DNA of 64,000 nt, from the NCBI GenBank assembly GCA_964187785.1, contig OZ076409.1:37264001-37328000 (forward strand), read 5' to 3'. Both the position numbers and the translations under genes were made by a program. The notes under the pieces were generated by a model. The model was not told the origin of the DNA. It worked only from the letters and a program-made list of their open reading frames with translations, and did no database searches. Shown in pieces: positions 1-64,000 of this stretch. Numbering within the stretch: position 1 is the stretch's first letter; each line of letters starts with the position of its first letter. Source of the DNA: Amphiscolops sp. MND2022 (lineage: Eukaryota).

Positions 1-2
1 TA

Positions 3-3000
3 TCTAGCGCTATCCCAGAAGCCGATCTACGTAAAATCCGATTGTTAGCCCCTCAATCAATAATTAAAGAGGGCCCGGCACCCAACTTCCAGATTATGGT
101 AGCCAATGGACAGCTGGAGACTCCAAAGAGCACTGTTGAACTCAAATTCGAAGTCGGGGACATCGATTTCCACGAGATCTTCATTGTTATGGAAAAACTC
201 ACAAGTCCGTTAATTGGTCTCTCGTTCCTGCAACGGAACAATACCATACTGGACATGCGTCAAGGAGTTTTGAACTTCCCTTTCTTCTCCATGCAACTGA
301 AAACTGCTGACCACAAGTACACTAACGTCATGGAACCTATCTGTGCGCGGGAGGATATAACTATTCCCCCCAACGACAGACATATGGTTTCCATGTTCTC
401 ACAACTCTATGACGACACAAACGTCACTGGAATTCTTCAACCGAGCAATGACCTTGCAGAAGATGGTGATATAACCTTCTGCGCTGCTCTAGTCACACTG
501 ACCCAAGGTCAGGTATCAATTCACGTCAACAACTTCACTGACCAACCGTTCACCCTCAAAAGAGGTGCTCACATTGCCAATTTCTCTGTCCTCACACCAG
601 AGCAGATGAAATACGTCAAACCCATTGATCCCGTGACAACTTGGCACCTTTTGAAGGATAACCCGGAAAATGCTGCCTATTATGCCAGTAGCCTGATCAA
701 ATCCCCGAAAACTAACGATGATAGTGAGAACTACTGGTTCCCTACTCCAGAAGAACCAGGAGATCCTCAAACTCATACACCCATACAACAAAGAATCCTT
801 AGGGAACTACGAAATCTCCAAGATTTAGAGAAACTCAACCCTCAGGATGACCCTGAATCGCGGAAACAATTTCTTGCTAACTTTGACTGGACAGACTCTA
901 CGCTGAATCCAGCCGAAATTGCCCAAATTGAAGAATTACTTGTTGAATTTCACGACATTTTTGCACGACACCGTTTTGACATAGGTATGAACGAAGATTT
1001 CAAGGTCACTTTGACCCCTAAAGATGATTCCCCTGCCTATAGTCAAAGCTTACCTACTCCTATCAACCTCAAAGAAGATATCCTTGTAGAACTAGCACTA
1101 CTACATCGATATGGGATTATAACAACTCTCCCATTTTCCAAATATGCAAGTCCCATCTTTGCCCAGAAAAAACCTAACGGCAAACTTCGCCTCCTGGTTG
1201 ACCTCCGAAAGATCAACAACCTGATTTCTGACGATTACATCAACAACAACCATCCTGTCAGCACACTAACGGATGCTGCGCAGCACATGGCAGGCAAACG
1301 ATTATTTTGCAAACTTGATTGTTCTCAAGCATACCACTGCCTTCAGATGGCTGACCAGAGGTCAATCGAGATGCTGGCGTTCAATTTTGCCAGCAGAACC
1401 TTTGCCTATCGCCGACTTGCCCAAGGTCTAAGCAGAGCGCTGTCCGCATTCTCGAGCTTTATGCGCGAATACCTGGATAAAGTGATAAAAGCTGACCAAT
1501 GCGCTCAGTACGTAGATGATATTGGGATAGCTGCAAACGACGCCACTCAGCTCATCAACAACCTTCGAGCAACGTTCCAGTGCATCAGGACCGCTGGTCT
1601 CAAACTAACGATGCACAAGTGCCATTTCGGAGCCAAGGAAATCGACTTCCTGGGACGTACCATCACTCCTGAAGGGGTGCGGCCACAACGACCCAGGGTC
1701 CAGAATTTCTTGGAAAAGACCAAATTCCCTAAATCCAAGAAAGCACTTCAAAGATACTTGGGATTCTTGAATTACTACCGTAACTACATACCAAGGCTCT
1801 CAGAAAAACTCACACCGTTCTTCAAATTATTGAAAAGTGATGCCAAAGTCATGGTGACACCCGATCTGTTAGCGAAATTCACCGAGATCAACAAAGCTCT
1901 TGACCGATGTTGTGAACTGGCACTCAAACAACCTCTACCCGATAAACAGATAGCCCTGATGACGGACGCTAGTTTTTCGGCAGCAGGTTATGCGGTTCTC
2001 ATCGAGGACGATCCGATGGAAAAATATACTTCGACGCGAAAAGCCTTCGCACCCGTAGCATATGGATCCAAGACCTTTAGTCCAGCCCAACTGAAGATGT
2101 CCATTTATGCGAAAGAATTCCTAGCAATCTTCTTTGCATTTAAAGAGTTCGGCCATATCTTTTGGGGGACCCCGAAACCGGTGATAATACTAACAGACAA
2201 CAAGTCAGTCACTCGCTTTTTTCAAACAAAAATCATTCCACCTACATTGTGGAACGCGTGTGACTACGTTATGCAATTCAGTTTCACAATAGCCCATATA
2301 CCTGGCAAAAACAATACTGCCGCTGACTACTTGTCACGTCTAGAAATCTGTCCCAAAGAAAAACTCATACTCCGGATACGAGAAGATATTTCCACCACGC
2401 CCATTGAACTCAACGTCCAATCGGCGGGAGTCACTGAAGAGGAACAGATCTTTTATACAGAAGATGACGAGGAAACCGAAGAACAAATCTGGAAGCGCAA
2501 ACAAGATGCCAGGTCAAATCCCATGAATCAACCTCCTGATATTTTGCTAGATCATCTTAGCACTCATGATAATACACAATTCCAACCTCAAAATATACAA
2601 AAACTGACAAAACCAACCACCATGGCTATAGAACAACAGAATGACCTTATCTTGCATCAATTACGACTCAAACTGCAAAAAGAAGAATACTCTGAAACCA
2701 CCTTACAGCAAGATTCGCGCTACCGACATTACTGCCGTCAAATTGACCGTCTGTCCGTACATGATGACATCATCTTCAGAGACTACTACGATGAAACAGG
2801 AAGTGTCCAATTCCGCCAAGCATTATTACCGAAACATCTAGTCACAGAATTACTTCAATCACTACATGGTTCCGCGAACAAACATCCGGGAATCTCGAAA
2901 ATGCTGCATGAAATTCGACGAAAATACTACTATCCTGGAATTGCAAAAATCGTCAAAAAGTGGGTCCAAGGGTGTGAAATTTGTATAAAAGACAAAAGAG

Positions 3001-4496
3001 TCAGCAATGCATCCATAACACCCGAATTACTCAATTTGCCCGAATGGGATCTTGGTCCAGAAGACGCCCTACAAATTGACATTCTGCCCAACTTACCCCC
3101 AAGTGGAGGTTACGAAAATGTCATAACGGCTCTGGACGTGTTTTCGAGATATCTTTTTGCCTACCCCGTAACGGACGCTTCGGCCGTCAATACGGCAAAG
3201 GTCATTATTGATATCATGACAAAACATTCCTACTTGCCGACTACGCTGATCACCGACAAAGGGACTGCCTTTACGTCCAAACTACTAGAAGAAATTACCA
3301 AAATTTTAGGAATTCACCTTCGATGCGCGACCACAAAGCATCCTCAGACGATAGGCAAACTAGAACGCACTCATGCCAGCCTTAAGGGCAACCTCAAAAT
3401 GGCATCAGGCGAATACAGGCGCCAATGGCACAAATATCTCCCATTGGCTGTCCTTAATTATAACACGACCTATCATTCAAGTCTTGGATGCGAACCCACC
3501 CGAATTTTTCATGGAAGAGTACCCTATAATATCTTAGACCATCGGTTAGGATTAAATCCCAACCCAAAGATTACTCCAACGACGGATTTTGCTGAAGAAT
3601 TCCAAAGACGTACGCAAATACTAATTGATCAAACAAAGAAAAACATCATGCAATCATATTTAAAGTACAAAGAATATTATGATCGAAAGGCTAAGGCAGC
3701 TCCTCTACTACAAGGAGATTTTTGCTTCATTTTACAACCTTTAGCTGACCATCAAGGCTCTAAAATTCCATTTCGTGAATTTCGTTGGATCGGACCGTAC
3801 GTCATTGAAAAGGTTTTACCTAACGACAACTATATTGTTCGCAAACTTAGTTCTAACAAAACGCAGATTTTACACCGAATACGCCTTAGAAAATACATTC
3901 CCAATACTCCTTTGCAAGATAATCGTCCTGAAGGAAATTTACAAGCAGACGATGAAATTATTATTCCGCAAGATGATTTATACATCATTTCATGGGAGAC
4001 TAATTTTGATGATTTTCCTCCTCACTCTGAGCCACAGGTATTTCCCGACGAATTTCCTATTAATCCTGATGAACAGGATGCTATAGTTACAGATTTGGAC
4101 CTTCGGTCCACGCGACGGCAAGAAAATACTGACGCAACTGATACTCACTCACCCTCACGTGAAGTAGCCGAAGCGGACCTTCGGTCAGCAGGACGGCAGA
4201 CAAATACTGAGTCTGATAATTCCGGACAGTACGCGCGTGACCTACCTTATGAAGACCGTCAGTCCACTCGACGGCAACGAAGTACTGATTCCGAAAATGA
4301 TGACATAGCTAATCAGGACTTTTCTAGAGATGAAAATTCAGAAACTTCAACTTCTGGGGGGAACGATACAACCGTGCCCGATGTATTAATTGAAGAAACC
4401 GATGATTGTGTTGTAGAAAATGAAAGTCCTAGGGGAGGGAAATATAACCTACGTCCCAATCCTACCCCCAACTTCACTGATGAATACAGATACTAG
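3..4496 (+). CDS. pol: Gypsy Pol polyprotein (protease C-terminal part, dUTPase-like region, reverse transcriptase, RNase H, integrase, disordered tail); 5'-truncated by the window edge
   Basis: Frame is open from position 3 (SSAIPEADLRKIRL). Protease LIGLSFL motif. RT motifs LLVDLRKIN, KLDCSQAYH, LAQGL and YVDD (1509-1520). RNase H MTDAS and TDNKS. Integrase HHCC (LHGSANKHPG...CEIC) and D,D,E residues (QIDIL, ITDKG, LERTH). No stops. Confidence 0.97.
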   Translation, partial: SSAIPEADLRKIRLLAPQSIIKEGPAPNFQIMVANGQLETPKSTVELKFEVGDIDFHEIFIVMEKLTSPLIGLSFLQRNNTILDMRQGVLNFPFFSMQLKTADHKYTNVMEPICAREDITIPPNDRHMVSMFSQLYDDTNVTGILQPSNDLAEDGDITFCAALVTLTQGQVSIHVNNFTDQPFTLKRGAHIANFSVLTPEQMKYVKPIDPVTTWHLLKDNPENAAYYASSLIKSPKTNDDSENYWFPTPEEPGDPQTHTPIQQRILRELRNLQDLEKLNPQDDPESRKQFLANFDWTDSTLNPAEIAQIEELLVEFHDIFARHRFDIGMNEDFKVTLTPKDDSPAYSQSLPTPINLKEDILVELALLHRYGIITTLPFSKYASPIFAQKKPNGKLRLLVDLRKINNLISDDYINNNHPVSTLTDAAQHMAGKRLFCKLDCSQAYHCLQMADQRSIEMLAFNFASRTFAYRRLAQGLSRALSAFSSFMREYLDKVIKADQCAQYVDDIGIAANDATQLINNLRATFQCIRTAGLKLTMHKCHFGAKEIDFLGRTITPEGVRPQRPRVQNFLEKTKFPKSKKALQRYLGFLNYYRNYIPRLSEKLTPFFKLLKSDAKVMVTPDLLAKFTEINKALDRCCELALKQPLPDKQIALMTDASFSAAGYAVLIEDDPMEKYTSTRKAFAPVAYGSKTFSPAQLKMSIYAKEFLAIFFAFKEFGHIFWGTPKPVIILTDNKSVTRFFQTKIIPPTLWNACDYVMQFSFTIAHIPGKNNTAADYLSRLEICPKEKLILRIREDISTTPIELNVQSAGVTEEEQIFYTEDDEETEEQIWKRKQDARSNPMNQPPDILLDHLSTHDNTQFQPQNIQKLTKPTTMAIEQQNDLILHQLRLKLQKEEYSETTLQQDSRYRHYCRQIDRLSVHDDIIFRDYYDETGSVQFRQALLPKHLVTELLQSLHGSANKHPGISKMLHEIRRKYYYPGIAKIVKKWVQGCEICIKDKRVSNASITPELLNLPEWDLGPEDALQIDILPNLPPSGGYENVITALDVFSRYLFAYPVTDASAVNTAKVIIDIMTKHSYLPTTLITDKGTAFTSKLLEEITKILGIHLRCATTKHPQTIGKLERTHASLKGNLKMASGEYRRQWHKYLPLAVLNYNTTYHSSLGCEPTRIFHGRVPYNILDHRLGLNPNPKITPTTDFAEEFQRRTQILIDQTKKNIMQSYLKYKEYYDRKAKAAPLLQGDFCFILQPLADHQGSKIPFREFRWIGPYVIEKVLPNDNYIVRKLSSNKTQILHRIRLRKYIPNTPLQDNRPEGNLQADDEIIIPQDDLYIISWETNFDDFPPHSEPQVFPDEFPINPDEQDAIVTDLDLRSTRRQENTDATDTHSPSREVAEADLRSAGRQTNTESDNSGQYARDLPYEDRQSTRRQRSTDSENDDIANQDFSRDENSETSTSGGNDTTVPDVLIEETDDCVVENESPRGGKYNLRPNPTPNFTDEYRY
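2733..2755 (-). promoter_or_regulatory. GAC-N5-GTC-N5-GACGGCA motif (inside pol, between RNase H and integrase)
   Basis: Reverse complement reads GAC AGACG GTC AATTT GACGGCA. Confidence 0.6.
4098..4276 (+). promoter_or_regulatory. Three GAC-N5-GTC-N5-GACGGCA motifs at a 78-bp period in the pol tail
   Basis: Copies at 4098-4120, 4176-4198 and 4254-4276. Confidence 0.75.
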
Positions 4497-4708
4497 TCAG
4501 AACATGTAAATTCACTGGCCCAATGCAACTTTTGCTTTTTCAAACTATCTTTTATGGGCCCCGATTGACTTTTCAGACTACGGAAACTCCTAGACAAGTG
4601 TCAAGATGACACAACTATACAAACAAACATCAAACAATAATAAAACTGACAAATAGATGAATGAAAAACACTATTTCATCGATAAATACAAATGTACATA
4701 TAGTACAA

Positions 4709-7700
4709 TTAGGAGTCTTTAGCAAATGAACCAGATGGCAATTCACTATCTGATTGGCGCTTGATGGGTGAGTTTTTGGAACTGTTGGATGGAAGGCTCT
4801 TAGACTCACCACCGAATCGCAGCTTCTTCAACTTCCCATCCCGAGTTTCTGCCTGTCGCTTTATTGGCCCTGGCTTCAAAGTAGATAGGATGGTAGCTAG
4901 ACCAAAATGATCCAATCCATCCCATGGACTATACGTGTCTGAGAAAGCAACATTCCCAAATGTAGTCTCCAAGGCCAAGAAGCTAGTCGCTGAGGATGAT
5001 GTAGCGAGGGCATCGACACTCCGTCCTACATTGATGAAATATGACTGCACAGGGAAGATAGTGTCAACCAACTTACTTTTGGGGTCATCAGTACTGACTG
5101 GTCCAAATTTCACAATAGGCATCTCAGTGTAACTCTCATCTAGGCATAGGCAACTAAGTTGGAAGATTCGGGATAAAAGCGAACGGGACCGTAAAGCCTC
5201 GTGCCCAGAAATAAAGGAGACAGCATCGAAAATTATGACTCTAGGTTGTGTCATGTCTGGCATTTCTTTCCTCAACTCGTCGAGAAAGGATAAATATTCT
5301 TCAGTGAGAAGGGACTCATCCTCAGGCTGAAAGTAACCTCGAAGTTGGAAACACCTGAATAATTGCTTGAAACAGTATAAGGCTTGACTCAGTGGGGCAC
5401 AGAACATGATGTCGAGGTCGAAGGAACCTAAACCTTTGACGATGTCGGAAGTTAATTGGAGGTTGCTTTGGGCGGCATTAAACAAATAAGCAACGTAGCT
5501 ACGTCCCAAGCGTCCAAACTCCTCCTTATGGTCCTTCACGAGTTTGGGCAAGCTAGCCTTATTTCCGGACTTCTCACTCAATTCCTTCTCAGCCCTGATT
5601 TTGCATGCGACGTCGAGCCTCTGACCAAGTTTGGAACGTGCAATGAAATCAGTAACCACCAGTGCCCGGGCGTCGGATGATGACACGTTGAGGATGCCAG
5701 CTAAGTCAGATTCTTGGGGAAGACTTTTGGGTTTTATGCAACGTCGTCCCAGTTTGAACAGGTACAGGCACAATTGTCTGTAGATATGGAACCCTCGGTC
5801 TCTCCGCTCAGTCAAGTGGGGCACGAAACTCGTGGTATCTAAATGAGAAAGACTCATATTTATGGTGAAAACACGTAAGCGGAAGCTTTTAACGAATATC
5901 ACTAACAGTCACGGACTAGTCGGTAAAACAGTTCTAAACGACACAAGAACATCTCGTCATGTAACATTGCTCGCTCCAGATTTTGTGGCTGAAAAGAAGA
6001 TTTTCATGCAAATATGACTATGATGGACTTAAGGTCACAGTGACAGCAGAAACTCACCTGTTTCTTCACCCCCATCATTTCATGTGAAGGAGCATGAGTA
6101 TTGAGGAAAGCCGTCACACTAGCCCAGTTATTTAGCAGCTCTTGACACAAGGTAGGCAAAGTGTCCAGTTCAATCTGACATCTGCGAACAGCCTAAAGAA
6201 ATCACCTCGTTAAGTTACCAGCACTCATTGATCACAACAGTTGAAGAAAGCTGCATACTTTAGCAAGAACTGGAGTCATTAGCGTCCAATCACAATCTAG
6301 GCAGCCACTAAGGAAAACGATCAAATACTGAAGCACGGAGTGGAAGTCTATTCGTCCAAAGACGCTGTAACTCTTTTTGTGCATCAGCTTGGCAATGGAG
6401 AAATCGTCAAATCTTAGTGGACGTTGGAGACCATGCTTGCTGTAAGGTGAATTGTCAATCTGACGTATAGTTTCGAGAGTGCTTCCAGAACAGCAAACCA
6501 AGTTAGGCCGAGTGGAGAACGCGGCCATAACGGAACTAACGAGACTTAGTTCAGCTGAGGTCTGTCCCAATACCCGACCAGTCCGCTTCAAGAACACTCT
6601 GCACAATTCATCTTTTCTCCAGAACCGTATATAGACGAATAAGAACACTCCTTGTTTGACAAATTCTAATGCATAGTCTCCTGCTGCAACTACATGAGTG
6701 CCGATGTCATGGATAACTTGTAGAAACATGTGATGGAAGAGGATCTATAACAAAACAATGTGGTTAAGCATTGGTTAAGGGGAAAACTTACACAACTTAC
6801 AATCGAAAGGTTATCTTGACAAAAAGAATACTTACTGCTAATCGTTCTTTGCTCCAATCAAAGTCGGTGAACAAGGCCTGGTGGTTCACCACGACGCCAA
6901 CGTCTCGCCAGAAGTGTCTCAGGGTTCCGATGTCACCGTATGAGCGAAGATAGTGTCCCAGTACCGACATTTGGATCTTCACACGGCTTTCAGACGATGA
7001 GGCCATGTACTGAGTTCCCTGCATATAGTCCTCGTAGAAAGGAAGCTTTTCGCCGATGTCCACGAGTTCCGCCTCAATGAATTTGGGTAATTCCAGCTCG
7101 AGTTCGTAAGGCGTTAATAATTTCCCATCTCTACCTCGGACGTAATATTTAACTGCCCTGGTCACGGGATCGACTCTACTCATGTGCTCGTATCGCCACC
7201 GTTGGTCCTTCCTGAGATGACGCTCAGTGGCATGGTGACGTAAAATCTCGCGGGCCCCTCTGCCATAGATGGAAATATTGCCTTTACAAATTTGGCAATA
7301 AAATTTATAGCGATTCCAACGGGGGTCAACGGGACCTGAAACGAAAGTCTTCGTCCATTCCATACCTTTAAAGTATGCTTCTTTCATTATTTTGCACCCT
7401 CTTGGAACTCTGTGATTGCTCCTACCACTGTTGCGTGAAGTGCCTTTCTGAGTTTTCTTTCGCGTTTTTGGCTTGGTTTTCTCTGCGAGGGCTTCATCCT
7501 TAAGCGCAGCCAATGTTTGAGCCCCTGGACTGTCCATCTGGATTTGGCCAATAGGAGACGTAGGGTCAGTTCGACTGCATCCGGGAGGTCCGATAGGAGG
7601 TTGAATCACTGGCTGGCTATCAAAGTCAGAGTGCTCGTACACATACCCAAGACTAGTAACTTCTTCGTCAGTCCGCAGTGCCCCACTGGTATCGCTGGCA

Positions 7701-8917
7701 TTTCCAGAGGTAAAGCCAGATTGGGACCCCATGTCACTAGCAACGGAAGCTGTACGGTTGTTCCTAGGACCGGAAATAGGGAGAGGTGAACGAGTCCCAA
7801 GGTTTAGACGACTGGTCTGTTGTATCAAACTTTCCATCGCTCTTAGGGAACCCCTAACTGCCTCGTCTGCTACCACCTTCAATATGTGACTGACTTGCCC
7901 CTCGTTCCAGGCAATGGTGGAATGGCCGGGTGGTAGTTCAATAGGAGTTGCGGCTTCAAAGTACTCCTTTATCAGTGCTCTGCTTCCTCCAGACAAATGG
8001 GCTGTCCGAGTAGGAATTTCGGGAAAATCAGCTGATGTAACACTAGCGGCATCACTGACCCTAAAGTGGGTGGGGCGAGAGGGAGCAAGCATAGCGTCGG
8101 CAACCGTTGACCCAGCTAATCCAGCGGACTCATGATCAGTTTCACTAGAGGGATTCCGACCAAGTCTCAGGGTAGCAGTCACCTCAGGCTCCGACATTTC
8201 AAACTCATCAGTGGTTTCTATCCCTCCTTCTGAGAATGAATGACCTTCTGTCACGGGGACGGGAATGGAGTGAATTTTGCTTTCACCAGCAATCTTTACA
8301 CACAGTCTCTGTACTTTTGCTTCTGGAGGACCATAAGTCAATCCAGTGTTGCCTTTTGTAGGGAGCTCCGGAGAATCAAGGAATGTCACTTCAGGGATAG
8401 AATTGGAATCGCCCCCTTCTATACTTAGACTTTCCTGACCTGGCGTAAGCTCCAAAACTGCACTCGTGCTGGCTTTCTCGGTCCCAGCCGCTTGTTGTCC
8501 ACTGCTGCCGACTTCGGGAACATCGCCTAACTGTTCCCACTTCCTGGCAATGTACGCACCACAGCTTTCGTCCGTACTGCTGCTCTCTAAGTGCAATGTG
8601 GGTGGTGGTTGTGGAGGAGTATCATCATAAACGTCCAGGCTGTCGTTGGCCGGGACACATTCCTTGTCAGTGACTCGCAAATTCGCCTGACTGCTGGTCC
8701 CATTTGCTGGAGTGGTAAGTGTCCTGTCACCGTCTTGACTAAGAGAATTATTCGCGAGGCTCGGAGAGTTTTCCATAACGGACAGAGCAGAAACAAAGGA
8801 ATCACTGGTCTCCATTCGTTCTTCTTCTACACTCGACTGAGGAGGTTGGCCACTTGTCTCATTACCTAAATGAAATGAGATAAAGAAACGCGGTTCACTT
8901 CCTGAATAAGAATCCAT
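4709..8917 (-). CDS. Antisense spliced accessory gene; predicted exons 8917-6836, 6744-6259, 6192-6058, 5988-5907, 5838-4709 (~1304 aa); disordered N-terminus, BED-type zinc finger, degenerate hAT-transposase-like region
   Basis: Four GT-AG introns (6835-6745 GTAAGT..TATAG; 6258-6193 GTATGC..TTTAG; 6057-5989 GTGAGT..TTCAG; 5906-5839 GTTAGT..TTTAG) join three separate long ORFs and two small exons in one stop-free frame (phases 0,0,0,1). FYCQICK...ILRHHATERH zinc finger at ~7215-7305. The start codon is uncertain because there is a possible acceptor near 8867. Confidence 0.8.
6026..6048 (+). promoter_or_regulatory. One-mismatch motif copy inside a predicted intron
   Basis: GAC TTAAG GTC ACAGT GACAGCA within intron 5989-6057. 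Confidence 0.55.
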
Positions 8918-10383
8918 CTAGCCGCATTTGAGAAAATTCTTCCGGAAGTTATTTTGACTCAATGTTCACGCTTATAGCAAACATTTCACGATGGAGGAAG
9001 TAATTTAGTTAAATTTCGAGCCCTGATCAAGCCTAAATTTAACACTGTCAATAAAGAACCAACCTGATGTTGTTTCCATGGAGAATGACAGAATTGATGT
9101 GACTCAGTTTCTGAATAGAGAAGATCCGAAATCACAATGTGTTAGTTGTTCCAACTGATCCACTGTCTCTGTCGCTAAGACAATCCGCGCAGCTGTGTAG
9201 TTCTCTCCTGTTGAGGCAAATATAATTGGCAAGAGAATTCGGTAATTTGTCTGGGATATAAGATCGGACTAATAGTCGAACAAACAGCACAATTCAATAG
9301 GCAAGTAGGATGTAATTGCAAAGTAGAGAGGCTTGATTCACAAGGAAATTTGACACTCAAGGTCAGAGAGACTACTTGGAATACTAGGTATAACAAATAG
9401 CTCAAGTGATACTACTTGAGGGAACAAACTATGAAGTGCGATCAATGCTAACTGCAATTGAACAATGTATGTGGACTTAACGTCAGCTTGACGGCAGTGT
9501 ATTACTAGTTCACAATTAAGTAATAACCAACCAGTACTAACGAATTGGACGACGAGTCATCATGACGGCACAACGTTACTAGTTACCAAATGTACTTTAT
9601 TTCACTTCCTCTACTCTGTGACTACTCTAATGACTAAACACTACTTCTTGCCACTAATTTAGAGTCTCGGAATTTCTATTATTATTATTATTATCATTAT
9701 TACTATTATTACTGGTAATAGTACACTTATTATTATCAATATTATTATCACCATTACATTTCATTTAACTATAATTTGGATGTCGTGGCTACATGTAAGA
9801 CCTTCGTTTATGTTTCCATCTCCTCCTTTATTCACAGTACATGGTATGGAACCTGCCAGTGAAATATTCATGCACTCATATCTGTTTCATTTTAACTCAT
9901 TCTTTTCCCCTAAAAAGGGCATCGATTTCTTTATTTCATTTCATATTCGAAGAATTACTCGCTATATTTTACCAATCAATCTAGCGTCACCTGATTGGCC
10001 GCCTTAACTATTGCCGTCGAAGGGACTGAAGGTCTTTCAAGTTAATTGTTGACGGAGAATTAAGAAGAACAACACTTAAATTGTCAAGCATCACCTTTGA
10101 AGTATGAAGTAAAACAACTTGAAGAGGCAATTAACAAGCTTCGCAGATAAATTGCTTGAAAATTATTTGAGATTTTACTCTTAATCAAAACCTAAAAAGG
10201 AAAACTTGAAACTATGATTTGGGAGAAACCCCGCGCTGTATCCCCGCTAAAATTGGGGTTGGACCTAAGGTCAACTGGACGGCACAATTTCATTCATCGC
10301 CCTAACAATTTCAAAACCAGTAGACTGCTTCTGAACTGCTCAAAATTGCACGAAAATTATTTCTATCACGATACTCGCTGGAA
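8918..10383. promoter_or_regulatory. Putative bidirectional promoter region with four motif copies and inverted CCAAT boxes
   Basis: Lies between divergent ORFs. Motifs at 9474(+), 9548(+), 10012(-) and 10262(+). CCAAT and ATTGG at ~9972-9998. Confidence 0.5.
9677..9757. repeat. Imperfect (ATT)n microsatellite
   Basis: tattattattattattatcattattactattattac... Confidence 0.85.
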
Positions 10384-11187
10384 ATGGCATTACAGTTTGA
10401 CACTGAGGGTATAAATGGACCATTAGTGAGTCTTTCCTATCGATCTTCCGACGAAGAAATGGAGGTAGATTCCATCCAATCAGTACATGATAGCGACGAT
10501 GACGACATTCAAGTAATAGCCTGTTACTCCGAAAATCAGGAATTTCCGCCACAGCTGACAGCAGGTAGAGCTATGACTACGGACTTATCTGACTGCCTGG
10601 GTTATTTAAGCTTACCGGAAACTATTTCGGAAAGTTACTTTACCGAACCGACAGAAGACCTCATCAATTGGTTCGTTGGAAGTCCACCGTCAACCTACGC
10701 CGGGGTACAGCCGCAACGACATCCTATAGCTCAATGCAGCCAACTTGACCCAGTGTCTTACTCGCCATTGTCGCCGCCACTGATCGATCAATTTCCCAAC
10801 TATGCACCCGAGGTCAATAATCAAGAGGTCGAAGTAGAGCCGTCATGGGCTAGGAACCAACACATCACTGGCCTGGGCATCAGCGCAAGCGGACAATGTG
10901 GGCAGCCCAATAACGTACTCTACGGCGACTGTGTCGTCTGTGGGAAATCATTCCAGGCGATAAAGGAAGAGATGACACTCGGCTTTCTAGAAAGTACCCA
11001 CGTTCCCGGGGAGACGTATGAACAACGACAAGCGAGACGGCGTGCCTTCGAAGCTGGAATGAGAGCCGGATCATTCATCATAATCCCCCGGGGAGTGTCG
11101 CAGGCGGCCGCCTGTGACGGAATATTATACCAAGTCGGACCCGAAGACGATAACACTAATCCCGGACCGGGCGTACTGCCTATTTGA
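10384..11187 (+). CDS. Orphan accessory ORF (267 aa) of the LTR element; acidic N-terminus, CxxC, basic helix
   Basis: Uninterrupted ATG-initiated, GC-richer ORF in AT-rich surroundings, flanked by copies of the element motif; contains DDDDIQVI, CVVCG and RQARRRAF. Confidence 0.65.
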   Translation: MALQFDTEGINGPLVSLSYRSSDEEMEVDSIQSVHDSDDDDIQVIACYSENQEFPPQLTAGRAMTTDLSDCLGYLSLPETISESYFTEPTEDLINWFVGSPPSTYAGVQPQRHPIAQCSQLDPVSYSPLSPPLIDQFPNYAPEVNNQEVEVEPSWARNQHITGLGISASGQCGQPNNVLYGDCVVCGKSFQAIKEEMTLGFLESTHVPGETYEQRQARRRAFEAGMRAGSFIIIPRGVSQAAACDGILYQVGPEDDNTNPGPGVLPI

Positions 11188-11298
11188 AAGAAAACTCCAC
11201 AATACATTGATTATTTAATTAGCAATCTTCTCATGCACTTTAGTTCATTCATTTGTTGTTATTCTTTTCTACATGTAAATATGAAGTCTTATTAATGT

Positions 11299-12458
11299 GA
11301 CTCAAGGTCACCTTGACGGCATGAATAATCATATTTTGATGCAATCTTATGTAAATTAGTTGTTGAATTACATTTATAATAATGATGTGAACTAGTACCA
11401 AAAGGTGCAAAACGCTGTACAAGCAGTTAATTTGAATGATGTTGATAACAACAATAGAAAGCAAGATGGCTACTCAAGTGAAAGGAAACGCGTTCAACTG
11501 GTACGCTGCTGCCGTCCAGTTGACGCATAGTCACTTTGCTTCTATCCAATCACGGCGCTACATTTAGTTATAGTTCAATGCCGTCATGCGGACGTTAGGT
11601 CCGATTAGTTAACGCATGTAGTATTAAACCTGTGGCAGCATGAAAATCACCGTTAACATGTAGTTGTTATTAACCAGTATGTTGCTTCTATTTATAGAAC
11701 CTATGACGTGTAGTCATATGACACCCAGTTACTATATTTAGAATTGTGATGTAATAGTTATTTTTAATAATGATGTCATTACTATTTTTAATCAATGACA
11801 CCCCAAATACCGTATGTCATGCTGTAGTTAGTATATATATGTAAGTTTCAAGTAATATTCAATCATTCAATACGATAATCTCAATACAAACCGTTCTGTT
11901 ATACGCTTTCAATTCAACAATCTACTATTGAACAAAACCTTCTTTTGATATGCCCTCAACTAGAAGACAAAAGGCGAAAGAGAAACGTTCAAGGCAATCC
12001 GACATAATGTCTGATATTGAAAATCTAGATGTGATGCTCGGAAATTATTCAAACACTGAAATTAGGGACCAAAACGCAGTAGATGAAATAGAGATTGACC
12101 CTGAGTCAAATAGACGGCATCAAGGTTTTAGCCATGAGGAAAGTAATTATAGGTCTCTTTTGAATGCAAATTTGAGTGAGAATAGTGAAGTTACAGTAGA
12201 AACCAGTAGAGCAATCAGTTCGGAAATTTCTTCACAAATGTCAAGGAAATTGGAAGAAATGAAATCTGACCTAAATTCCCATATTATGGAGGTAATAAAC
12301 TCTGCTATTGATGAGAAAATACTACCTAGCATCGAAAACGTCATAGTAAATCATAGGGAGCGCAAAAACACAAAGTTGGACCTTCGGTCAGATGGACGGC
12401 ATCCGAGTAGAAACGTCCCTATGGACCAGACTTTGGACCTTGGGTCATATGGACGGCA
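11299..12458. promoter_or_regulatory. Six motif copies upstream of and within the candidate LTR
   Basis: Copies at 11299(+), 11510(-), 11579(-), 12097(+), 12379(+) and 12436(+). Confidence 0.75.
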
Positions 12459-12598
12459 TAAAAATAAATTCAGCCAACAGGTCCAGGACTCAAGAGAGAA
12501 TTTTCCTAGACTAAACACAACAGTAAATAACCTTCCAAGTCATCAAATGGAATGTTCAGGAGATTCTGAACAGAGTGAAAATGAAGAAGGTTATGACA
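11815..12598 (+). repeat. Candidate 3' LTR (~784 bp)
   Basis: Bounded by the 6-bp inverted repeat TGTCAT...ATGACA (TG..CA), with a TATA-like TATATATAT at ~11832. The partner LTR is outside the window, so the 5' boundary is unverified. Confidence 0.55.
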
Positions 12599-12651
12599 GA
12601 GGGGACCCTATGGTGCCGTGTAGCATTGTGAACGACGAAAAAGCAGAGTGA
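11950..12651 (+). CDS. Gag-like N-terminal ORF beginning inside the LTR (reads through into the flank after 12598)
   Basis: MPSTRRQKAKEKRSRQ basic start and a coiled-coil-like segment (ISSQMSRKLEEMKSDL). The acidic end EEGYD coincides with the LTR end. The gag identity is inferred. Confidence 0.5.
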   Translation: MPSTRRQKAKEKRSRQSDIMSDIENLDVMLGNYSNTEIRDQNAVDEIEIDPESNRRHQGFSHEESNYRSLLNANLSENSEVTVETSRAISSEISSQMSRKLEEMKSDLNSHIMEVINSAIDEKILPSIENVIVNHRERKNTKLDLRSDGRHPSRNVPMDQTLDLGSYGRHKNKFSQQVQDSRENFPRLNTTVNNLPSHQMECSGDSEQSENEEGYDRGDPMVPCSIVNDEKAE

Positions 12652-14077
12652 GTGCATTTTAGACTTACTCCAGGAAGCTATGAACCTGAACAAATTAAAA
12701 GTGGACAGCTTGTGTGAGGGTGGAAGAAAAATCACTACTAACGTCTTTTTTCCGTAAAAACGCCAACCGATATTCAATTGAATAACTGGAAATAGTCTAA
12801 TCGAATTTTTGACATGTTATCATTGGTAAGAACCATGACAAACCATGGTTATCTTGTCAAGATCTTGCCACGACCTTGCCATGATCTTGACAAGTGTTCC
12901 ATGGTTAACCATGATTTAGCAGGATTAACCATGATCATGGTAAGCGTTTCATGGCTTCGAACACTGGAAAGCGGCTCGTAGTCATCTCATAAATCGATCT
13001 TCGTTTGCTCATTCATCACAAATATCATATCATTGACTGAACTTAGAACACATCTTGAAAAGTTGTGTGGGTTCCGATTAGTCAATTGGTGAAGTCTATG
13101 GCTCCGAGAATGAATTCTACGAACCGAATCTTGTTTTGAATAGTTTTCAAAAACTATAATCTACAAATAACTAGGTGAATTTTGCAAAGAAGGCCAAGTT
13201 TCACTGGACTTAAGCGCTGAAAGAAAAGAATCTCTTCTTAAGCAAACACAAACATTAGATATGTTCATCTCCAGTCTATTGGTAGCAGTCGCGAAATTTA
13301 CTTCGCGCTATAATTTATTGGATTCACAACCATCTTTTTGTGTCAAAAAACTTTATTCCACTAGCTGCTGTAAGTTTTACCTAAACCAACAACTGTGAAC
13401 CCGTACTAACAAAAATCAGACCTCAAGGACTGCCAAAGAGATTCCATAATATTGACAAGAACTGGTCAAGTCTTGGCCCAGCCCTTACAGGAGCCACTTT
13501 AAGCCCTAAAAGTCTTGGACCATTACTTACTAGTTCTGTGGACACCTAGGCCTAGACTGGCTAATCTTGAGGAGAAACGGGAAAAAGGAATTGGTATCAA
13601 AATATACGTCGTTAAAGCAGAAGACTACAATTCAAGAATATGTGCAATTCTCTTGATAAGAACGCAGGTCCTGGCGTCCTTTGTTTTTTGTATATTTCCA
13701 TTACATAGACAACATGGGAGGCTGGCATTATGACTTTAGTTCGTTGCATTAGATATAAAATGCCCTCTTACTCGAAACAAGCACAGATAGTTATGTTATA
13801 CATTGTCACTACATACTTGAAGCTAGTTGTGCAAAAACTGTAGCAAATATTCAACTGGATAACAGCATGTGACTTGGAAATGGAATATCTTTTAATGAGC
13901 TAAATGAAGACTTTTAGCATATATAGTAATTACGAGTGTATGATTTACTCCGCTGTCTATCAAAATCCAGAAAAGGACCTCGGTGAAACTTGCTTTCTTT
14001 TACTCGTGGCTCGCCCACTGAAAAACGCTGGCAAGTCTAACGCCGAGCAGGTGCGTCATTCATTCCCAATTACAGAG

Positions 14078-15053
14078 TGTGACAATCCTCCTCCTCTGAG
14101 TCCTCATTTGAAACTATTGTTGCGTCTAAATCTAATTCATTGCGGTATAAAGGTTTTGTAGGATGTCTTGAACCCTTCCGCTCAGAGGATCCAAGAGCAT
14201 AATCCCCGTCTTCTGTGTATGAATTTCCAATGTTTGATGCGCGAAATCCTGTAGACTTATCTGTTTTGGATCGCGACGGCTGTGCATTTTGGGTTTCTCT
14301 TGTTTCAGACCTAGTGTTTGTGGTTGTTGACAGACTCTTGTTAGTTGTGATACCTCTTAGAATAGTTTCTAGCTTATTGTCCATTTCTTCCCTCATTTTC
14401 ATGATTCTGTCATTATGTTTTTGTTTGAATATCTGTGTGCAAATTGGTATTTCATTGCTGGTTTGGCTGGTTTCGGTTAGTTGATTTTCTAAGCTAGTAT
14501 CACCTAAATCGTCTTGAACATTAACATTAGAATTAGTTAAAGTCTCATAACATATATTAGGTGTTCCAACTTGGGTATTATTTATTTCTCTCTCCGGGGA
14601 AGGTGTCTCTAGTCTCATAGATTGTCTATTTCTTCTATTTGCCATTTCCTCTCAGGTGAAAACATAAATTTGCAGAAAGAAAACGTTGAGTTTTCTACAA
14701 CAAGCTGGTAAAAATAATGTTCAATTGTTGGAAACAATTGTTTGAGAAACGTTTACAAACTGGGCAGAGGAAGTTTACTTATAAGGCAATTGCAATTGAT
14801 GAAGGTAAATCTTGAATGACTATTTTCCTATCGCACTTTCGGTCTCAAAAACAAAAGAATGACTCTCCTTTTCTGAGGGAGCCGTCGTAGGGAAAATACA
14901 AAAACAGACTGACATCCAGGGGACGTCATTCTATCTATTTCCTGCGAACATCATCGCATGACACTTAAAAGACACTTAACGGGCCTAGAAAACAACGCAC
15001 TATTGAAAATAACATATGATATCATACAAAGCTACTCCACATGTTGCTCAACA
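14078..15053 (-). mobile_element. Probable solo or remnant LTR of another Gypsy family, containing a gag-like N-terminal ORF (14645-14070)
   Basis: ORF MANRRNRQS... has a coiled coil (IMKMREEMDNKLETIL) and an acidic end terminating at ...TGTCACA (14078), the same architecture as 11815-12598. A TGTTG start at 15053 is possible. No TSD was found. Confidence 0.45.
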
Positions 15054-17976
15054 CTAGTTTTGTATAAGCTATACAGCGCAACTAGTCCTAGAGAAAACGC
15101 ATAATAATGAGTATACGTCACTATGTAAAGCATAGGATACCGTGTGCTGATAAAACGTACAGTGACGCAAAATGGTAATGTGCGAAAATGCATGATGACG
15201 TGTGTTCAAACTGCATAGTACCGCATAATGAAAATTGGTGAAAATGTTCATTACTACATAATTGTAATGGCAGTGATGCTCTAGTTCCAAAACTACATCA
15301 ACTAAAGGTGACCCAACTCGAAATCAAATTATCAATTTAACGCTAGCATCAAATCATTCGATTTTGATTGAGAAAAATATGTAAAGGTTACATGACGTCC
15401 AGTTAAGTATAAAATAAAATATATTTTCCAAGTTTAGGTGGAATTTGGATGCCTTCCGTTTGCTCATGGCGGCTTCATCGAAGCGCTGTGGCTCCGGCAC
15501 ACTGTAACTATGATTAACAGAAAATTTTTCGTAAAATGAATGTCTGCGTGCTCCCGAGATCCTCTTTCAAAATCCAAATGAAGACCTAACCGTCCCACTC
15601 CAAAAATTACTTTTTTGGTGGAATAGATGTGAAGTTAATTAATTAGGAAAGGAATTTTTCGTATCTAATTCCATCAATTAGCAGTAAATTTAGATATTAT
15701 TACATCAGAAAACTTTTTTTATCATTTTGTTCCTACAGAGTAGGGAATTTAGATCGTAATCCATCAGTGTAGTGATTTTTGGTGTTGTGGCACAAGATAA
15801 GAGTGATTATACATTATATTCCCGAGTAATGATTTCAAATTTTACGGCATCCAACGACGCATCCAAGAGCTGAATTTAGTGATTCCTAAAGTTCAGTTTA
15901 AAACTTCCGGTTATTCTTAGATGAAAAACATAGGTTCGTATGAAACAAGAATACCGGGGCTCTTTTCCAGGAAAAAGAAGATAAAACGAAACACTCCGGA
16001 AACTACCGAAGACTGGACGATGACTGATAAAGTTCTGCGATTTTTCGGAGACTGTAGCTATGCTTGTTAGTCCATGGAATCCTTGAGCTATCCTATCCGT
16101 CGGAAGACTTTGTAACGGCATCCAATGATCAACAAAATTTTGTCTTATGTTGAAAAATTCGTTCAAAACTGACGTGGCACTCGAACATGGTTTGGCAAAG
16201 TAGATTTCGTCAGCAGAAATTGTAAGAAAAAAAGATAGAGAAGCCCCCGCGAGAGGGAACGATAAGAAAAAGAGCGTGACAAGCACGAAAATAGTAAAAA
16301 AGACAGCAAACTGGCTGTATCCACGGTGTTTGCCTGCTGCAAATATGGTTTTGCAGGACTAGCTCGGAATTCAGCATGACGGCTTGAAGACCGCAGTACC
16401 AGTGCCCGAAAATTGTGCCCAGCCTGGTGCCATGCCGCCCGAATACCCATTAATTTCGTCAAACTGGACTTTATTGTCGTGATTGATGTATTCGTTGTAT
16501 TTGCTTGATTATTTTTTAGCTGCAGGGCTACCTCTACATTCGTTGTGCATTTACCCAGATTCCCGTTGATAAAATTCAGTTCCATACTACCTTGTTGTTC
16601 TTATGAGCTATTTACACGGTGGTTGCGAGAAGAAAGCACAATTCCTGTGATTCCTAGCAGTTACAGTCTGGTATCAGGTCAGAGAGCCTCTCTAGAGACG
16701 GTTCCCCCTCCTCGGGACCGGGTATCCTTAGGAGGACAAAGTGAGCTGATATCATGGTGGTTTGTTCCGGACCATATCCATGGTACCAGTTCCTCCACTC
16801 CAATGTTACGATACAATCGCTTAGCGCTTGCCGTTACACTTCGAATTCAAGCCTTATCCTGAGTGTCACTACGCGAAAAAATTTTGAAACTGAAAGAATG
16901 AGCTAAATTCTGTACAAAATTGTCCCAGATTTCCCGAAAGTTATGCAAGATGCTTGTCTAGATTAACATTAAGAAATTTCATGCAGGCAAAAATTTTACA
17001 AAGTCAAAAATACTCGAGACCGAACAAGTGAATTTGTTTCATGATTTCAGTGCGAATGCTACAAAGGAAATGGAAATTCTGTTGAGTTTGTTGGACTCAT
17101 GAACATTCTGCTTTGGATTAGCGTTGAAATTGATCAGATCTGAGCTCCATTTTTAAGCAGACAACAAAATTGGAGCGTTTCAAGTCTGCACTCGCTTAGA
17201 ATTAGGAGGCACAAACTGATTCAGATATGCTAAAAGGTTTGCTAATGAATTCCTTTTTACAAGCGCTTGCCGTTACTTTTGATGAAATGCAAAAAAAAGC
17301 GAAAAGGCCGCTGTGTCGAAAATGACCTAAAAGTGTCTTTGGTCTCTTGTAGTTTCGTAGATGTGGAAAAAATATATGGGGAGACCCTCTAGATTCTTAA
17401 TACTTTTTGGATCATAGGCTAGTTGACTGTAAAAAACGGACGTTCCATAGTGGAAATTATCATCTTCAGAATTTTTTTCAAAACGTCACTGTACAAGTCA
17501 AGCTTTTCTTCTTACAAAAAAGCGCCGACTGAAAATTAATCATAGTGAAACAAGCATGACTTAACAGCTTAGAGTTGTAACCAAGTTTAAAATGCATCTT
17601 ACAGATATTTTGGAAAAAGGCCACTGTAACATATTATTATGAAAAATGTGTCTTCTCATCAGCCAATAAAACAGGTACATAATCAAGCAGTTTCATCTAT
17701 AGCAGCTCAACATCGAGAGATTCGAAACTCCTCATCTTCAAAGTTTCGGGCTTTCTTATCGACGAGTTTTAGGCTCTGTAAATTTGACTATTCGTATTCG
17801 GGCACAAGTTTTATCAGATTGTTTTCACGTTTCAATGTCAGTAAAAAACCTCACTTTTCATGTGGAAATAAGAAACTAATTAATTTAGTTCTTCAAGAGC
17901 TCTGTTCTTTTAGGAAATAGCAAACTATGCAAAAATCGGTCAAAATTACTGCCTATTTTGCATTTCGTATAAAATT

Positions 17977-18330
17977 TGTTATACGGTTGATACCGTTATA
18001 GGTATTCAGTGAAACGCAAGAAAGGGAACGCCATTGCCCGAAAAGATACAGAAACCAGTTGAATTCCTGCCCAGAGAGATAACTCCACCGGGACCATCAT
18101 CCTTCTACTAAAAAAGTCCCGGAGAGAGAGGGGTAAACGTTTTACGGTTGATACCGATTGAACCTTACTCATCGAATTTCGGTCTAGACGTCCTGGCAAG
18201 TTGTTTACAAACAAATTTGAATGAAAAACTACTTCTATATTAATTATAGTTACTTGTATAGCTGAGTGTAATGAAAACAGACTGCTATCTTACAAACTGC
18301 ATTTTCATCCTAATAGCTTAGAATACAACA
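17977..18330 (+). repeat. LTR copy 1 (TGTT...AACA)
   Basis: Direct repeat of ~21857-22200; PBS-like TGGCGCA at 18331. Confidence 0.8.
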
Positions 18331-21300
18331 TGGCGCATTCAGCTAACTTTTAAACCAAATTGCAACGAACTTCTTATCACAAATCTTATAATGGCAGAAA
18401 GAAACATCGTACCGAGCAGCAAAAACTACGGACGGAAACCGGTAATCACACCAAAACAGTGGCTGGAAAAATTCCGGCAAACCTACAAACGAGAACACAG
18501 ATCAATTTTGCACCCTAACGGTAAAGAGAAAACCTCAAAAATACCGGATGGGACGGAAACGAACAAACAATACAAGAAGATTTTTTTGGGTGTGTGACCC
18601 AGAGCACTTTACCAAATAACTAGAGCAGAAAATAAAACGGAACCCACAATTAAAAAAATCTAATACAGTTGTTCACCGAGTACTACATGCCGAAACGTAA
18701 CACTTACCACAACCGAGGAGACCTCTTCTTTGCAAAATAAACCGGAGACGAAACACCGGAAGAATTCCGGAGACGACCAATCGAAATAGAAAAAGAGTGT
18801 AACTTCAATACAATGTACTAAAATTACTGAAATACATATGTGACCGCAATATCCGACAATGTTGCGGTACAATGTAATGCAAAACAACTGTGGAACTGAA
18901 AAAAAATAAGCCAAGTTATCGACGAGAACACGTATGAAAAAAAAACAAAAAGAAGACGCTACCGGAAGGTTTGATATCAACGAAAGAAAAACACGAAATG
19001 AAAGAAGAATGCATACAAAGAATGGAACGATTCAGAACAAGCTGAAGAACGAAAACTTTGATTTACCGACCATGCAGATTTTGTAGGGCTCCAAACTGGA
19101 CACCAATACATAAATGTGCCGCATTAAAAGTGAACTGCAAAAAATGCGGAAAGAAAGGACACTACGCGAAAGCATGCAGACAGAAATTCAACAACAGCCG
19201 AACAGAAAAAGAAATGAATGAACAGAACGAAGCAACAAGAGAATCAGATTAAAGCATTGATCACTTATGAGAAATCATAAAAATAGAAGAAACGAACACT
19301 TCACCGCGTCATAAAAACCAATGGGGAAAAGAAAAAATTTGTGAAGGATACCGGATCACCAATATCATCAATACCACCGGACAGAAGGATAATGAAATCT
19401 ACCGGAATACAGAAACTAACAAACCCATACCAACATACCGAGACGTGAAAAAAGTGAAGTGAAAATTCGGGGGAAAGTTCCAGTAAACATTGAATACGAA
19501 AATGCAAAACAAGAGAAAGAATTACTGATAAAAGAAAGAAATGATTTTACACCACTAGTAGGCATGAACTGGATGAAAAAATGTAAATTTACGATCAAAA
19601 GTACTCAAGTATTCACTTGGCCGAGAATAACCAATCAAAAACGGAAAAACATTCGACAGTTTTCCTGACTCATTTGAAAACATTGACACGATAAAAGATC
19701 GAATTTTGACTCGAAATAACCATTCAACGAAACCCAATCAAACAAAAAGCAAACCGTTACCACTACCTTTACAAAAAGATGTCGGACGAGAATCGGAGAA
19801 ACCCATGACTTGCAAGCATTTGGGGAAAACAAAAGATATAGAAGAAGATTGCTTTGTATCCTCGGTAGTGATTACGGTGAAAAGTGACCGCAAAAATTCC
19901 GGTCGGTAGAAAATCGGTAACAGTGGCAATGGGTTGATGAAAACTAAACGATAGTTGTATCAAAATTAAACCCAATATGCCGAATAGGCAAAAACTACTG
20001 AATCAGTTTTTGAAAGGAATTACACGTGACCGAACATTACATTTAATCATATGAAAGGTTGATTGGGACTACGCAGACGAGCCGATGAAACTATCCGATA
20101 GTCAGAGGAGACACGCCGACAATGCGTATTTGCGCTAACCGGAATAAAATTCAGCGGATATATAGACTCAGAAAAAGATTATATAGACTCGTGGATATAC
20201 CGACAAACCTTCGTTAGTTTGAAATTTACCGATTATGTTCAGAAATCAGGTAAAGGGCCCACGCCGGAAGATAAATAGGACAAAAATTACGTAATGAACA
20301 AATCAACCGAACAAACGAAATGGAACGTGAAACACGGACCTTTGTTCGTCAGCCAATCAAAAGACAGAAAACGCAAAACCGAAACAAAGAATGGTACATC
20401 GGGAACGAAAACTGAGACACGTACCAGTCAATCACTTTCGAATAGATTGTTTGAGAATGAATACAGCGTGATTAAAACTCAACAAAGTGAGAGAAATACA
20501 ACCGGACAATCTAAAATTAGCACGCCAAATTCAAGTCGCTTACCGAAAACAGATTCAAAAATTGTTCGAATTCAAAAGTTATCTGTTATAAGTCCGGACA
20601 TTACCGAGATGGACCGCGATATCTTTTACCACTGGGGCCCCACACACGAGATTATGGAAAATATCTGCGGGAGAAGCAACAGCCCGAGAACAGGCAGGAT
20701 AGTAGAACAAAGGAAGGCACTCTCATTACAGAAGACGCTACGAAGAAGGTACGACCCGCAGACACAAAGAACAGTGTTTGCACCCTCCCCCGCCAAAATA
20801 AACACAGCCGAGAAGAAACTGTAGAAATTGATGCATAATTGAGGCAACGGGTAAACAGATTGGGAGGCGGATACCGACAGATAGTAGAAGAACAGGAGAC
20901 CGAAAATCCGGATGAAGGGGAAACAGAAGACAGCTTCATACTCCGTGGTGATAACCTTAAGATAGTTGACTGGAGTAAATTCAACACAGAAGGGAAATAG
21001 GCCCACTAAATCCAGATATACCACATCGTGGGTTAGCTACCAAGCAAAAAGAAAGGAATTCATTCTCTCTTTATGCTAAACCTGAAGAGCCTCATCTCGA
21101 GAACCGCAATCGACCCGGAGCTTACAAGAGTGACAGGTAGCATGATAAAAAACGATCGACGGCTACAGACAAGTATTCGACAAGCTGTCGATAAAATGGG
21201 GACTGGTATTCGTGGATGAGAGAACTGTAGTTCTGGTGGATCTCGAAAGAAGGCTATTTGATATCTTACATTTCGGTCATGCCGGTAGAGTCAAGATGAC

Positions 21301-21856
21301 GTCCGAAGCGAAACCGTCTGGTGGCCGGCGATCAACAAGGTCACGACGTGTATTGCATGTTTTGCCACAGATAAAAATATAAATTATCAATAACCGAATA
21401 AGCACTAATGCGAACTAAAAAAAGGTAACCGAACCGGCCGTGTATTACAAACTGAGTTTACCGGAAAACTCCACAACAAAAAATTAAATGTAGACGAACA
21501 AGTTTTCATAGCCGTTGCCCGGTTCAGCAAATGGCCAACAGCGAAATTATGAAAACATCCAAAACTAAAGAATTGATAACATTTTAGTAAATAATTTTAA
21601 CTTGTACGGAAAACCGGAAAAAACTGAATCGGACACGGAGGAGCCTTTATAGCAAAAGGATATAAAAAATTTTGCAAAAACCGAAACACCGAACTTGAAC
21701 ATTGTATACCACGAATATTTTTAATAAAAAAATTTTCCTTGTACGGAATACCGGAAAAAAACTGAATCGGACACGGTGGAGCCTTTATAGCAAATGATTA
21801 CAAAGCACTTTGCAAAAACCGAAACATAGAACTTGAATATTGTATACCCCGAGTAC

Positions 21857-22200
21857 ATACCGTTAAATGTACTCCGTGGAACGCAAGAAAGGGAACGCCT
21901 TTGCCCGAAAAGAAACAGAAACCGGCTGACTTCCTGCCCAGAGGGATAACTCCAACGGGACCATCATCCTTCCTCTAAAGAAACTCGGAGAGAGAAGGGT
22001 AAATGTTTTACGGTTGATACCGAGTGAACGTTACTCACCGAGTTTCGGTCTAGACGTCCTGGCAAGTTGTTTACAAACAAATTCGAATGAAAAACTACTT
22101 CTATATTCATTATAGTTACTTGTGTAGCTGAGATAAGGTAATGAAAAAAGACTGCTATTCTACAAACTGCGTTTTCATCCTAATAGCATAGAATACAACA
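21857..22200 (+). repeat. LTR copy 2 (5' few bases missing)
   Basis: Aligns by eye with 17989-18330; followed by TGGCGCA and a second gag start. Confidence 0.8.
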
Positions 22201-22510
22201 TGGCGCAATCAGCTAAGTTTCAAACAAAACTCCAATGAATTTTTTGTCTTATTATCTTATAAAGGCAGAAAGAAAGAAACATCGTCCCGAGCATCGAAGC
22301 AAAAACTACGACGGAAAGACGGAAATCCGGTATTCACACTGAAACCTTGGCTGGAAAGATTCCGGCAGTTCTGCAAACGAGAACACAAGTTATTGCACCC
22401 TTGCTGAAAGGAAAAACACGTCACAAATACCGGATGGACCGGAAAAGAACAAGCAATACAAGAAGATTTGTTTTGGGGAGTGTGTCCCAGAGCCTTTTCT
22501 CACCACGCTA

Positions 22511-25500
22511 GCACTTTACGCAATTGTTTGAAGGCAGAGAATATCGCTGTGACATTACTTCTCATTTAATTTTTTGGACAAAATCTTCATTGAAGCTCGT
22601 CTCAAATATCTCAATGTTGAACAAGCCGGGAACGGCCAAAGTCGGCGCTATATCTAAGGCTCAAAATTGTGAAAGAAGGCCCTTTGGGCTTTGTGAAACT
22701 CCAGTTGGTTGCAAAAAATATGAAAAGGGGACCCTTGAAAGATTTTTTAAAATTTCGGAAAAAAAATTAAAATGAGATTTTTGAACAGTGTCATAGTGCC
22801 GAAAAATGTAAAAGGGGGGACCTTTTGGGATTTTTTGACATCCATTGTTTTGCGAAATGTTGAAACAAACGAAGGGAAGACCTTTTGGTGGAATTCAAAA
22901 ACATTCAAAAAAATGTCGCATGGTGCCGAAAAAAATCTGAGTGAAAAACACCAAAGGGGGGATCCTATGTTTTCGAGGTTCTAGACATCAGTGTTTTTGT
23001 TTTGGACGAGGTTCTGGCGTTTCGAGTATGTTTTGGACGTCCGTAGTTCAAGTTGATGATGATGAACAAATGAACAAAGAAGTGGACCGATCGCGTTGAC
23101 TGACGAAAAAAAACTGTAAGAGTCGTGCATTTTCTTCGAAAACGTTGACCAAAAACATGGCTGAGGATATCTACAGCAGAAAACTGTCATAACATTTAGG
23201 GACAAATCCATTAAAAAAAACCCAAACATATTTTTTTCTTTTTTGTCAAATGCTAGGAACATACAGGAACCGTCGATTTCTTGGTCGAATTTATAAGTAA
23301 ATAGACCAAATGAGATAAAAATTGTGCAATTTCATTAAAAGATCCTTGTAGATGCTGCGCAATATGTGTAACAGCTGTGAAAATGAAATGTTTGTCGAGA
23401 TTACTCAAGTCCGACTTCCAACCTTTTACAGCTTCTACAGATTGTAGTCACAGTAGCTTAATTTGTCTGTTGTTTGTAGTGAATTGTACCGAAATTGACT
23501 TTATCAAAATCTGGACTTTTCAAAGCGAAACTTACAGTAGATAGCTCTCATGAGACACGAAAGTTTATCAAAAAGAAAATTAAGTTGTAAATTCATCCAC
23601 TGTTGTATGCGCCAATGAGGTAACACAACAACTTTTTAAAACAACTCAAACAGTTTGTGCAATTTCTATCTTTGACTTAACGCCAATTTGTTTTTATTAC
23701 CCTAGTGACAGAATCCAGCTGAGCCACTCAATGGCCAAATACAATAGAATAATAGGCAATCAATCAATACCTCAACCTTCAGAAACTTCATTTGCTTTTT
23801 GATTTATTTTTTATAAAAACTCTGTGCAATTTTGTTAATCAGAAACTAAGGTTCATTAGGATTGCACAAAATGGCCTCACGGTGAAACGGATGGAATGAA
23901 AGTTCAAGTTTACTGTCGGTAGCTGGATTTTGTTTTTAGCATTATGAATATCATCTTACAAACAAGTCTTTCTGTCAAAGTAAGAACGTGACGTGGTTGA
24001 CATGGTTAAAAACTACGTAGCTGTTTAACGGAAATTAACAATCATTCATGGAGTATTACTTACCAACATGTTCTGCCGCGACAAAAACTTCGAACGGAAG
24101 CCCAGATGGTGTCAAAGTATTCAATTTCAGCGCATAGAATAGATATTTTACATTCAAGGGGGACAATCCAAGGAGGAAGAGATTTTGCGCTTTACGCAAT
24201 TGTTTGAAGGCAGAGAATATCGCTGTGACATTACTTCTCATTTAATTTTTTGGACAAAATCTTCATTGAAGCTCGTCTCAAATATCTCAATGTTGAACAA
24301 GCCGGGAACGGCCAAAGTCGGCGCTATATCTAAGGCTCAAAATTGTGAAAGAGGGCCCTTTGGGCTTTGTGAAACTCCAGTTGGTTGCAAAAAATATGAA
24401 AAGGGGACCCTTGAAAGATTTTTTAAAATTTCGGAAAAAAATTTAAAATGAGATTTTTGAACAGTGTCATAGTGCCGAAAAATGTAAAAGGGGGGACCTT
24501 TTGGGATTTTTTGACATCCATTGTTTTGCGAAATGTTGAAACAAACGAAGGGAAGACCTTTTGGTGGAATTCAAAAACATTCAAAAAAATGTCGCATGGT
24601 GCCGAAAAAAATCTGAGTGAAAAACACCAAAGGGGGGATCCTATGTTTTCGAGGTTCTAGACATCAGTGTTTTTGTTTTGGACGAGGTTCTGGCGTTTCG
24701 AGTATGTTTTGGACGTCCGTAGTTCAAGTTGATGATGATGAACAAATGAACAAAGAAGTGGACCGATCGCGTTGACTGACGAAAAAAACTGTAAGAGTCG
24801 TGCATTTTCTTCGAAAACGTTGACCAAAAACATGGCTGAGGATATCTACAGCAGAAAACTGTCATAACATTTAGGGACAAATCCATTAAAAAAACCCCAA
24901 ACATATTTTTTTCTTTTTTGTCAAATGCTAGGAACATACAGGAACCGTCGATTTCTTGGTCGAATTTATAAGTAAATAGACCAAATGAGATAAAAATTGT
25001 GCAATTTCATTAAAACATCCTTGTAGATGCTGCGCAATATGTGTAACAGCTGTGAAAATGAAATGTTTGTCGAGATTACTCAAGTCCGACTTCCAACCTT
25101 TTACAGCTTCTACAGATTGTAGTCACAGTAGCTTAATTTGTCTGTTGTTTGTAGTGAATTGTACCGAAATTGACTTTATCAAAATCTGGACTTTTCAAAG
25201 CGAAACTTACAGTAGATAGCTCTCTTGAGACACGAAAGTTTATCAAAAAGAAAATTAAGTTGTAAATTCATCCACTGTTGTATGCGCCAATGAGGTAACA
25301 CAACAACTTTTTAAAACAACTCAAACAGTTTGTGCAATTTCTATCTTTGACTTAACGCCAATTTGTTTTTATTACCCTAGTGACAGAATCCAGCTGAGCC
25401 ACTCAATGGCCAAATACAATAGAATAATAGGCAATCAATCAATACCTCAACCTTCAGAAACTTCATTTGCTTTTTGACTTATTTTTTATAAAAACTCTGT

Positions 25501-27539
25501 GCAATTTTGTTAATCAGAAACTAAGGTTCGTTAGGATTGCACAAAATGGCCTCACGGTGAAACGGATGGAATGAAAGTTCAAGTTTACTGTCGGTAGCTG
25601 GATTTTGTTTTTAGCATTATGAATATCATCTTACAAACAAGTCTTTCTGTCAAAGTAAGAACGTGACGTGGTTGACATGGTTAAAAACTACGTAGCTGTT
25701 TAACGGAAATTAACGATCATTCATGGAGTATTACTTACCAACATGTTCTGCCGCGACAAAAACTTCGAACGGAAGCCCAGATGGTGTCAAAGTATTCAAT
25801 TTCAGCGCATAGAATAGATATTTTACATTCAAGGGGGACAATCCAAGGAGGAAGAGATTTTGCGCTTTACGCAATTGTTTGAAGGCAGAGAATATCGCTG
25901 TGACATTACTTCTCATTTAATTTTTTGGACAAAATCTTCATTGAAGCTCGTCTCAAATATCTCAATGTTGAACAAGCCGGGAACGGCCAAAGTCGGCGCT
26001 ATATCTAAGGCTCAAAATTGTGAAAGAGGGCCCTTTGGGCTTTGTGAAACTCCAGTTGGTTGCAAAAAATATGAAAAGGGGACCCTTGAAAGATTTTTTA
26101 AAATTTCGGAAAAAAAATTTAAAATGAGATTTTTGAACAGTGTCATAGTGCCGAAAAATGTAAAAGGGGGGACCTTTTGGGATTTTTTGACATCCATTGT
26201 TTTGCGAAATGTTGAAACAAACGAAGGGAAGACCTTTTGGTGGAATTCAAAAACATTCAAAAAAATGTCGCATGGTGCCGAAAAAAATCTGAGTGAAAAA
26301 CACCAAAGGGGGGATCCTATGTTTTCGAGGTTCTAGACATCAGTGTTTTTGTTTTGGACGAGGTTCTGGCGTTTCGAGTATGTTTTGGACGTCCGTAGTT
26401 CAAGTTGATGATGATGAACAAATGAACAAAGAAGTGGACCGATCGCGTTGACTGACGAAAAAAACTGTAAGAGTCGTGCATTTTCTTCGAAAACGTTGAC
26501 CAAAAACATGGCTGAGGATATCTACAGCAGAAAACTGTCATAACATTTAGGGACAAATCCATTAAAAAAACCCCAAACATATTTTTTTCTTTTTTGTCAA
26601 ATGCTAGGAACATACAGGAACCGTCGATTTCTTGGTCGAATTTATAAGTAAATAGACCAAATGAGATAAAAATTGTGCAATTTCATTAAAACATCCTTGT
26701 AGATGCTGCGCAATATGTGTAACAGCTGTGAAAATGAAATGTTTGTCGAGATTACTCAAGTCCGACTTCCAACCTTTTACAGCTTCTACAGATTGTAGTC
26801 ACAGTAGCTTAATTTGTCTGTTGTTTGTAGTGAATTGTACCGAAATTGACTTTATCAAAATCTGGACTTTTCAAAGCGAAACTTACAGTAGATAGCTCTC
26901 TTGAGACACGAAAGTTTATCAAAAAGAAAATTAAGTTGTAAATTCATCCACTGTTGTATGCGCCAATGAGGTAACACAACAACTTTTTAAAACAACTCAA
27001 ACAGTTTGTGCAATTTCTATCTTTGACTTAACGCCAATTTGTTTTTATTACCCTAGTGACAGAATCCAGCTGAGCCACTCAATGGCCAAATACAATAGAA
27101 TAATAGGCAATCAATCAATACCTCAACCTTCAGAAACTTCATTTGCTTTTTGACTTATTTTTTATAAAAACTCTGTGCAATTTTGTTAATCAGAAACTAA
27201 GGTTCGTTAGGATTGCACAAAATGGCCTCACGGTGAAACGGATGGAATGAAAGTTCAAGTTTACTGTCGGTAGCTGGATTTTGTTTTTAGCATTATGAAT
27301 ATCATCTTACAAACAAGTCTTTCTGTCAAAGTAAGAACGTGACGTGGTTGACATGGTTAAAAACTACGTAGCTGTTTAACGGAAATTAACGATCATTCAT
27401 GGAGTATTACTTACCAACATGTTCTACCGCGACAAAAACTTCGAACGGAAGCCCAGATGGTGTCAAAGTTTTCAATTTCAGCGCATAGAATAGATATTTT
27501 ACATTCAAGGGGGACAATCCAAGGAGGAAGAGATTTTGC
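22511..27539. repeat. Tandem triplication of a ~1676-bp unit
   Basis: Units start at 22511, 24187 and 25862. The sequence is near-identical and the ORF translations repeat. Confidence 0.97.
22620..23155 (-). mobile_element. Non-autonomous Helentron/DINE-1-like element (also present in the other two triplicated units, at ~24296 and ~25970)
   Basis: AACAAGCCGGGAACGGCC hairpin plus AGTCGGCGCT subterminal repeat; degenerate opposite end. Confidence 0.65.
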
Positions 27540-27574
27540 TGAACTTGGTAACCTTCAACGCGAGTTTTGTCTCC

Positions 27575-30500
27575 TATTATTATTTTCCACCCATATTTCA
27601 TATATGGGAAAGGAAAATATTTAAATCAAACGGTTTTTTTACAAAATTTGCCAAGAATTAATTTATATTTAACTTTAAGGGTGTTACCCATAGAATTCAA
27701 CTCACATAAATTTAGCTTCGTGCGATATGTATTTGTAGAGAGTTTTGGAGTTTTTTTTAAAATGACGAAAATGACCCCTCAATGACAAATGACCCCGAAC
27801 ATGACAAAAATTCCCAAATTTCTCAATTTTGTAACGTTTTTATGCAATTTTTGTCATTTTTTCTGACAGACACCGCGAATTAGAATGTTGAAAACAATCA
27901 ACAGGGCACGAATTCATTCTCCAATAGTCTTCTATGAAGAGATATATGAGGTTTTGTAACAGAAAATTGACCCCAAAAATGACAAAAATTCCAAAATTTT
28001 CTGATTTTTAACAATTTTAAGCAATTTTGTCAAATTTTCGACATACTTCGTTAATTAAACTGTTGAGAACGCTCAACATGGCACGCATTTGCTGTCCGGT
28101 AGGCTTTTCAGAAAAGATAATTGATTTTTCCAAATGAAAAAGGTCTCAAACTGATACCGAAAACAACAAAAAAACACAAATTTTTCCATTTTTCAAATTT
28201 TTAAATCCATTTTTGTCAAATTTTCGACAGACTTCGTAGATTAGAATGTTGAGAAGCGTCAGCAAGGAAAAGTATTAGTCCAGTAGGCTTTTCTGAAGAA
28301 TTTGTTGCAGTTTTCCAAATGAAAAATATCTCAAGTTGGCACCAAAAAAACCCAAAATTTTCCTATTTTCAATGTTTTTATGCAATTTCTGTCACGATTT
28401 CGACAGACTCCGTAGACTGGAATGTTGAAAACGTTCACCAAGGTAGCAGTTTGTTGTCCGGTAGTTAAGGATGAGATAGTTTTAGTTTTTTGATTGAAAA
28501 AGTCTCAACTTGACACCGAAATTGACAAAAGTCCCAAAATTTTTCAATTTTCAATGTTCTATGCAGTTTTTCTTAAAAATTTTCAACACACTCCGGAGAT
28601 TGGAATGTTGGAAAGTGTCAACAAGGAACAAATGTTTTCCCGTATGCTTAGTGGAACGATAAATGCAGTTTTTCAAATGAAAACTGTCTGGAATTGACAT
28701 CAAAAAAGAAAAAATTTCAAAAATGTTCTATTTTCATCATTTTTGTTCAATTATCGCCAAACTATCGATAGACTTTGTGAACTAGAATGTTAAAAACCCT
28801 AAACAATGAGAAAGTTGTTGTCTCTGTAAGCTTTCGACAACAGATAAGATCAATTTCTAATTCAAAAATTCTTAAAATTGACCTTGAAGTAGACGAAAAA
28901 TTCGAAGATTTTGTCGTTTTTGATGCAATTTCCGTACAATTCCCGAGAGTCTTCGTTATTAGTTCCATAACGCTCAACAACGAAAGAACGAGCTATGCAA
29001 TACTTTTTTTGAAGAGTTTTGCTTCAAAAACACCAACGTTTTTTGCTTTCATTATCATCGTTTTTAGGCAACCAATGTCTACATTTGAAGCGTTTTGGAT
29101 TCAGAAAGATGGCAAACGTTCAACAAAGATGGAACGCTTATTTCAGTCGGCCCTTAGAGAAATATTTGCAGACTTCGGGTGAAAAATGGCTCGGAGCTGA
29201 CCGCAAAAAGTCGAAAAAGTCTGAGTTTTGCTGATTTCTGACAGTTTCAGTGAATCTTGTTGAGATTGAAAAATTGTACAATAAAAGCTTCGGATAGCTC
29301 TAGATGATAAAACCAGATCCACAGCACGTTTTTAAAGAGAAATTTACATCTTTCCTCAGAAAGACCCAAATGATGCAAAAAGAGAATTTTCAAGTTGTTT
29401 TTACATTTTTAGGCAGTTTTTGTACAATTATTGAGCTGAAAAAAAAAGTTTCAAGAATTCAAAAATGTCAACAAGGGTATCCTGGTATCCAATAGGCTCT
29501 TTCGAAGATATAATTGCAATTTTTGGTTGGAATTGGTCTCAAAGCACCCCAAAATTCATTCACGCACGTTGTTTGACAAGTTATTCATAATTTTTGTTCA
29601 AACCATGAACATTTTTTTAGAATACAACTTCCATTGACCCGAGCGTTGAAACGAAAGGGTATTGACAACGCAATTTGGGGAAAGGATTGAAGTTTAATCC
29701 TTCAAATTTAGGATGAAGTTAGTCGAGTTTAGAACAAAGGTGTCAAAAGTTCCGATTTTCTTCAATTTTTAACAACATTAATCTATTTCGAACACCTTCC
29801 GAAAATTTACTTCAATCAGAAAACCCATAGGCTCCGGCTTGAAACGTGTAGCTACCGTTAGTGTTTCCAAAAGATATCAGACAAGTTTATTCGCACAACT
29901 TCCAAAAACTTTACTTTAAAACGTAACTTTCGACCTTAATGTCAAATAATAAATATTCAAAAAAAGCTTTAAGCAAAATCACTAGATATGGAGTTGACCT
30001 TCCAAAGGAAAATGTTTCGAACTATATCGTGGGTTAGAATGGTGTAAGCAATAAACAACAACTAAACTCGGTGTCCAGTAGGCCTATTTGTGAAGAGACA
30101 TCTGTAGATTCATGTTATAAGAGTTCCTCAAATTGATCCCAAAGTTGTCGGAAAAACTTCCAATTTTTGACACTTTTGGTGGAACTATGTTCGAAAATAT
30201 ACCAACCTGGGACCGCTCAAGTTCCTTACACTTGCAAATGACCTAGTTTCAAGCTTATACCATTTTCTCAGTACCAAAAATAATCCCAATGAATACTCCT
30301 GAGACTCGGAAACCACTTTTTTCCCAACAGGATTTTCAGAACGCCATAGTTTTGATTTTTTTTGGTAAAATCCTTTGAAGGCGGAACAAGTTTCAACTCA
30401 CAAACTACCTTTTTTATGTTGAAATCAACTATGAAATCAAGGGGGTACGCTTTGACCAAGTGAAAATTTCGGGAAGAGACACAGGGCCGAAAAACAGTCA

Positions 30501-30710
30501 AAATTCAACAGTCAACAAGAAACTTCATCAGTTCCACATGATTAAAAGTAACAAAGAGGTCACCCGTAAGACTTGGGAAAGTTATTTCTTTGACAGAAAA
30601 CCTCAAAAACTAAAAATTGCAAAATAAATATTTTTCGAAAATTGTTGTCGAAAAAAATGAAAAATTTCACTCGGTAAGTCGCATAGTGGCGAAAATACGA
30701 AAACTGGCCA
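27575..30710 (+). mobile_element. Large non-autonomous repeat with degenerate ~180-bp internal tandem units
   Basis: The 5' ~200 bp matches the reverse complement of ~48140-48330. ATGACAAAAATTCC recurs at 27801 and 27980, with further decayed units to ~28900. The 3' boundary is approximate. Confidence 0.55.
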
Positions 30711-32299
30711 CCTATCGCAGAAATACTAAAAGAAAGGTGTTTCCTTCAAAACTGGGCAAAGATGAATCGAAGCTTTCTTTTCTTCGAACTTCTTAGCGTT
30801 TTTATAGTGCATTAGTTATTCCTGAGCCTCAAATTTATGTAGTTGTAGAACAGTTCGGGGCGGAAAATATCTCGCTGCTCAGCGGGCGTCTTGTTATTTT
30901 ATTTGCTGGTTTTTAATTTTTTGTTTTGAAAATTAGTTTGTCAGGTTGTTCATTAACACTTCAAACGGTTTCTGAGTGATTTTTGTATTTCATTTTCGTT
31001 GTTTTTGTATTAACTGTGGCTACTCAAATTTTGGTATATCTCAAGTTAGGTTTGCCGGTAAACGGCTGTACAATTACAATTCCGGAAGCCAAACCTAACT
31101 CCGCATAGACACTTTAACTCAATCATCATTATAAAATCAGGCGAATTGAATTTTAATTGCGACATTAAATGAATTAGATCGACATTCGATTATAACAAAT
31201 GTCATAACTGTAATTGCAAGTCTTCATCTGGTGTCATCTTAATTCTCTTCAGCTACCAACTGTCGTCACTTCTTGGCTTTGCGTCAATCTAGTTAGTCAA
31301 CACATCTAAAGAACATGATTTATAGAACACCCATGAAATTTTCATTGACAAAAATTGTACAAGGTTCACGTCAGACGCTCGAGCGGTAAATGGAGTCAAC
31401 TTTCAATAGCAGATAGCAAAGAGTTGATAGCAAAAGATTCAAATAGTTCCTTGGCATACTTTATATCTTCATGGCATTTGATCTTTTTCAGTCATTAAAG
31501 ACCTGTTCAAGACATGTTTTGAATCCGGGATTTTTTCTATCAGTTACACCATCAATATCTCAACATGGGTCATGAAACCAGATCATGAAATAAGCCCCTG
31601 TTTTAACGCAAATTTTCTCTGCCATAAATTAGAATGAGCGACTTTCAACTATGAACAAGACGGGAACGTCTCAAGTCGGCGCTATATCTAAGGCTCAAAA
31701 AGCGCAAAACATTTTTTTGGAAAAAAAACTTGAAATTTTCGAAAAAAAGTTCTTTCGGAAAATGTCGCACAGTGCCGAAAAATGTAAAAGGGGGGACCCT
31801 TTTTGATTTATAAACACGCATTCTGTAGCAAAACAACAAAAAACTCAAAGGGGGGCCCTTTGGGGACATTAAAAAAATTTCGAAAAAAAGTCGCACAGTG
31901 CCGAAAAAAATCGAAATGGGGGACCCTTCAGTCCCGTCCGGCCCGTACTGACAAAATTTTGAATTCCAGGACTGCCAAGGATTCCCAAGGACTGGTAAGG
32001 ACTTGTCAAGTTCTGGACCAGTCCTTACAAGTGCCACTTTTAGCCTTACAAGTCCTGGACCAGTCCTTACCAGTCCTGGGGAATCCTGGAGATACGCTGC
32101 CCAGGACTGGAACACATAAAAAATCCAAAACCAATTCAGGGCTTATAAGGGCCAAATAGGTGCTAAATATAGTTGGAATAACTGTAATTGGGTGCGGGAA
32201 GAAGTTTTTTTCAGTATGTTACCTTACGAAAATCGTGAAAAATAGTCTCTCGTCGAATAATCATAAAATAATTTCGAAAATACTTGTTTTTTATTAATT

Positions 32300-35200
32300 T
32301 CACTGGGCAAACTGTCGAGAAAAAGTCGATACTGGCAGGGCAACCAACAAGCACCTGCATAAAAAAGCACCATTCACAATAAAACGTCAAATGAATGATG
32401 TCAAAAACCATGTTGGATGTCTCTCGAAGTCCATCAAAAAAGCAGATCAGGACCTCGAAAATATCGATTCTATAGTCTTGGCTCGCAAACTGAAAAACAG
32501 TCTACACAGACAGGGCTGCCAACAAGCAGGTGCATGAAAAAAGCCCCATTCACAAAAACAAATCAAATGAATGATCACAAAAACCATGTTGGATGTCTTT
32601 CGAAATCCATCAAAAAAGCAGATCAGAACCTCGCAAATAACCATTTTTAGTCTTGGCAGGCCAACTGACGAGCAGTCGACACTGGCAGGGCTACCAACAA
32701 GGAGGTGCAAAAAAACCATTCACAATATCACATCAAATGATTGAGCACAAAAATCATGTTGAATGTCTCTCTGAGTCCATCAAAGAAACAGATCAGGTCA
32801 TCATATTCAGATCAGGACCTCGGGAAATTTCTGATTTTTTAGTCTTGGCTCGCAAACTGAAAAACAGCGACACTGACAGGGCAACCAACGAGCAGGTGCA
32901 TGAAAAAAGCCCCATTCACAATTAAACATCAATTGAATGAGCACGAAATCCAAGTTGAATGTCTCTCTGAGTCCATCAAAGAAACAGATCAGGTCCTCAT
33001 ATACAGATCAGAACCTCAAAAAATCTGTTTTTTTACAGTTTTGGCTGGCCAATTGAGGAACAGTCGACATTAGCACTAGTACTAACGAGCAGGTGCAATA
33101 CAAAATACCATCCAAAAAAAACACATCAAATGAATGATCACAAAAACCATGTTGGATGTCTCTCGAAATCCATCAAAAAAGCAGATCAGGACATCGAAAA
33201 TATCCAATTTTATAGTCTCGGCTGGCCAATTGAAAAACAGTCGACACTGGCAGGGCTACCAACAGCAGGTGCATGAAAAAAGCCCCATTCACAATGAAAC
33301 ATCAAATGAATGATGTCAAAAACCATGTTGGATGTCTCTCGAGGTCCATCAAAAAAGCAGATCAGGACCTCGAAAATATCCAATTTTATAGTCTTGGCTG
33401 GCCAACTGAAAAACAGTCGACACTGGCAGGGCTACCAACGAGCAGGTGCATGAAAAAAGCCCCATTCACAATGAAACATCAAATGAATGATGTCAAAAAC
33501 CATGTTGGATGTCTCTCGAAGTCCATCAAAATAGCAGATCAGGACATCAAAAAAATCCGTTTTAGTCTTCGCAGGTCAACTGAGAAACAGTTGACACTAG
33601 CTGCACCACCAACGAGCAGGTACAAAAAAAGCTCCATCCACAAAAATAAAAGTGAAGAAAGACCACAAAAACCAAGTTGAATGTCTGAGTCCATCAAAGA
33701 AACAGATCAGGTCATAATATTCAGATCGGAACCTCAAAAAATCTGTTTTTTTACAGTTTTGGCTGGCCAATTGAGGAACAGTCGACATTAGCACTAGTAC
33801 TAACGAGCAGGTGCAATAAAAAGTACCTTCCAAAAAAAACCCATCAAATGAATGATCACAAAAACCATGTTGGATGTCTCTCGAAATCCGTCAAAAAGCA
33901 GATCAGGACATCGAAAATATCCAATTTTATAGTCTTGCCTGGCCAACTGAAAAACAGTCGACACTGGCAGGGCTACCAACGAGCAGGTGCATGAAAAAAG
34001 CCCCATTCACAATGAAACATCAAATGAATGATGTCAAAAACCATGTTGGATGTCTCTCGAGGTCCATCAAAATAGCAGATCAGGACATCGAAAAAATCCG
34101 TTTATAGTCTTCGCAGGTCAACTGAGAAACAGTTGACACTAGCTGCACCACCAACGAGCAGGTACAAAAAAAGCCCCATCCACAAAAATAAAGGTGAGGA
34201 ATGACCACAAAAACCAAGTTGAATGTCTCTGAGTCAATCAAAGAAACAGATCAGGTCATAATATTCAGATCGGAACCTCAAAAAATCTGTTTTTTTTTTA
34301 CAGTTTTGGCTGGCCAATTGAGGAACAGTCGACATTAGCACTAGTACTAACAAGCAGGTGCAATAAAAAGTACCCTCCAAAAAAAAACACATCAAATGAA
34401 TGATCACAAAAACCATGTTGGATGTCTCTCGAAATCCATCAAAAAGCAGATCAGGACATCGAAAATATCCAATTTTATAGTATTGGCTGGCCAACTGAAA
34501 AACAGTCGACACTGGCAGGGCTACCAACGAGCAGGTGCATGAAAATGCCCCATTCACAATGAAACATCAAATGAATGATGTCAAAAACCATGTTGGATGT
34601 CTCTCGAGGTCCATCAAAATAGCAGATCAGGACCTCGAAAATATCCAATTTTATAGTCTTGGCTGGCCAACTGAAAAACAGTCGACACTGGCAGGGCTAC
34701 CAACGAGCAGGTGCATGAAAAAAGCCCCATTCACAATGAAACATCAAATGAATGATGTCAAAAACCATGTTGGATGTCTCTCGAGGTCCATCAAAATAGC
34801 AGATCAGGACATCGAAAAAATCCGTTTATAGTCTTCGCAGGTCAACTGAGAAACAGTTGACACTAGCTGCACCACCAACGAGCAGGTACAAAAAAAGCCC
34901 CATCCACAAAAATAAAGGTGAGGAATGACCACAAAAACCAAGTTGAATGTCTCTGAGTCAATCAAAGAAACAGATCAGGTCATAATATTCAGATCGGAAC
35001 CTCAAAAAATCTGTTTTTTTACAGTTTTGGCTGGCCAATTGAGGAACAGTCGACATTAGCACTAGTACTAACAAGCAGGTGCAATAAAAAGTACCCTCCA
35101 AAAAAAAACACATCAAATGAATGATCACAAAAACCATGTTGGATGTCTCTCGAAATCCATCAAAAAGCAGATCAGGACATCGAAAATATCCAATTTTATA

Positions 35201-37497
35201 GTCTTGGCTGGCCAACTGAAAAACAGTCGACACTGGCAGGGCTACCAACGAGCAGGTGCATGAAAATGCCCCATTCACAATGAAACATCAAATGAATGAT
35301 GTCAAAAACCATGTTGGATGTCTCTCGAGGTCCATCAAAATAGCAGATCAGGACCTCGAAAATATCCAATTTTATAGTCTTGGCTGGCCAACTGAAAAAC
35401 AGTCGACACTGGCAGGGCTACCAACGAGCAGGTGCATGAAAAAAGCCCCATTCACAATGAAACATCAAATGAATGATGTCAAAAACCATGTTGGATGTCT
35501 CTCGAAGTCCATCAAAAAAGCAGATCAGGACCTCGAAAATATCTGTTTTTATAGTCTTGGCTGGTCAAATGAGAAACAGTCAACACTGGCGGGGCTACCA
35601 ACAAGCACCTGCATAAAAAAGCACCATTCACAATAATACATCAAATGAATGAGAACAAAAAACCATGTTGGATGTCTCTCGAATTCCATCAAAAAAGCAG
35701 ATCAGGACCTCGAAAATATCTGATTCTATAGTCTTGGCTCGCAAACTGAAAAACAGTCTACACAGACAGGGCTGAAAAAAGCCCCATTCACAATAAAACG
35801 TCAAATGAATGATGTCAAAAACCATGTTGGATGCATCTCGAGGTCGATCAAAAAGGCAGATCAGGACCTCGAAAAGATCTGATTTTATAGTCTTGGCTCG
35901 CCAACTGGAAAAGTCGACACTGGCAGGGCTACCAACGAGCAGGCGCATGAAAAAAAGCCCCATTCATTATGAACCATCAAATGGATGAGCACGAAATCCA
36001 AGTTGAATGTCTCTCTGAGTCCATCAAAGAAACAGATCAGGTCCTCATATTCAGATCAGAACCTCAAAAAATCTGTTTTTTTTTACAGTTTTGGCTGGCC
36101 AATTGAGGAACAGTCGACATTAGCACTAGTACTAACAAGCAGGTGCAATAAAAAGTACCATCCAAAAAAACACATCAAATGAATGATCACAAAAACCATG
36201 TTGGATGTCTCTCGAAATCTATCAAAAAGCAGATCAGGACATCGAAAATATCCAATTTTATAGTCTTGCCTGGCCAACTGAAAAACAGTCGACACTGGCA
36301 GGGCTACCAACGAGCAGGTGCATGAAAAAAGCCCCATTCACAATGAAACATCAAATGAATGATGTCAAAAACCATGTTGGGTGTCTAACGAGGTCCATCA
36401 AAAAAGCAGATCAGGAACTCGAAAATATCCAATTTTATAGTCTTGGCTGGCCAACTGAAAAACAGTCGACACTGGCAGGGCTACCAACGAGCAGGTGCAT
36501 GAAAAAAGCCCCATTCACAATGAAACATCAAATGAATGATGTCAAAAACCATGTTGGATGTCTCTCGAGGTCCATCAAAATAGCAGATCAGGACATCGAA
36601 AAAATCCGTTTATAGTCTTCGCAGGTCAACTGAGAAACAGTTGACACTAGTTGCACCACCAACGAGCAGGTACAAAAAAAGCCCCATCCACAAAAATAAA
36701 GGTGAGGAATGACCACAAAAACCAAGTTGAATGTCTCTGAGTCAATCAAAGAAACAGATCAGGTCATAATATTCAGATCGGAACCTCAAAAAATCTGTTT
36801 TTTTACAGTTTTGGCTGGCCAATTGAGGAACAGTCGACATTAGCACTAGTACTAACAAGCAGGTGCAATAAAAAGTACCCTCCAAAAAAAACACATCAAA
36901 TGAATGATCACAAAAACCATGTTGGATGTCCCTCGAAATCCATCAAAAAGCAGATCAGGACATCGAAAATATCCAATTTTATAGTCTTGGCTGGCCAACT
37001 GAAAAACAGTCGACACTGGCAGGGCTACCAACGAGCAGGTGCATGAAAATGCCCCATTCACAATGAAACATCAAATGAATGATGTCAAAAACCATGTTGG
37101 ATGTCTTTCGAGGTCCATCAAAATAGCAGATCAGGACATCGAAAAAATTCGTTTTAGTCTTCGCAGGTCAACTGAGAAACAGTTCACACTAGCTGCACCA
37201 CCAACGAGCAGGTTTAAAAAAAAGCCCCATCCACAAAAATAAAAGTGAGGTATGACCACAAAAACCAAGTTGAATGTCTGAGTCCATCAAAGAAACAGAT
37301 CAGGTCATAATATTCAGATCGGAACCTCAAAAAATCTGTTTTTACAGTTTTGGCTGGCCAAATGAGAAACAGTCAACACTGGCGGGGCTACCAACAAGCA
37401 CCTGCATAAAAAAGCACCATTCACAATAAAACGTCAAATGAATGATGTCAAAAACCATGTTGGATGTCTCTCGAAGTCCATCAAAAAAGCAGATCAT
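32300..37497. repeat. ~177-bp satellite array with higher-order repeats
   Basis: GCAGATCAGG recurs at 33181, 33357 and 33534. Three or more monomer variants recur in ~540-bp and ~720-bp blocks. Confidence 0.95.
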
Positions 37498-38059
37498 GCA
37501 ATGCATTTTAAATCTTATTCACCTTCTCTAAAAAAAAAATTCTGAAGGGAATAAGATCTAAAATCAATGCATTTTAGATCTAATTACCCTTCTCTGAACG
37601 GAATAAGATCCAAAATTTCAGGATGGAAATGAGATCTAAAATCAATGCATTTTAGATCTTATTCTCCTTCTGTAAAGAATAATTTCTGAAGGGAATAAGA
37701 TCTAAAATCAATGCATTCTAGATCTTATTCCCCTTCTCTAAAGAATAATTTCTGAAGGGAATAAGATCTAAAATCAATGCATTTTAGATCTTATTCTCCT
37801 TCTCTAAAGAGTAATTTCTGAAGGGAATAAGATCTAAAATAGATGCATTTTAGATCTTATTCCCCTTCTCTGAAAGGAATAAGATCTAAAATCATGATTT
37901 TAGATCTTATTCCCCTTCTCTAAAGAATAATTTCTGAAGGGAATAAGATCTAAAATCAATGCATTTTAGATCTTATTCCCCTTCTCTGAAAGGAATAAGA
38001 TCTGAAGGGAATAAGATCTAAAATTTCAGGACGGAAATCAATCTAAAATCAATGCATTT
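37498..38059. repeat. ~66-bp palindromic minisatellite
   Basis: AAGGGAATAAGATCTAAAATCAATGCATTTTAGATCTTATTC... at 37689, 37755 and 37821. Confidence 0.9.
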
Positions 38060-39504
38060 GGGAAAAGCCCAGTTTCTATCATTATATCCGGCACTATTGA
38101 GCCCAGACATAGTCTCGACTATGGGAATAGTACCGGAACACTTATTCTGACAATAACCCAGCCCTCATGGGGCATAATTGATACGAAGTACACTTGATAG
38201 TGATAGGAAATACAAGCAACTAAGTTTTTCCTACTCAAATTCAAAATGGCCGCGCCCATTATGCAACTTCGAATTTTTCATCGAAATTTCTCAAGGACTG
38301 CTAAGGACTGCACCAGGACTGGTAAGAACTTGCGAAATTTTCGAAAACTGGGGAAATCCTTGGCAGTCCTTGGAATCCTTGAGTTATCCTGTCAAGGACT
38401 TGGAATCCTTGAGTTGTCCTGGCAAGGACTTAAGTCCACTGGAGTGTCAGTACGGGGGGCTTGTAGGTAACGTTTAAAAAGTAAAAAACCAAAGGGGGAT
38501 CCTTTGGAATAATTTACATGCGTTTCCCTGGTATTTAGTTTCCTTTAGTTGAACGTTAACGTTCGTCGCTTCGAGTCTGTCTTGAATGAAAAAAAAAGAA
38601 AAAATAAAAACGAGTGACTGTAATAGTCGGGCTCTTTTCTTAAGAAAAGCGCCGATTTAAAAATGTAAAAGATAGGATGATGTCTGCATCAATTATGAAT
38701 TTGTCCAGAATTTTAGCGCAAACGATGTCAACATAATGGCATTTGTACCTCATTTATTTCCCCCCACACAAAAGCTCAGCCATAACGCCCCCTCCCCCCT
38801 CCCCGACGGCTGAGGGGCATTTTCAGTGTTTTTACGGATGCTGCAGTCAATGTCAAGTTACTTGCTCTAGTTCTTGCTTTAACAAATCGAACTTTACTTT
38901 TTTTCGAGCCGTGAGACTCAGCCCGAGTTCAACATATATAGTAATATATATCAATGGAGTGTTTAAAGCTCCATAGTTGTGTCAAGTTTACCAGTACTAA
39001 AGAACAATCCTTTGGAATATTCATGTTATTAGTGAATCGTTCCGTAGTTTTTACTTGAAAACTAAATCTAACTCCAACTTTGATAGATAAAAAACTAAAA
39101 TCTTGCAATCGGATTCGTCAAAGTATTCAGGAAAAATCACTGGACCCTGGTTCAACGAGAGTTCTAGAAATATGAAAGGAAATTCTCAAGAGAAACTTGT
39201 TTAACCTTATTTTTGAAGAATAGGGGGCCTTAATAGTCACCTTATGCTACACAATTTCTGGGGTATGACTATGTGGTTAAATCGAGTTGAAATTAACGAG
39301 TAAATAGTTCGTGAATAATTTATAAACTTTTCACAATCGAATTACCCTTCAACAACCTTGGTTCCAAGTTGACTGAAAAACATTTGATTATTCTCCGTTG
39401 TTAGTTTAGTTTAATTTAAACTAACTCACGTTTCTATTGTTTATTTAAAAAACTAGCCCTAAAAATGAAAGCTATGCCCAAATCTAATATACACACCCCT
39501 ACAG

Positions 39505-39596
39505 ACAGGCCGGGACATTTATCTAGTAGCCAAAAAAGTTTATATTCATATATGCATATAAACTTTTTTGGCTACTAGATAAATTTCCCGGGCTGT
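39505..39596. repeat. Near-perfect ~92-bp palindrome (miniature foldback or MITE)
   Basis: CCGGGACATTTATCTAGTAGCCAAAAAAGTTTATAT ... ATATAAACTTTTTTGGCTACTAGATAAATTTCCCGG. Confidence 0.85.
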
Positions 39597-42449
39597 ATAT
39601 ATATACAGGTCCTCTGGTTGCTAGAAAATGTCCTGTGCTGACCTGAAATGAAAGTCATATAATGTTTTCGTTAAAAGAAGCTAGTTGCAATAAATTATAC
39701 AAATTTTTGTTCATTTCAACTTTCAAATTTCCCTGTTTTCACTAAATGTGTGATTATAAAATGTCATACTTATGTATTGATTTTTCATTACGGATCTTTT
39801 GGAGAATCCGTGTTTTATGTTAAACCTCTCTGATCGAATTCATTTTAACTTTCCGCCCAAATTTTCAAAACAGATGAGGTAGCGGAAAATCAATCTCACA
39901 GTTGCGTTTTGCGACAATTTTGCGATAATTTAAATTTTTACTCACACGACAAAGCACTGTCCACAGAATTCAGGGGCAGAATAGTTGCTTCCTAGCAGAG
40001 GTGTGACAGCGATAGCAAAAAACTGCTACCTTGGCGGTAGTCAGACGAAATTTCCATATCTCGTTGAAAAGCGTTTAGCATCCAACAACGACGGAATAGA
40101 ATAGAGCTCGAGAACGCTAAAATGGGATTGCAAATGTGTCGATTCTGAACTCTTACACGATACCATTCTTTGAAACGAGACACGATAGACATGTTTGAGT
40201 CTCAATTTTAGTGCTCTAAAACTTAAATACACGCCAATTACACTCTTTCCACAAGAGCCATTTATTCTCTCTTGAAGATAAGAATTAAAGCAGTGGCTCT
40301 GCTACGGTTACTCTGGTCTGAGGAGAATACCTCTCAGAACTCTCAGTTCTTCTCACTGAAACCAAATAGCAGCAGCAGGGTCTAATCCATTCAAAAATAA
40401 CAATTTACCCAACATTGCAAAGGGCAGGCAAACAATGGGCTGGTGAATAACCGACACAACTCGAAATTTTAGGCCGTTGTTCTCATTATTATATGCACAT
40501 TCTATGTCCAGAACATCTGTACCCTAGAGAATGACAAGACGCGTCAATCGCACCTTCCGCATTGAAATCTTTTGCTCCGTTGTCGATTCCGATGAGTGTT
40601 TCTGATATTTTTTGAAAAATGGCAAAACGGCAAAAAGAGCGACCTGATATGATCAACTGCCACGTCAGAAAGTGAATAAGATTTTTAAAATAACATCAAA
40701 GTCATCATCACGCCTTAGAGGGTATCGTTACATTACATTGCCATGCTTGACTTTGTATGCTCTGCTGTTATTGACCGCGGCAAAAATTTTCTGAAGGGGT
40801 TTTTAATCTAGTACGAAACGTTTTCTTGTGTCTTTTGTAAAAAAATTCTGAAAAAATCATAGTGGTAGAAAATCGTTTTTATCGAGCTTCTTGGTTTTCT
40901 CGTTTCAATCATAGTTTCTGTGAAAAATGAGCTCTGAATAATTTCAAGGAAGCTGATGTTTTGTCGAGAAACGATGCTCCGAAGATGTTCATTTTTTATG
41001 ATTTTCCGAAGAATTTTTACAGCATTTTCTCGCTAAATTTCACTGGGAATGTTTTCAACAGGTAAATCCTTCGAAACCCTTCAAACTGATTCAAGTGATA
41101 CTGATTTTTAGGATTAATTTTTTTCACAGAAAATCCTGTTAAAAAGTATCGATGAAAGTCACTTCAAGATGAGTTCAAACGTTATTTTGTTTTAACTGTT
41201 TCACTTAAATTCTTTGGAATTTTATGTCTTCTGCCAATGACATGCCGATTGAGTCAAATGTTTTTTTTATCAAGGTCTTCTCAATTGCAAAGAAATATAG
41301 ATGTTCAAGAATATAGATGTTTTGAGTCAGTAAAATAGATTGTCAAGAAATGGCCAATGATCACTCGGTATTGCGCAAAACCCTGGATTTGATATATATT
41401 TTTGGGTACATGCTTTTATATTCATTTTTTCATTGGTGATTGCATTTCTCCACTGATGGAATTGAGAAGGATCAGTTTTTCATCGATTTTTAGCTCTTTA
41501 AGAACATTCCTTCTCACAATTATAAGAGTGATTCGCAAATCTGCTTGAATTCGAAAGAACTTGATCAAAAAATCCAATTTAACGGTAGCAATCAATCAAG
41601 CTCAATGCAAATATCCGGAAAGTCTTGATTGATAGATAGAGGTTATTAAAAATTTACTCTATCATAAAGAAATGCTAGGACTTCGGAAATCTGAGATGGC
41701 CTTCTGATCAAATAACCGCATATAGAGGGATGGATATCGGAAACGCGAGAGGCCATTATGAGGATTTCAAAAATTATGAGATTTCAAATTAAAGAGTTTT
41801 TAACAATGGGAAGATTCCAGTTGCTTGAAAAAAGTCTTATATTTTGTTTGACCAACGCAAATCATTTTAATGGAGTAAACATGAACGATTTGCTTTTTTC
41901 GCAAATCAAAATTGTTTTGATTTTCGCAAGAAAATTGATGGAGACGAAAAAAGTGAAAGGCAGCCGCCTCATGTTGGAGACTTCTGCCATGATCACTAAT
42001 AAGAAATAGTCTTTTCCACAAGTTCTACCGGAAGAGGGCTACAGGTACGATTGTAGTTTCTAATGTACAAGACTTGCTTTGCCTAAAATAGATGAAACTT
42101 TTCAATACTTTTTCACCTGACCGTATATCCGCCCATTGTATTTGACTTTCGGACCATGATAATCAAAAATAGGTTGTCAGGAAGAATACAGGAAACTTCC
42201 TTCGAACACTCTCTTTCAAAAACAGGTACTTGAGAATAGTGTGCATCCTGTAGCAACAATTCACGAAATGTCACTTATTCAAGAAATATTCAAAAAGTTA
42301 TTTTATTTCTACCTCCCCTCCGCCAAAAAAAATCAAACAGTAATGCTACATGTAGTTAAAACATTTAAAATTGGCAAAAAATTGTGAAATTGTGTGAATT
42401 GGTCCGACATCTGAAGGAGGACAAACATTTTAAAATTGCCATCGATAAT

Positions 42450-43140
42450 AGTCAGTTGTTCCTCAATTGGCATGTGGATACCAAACAAATTGATTTGTTT
42501 AGATCTTGAAATGGTTTTTGATGGACCTCAAAGCTGCTCCGAAAATCCTTATACATTTTGTCCTTAGTTTGTTTCTAGATGATTTTCACTGCACGTCCTC
42601 GTTAGTGAGTTTATCAGAGTGGTTTTTTAAAAGTTTCTGATGCAAAATTTGAAAAAAAAACGATTCCATGTTTCGGATGTGGCCAGACTTCGGTATCAAA
42701 CATTTTTTCTGTGATTATTGATCTCTGTGGAACTTTGATTTTTTCATTTTGAATGGGGCCTATTCATGCACCTGCTTGGCGGTAGCCCTGCCAGTGTCGA
42801 CTGTTTCAGTTGGCCAATCAAGACTAAAAATACTGTTTTTTCCGAGGTTCTGATAGGGATTTAGATGGACCTCGGATGCCACTTCACAATGATTTTCGAC
42901 GAATCGTTTATTTTTATAGGACATTTTTGGAAGCGGCTCTGGTGCAATAAGGCCCAAAATCTTTTTCTGATAGAGTATCTAAAAACTTCGTATTTTGATG
43001 GAATAAGATCTAAAACCATGTATTTTGATGAGAAAAGACCTAAAATCAGTGTACTTTGGTAGAAAAAGGTCTATAATTTTTTTCTGATAGTACAAGCTCT
43101 AAAATCACTGTATTTTGATGGAATAAATCCCAAAATCAGT
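42450..43140 (-). repeat. Diverged dispersed copy of the 177-bp satellite monomer(s) plus 66-bp-like units
   Basis: 42750-42880 is the reverse complement of the satellite core (CAGTCGACACTGGCAGGGCTACC..AGCAGGTGCATGAA). GGAATAAGATCTAAAA at ~43000. Confidence 0.65.
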
Positions 43141-44174
43141 CTGGAAGGATGCCAACTTGGGATTGTTACTGATTTATCACCGGTGGAGCTATCGATGGCC
43201 AGTGGTGTGTTCATCAATGTCCACCGGTGACCACCGGTAGCCACAGCAAAAGATGCGTATGCCACCTCAGTGGTCCACCTGTAGGACGTCCGTCTGTTGA
43301 TCATCGGTGACCACCGGTGGACTGCGATTGGTTGCCAACCCCGGGTAATATGAATTCATATATGATTTGTATTTGCTTTTGTATTTTAGGAACAATACTA
43401 AACTTGTTACTATAAATGACGGCAAATTAGATGTTCTCCTTCTCTTCTAATGTCGGACCAATTTGCCTTGCTTGCAACCTTACTTTCACAACCTTTTTTG
43501 TCAATTTTAAATATTCATATACGAAATTATTTTCATAAACGAATTCATAATTGATTATATATAGCCAGGCAAAGAGAGGGCGAGTCAACCAACCCGTTTC
43601 AGCTCTTATTAAAAGTAGACACCCTCTTGGCACCAGAGTCTTTTTAAACAGAACCTGTTTCGCTATCAAAATGTTTGTACTAAGAATGACAAAGTCTATA
43701 TACAAACTTTCCATTCATAGTACCAGCATTTTAATAACTTCTGTTTATATAAAACTTTCATGCCAAATGAAAGTATCTGTATACATATCTGCAGTTGAAA
43801 CAAAAAGAGAATATTATCAAAAAGAAAGCAGCTACGAATTTAGACATCATGTTTCAGTACTCTCTTTGTCCTTTAGCCAACACTTCAAAGAATGACTGTG
43901 TAGTTGTTATTGCGAATGGTAGTAGTGATTGTAAACAAAAAGAGCAATGGCACTATGAAATTTTCTATTAAAAACTCCTTCAGGAACTCAATTGTTTGGA
44001 GAAGAAAAACAAAAAATTACAAAATAAACTGAACTAAAAATGGCCAACATATTTTCATGTAAAAAAGTTTCCAAAGTTCTGAAGCGAAAATTTCAGAAGC
44101 GAAGTTGCATTGATTTCGTCCCGGAATGATCAAACGTAAATGAATAGTATCGTCAATAATTTGGATTGGCCGCG

Positions 44175-44832
44175 TTTTTTAGTCATCGCTTTTGAAGAAA
44201 AGTGCCCGAATCTTACAGTGGGCAGTTTTTTTAGACGCGTAAGGTCCACTTTTGTGTTCATTTGTTCAACTTGAAGAATGGATGTCCAAACATACTGGAA
44301 ATGTCAGAACCTCGTCCAAAAAAAGACCGACGTCCAGAACCTCTAAAACATACTAAGGATTCAAACTTTGACCATCTTGGTGTTTTCAACTTCCATTTTT
44401 TTCGGTACCATGAGACTTTTTTTCGAAAATTTTTTTATTACACCAAAGGGTCCCCTCTTCAATTGTTTCGATTTGCAACAGAATGGATGTTCAGAAATCC
44501 AAAGGGCCCCCTTTTACATTTTCCGGCACTATGAGACTGTTAAAAATTCTCATTTTTCGTTTTTTTTTTGGAAAATTTTCAATGTCTTCGAAGGGTGGCC
44601 CCTTCATTTTTTTTGATATTTTGCACTGTGACATTGTTCAAAAAACTCACTTTTTTGATTTTTCCGAAACGTTTTTAAAGTTCCAAAGGGTCGGTCCCCT
44701 TTCAATTCTTCCTAATATTTCGCAACAAACTGGAGTTTCAAAAATCCTAAAGGGTCCCCTTTACAATATTAAAAACTTTGCGCTTTTTGAGACTTAGATA
44801 TAGCGCCGACTTTGGCCGTTTCCCGGCTTGTT
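44175..44832 (+). mobile_element. Helentron/DINE-1-like element
   Basis: Degenerate 5' subTIR with adjacent inverted repeat; 3' AGCGCCGACT plus GGCCG..CGGCT hairpin plus TGTT. Confidence 0.7.
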
Positions 44833-45003
44833 AATCGCAATATACGTTATATCAAACAAGCCGGGAATTGTAAATCTCCAGTTGCTCTTGCCGTAGGGAG
44901 ACTATTTTAAAAAAAAAACAAAATCAAAAAAGTCACACAATGACAAAAAACCATAACGAAGTCGCTGCGGGCCAAAAAAGACCTACTTTTAGCTGTAAAA
45001 TTC

Positions 45004-45582
45004 AACAAGCAGGGAACGGCCCAAGTCGCCGTTCTATCAAAGGCTCAATAATATTCAACGAAAACCTTAGCATATTGTGAAAATTTTCATTTATCACACA
45101 GTACCGGAATCTCCCGAAAGGGTTTTCCCCGAAACTCGAAAACAATTTTTTTCTGCACTGGAAACATCAGAAAAACTAATTTCCCTTCGAGAAAAATTGA
45201 AACTTTTCAAAAAAGTATTTGGTAAAAAAGTCGCATAATGCCGAAAATCCCAAAAAGAAACCCTTTAGGCTCATTAAACAATTTTTACAAAACTTCAAAA
45301 ATTTCGAGGGGTATCCTTCGATAGAATTCAAAAATTTTCGGAAAAAAGTCGTATAGTGCCGAAAAACCCGAAGTAAACATTAAGAAACTTTTGGAAACAT
45401 TAAGAAACACGTGGTTTAGTTCGAGACTCGAACCCTACGTTCTCCTTCTAAACGTCTGAAGCTTCTGAAATTCTGAACAGAAAAAGTCTGAATGAACAGA
45501 AAAAGTGGACCGATCGCGTTGAATTGACGAAAAAAAACTAGCCGCTGTAAGAGTTGTGCATTTTTTTCGAAAACGCCAACCA
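45004..45582 (-). mobile_element. Diverged Helentron/DINE-1-like element
   Basis: AACAAGCAGGGAACGGCCCAAGTCG start; ACCGATCGCGTTGA..CTGTAAGAG end shared with the 22620 copy. Confidence 0.55.
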
Positions 45583-45849
45583 ACAATAGTGAAGGAAAAC
45601 CAATTGAGGGACTAGCGCTTGGTTCAAATCCTCGTACTCTCGTACTTTTGAAGATTAGAAACAAAGTCCTATTCTGTTCAATAGTTTTCTCTCATTTAAA
45701 AATCCATTCATGAAAATTCCGCACTTGCTCTTCTGATTTACATAAAACCAAGACGTCGGCTGACAAGCAGGATATTTTTCGTCCTAAATGTTCTAACAAT
45801 TACATATTTTTGAGGCTCAAGAGTAGCACTATGAAAACGATTAGAAGTT

Positions 45850-48332
45850 TGATGAAAAGTTTAGACAGTTTTGATTTTTGTCATCCCATTTCAGAAGGAA
45901 ACACTTCAAGCACACCTCAAACACCTTTTTTTCGTCGGTGTGTGTGGATACCAAAACATAACCAACCAATTTTTCCTAAAGATTGCACGAAATGTCACTG
46001 TAAACGTCAACAATTGGAAATATTTGATTTTTTGACAACTTTGCGGTCATTTGATGCACTTTTCCAAAAAACTGCTGATGTCTTTTCGAAGAAGTCTATT
46101 GGATACTGTGTCCAGTTGTTGTTCAGTTACAAAATTGATCGAAAGGTTTACCAAAAAGAATAATTTTTGTATTTCAGGTCGTTTTGAACTAAATACAAAA
46201 GTGTTTTCGAACATTACGAAAACTCGGTAACAGCTACCACAAATTCATTAAGTTGTCATGAAAATTTACATGAAAATTGTAAAATTATGTTTCTGAGCAT
46301 TCTACATCCCTATTCAAAAATTTAGATTCTCAGAAAATTAGGAACTTTTGGTAACTTTTATTTATACTGATTTGTCAAACAACTGCCAATTTTTTGTTCA
46401 AGTTTTTTGGGGTCTTCTTGAGGCTTTTTCCCACGTGAAACTGCAATCGCCCCTCAAAAAGCCTACTGGATAACGCATTTACTCGCTGTTGAACATTTTC
46501 ATTCTTCCAACGAAGAAAATTTCTCGAAAAGCTCATAAACCTCGCAATAACGTTGAATTTGGATTTTTCATTTCCGACACAAAGGGTCACTTTCGAAGTG
46601 TTTCCAAAGCAAAATACTGCAACTCTCTTTTGAAAATAGCCTCCGGCATTGCTGAATTGCTCGTTTTTGAGTGTTTTGAACATTCTTAGCCACAAAATCC
46701 TTTAAACACTGTACATGACATGAAAATAGCCTGGAAAACGACGAACTGGAAAATTTTGGATTATCAATAATTTTGGATAAAATTGGAGCATCTTTTTAGT
46801 GATGACTTGTTTTTATTTTTTTAACAAGCATACTGGACATTATAAGCAAATGTTAATGATTTTATCAAAATTCTTACTTACAAAATATCTCAAATTTCGG
46901 AAAAAAATGCGGTGAAAGTGTCAACACTTGTAAAAACTTTGGACTTTTTGGCTCTTTTGTGGTTATTTTGAGGCCCTTTTCTTACATGAAACATGAATTA
47001 ATTTTTACAAATTATACTCTATTTTGCGTTTACTTGCAGTTGAATGTTTTCATTTCCGTAACAAACGAAATTTCCAACAAAACTTGTTTTTGAGGAATTT
47101 GTTTGGATTTTCAAGTAATTTGGGTCAATTTGAGATAATGTTCTTGCCAGAAAACTAGAAAGTTTTCCTTCAAAAGGCGTACTGCATAGCTTGATAAATC
47201 GTCTCTAATCACAATAATTGTCAAAATACCTTCCACAGAAGCCGACTGGATATTACTGCAATCGTTGTTGAACAATTCTATTTTTCTAACCCTCGAAACT
47301 GGGGCTGTTGTGAAATGTTTTTCATGGAAAAACACAGTAATTTTTTATCAAAACAGAATACTACCTACAAAATAAGATGAAAAGCTACATAACATTTGGT
47401 GTCAAATTATAGCATGCGTTTATCGAAACAACTGCCTTCATCCTTGAAAAAGTCTACTGGTCAACTCAATTGTTGTTGAACTGTTTCAGAGTTATAGTCC
47501 ATGAAAACTGGGAAACTAACACAAAAATTGCGTTAGAAAATCAGAAATTGTTGAAAAACGTTAGGATATTTTGACTACTTTGAGGTGATTGTGGCAATTT
47601 TTCCCAACAAAACAGCATTTATCATTTATCTCCCTGAACAACCCTACTGGAACACGAACTTTTTTGTTGAACGTTTTCAACGTTCTGATTCGCGAAATAT
47701 CCTAAAAATTTGATAAAAGTTGCATAAAATCATGACAAATTGGTAAATTCTGGAACTTTGGTCTTTTCCGGTCGCAATTTCAGCCTTTTTCATTGGAAAA
47801 TTGCATTTATTTCTACAAATAAGCCTCTTGGACAACGAATTCTTTCCTTGTTGAACGTTTATAACATTCTAAGCCAGCACGTTTTTATGAAAATTTGAGA
47901 AAAATTGCATGAAAACGTAAAAACGTTTTCGTTGTTTTTTTTTCAATTTCGGTCTCTTTTTGAGGTATTTTTCCTTATAAATATTATTTCATCAAAAAAA
48001 CCTCCTGGACAACGAATTTTTTGCCTTTGAAGGATTTAAATATTCTAAGCCACGGAAAATATCGAGAAGTTGAAATCGGAAAACTTTTCAGTTTTTGTCA
48101 TTTTCAGGGTCGTTTTTGAATTATTGAGGGGTCTTTGGTGTCTCCGAAAACAGTCCAAAGATCTCTACAAATAGATATTGCATGATACTAAATTTACGTC
48201 AGTTGAACTCTATGGGCGAAACCCTTTAACTTGGATATAAATTCGGAACTTGGCAAAATTTGTTTCAAAAAAACCAGTTTGATTAAAGTATTTTCCTTTT
48301 CCATTTGAAATATGGACGGAAAATAATAATAA
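45850..48332 (-). mobile_element. Second, inverted copy of the large repeat family seen at 27575-30710
   Basis: The reverse complement of 48140-48330 aligns by eye with 27575-27750; decayed ~180-bp units. The left boundary is approximate. Confidence 0.5.
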
Positions 48333-49995
48333 CATTCCTGAAGTAACTATACACTAATGTTAACTATTCATTATATAGCGCACAATTACTCACCATAACA
48401 GTTTACACTGCTTTTGATTCTTCATATTCATTACCATACTAGTTTTTACGAGCTTTAATTGGAAACAATATTTCGAAAATTTCGGAAACGAGTTATCACT
48501 TTTCTTTTTCCCTATCTTATTGACAGAAATACCTAGACTCTACAACAATACTTTCATCATTTTCTCAAGAAAAGACGGTACGTTTCCAGTTTCCCCCAAC
48601 CCTTGATTTTTACAGTACTGATTTATGAACTGAACAGAATTTATTGCAGAGGATTATATCTAACAATATCAATTGATATTGCTTCAAATGCATCTATATT
48701 AGGGTCAATTGATCTTCTCCCCATAAATTCACATAAATATGAATCCAACATGAAAAATGAATAATTCAAACACTCAATGTTTAGGGGAATGGAAAAGTAC
48801 CGAAAAGTCTATCAAAAGTCTGTATTTCAAAAAAAATCATGCTTAACAAACTTTCTGTTCGTTAATCAAATTCCCACGTGTTTTGTTAGCATGGAATTCC
48901 ACGGATCGCATTCCACGAAATTTACAAATTTTCACAGCTGACGAAAGATTTTTTTTTCAATAAGTTGTTCATAATCGGAACTAAAATGCTGGTATCAAGA
49001 GGGGCTGGTAGAATATTCGATTCTCTGTCAGATTTGCAGGAATTACGAGTGAATTCGTGATATCTGTAGATTTTTAACACGATGATTCAAAACGCGAAGC
49101 CCCTGTCATGTTGTTTCAGATCTATTTGATTTTTTCATCTTTCACAAGACGTGAAATTTCACGGTATTCGCTCTGAAATCCAAAAACAGTTCTAGATAGA
49201 TAAAATTGTGTACATGTGAAGAACCATCCTCACTTTGATAGCAAAATGTTATTCATAACATGTTTGTTCAACTGTTGATGTTGTACCGAAGTGAAGCGTT
49301 TGTTTGAAGTTGGAAAAGCGCTTCAGCGTTTGAATATTTTTCAGATTCCCCTTAACAGCACTGAATGAACTCCATTCTCTTTTTATCCAATTCCATGTTG
49401 AACTTGACTTTGATTCCAATTGGGTCATAAATTCCGAACTAAAAGAAATGTCAAAAAAGCCTTTCTAAAAAGGTTCAATCGAATAAGCATTCCATAACAA
49501 TGAGCTGTCCTTGGAAAATTAGAGTCAAATTCTGTATACTTCCGAAAGTCAAACACAATCGTCAGGATCGTCAAATTTCCCGGAAAACGCATGAAACAGC
49601 GAACTCCAATGTGATCAATTATGTGTCCGAAACACCTAGGCATCAGTACGAAAAAATCTTTTCTTCACTGTCTACAAAAACATCGAAACTACAAAATTTG
49701 TGCAACTTGAGTGTTTGGTGTGGCTCAGAAATACTAAATAAATTTGGAGGCAATCAATTGGTTTCCATTGCAAAGGTTTCAAAAGACTCATTTCAAAAGA
49801 AATCTCAGAAGTGAACCATTCAGCTCTAGATTAGATTCCATCAGGTAATCGTTTCATTGATTCTCATAATAGATTCAGCAGAATCTTTCTTACAGAAAGT
49901 TTCGAGTAACAGAGATTTTTGACTGGGCAACTTAGTTGGTCCAAAACAGGGTTCGAAAATTGCTGACGCCCATAAAACTTTTCTTCACCTCCAGG

Positions 49996-51583
49996 AAGTT
50001 TTTTTTTCAGCTGTCATAGTTGTCGCCTTTCTTGAAACAACTTTCATAAACGTTTCGTGAAAAAACTTCTCAGATGTGAGATTTCTTCGCTGAGCGGCTA
50101 GAGCATTGGCTTGATATACCATAAGGCGCCAGTTTGATACTCGATCAGGAGGTTTTTTCATGTTTGCAGAATTGAGCTAGGTCACTGCACAGATTTTGTC
50201 GTTTTTTATCATTTCACCAAAAAGTCCTGTTTGAGTTTTTTTATCTTGTCACAGAAGTTTTTTTCTCCAGCTGTCATAGTTGTGGCCTTTCCTGGAACAA
50301 CTTTCATAAACGTTTTGTGATAAAATTTCTCAGATGTTAGACTTGTTGGCTGAGCGGCTAGGGCATTGGCTTGAAAGACCATAAGGCGCCACTTTGATAG
50401 TCGATCAGGAGGTTTTTTCAAGTTTGCGGAATTGAGCTAGGTCAAAGGGATTTTTTGACACTGCACAGATTTTGTCGTTTTTTTATCATTTCACCAAAAA
50501 GTCCTATTTGAGTTTTTTGATCTTGTCACAGAAGTTTTTTTCTCCAGCTGTCATAGTTGTGGCCTTTCTTGGAACAACTTTCATAATCGTTTCGTGATAA
50601 AATTTCTCAGATGTGAGACTTGTTGGCTGAGCGGCTAGAGCATTGGCTTGATAGACCATAAGGCGCCACTTTGATAGTCGATCAGGAGGTTTTTTCATGT
50701 TTGCGGAATTGAGCTAGGTCAAAGGGATTTTTTGACACTGCACAGATTTTGTCGTTTTTTATCATTTCACCAAAATGTCCTATTTGAGTTTTTTGATCTT
50801 GTCACAGAAGTTTTTTTCTCCAGCTGTCATAGTTGTGGCCTTTCTTGGAACAACTTTCATAAACGTTTCGTGATGAAATTTCTCAGATGTGAGACTTGCT
50901 GGCTGAGCGGCTAGAGCATTGGCTTGATAGACCATAAGGCGCCACTTTGATAGTCGATCAGGAGGTTTTTTCATGTTTGCGGAATTGAGCTAGGTCAAAG
51001 GGATTTTTTTGACACTGCGCAGATTTTGTGGCTTTTTATCATTTCACCAGAAAGTCATATTTGAGTTTTTTGATCTTGACACAGAAGTTTTTTCTCCAGC
51101 TGTCATAGTTGTGGCCTTTCTTGGAACAACTTTCATAAACGTTTCGTGATGAAATTTCTCAGATGTGAGACTTGCTGACTGAGCGGCTAGAGCATTGGCT
51201 TGATAGACCATAAGGCGCCAGTTTGAAGCTCGATCAAGAGGTTTTTTCATGTTTGCAGAATTGAGCTAGGTCAAAGGGATTTTTTTGACACTGCGCAGAT
51301 TTTGTGGTTTTTTATCATTTCACCAGAAAGTCATATTTGAGTTTTTTGATCTTGACACAGAAGTTTTTTCTCCAGGTGTCATAGTTGTGGCCTTTTTTGA
51401 ATAACTTTCCTAAACGTTTTCGTGATAAAATTTCTCAGATGTGAGACTTGTTGGCTGAGCGGCTAGAGCATTGGCTTGATAGACCATAAGGCGCCAGTTT
51501 GATACTCGATCAGGAAGTTTTTTCATGTTTGCAGAATTGAGCTATGTCAAAGAGATTTTTTTGGCACTGCACAGATTTTGTCC
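49996..51583. repeat. ~277-bp tandem repeat, ~5.8 copies
   Basis: GAAGTTTTTT..CAGCTGTCATAGTTG at ~49996, 50254, 50531, 50807, 51084 and 51361. Confidence 0.95.
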
Positions 51584-52066
51584 TTTTTAGTCGGCGTTTT
51601 TCTTAAGAAAAAAGCCCGACTATTACAGTCACTCGTATTTTTTTATTTAAGACAGACTCGAAAGCGACGAACGTTAAAATTAACGTTCAACTACTAAATA
51701 AGTACTAAACTACTGGACCGCTAAAGGCAAACGGGGAGCGCATTCATTTACTTTTTAAACGTTACATACAAGCCCGGACGGGACTAAAGTTCCCCCCCCT
51801 TTCGATTTTTTTTTCGGCGCTGTGAGACTTTTTTTCGAAATTTTTTTTATGTCCCCAAAGGGTCCCCCCTTTGAGTTTTTTGTTATTTTGCTACAGAATG
51901 CGTGTTTATAAATCAAAAAGGATCCCCCTTTTTACATTTTTTGGCACTGTGCGACATTTTCTGAAAGAATTTTTTTTTCGAAAATTTCAAGTTTTTTTCC
52001 AAAAAAAATGTTTTGCGCTTTTTGAGCCTTAGATATAGCGCCGACTTGAGACGTTCCCGTCTTGTT
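51584..52066 (+). mobile_element. Helentron/DINE-1-like element (intact reference copy)
   Basis: TTTTTAGTCGGCG..GCCCGACT 5' fold-back; 3' AGCGCCGACT plus AGACG-TTCC-CGTCT hairpin plus TGTT; T-rich insertion site. Confidence 0.8.
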
Positions 52067-54319
52067 TATCATTCCAACAATTGATCCTTTTTGATTTTTT
52101 ATTTCAGTGATAGAATTTTATTCACCAGCTGTCACAGTACTGTTTTTTTTGAAAATGGGCTAATATGTCCCAAAAAAGCGTGCCTGATTGGGGTCCGTTA
52201 GCTGTCTGTCTTCTTATTTTGTGTCCCTTTATATCATCCGGCCACCTTTTACATTGATCTGTCTTGTTTCAATTTTGTAGTCGAAGAAGAAGGTTCTTTT
52301 GTAAAACTCAATCAAAATAAATTTGTTTTTGTAACGATTATTTTTGCTCAGGTTATTGGGATTTTTTTAACAGGCTGCATAGATGAGACCTCACATATTA
52401 CATAATGCGGTAAAAAAACTTTTGACGGTTTTTATGCAATTTTTGAACAATTTTCCAGTGTTTCTACAGGAATGAAGATTCATCCACAGAGCTTAACAAA
52501 AAATCAACTACTCAGCATACTTTCGAGTATTGAGTTAATTAGAAAAAGTGCCAAAAAGAAAGAAGACAAATTTTTTAACCGTTTCCAGCGTTTCGCATAC
52601 AATTTTGATATTTACAAATTTCAACAAAACAATCTGGTACTAAATCAGGAAAAAATAAATCTCCTTTTTCTTGAAGAAAGAATGAAAAATTAAAAATGCC
52701 TTCATTTTTTTTCATTTAATCACATTCAATTTTCTATCATTCAATGAGTTTTGTGCTTTCGGATGTTTTTGTGAGTATGAAAAAACTAAGAGTCCGGTGG
52801 CAAAACTTTTAGTCAATTGACATACTTTTTTTGAGAAAAAATTTTCCCAGAAAATGCCAAAGGGAAGCCAAAAAGTGTCAAAACGCTTGTTCGTCGACAG
52901 TTTTTTGCAATTTTGCACGGTTCTTGAATGTTTTCAGCAAACCTTTCATAACGGAAGATGCTTTTCGTGAACAAAAGATGAAATGAATTGAAGATTGTAA
53001 GGATCTTTGAAGTTTTCTTCAAGTTCCTCAGTTTTTGTCACCTTCGATCCCTCAGATGGTGTTTTAGTTAAATTTCTTCTGAATAAAAATACCCTGTTCG
53101 TCCTGTATCATAATTTTCACGGGAGGCGGCAATTTCGTCGTTTTAACTAATCCTGAAATTTCATGATCAAAAAATTTGTCGTATTACGTGGAATTATCAG
53201 CGTTCACGATAAGATACCCTTTTAATTATTCAATTATTTATTCATTAAATTAAGATTTCAATACCAAGTTAGACTTTGTCACCAAAATTGGGTCAAAAAG
53301 TTAATTGCCTTCAAGATGCTTATCGAGCATCGATTCAACTCATCAAGATGCTTATTGAGCAACGGGCTGTTTTCAGTCGTGGATTATTTTACCAACCAAC
53401 TTTCAAAAAAAATGTTCGGAAATCGCGGAAAATCTGTGACAATGGAAAATTTTCTATGAACAGTTAAAATCTTGCGAGCAAACCTTTTCCTATCAAAACC
53501 ATAATCAAACGTAGTCATTGATAGCCAATATAGCCATCATTACAAATTAACGAGAACTCTTCAGATAGGCAGACTCAATGATAAAAGAGGATTTGTAAAG
53601 TTTACCCAAGGGCGTCTAAGAAATTCGTTCGAGGGACTAGATTTTGAGATTTTCAGTCAGTTGCCGCTGATCAATTCCGTGTCTTTACCAACGACTTGCC
53701 AAGAAAATTAAAGAGGATTAAATCATCATAGCGCAACTAGACCCATACCCATACAGACTGAGAGCGAATCGAGAAGAGATTACGGAACGTGCTTGAGAAG
53801 ACTCAATTAGCAAACCTGCTAATCATGCCAATACGGACTTTCTTTAGACCGGCGCTTACGTGCTTGTGTTCCCGACTAAATTCTTGCCATACCATGTCAA
53901 TCGTGCCGTAAATTATCGTTATCTTGTTGGATTAGCTCTTGAGGTACTTTTCATCATGCCCTGTGACAAGTGCCCTGTTAACACCTTCACTTTTTAAAAG
54001 GCTATCATCTAAGCGGTAGTTTCACGCTACTGATAGCACTTACACACTGGATCAGGTCAGCGAGTACTCCACTTGAAGCGGAATCCTCCTCTAACAGGAC
54101 CATTTTTACCCGAAAGAGGCAAAATGGACTCATGGATATGGGCGCCTGTCTCGGACAAATACTGACGGAGCAGCGATGGTGAGAGCTTGCCGTTACAATT
54201 CATGGTAGATACACGAACCTTCGACAGCGTTTAAAAAACGAAATTTCTGCTATTCAATTTTTACACCTAATTCTCTAGTAAGTGTTCACTTGAAAACGTG
54301 TGACTCTCACATTGGCCAG

Positions 54320-54901
54320 TTTTTAGTCGGCGCTTTTCTAGTGAAAAAAGCCCTACTATATCAGTGACTAATTTTTTTTCTTTTTTTTCGTCAGACCACG
54401 GACCTCATCGTGTATGTGCCACTTTTTACAGACATCACTCGTTCACGTGTACTCGTCAGTTCAGTCTTTACTCGGTTTACGGTGAACCCAGCGGTCACGG
54501 GTTCGAGTCCTTGCCTTAGCCAGAAACTTTTTCGAGCAATGTTTTTTGGCACTGTGCGACGCTTTCAATGTTTTCGGCACTGTGCGACATTTTTCGAATT
54601 TTTTTCGCCATCAAATTGTCCTACCTTCAAGTTTTTTTTGATCTTTTGCAGCAAACTAAAATGATAAAAGGCCCAAAGGGTCTCCCTTTTTATGTATTTC
54701 GGCACTATGAGACTGTTCAAAATTCTCATTTTTCGTTTTTTTTCGAACATTAAAAAATTTTCGGAATCCCTTCAATTTGATTGATATTTTGCAACAAACT
54801 GGATTTTCAAAAAAACCCGAAGGGTCCCGCTTTTACAGGTTTAAAAACTGCGCTTTTTGAGCCTCAGATATAGCGCCGACTTTAGACGTTGCCGTCTTGT
54901 T
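54320..54901 (+). mobile_element. Helentron/DINE-1-like element with an internal tRNA-like B box
   Basis: Same termini as the reference copy; GGTTCGAGTCC at ~54500. Confidence 0.75.
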
Positions 54902-55123
54902 CTATCAAACTGTGACTTCAGAGGCGGCCACTATTTCTGAAACTTTCTATCAATTTCATCAGAAGAGAACTCTCAAATATAGTGCTCAATCGACTAGTGG
55001 TAAGAGCGATGAATCAAGAAATCGAGATAAACAGTTTCAAATCCAGCTCAGGGTGAATTTTTAGTCAAAGCTTTTAGGAAATTTCAGTCATCGTGAAAAT
55101 TATAAACATTTTTTGTCACTTTA

Positions 55124-55740
55124 TTTTTAGTCGGCGCTCTTTTTTTCAAATGAAAATTACCCGACTCTTACAGTGACCTTTCTTTTCCTTCTTTTTTTCA
55201 GACCACAGACCTCACACTGAAAGGTCCACTGTTTACAGAAACTACTAAAACTACTAAAGCTAAGTCCGGCCAGCGAAACTTAGTGCAAAAGGTCAACCAC
55301 TTTCATTTTTTACTTTGTTAACGTAACCTACAAAACCGGACAAGGCTAAAGGGTCCCCCCTTTCAATTTTTTTCGGCACTGTTCGACTTTCTTTTCGAAA
55401 ATTTTTTAATGTCTCAAAAGGGTCCCTCTTTCGAGTTTTTTGATAGTTTGCAACTGAACGGATGTTAATAAATCCCAAAGAGTCCCCCTTTCACATTTTT
55501 CGGCACTAGGCAAAATTTTCTGAAAGAAAAAATCTGGAGTTTTTTCATTTAAAAATGTTTTTTTTTGTTCCCAGTTGGGGAAAAAGTGGTTTCCGAGTCT
55601 TATCGAGCATGAAACACATCTTTTGGGTGTCTCAAAACTGTTTTTTGAGCTTTTCATAAATACTTCCAGGGCATATTTTGAAAATTTTGCGCTTTTTGAG
55701 CCTTAGGTATAGCGCCGACTTTACACGTTCTTGTCTTGTT
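55124..55740 (+). mobile_element. Helentron/DINE-1-like element
   Basis: TTTTTAGTCGGCGCT ... AGCGCCGACT..GTCTTGTT termini. Confidence 0.75.
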
Positions 55741-55922
55741 GGTCGGCGCAATTGCTATAGCTATAAAAAAAACTCTTGAAGTTTTCACAACGCTCTCAAA
55801 ATCTGCAAAAGTCAAAATAATTCCTAGGGTCATCTCGCTCATTTTTGACAAATTATTTTAGTATTACAAAGCTACATGCATGTTCTTTGAAATTTAATTC
55901 ACCAAAGCGCCCCCGATAGCTT

Positions 55923-55995
55923 CAAAAAACACCTTTTTTCGACTTGAAAATTCACAAAGTTTGTGAATTTTCAAGTCGAAAAAAGGTGTTTTTTG
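55923..55995. repeat. Perfect 73-bp palindrome (36-bp arms, 1-nt spacer)
   Basis: CAAAAAACACCTTTTTTCGACTTGAAAATTCACAAA-G-TTTGTGAATTTTCAAGTCGAAAAAAGGTGTTTTTTG. Confidence 0.95.
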
Positions 55996-57076
55996 TGAGC
56001 TCAAAGCGACCTCTTTAGACTTTTTTGACTTTATAAGATTTTCGTAACGATATCTAGCAATTTGCGCTTTTTGAAGTTTAAGCAGGGTGCCAAATTATGC
56101 AGTCCCAGCTTCTAGTGTTTTCAAGATGAACTATAGAAATAACATTTTTGGACAAAAGATTTATAGATTGCTATAATTTCGATAATTTTTTTTCGTTTTC
56201 CCAGCTGGGGTTGGAATGTAATCAATGCCGAAGTTTTCATCTTTTCAAATTGAATCCCACTAAAATCTGTTTCTGATCAAGTTTCTGCTTGATGAAAACC
56301 TTGCCATATTCAATGTAAATTTAAATGCCTCAGTTATTCTACGATGTTCTTTTTTATCTGATATGAAGTCGTAATACAAAAGTTCCGTAATGCAATCTTA
56401 CCAAGGTATTGTCCTGTCCTCACCCTTGTTAAAGTTAGTGGTAAGATCGTGGCCGAAGCCGTAGCATAATTGTACATAGCTTTTACGACAACTTCAATGA
56501 GAGGTGGATTTGAAAGAAAACATTTTTTGTCTACTCTTCCGCAATTTTTTATTCCCGCAAAAACTTATTCTGAGTTGCTGACTTTCGATGCATTCCCAAA
56601 TCAAAATCAAGACGAAATTTTTTTTCGTTTCAAATTCATTGTAACTCATCGTCTTTTTTCCAGCGAGGAAGTTGCGAGTTGATTTAAACGACAATTAAAA
56701 ATACAAATGAAAAAGTATCTGCAAGAGAAATAGTCAACATAGTTACAAAAATTGTCGAGAAAGCTATTTTCCATGACCAGAAATCTCAACATGGACCGCC
56801 CACTGATTGAACGCAGGGATTTTTTGGGTGAATGATCGTTTGTCAGAAGTATTGAAATAGCTGGTTGTATATGAGAATTTCACCGGTAGGAAAAGCAAAA
56901 TAAAGTTGGTCAAAAAAATAATGGTCGGAGATTTAGGTATCGCTCTTTTGCTTTTTTGGATTTGCTTGTCAACAACAAAAAAACAAAGCTGATTACGCTG
57001 TATAAGATATCCTACGGAAACCTATTTGTGGGTATGTCCAAAAAAACGTTTATGTCCGAAAGGGTATCTACCTAGA

Positions 57077-57596
57077 TACCCAGTGAATAAACTCTTGAAA
57101 TTCTAGATAAGAATCTTATATTTTTGTTAAAACTTTGGTAAAATCTTGGCAAGATTTTCATCAAGAGCGCCAAGAAAATGTAGGATCTTGCAAGATCTTT
57201 TCAAGATAACAAAAGTCAATGGAAACAAACAAAAACCCACGCCACCTTCGGCTTGATCAGCGTACCTATTGTGTCACGGCTGTTCGCGCTACCAACCAAG
57301 CTATCATGTTCTGAATTTCAACACTTTGTTTTGTCTTATATCCAATATTTCAAAGAATGATAGTGTAGCTGGTAGTGCGAACAGTAGCAAAAACTTGTAA
57401 ACAAAATAAAATTGTTGTTTGTTTCACAAGTTATTCATTTTCTTGAAGACTCTCACCAGGATTCCTATCAACAAATTAAAGAGTTTTGTGTCAAGCAAGA
57501 ATAAACAAGATCTTATCAAGGTCTTCAAGAGAAAACGGGAATATGTAAGAATATGCAAGATCTTGGCAAGACTTTCAAGATATTTTGCACTGGGTA
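57077..57596. mobile_element. MITE/foldback element
   Basis: TACCCAGTG...CACTGGGTA termini, imperfect long inverted repeats rich in CAAGATCTTG, and an inner inverted pair (CTGTTCGCGCTACCA / TGGTAGTGCGAACAG). Confidence 0.65.
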
Positions 57597-60500
57597 ATCA
57601 TTTGGTTTCTGAACACTATGTGTATCCTAGTCGAGATTGCTTGAATTTTTTACATGCTGCATGGAAACATGCAGGCTAATTTTTTATAAAACATGGAAAA
57701 TTCCGAGACAGTGCATGGAAACATTTTGTAGGATTACAATGCAGCCTTCACTATTTGAATCAAAACTGAAAACAATTCCACTTCTTCGCCGCAGCGATCA
57801 CTTTGTTTTCACGCGTAAGTTTCTCATGTAAGTACCTTATGTAATCACCGTTAGCCAAATATCACGCTGAATTCGACACTACTTTGAAATTTAAAAAGTG
57901 ACTGAAATTTGTTTGCATTGAAAGCGCGGTAAAATTGATTAAGGTCTCAACTGCTTTCAAAATTAGAATAGCGTCTATAAGACAACCTGCAAAACGTCGC
58001 GGCGCAGATTTGCCGCCAAATTTAAGATGCATTTTATAGGCAGCTCAATAAATTTAAATCGAATCAGTGAAGATTTAATGCATGGACATTTCTTTGAGAA
58101 TTTTGTAAAATCATGGAAAATTAGCTTGGTAACCTACAAAAACATGTAAAAAGTTCAAACAGTTCTAACCAGGGTAGTAATACCCACCAAACGTTCCAAA
58201 TTGTTTTCGAAATGTCAAAAATTGAAGAAAAAAGCAGATATTACAATTTTTGTCCATTTAAAGTTTTTTTAATTGTGAACTACTGATTTCTTTTCAAAAT
58301 GGTGTCATAAATCAATCAATCTTTTTTTTAAATATGTAGACTTTTTGACCATGAAAACTATTTCGGAAAAAAAACAAACATGTTTGAAATGACCGTCATT
58401 AGAAAGAGGTTTGAAATTTTTTTGGGAGGTTCATTGCAATTTCTGAAAAAAATAACAACAAATTCATCTTCCAAAAAGCATGTTTGATTATTTATGTGGA
58501 CCTGAAACACCACACTAGACATTTTTATTACACTGCCGAATGCTCTTTGAAATGGTTTCCTTTTTCAATGAATGTTTCTTATTTAATGTATGTAGAATTT
58601 CAAATCCATGAAAACAATCGAAATTTGTACAATCGAAAAAAAGTTTAAAACGACCGATATTCGAAATAGTTTTGGTTTTTTGGAAGGTTCCAAAGCATTT
58701 TGTGGAGAAACAACAATGAATTTGACCTCTAAAAAGTATCTTTGATAATTTGTATGGACTTGACATTTTCGATATTCAATCATTTGAAAACGTTCAAAAA
58801 CTGAACATTGGAAAAGTTTGTCTTTTTTCGATATCATTTTGGCATCGTTCCATCTAAAAATTCCAAATTGCTAATACTAAAAGCATAGCAGATGAAGGTT
58901 TGCTTCCCCTATGAAAACTGTGGTTGTTTGAATTGCTCGAAAAATTGAAAATTTCTGCAGAAATTGCCTGAAGTAGTGATTAGAAGGACTTTTAGCTTTT
59001 TGGGGTGGTTTTGACGTAGTCAGTGTACGAGATAGCTAGTTGGCTCTTCCTTGAACTTCTGGGAGAGTGTTATCTTTCGAAACAACCGAGAACTGGGCAG
59101 AAATTGCTTCAAAAATTTTTTAAAAGGAAAAATTCGAGCTTTTTTGGTTACTTTGAGACACCCCTTCTACAAAACATTCCATGTATCTGCTCAAAAAAGC
59201 GTCTTTTCTTGCACGTTGTGTCGTATCGGAAATTTTTCGATGTTTTAATCCACAAAAATAACGTAAAATTGTACAAAAAATGTTTAGACAGTTCATGAGA
59301 TGAAAACAATTGCAAGTATTTTGCGGTGGTTAATTCGAGACATTTTCCAACAAAACTAATTTATTTTTGCTTCTAGAAAGCCTCCTGAATAGCTACTTTC
59401 TTCACACTGAAGGACTTTCGAATATTCTGACACACGAAAAATTCGATAAACACAAAAATTGTGAAAAAAAAATCAAAAAAATTAAACTTTTAAAAGTTTT
59501 TGAAATTTTATATCATTTTCATGTCGCTTTGAGACACTTTTTCAACCAAAAAAGTTTTCTATTTTTTGGAATCCTTTTTTGGAAAATCCTTTTTGGATTT
59601 CTATTCAAAAAAGCAATCCTTATCTTTGGTTTCTTCGTCCTGGAACTTGTTAGATATTCTAATCCACAAGCGCATTCGAAACTGTACAAAATTTTCATAA
59701 AAATGCAAAAATTGAAAAAATGAATGTTTTTGACTTTTCTGGTGATTTTGGTGTCATTTTGAGACACTTCTTCAATAATAAAGTGTTTCGGAATCAACTT
59801 CAAAAAGACAGCCAAGGTATCAACCTGGTAGTTTAGTTTCTTAGACAAAAAATCAAGTCAAAACTCATTCAGGCATCATCAAAAAGTCTGATATTATTGA
59901 TCATTGTTCATCTTCTTTGGTTATTATATTTTTTCATTGCTGTAAAAATTGCGTAACATCTCCAAGAAATTCAACACGAAGGACCATTTCAATGAACTTA
60001 ACTTGGTTCAAAGTATCCTGGGCGTTGCTTGCTTCGCCGGCACAGCATTGAGAGATGCTTGATCGAAAACACATTAAATTTTTTGAAGTCCATCATAAGT
60101 CTGACATTTTCGTGGAAATCGTTGTTTCCGACATATCTACTTGAAATGAAGTCAGTTTTCACTCCAGGTCGTTGCAAAAATCATGTTCCTAATTTGGAAT
60201 TCTAATTTTCTAAATCGCGAATCTCGTGGGGCTAAATTTTGTCCTAGTAGTCGACAACTTCTTTCTGCCTGCAAATCATTTGAGGGAGTAATTCATGTCA
60301 CTCTAGATTTCTAGTAAATTCGGTGTCAGTCTGAATTGATTTTTTCTCAAAAAGTAACCTCGAAGATAAACAGTTTTATCTTTTCAATTCTGTGAACGAA
60401 TAATTGAGTTCTGACAGTCGAAATTCTCTACTATCACCAAACTATTTGGAATATCGATTCCCTTGGAAGCAGTAAATGGTCGAAAAAGTTTTTTTAAGCT

Positions 60501-62049
60501 CTGAGATTTTATGTTGTTCGAAGGAATTGCGATAAAAAATTGTTGGTTTAAAATGAGTTTGTTTAAAAATCAAAAATATATGACTTCATATAACTCATTG
60601 AATGATTTTTTACCTTAAGGCATGAGTTTTCCAAGAAGTAGACGATTGATGAATATCTTTCGAGGTTTTTAATAGATTTTGAATGTTTTAGGTATCTAAC
60701 CTTGTACAAAGGTGGTTTGGTGCAGGCAAAAGACGACGAAGGATGGTAGGATGGCAGCTACAACGGCGGGTATGAAAAGTTTGGTCATTTCTTCTGAGCT
60801 GTTTGTGCAGCGGTACTTTCACTTTGCTGTTAGGTGTTTAGTGCTGCGGGTAGCAGGCAGTTAGGTTAGTTGTTGCAGATGGTGTGAAATTATTTCCAAA
60901 GCTGTAATTACCCGCGCAATCTTCTGTCAGCAAATACTTCACTCGTTATGAAAATGTAGTCTTTAAGAAGCGGGATGCGATTCCCAACAGAATTTCAGCT
61001 CCCCAGTGCTTCGCAAGTAAAATTTACAGCCAATGGGAACAAAGCAATGATTTTTGGCCAATTTAAGATTAGCTTACCATCAAAAAGCATAAAATTAAAG
61101 TTGCCGCTCAAAAATAGCTTCATTATTTATAATGGAAAGAGGTTGCAACACGCTGTAATTGTTTTTCACTTTCAAAGGCAAGGCTCTCTGCTCTTTAAAT
61201 TATTTTCTCAACCTCGGTCTAGAATAGCGTCCGGCTGCCACCGACAGGTTTAATCGGTGATAAATTTCACACCCCATTTATTACTTCACACCTCAATGGC
61301 AACTAGACAAACGTGAGCATGCGACAGTCCACCAAAGTTTGATAGTCACACATGGCCGAGTTTGCGAATCACACAACCAACAGCTTTCACAAAACCCATC
61401 ATTCTTGGAATAAAATTTATTGCCGGCAATTTTGGAAAGTCAATCTTACGCCAGACATCCAAAAATAATCAGTGATTTTCCTATTCATGAGCCATGATTG
61501 TAACATGCCAATATCTTGGAAAGATGACAGAAAAAACTATAATACTGTTGCCAGGATTTTGTCTGTTCAAGAAATATAAATATAAACAACATAGATTTCG
61601 AGACAGTAATAGACATTGATTCTACGTCCAAAATATTAGCATTGAAAAGAAAATTAAAGAAAAATCCATGCAAATAAAAATTCATCTCGAGTTCAATTTT
61701 TTTTTTCAAATCTTGAATGATTGTACTTCGTTATGTGCAAGGTCACCTCTATTTCTTGGGAAACGAAAGTTTTATAAAGCGTCATGAGTAATTTTGAAAG
61801 TTTGAAAAACTAGTTGAAACATGCATCTTGTATCAAGTTGAAAAAGCAAATTAGAAAAATGCGTCAACAGCATGACATTCAGTCTACGCAAATCTTCACT
61901 CTATGCAGAGTTCATCTGTGCACATGATGCTGACAGTGGAAACATTTCAGAACTTTTCCATTGTTTACTGTTTACTTTTTTGGTAAGATGTCCAGCAGGA
62001 TCTCCCCAAGAATTTATGCAGTCGTTCGTTTTCGAATTTCAGCAGAACT

Positions 62050-64000
62050 ACGAAATTGACACAACTCATTCCACTTGTTGAAAACTTTTTGTGAGTCTTA
62101 GGCGGGCCAGCGACTTGGTATCTGGTATACTTTTGTTGAAACAATCAAGTCTTCTAAAAACCAATTCGATCGAAATGTATGCAAACAAACCGGCGGACAA
62201 CTTAGTCAGAAATTAATGCTTGTTTGCTTGAGTGACAAACTAATCTCAAAAACACTTGTTTCTTTTGAAACGTGTAAGTTCTGCCACTCGCTCCAATTCT
62301 TCATTTCGTCTTTTGAATGCTTTTCCATGTTCTAGCAACCAATTCCAGACCGCATCCTTCTTTAGAATTGATCGAAATGGAAAACTAATTGATACTAAAT
62401 CTGGAACAAATTGGTTGAATTGATTTACTGCTCCGACGAACGATCTTATTTCTTTTGAATTCAATTGCCTGAGCTTTTCTGTCATTCCTTGCACTTTTGA
62501 AGTATTGTCCGAAATGCCTGAGCCTGTCAGTTTGAAAACAATCCACTCAATCTCATGCTTTGCGAAATTACTTTTTCCCGCCTTTTACTGTAATTCGGAC
62601 TCATCGGTTTTTAGACGTTCCCGCTCTTTGTCTATAAGTTTATAGTCGGCGCATTTTAGTAGAAAATGTGCCCGACTCTTACAGTGGGTAGTTTTTTAGA
62701 CGCGTAAGGTCCACTTTTTTGTTCATTTGTTCAACAACGTCAAACATCAACAACTTCGAACCTCAAAAACTCGAACCTCAAAAGCGCGTCCAAAACGAAA
62801 AGAAAAAACAAAACACGTGTAGAATTTCGTAATAACACTAAGGATCCCCCAAAGCCCTACTTTTTTTCGGCACTATGCGACTTTTTTTGAAACTTTTTGG
62901 ATTGCACCAAAGGGTCCCCCCTTCATTTGTTTCGATATTTTGCAACACAATGGATGTCAAAAAAATCCCAAAGAGTCCCCCCTTTTACATTTTTCGGCAC
63001 TGTGACACTGTTCGAAAATCTCATGTTTTACACTTTTTTGGGAAATATTTTCTAGTCCCCAAAGGGTCCCCCCTTCAAATTTTTTCATATTTTGCAACCA
63101 GCTGGAGTTCCACAAAGCCCAAAGGGCTTTTTACAATTTTGAGCCTTAGATATGGCGCCGACTGACTTTGGTCGTTCTCGGCTTGTTTCTTGGTTCTCTT
63201 AGTTACAATTGAAATATCATCAATGAAAACAAACACTGATAATCTAGCTAATGAAATGTCCATTACTTTTGAAATACTGTCGGCATACAGTCAGACCGTA
63301 AAAAATCCAGTGAAAAAACTATACGCAACCTAGATTCCACTCCAATACCTTAGAAGTTAGTATGTTTCCGGTCATTAGATGCAAGGAAACTTGGCCATAA
63401 GCATATGTCATGTTCAACCATGAATACCAAGCTTCTCCATTTTCACTATCCAACTCTGTCGCTACAATATCTCATAGTTTTTCCAGATTTGTCATATGGC
63501 ACTTACTTTTTCCTATTGCTTGGTTCAGAGCTCTGGTATCTAGTGCTATTTTTACCGAATCACTGTAATTACTGTAGCCTGAATGAACACGTAATCTTTT
63601 ATATGATTTACTTTTGTCTCTGGCAGTCTTTCAGCAATCGCTTTATTTCAGAATCTACAGCTTTTTGTAATTAGAATGGACTTCGTCTTCCATTTTTTGA
63701 GCAATTTTTGCGTCTTTCTTCAAGTTTAAATTCTCTTGATGGGGTTTTAAGTTTTAAATTTTCCATTCTTTTTGAACAATTTTTGGATTTCGTTTACAAA
63801 CTTATTGGTTTCTACTCAAAGTTCTTTGTCTTTCTTTATGGAATTAACATCTAGCTCACCTTCAATTGCTGGTTCAAATTTGCATCGCAGCGTGGACGCC
63901 ATGCCCTGCGGATAATTGACCTTGTTCCTTTTCCCGCTACTAGAATACTTGCCTTTTTGATCTATGTTTCACCCACTTGTAGCTCGGAGGATACATATCC
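62050..64000 (-). pseudogene. Decayed Gypsy pol (RT/RNase H) interrupted by a Helentron-like insertion
   Basis: Minus-strand remnants VKIALDTRALNQAI, MTYAYGQV, FVFIDDISIVTK and IRSFVGAVNQFNQFVPDL, with stops and frameshifts. Confidence 0.8.
62639..63187 (+). mobile_element. Helentron/DINE-1-like element inserted in the RT remnant
   Basis: TAGTCGGCGC..GCCCGACT 5' end; GCGCCGACT..CGGCTTGTT 3' end; TT junctions. Confidence 0.75.

Follow-up and report, generated by a model that had tools for sequence, protein, structure and literature searches.

A long composite motif dispersed over a Ty3/Gypsy retrotransposon of Amphiscolops sp. is conserved across the superfamily and carries one family-specific position

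The window, a stretch of 64,000 nucleotides of contig OZ076409.1, opens inside a Gypsy-type element of 15,919 bp, the 5′ end of which lies 3.3 kb upstream of the window (Table 1). The element is a young insertion. Its LTRs end in TG..CA (TGTCGC...ATGACA), and a 5-bp target duplication, GAGGG, is present on both sides. The single pol ORF holds RVT_1 (389-554, E-value 9.5e-23), RT_RNaseH (646-756, 1.7e-15), Integrase_H2C2 (943-998, 1.9e-15) and rve (1019-1114, 2.6e-12), along with a dUTPase match (9.7e-07), all assigned with Pfam. The order of the pol domains, together with the LTRs and the target-site duplication, identifies the element as a Ty3/Gypsy LTR retrotransposon, which upholds the Gypsy-type assignment made in the first-pass annotation. 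In the gag product, DUF1759 scored 25.8 bits (cut-off 25.4) and zf-CCHC 17.5 bits (cut-off 20.8). The final 30 codons of the accessory reading frame orfX are formed by the first 90 bases of the LTR, and no Pfam family above cut-off was found for its product.

Table 1. Features of the element in window coordinates.
Feature	Position	Strand	Remarks
5′ LTR	3,320 to 1,817 bases upstream of window base 1		1,504 bp
pol ORF	1..4496	+	Begins 684 bases before the window; dUTPase, RT, RNase H, integrase
Motif copy	2733..2755	-	Linker from RNase H to integrase zinc finger
Three motif copies	4098..4276 (4098, 4176, 4254)	+	78 bp apart; integrase C-terminal tail
Antisense ORF C	4712..5908	-	Helical domain; either a gene of its own or the final exon of the antisense gene
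Motif copy ending GACAGCA	6026..6048	+	Gap between antisense ORFs B and C
Antisense ORF B	6235..6744	-	Middle exon
Antisense ORF A	6800..8917	-	706 aa
C2H2-like zinc finger, single	7187..7357	-	W..F...CxxC...H.....H, then RKDQRWRYEH
Core copy ending GACTGCA	7557..7579	+	Within antisense ORF A
Two motif copies	9474..9570	+	74 bp apart; intergenic, upstream of the antisense gene start
Motif copy	10012..10034	-	Adjoins CCAAT/ATTGG boxes (9975-10000), upstream of orfX
Motif copy	10262..10284	+	Immediately upstream of orfX
orfX	10324..11187	+	Conserved sense-strand accessory ORF, 287 aa
3′ LTR	11095..12598	+	1,504 bp; the two LTRs are 100% identical
Three U3 motif copies	11299..11601 (11299+, 11510-, 11579-)	both
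gag ORF start, LTR-borne	11932..12597	+	222 codons; in-frame motif copies at 12097, 12379, 12436

The opposite strand carries a gene of its own. Its ORF A consists of a long N-terminal half rich in S, T, P and acidic residues, a basic stretch and then a conserved finger domain, and ORF B is predicted to join it in frame by splicing from a GTAAGT donor to a TAG acceptor. The antisense ORFs are open in sister families, and ORFs B and C are conserved in elements E2, E3, E4 and E6; for ORF C, 120 homologues were found, none of them named, and its AF2 model had a pLDDT of 70.7. Within the antisense protein, conservation is highest in the finger, with about 90% identity between families vs 38-60% elsewhere. 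In 30 finger sequences W22, F26, C42, C45 and H62 were invariant and H68 near-invariant. The spacing is CxxC-x16-H-x5-H with W..F upstream, an arrangement that we take to resemble BED; zf-BED was not among the Pfam matches to the finger, and zf-C2H2_ZN292 reached 20-21 bits (cut-off 27) in 18 of the 30 sequences. The AF2 model of the finger (pLDDT 53) contains strands at 39-42 and 47-50 and a helix at 55-63, with pLDDT below 50 in these parts.

Comparison with known proteins returned little. No Pfam family, hAT families included, scored above cut-off for antisense ORFs A, B and C, a sequence-profile search of the PDB gave no match, and the protein atlas search gave no usable match. With the predicted structures of the antisense-encoded proteins, Foldseek found no match at E <= 0.001 and the best VIA-align Z was 6.1. 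The Hermes transposase (8edg_A) was a weak VIA-align match whose Z of 5.8 (rmsd 6.5, 175 aligned residues) is below the level held meaningful for helical proteins by the notes of that tool. A search of representative sequences revealed a large family, with 1,239 clusters at E <= 0.001, of which those listed were close relatives. The cluster members are without names.

The first-pass annotation had described a 23-bp motif, GAC-N5-GTC-N5-GACGGCA, in 14 perfect copies on both strands of this element, and all 14 were recovered at the same coordinates and strands. Chance is excluded as their source, as had been argued, since the motif turned up 0.00 times on average, and 0 times at most, in 100 dinucleotide-preserving shuffles. 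The 11-base core GAC-N5-GTC-N5-GAC-NN-CA has 16 exact matches in positions 1-12598 and five more with one mismatch, and the near-copy reported at 6026+ is genuine. The rest of the window, positions 12599-64000, was correctly described as free of the motif and contains 0 core matches even when one mismatch is allowed. The whole element carries 21 perfect copies, and the number of distinct copies per element is about 18. Two further near-copies, absent from the first-pass annotation, are located at 7557+ and at 8242+ (the latter ending in GACGGGA).

The placement of the copies was likewise reproduced: within pol, in the linker between RNase H and integrase and in the C-terminal tail of integrase, and beyond it in an intron-like gap, in intergenic DNA and in the LTR. 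Lying within coding DNA, the copy at 2733 has the same spacers in every family, and the three tail copies encode, in frame, D-x-x-S-x-x-R-Q. On the minus strand, the 6026 copy directly follows a donor-like site, CAG/GTGAGT. In U3, a CCAAT box lies between the 11510- and 11579- copies and TATTTATA about 100 bp downstream. The sites flank CCAAT boxes in two places, the LTR and the internal promoter region; taken overall, CCAAT boxes were not enriched near sites (16/86 vs 14.2 +/- 3.4 expected).

Genome-wide, the perfect motif has 3,919 matches vs 5 for a backwards control, and the core has 10,696 vs 175. The search that the first-pass annotation had proposed thus finds the motif enriched in this family and not equally frequent outside it, and all of the 100 perfect matches listed fall inside related elements. 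The motif is specific to this retrotransposon superfamily, and the subfamilies that share it are otherwise only about 65-80% identical. The detailed comparison took in eight elements and seven small regions. Element E5 was rejected as a control without the antisense gene, its locus being a composite of pieces in opposite orientations. Matches in metagenomes, at 119 loci with one match each, were dismissed as chance hits rather than relatives; the 80 loci scanned had a median GC of 61%, and one of them contained two core sites.

The motif is conserved across the families. In 43 pairs of homologous sites, comparing E1 with six diverged elements, the fixed bases were kept in 88-100% of pairs vs 40-91% (mean about 66%) for flanks and spacers. 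At non-coding sites this amounted to 77/77 fixed bases kept vs 136/210 positions of flanks and spacers. Across families, the minus-strand copies in U3, which is not transcribed, show full conservation and keep their orientation; this argues for a signal acting as DNA rather than RNA. The two LTRs within single insertions, in turn, differ at 5 of 297 fixed positions vs 116 of 6,950 other positions (odds ratio 1.0). There is no protection between the LTRs of one insertion, and therefore only the replicating lineage is under constraint. The motif serves the propagation of the element and not the host.

The 13 fixed bases had been called invariant in the first-pass annotation. This is true within this subfamily; sister families differ at position 20 and, to a lesser extent, at position 21. 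Position 20 is family-specific, being G, T/A, T/C or C depending on the family (chi2 88.9, p 1.6e-12; reached in 0 of 5,000 permutations), whereas seven control positions gave p values of 0.4-0.93 in the same test. It is G in 15/18 sites of E1, 13/16 of E2 and 10/13 of E3, T (8) or C (3) in the 12 sites of E4, C in 9/14 sites of E6, and T (10) or A (3) in the 13 sites of E8. Across the homologous pairs this position was kept in 15/43, which is below the level of the neutral-looking flanks. The families are recombinant mosaics, in which the version of a site follows the ancestry of its block. Element E2, for example, has T/A-type sites in U3 and G-type sites elsewhere, and its LTRs are nonetheless 98.7% identical. 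The mixed site types of this mosaic indicate that the code is not strictly private.

The first-pass annotation had proposed to check whether sister families carry different motifs that co-vary with the zinc finger. They do carry different versions at position 20, and since the site version follows block ancestry, co-variation between gene and site is inseparable from linkage. The overall reading of that annotation is supported in part: the motif is superfamily-specific, under selection in the element lineage and present in family versions, and the antisense zinc-finger protein is a candidate binder, the effect of which may be anti-silencing or plain transactivation. Finger position 57 (R/K) tracks G vs non-G sites in 6/6 elements. 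It was rejected as the specificity determinant, being confounded by phylogeny and facing an apparent exception at C1:9.04 Mb, where, judging from pattern matches alone, an R-type match is accompanied only by core sites ending in CA or TA. A further pattern match, C1:1885711, was a chance hit with no element at that place. The C-terminal half of orfX is 96% identical between the G-type E2 and the T-type E8, and with this near-identity across site types orfX does not make a good candidate for setting the specificity. The one-letter difference between families points to a docking code that is semi-private and serves a regulator, which may be the zinc-finger protein of the element.

As a tentative reading, held with somewhat less than even confidence, the sites may be double-stranded DNA docking sites, needed for propagation of the element, for a sequence-specific regulator that is probably an oligomer. 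Each site would span about 34 bp, tG-GACC-N3-GGTCA-N4-GAC-N-GCA followed six bases on by TACt, with the GAC/GTC/GAC blocks alternating in orientation at an 8-bp period, as might be expected of subunits bound head to head. (The TACt block was also considered as a splice donor of the opposite strand, which fits at 6026, but the intervening positions miss the donor consensus.) The copies lie in the U3 promoter of the LTR, the LTR-borne gag leader, the linker and tail of pol, the antisense gene, and the divergent intergenic promoter that separates this gene from orfX. Their likeliest job would be to switch on the element's own transcription units or to keep them open. Protein binding, the identity of the binder and the activating or anti-silencing effect are proposed here from the sequence evidence. 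The antisense-encoded protein, with its acidic and S/T/P-rich half, basic stretch and one C2H2-like finger, is a plausible binder of the motif and would be the likeliest partner. One finger cannot read 23-34 bp, and therefore oligomerisation must be assumed. The family-specific position 20 would make such a system partly private to each family. The fullest form of this proposal, a private circuit in which an undescribed family of single-finger antisense proteins oligomerises on about 18 sites of 34 bp, activates or de-silences the element, and has one base of its sites re-coded in each family, which would then chiefly serve itself, is possible but rather unlikely.

A host transcription factor, or a set of host paralogues, could instead use the sites as enhancer or promoter modules, for instance a nuclear-receptor-like or bZIP-like factor that is active in the tissue of transposition, the families being tuned to different host paralogues through position 20. 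Sites for host factors are common in LTR retrotransposons, many copies of the motif contain AGGTCA-, TGAGTCA- or CGTCA-like cores, mosaics of mixed type such as E2 appear viable, and in none of the element's proteins is a multi-site DNA-binding domain recognised. However, such a factor would need host targets too, yet the perfect matches listed all belong to related elements. The spacers that would complete known host motifs vary freely, and a parallel one-base change at many pre-existing sites in each lineage would need a different factor for each family. This explanation is considered doubtful as well.

That the sense transcript carries many export, packaging or protection sites for an RNA-binding protein of the element or the host, as in Rev/RRE-type or CERV-type systems, is very unlikely. 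It would account for the 67 of 87 copies (77%) that face the sense strand, a bias that a pure DNA site need not show, and for the single reading frame held by coding-region copies; moreover, zinc fingers are able to bind RNA. Against it, conservation is just as strict for the minus-strand copies at 10012 and in U3, and palindromic alternation suits double-stranded DNA. An RNA hairpin formed by GAC..GTC was rejected, as the stem of only 3-4 bp and the variable loops, judged by eye, do not favour it. Least probable is a target of a KRAB-zinc-finger-like host repressor overlapping the motif, in which case the changes at position 20 would be escape mutations of an arms race and some other role in the element would preserve the remaining bases: the low conservation of this position relative to the flanks and its homogenisation within lineages, as after a sweep, agree with escape, but a positive function would still be needed for the conservation of the other bases, and inserted copies decay at the background rate.

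Arrays of factor sites in transposons are already known, as are regulators encoded by plant DNA transposons and by complex retroviruses. In the literature, surveyed mostly in outline, no long composite motif was found that combines spread over a whole LTR retrotransposon, conservation across subfamilies, no protection after insertion and one position re-coded per family. Should the element's own protein be the binder, the approximately 10,700 sites and hundreds of gene copies would form a ready-made data set on the evolution of private recognition by a selfish element and on the origin of a new DNA-binding specificity. Should it be a host factor, the family would represent a very large and easily recognised set of its targets.

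Among retroviral transactivators, foamy virus Tas acts on the LTR and an internal promoter, and HTLV-1 has Tax-responsive 21-bp repeats and the antisense HBZ, a precedent for an antisense-encoded nuclear factor. The present element resembles these viruses in having an accessory gene 3′ of pol and repeats in U3 and at an internal promoter. Their response elements, however, are few and confined to promoters, whereas here about 18 distinct copies include those in gag, pol and an intron, and the antisense protein has no similarity to Tas, Tax or HBZ. Drosophila gypsy carries an insulator array of a dozen zinc-finger sites for the host protein Su(Hw), packed tightly into some 350 bp of the 5′ untranslated region. 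No tight 5′ untranslated cluster of this type was found here; the copies are dispersed on both strands over the whole 15.9 kb. The subterminal repeat motifs of hAT and En/Spm DNA transposons are bound by their own transposase. Like the present motif they are numerous and lie in both orientations, and the protein that reads them is encoded by the element, oligomeric and equipped with a finger, as is here predicted. They occur only at the ends of the transposon, however, and their role is in transposition, unlike the dispersed copies described here.

A close likeness is to the VANC proteins of Arabidopsis VANDAL (Mutator-like) transposons, anti-silencing factors for which binding and methylation loss were shown by experiment and for which co-evolution of protein and target, with little cross-talk, has been proposed (PMC5735166). 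Many motif copies over the element and related families with different versions are common to both systems, whereas the VANDAL motifs are short, non-coding and often tandem in a plant DNA transposon (PMC5735166) and those reported here are composite, of 23-34 bp, in an LTR retrotransposon, lie also in coding DNA and differ between families at essentially one position. If the private circuit proposed above is true, the element would be a retrotransposon counterpart of plant VANC, and nature would have supplied a series of protein variants with their matching sites. As in the VANC type, the motif has accumulated within its own family and not elsewhere, and the related families differ at position 20 and in part at position 21 rather than by a wholly different motif.

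The 14 perfect copies of the 23-bp motif GAC-N5-GTC-N5-GACGGCA that the first-pass annotation had described in the Ty3/Gypsy-type LTR retrotransposon E1 were recovered with identical coordinates and strands, and the chance expectation determined in 100 dinucleotide-preserving shuffles of the window was none. The claimed absence outside the element also held, as a looser form, the 11-base core GAC-N5-GTC-N5-GAC-NN-CA, gave 16 exact matches and five with one mismatch within 1-12598, and no match, one mismatch allowed, in the other 51.4 kb. The whole of E1 contains 21 perfect copies, six of them in each LTR. Spacers and flanks vary from copy to copy, so the copies are not simply one longer unit repeated. 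The suggested genome-wide enrichment was seen in the complete genome (1.07 Gb), where 3,919 perfect copies were counted versus 5 for the pattern read backwards; the respective numbers were 10,696 and 175 for the core and 2,814 and 24 for versions ending in GACYGCA. All 100 listed perfect copies fell in clusters or single sites matching E1, recognised from fetched DNA or, at 8.89 Mb and 24.9 Mb, by their spacers; two small fetched regions (S5 and S6) match E1 solely through the LTR-borne end of orfX. A separate repeat with GACTGA(T/C)TGTCCGAATGACGTCA, found on contig C1 at 5424689, 8363757 and 8443209, fits the core through the CRE-like TGACGTCA, and its spacers are unlike those of the E1 family. 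The antisense finger domain had 8,076 first-look candidates genome-wide; the 150 scored were all at least 78% identical, many within open frames of about 700-746 codons, and six further places were 98-99% identical to the E1 domain, which indicates that the family is abundant and that the subfamily of E1 is young.

The LTRs were located by self-comparison of the window together with 8 kb of upstream DNA. E1 is 15,919 bp long; its two LTRs of 1,504 bp are 100% identical, have TG..CA ends and are bordered by GAGGG, the duplicated 5-bp target. Immediately before the 5' LTR, a stretch of 94 bases (4512-4605 of the fetched locus L031) matches its own reverse complement at 82%. The pol gene encodes dUTPase, RT, RNase H and integrase; the dUTPase domain lies toward the N-terminal side (residues 113-194 of a 1,497-aa frame; Pfam 9.7e-07). 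The gag codons within the LTR imply an unusually long, protein-coding R-U5.

Positions of the LTRs and of the reading frames of E1
Feature	Position	Strand	Remark
5' LTR	outside the window, from 3,320 to 1,817 bases before its first base		self-comparison
3' LTR	11095-12598		self-comparison
gag ORF start inside LTR	11932-12597 and matching part of 5' LTR		first 222 codons are LTR sequence
Antisense ORF C	4712-5908	minus	
Antisense ORF B	6235-6744	minus	
Antisense ORF A	6800-8917	minus	
orfX	10324-11187	plus	runs 90 bases into LTR

ORF A and ORF B are predicted to be spliced in frame, from a donor reading GTAAGT to an acceptor reading TAG; the junction between ORF B and ORF C is less clear. A CAG/GTGAGT donor-like site (6050-6062, minus strand) immediately precedes the 6026 motif copy, and the equivalent place in the sister elements E2, E3 and E6 is also donor-like (CAAGTAAGT, CAGGTAA). 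The sense-strand orfX (287 codons) is conserved, belongs to no known family and includes a CxxC as well as an acidic stretch. Its final 30 codons coincide with the opening 90 bases of the LTR, a tail that is kept in solo and foreign LTRs too.

The 18 core sites of E1 were mapped by BLAST onto seven other elements. Across 43 site pairs between E1 and six diverged elements, conservation of each of the eleven fixed bases was 88-100%, versus 40-91% (average about 66%) for flanks and spacers; at non-coding sites the values were 77/77 and 136/210 for fixed bases and flanks, respectively. Between the LTRs of single insertions (five elements), differences occurred at 5 of 297 fixed and 116 of 6,950 other positions (odds ratio 1.0). 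The fixed bases are thus kept between families but unprotected within one insertion, which means that protection operates along the replicating lineage only. Judged from these substitutions, the motif is of use to the element rather than to the host at the place of insertion.

Base counts over 139 distinct sites extended the motif to about 34 bp. G is favoured just ahead of the first GAC; C at position 4 together with G at position 8 makes a palindrome, GACC-N3-GGTC; and the consensus also has A at position 12, G at position 21 (118 of 139) and T-A-C-T across positions 30-33. Position 20, the first base after the third GAC, was the sole uninformative position of the last block (G 65, T 39, C 25, A 10) and the least conserved between families (15 of 43 site pairs). 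Within one element, however, it was homogeneous: G prevailed in E1 (15/18), E2 (13/16) and E3 (10/13), T in E4 (8/12, with C in 3/12) and E8 (10/13, with A in 3/13), and C in E6 (9/14). The suggestion that sister families carry different versions of the motif was therefore borne out at this position (chi2 88.9, p 1.6e-12; reached by none of 5,000 label shuffles). Seven other variable positions had no element structure (p 0.4-0.93); position 0 was marginal (p 0.034) and position 21 had some structure (p 7e-4). Many sites have homologous counterparts with matching flanks in other families, so in each lineage the same base change occurred in parallel at many sites that already existed. The G to T and G to C changes are not those of CpG decay, although G to A may be. 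The behaviour of position 20 points to a putative lineage-specific recognition.

The elements are recombinant mosaics, as observed in sister elements on contig C1 (loci L032-L041 and L051-L052). In E2, gag-pol resembles that of E1 (96%), the antisense gene that of E3 (98-99%) and the end of orfX that of E8 (96%). The three U3 sites of E2 are of the T/A type and nearly identical in sequence to those of E8, while its remaining sites are G, so the version of each site follows the ancestry of its block; co-variation of gene and site is consequently inseparable here from linkage. Elements of mixed type appear to be viable. The orfX end is nearly identical in a G-type and a T-type element, which makes orfX an unpromising candidate for what determines the specificity.

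As the putative binder, the antisense finger protein is the most economical guess, which we hold tentatively. The N-terminal half of ORF A is long and of S/T/P/acidic composition; a basic stretch follows, and then a domain in which W, F, CxxC and H-x5-H are invariant. This domain is about 90% identical between families versus 38-60% for the remaining protein. Pfam gave C2H2 matches, all below threshold, and the AF2 model was poor (pLDDT 53). For ORF C a helical domain was predicted (pLDDT 71); none of its structural matches was convincing, that to the Hermes transposase reaching just Z 5.8. The protein family is a large one, with clustering at 50% identity giving at least 1,239 clusters, and the relatives among those listed are without names. 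The main rival, binding by a host factor, is held to be somewhat less likely.

Of the three U3 sites, two lie on either side of a CCAAT box that precedes a TATA-like box, and one of four sites in the 1.4-kb divergent region between the antisense gene and orfX starts adjoins CCAAT/ATTGG boxes; overall enrichment of CCAAT boxes near sites was not found. The other sites lie in the gag leader, the pol linker and tail, the intron-like gap and ORF A. Sense-strand copies in coding DNA nearly all share one frame, D-x-x-S-x-x-R-(H/Q), including those at 4098-4276, 12097-12458 and 504 bases upstream of the window; the exception lies 185 bases upstream. There is some room for a role at the RNA level, as 77% of sites are in sense-strand orientation, but the minus-strand sites of U3 are kept just as strictly. 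The motif is under selection, family-wide and partly family-coded, and is a putative docking site, most likely on DNA, that may act in activation or in anti-silencing. Systems for comparison are Su(Hw), Tas, Tax, HBZ, TnpA and the hAT subterminal repeats. The VANC system (PMC5735166) was also used as a comparison.

Other repeats in the window comprise a satellite array at 32320-37496 (about 29 units of 176-177 bp, A-rich strand, overlapping rows with 69-79% matches), an array at 37628-38024 of 50-68-bp units with an internal palindrome (AGATCTAAAAT..ATTTTAGATCT), and a tandem repeat at 50183-51588 (276-bp unit, 5.1 copies, 95% matches).
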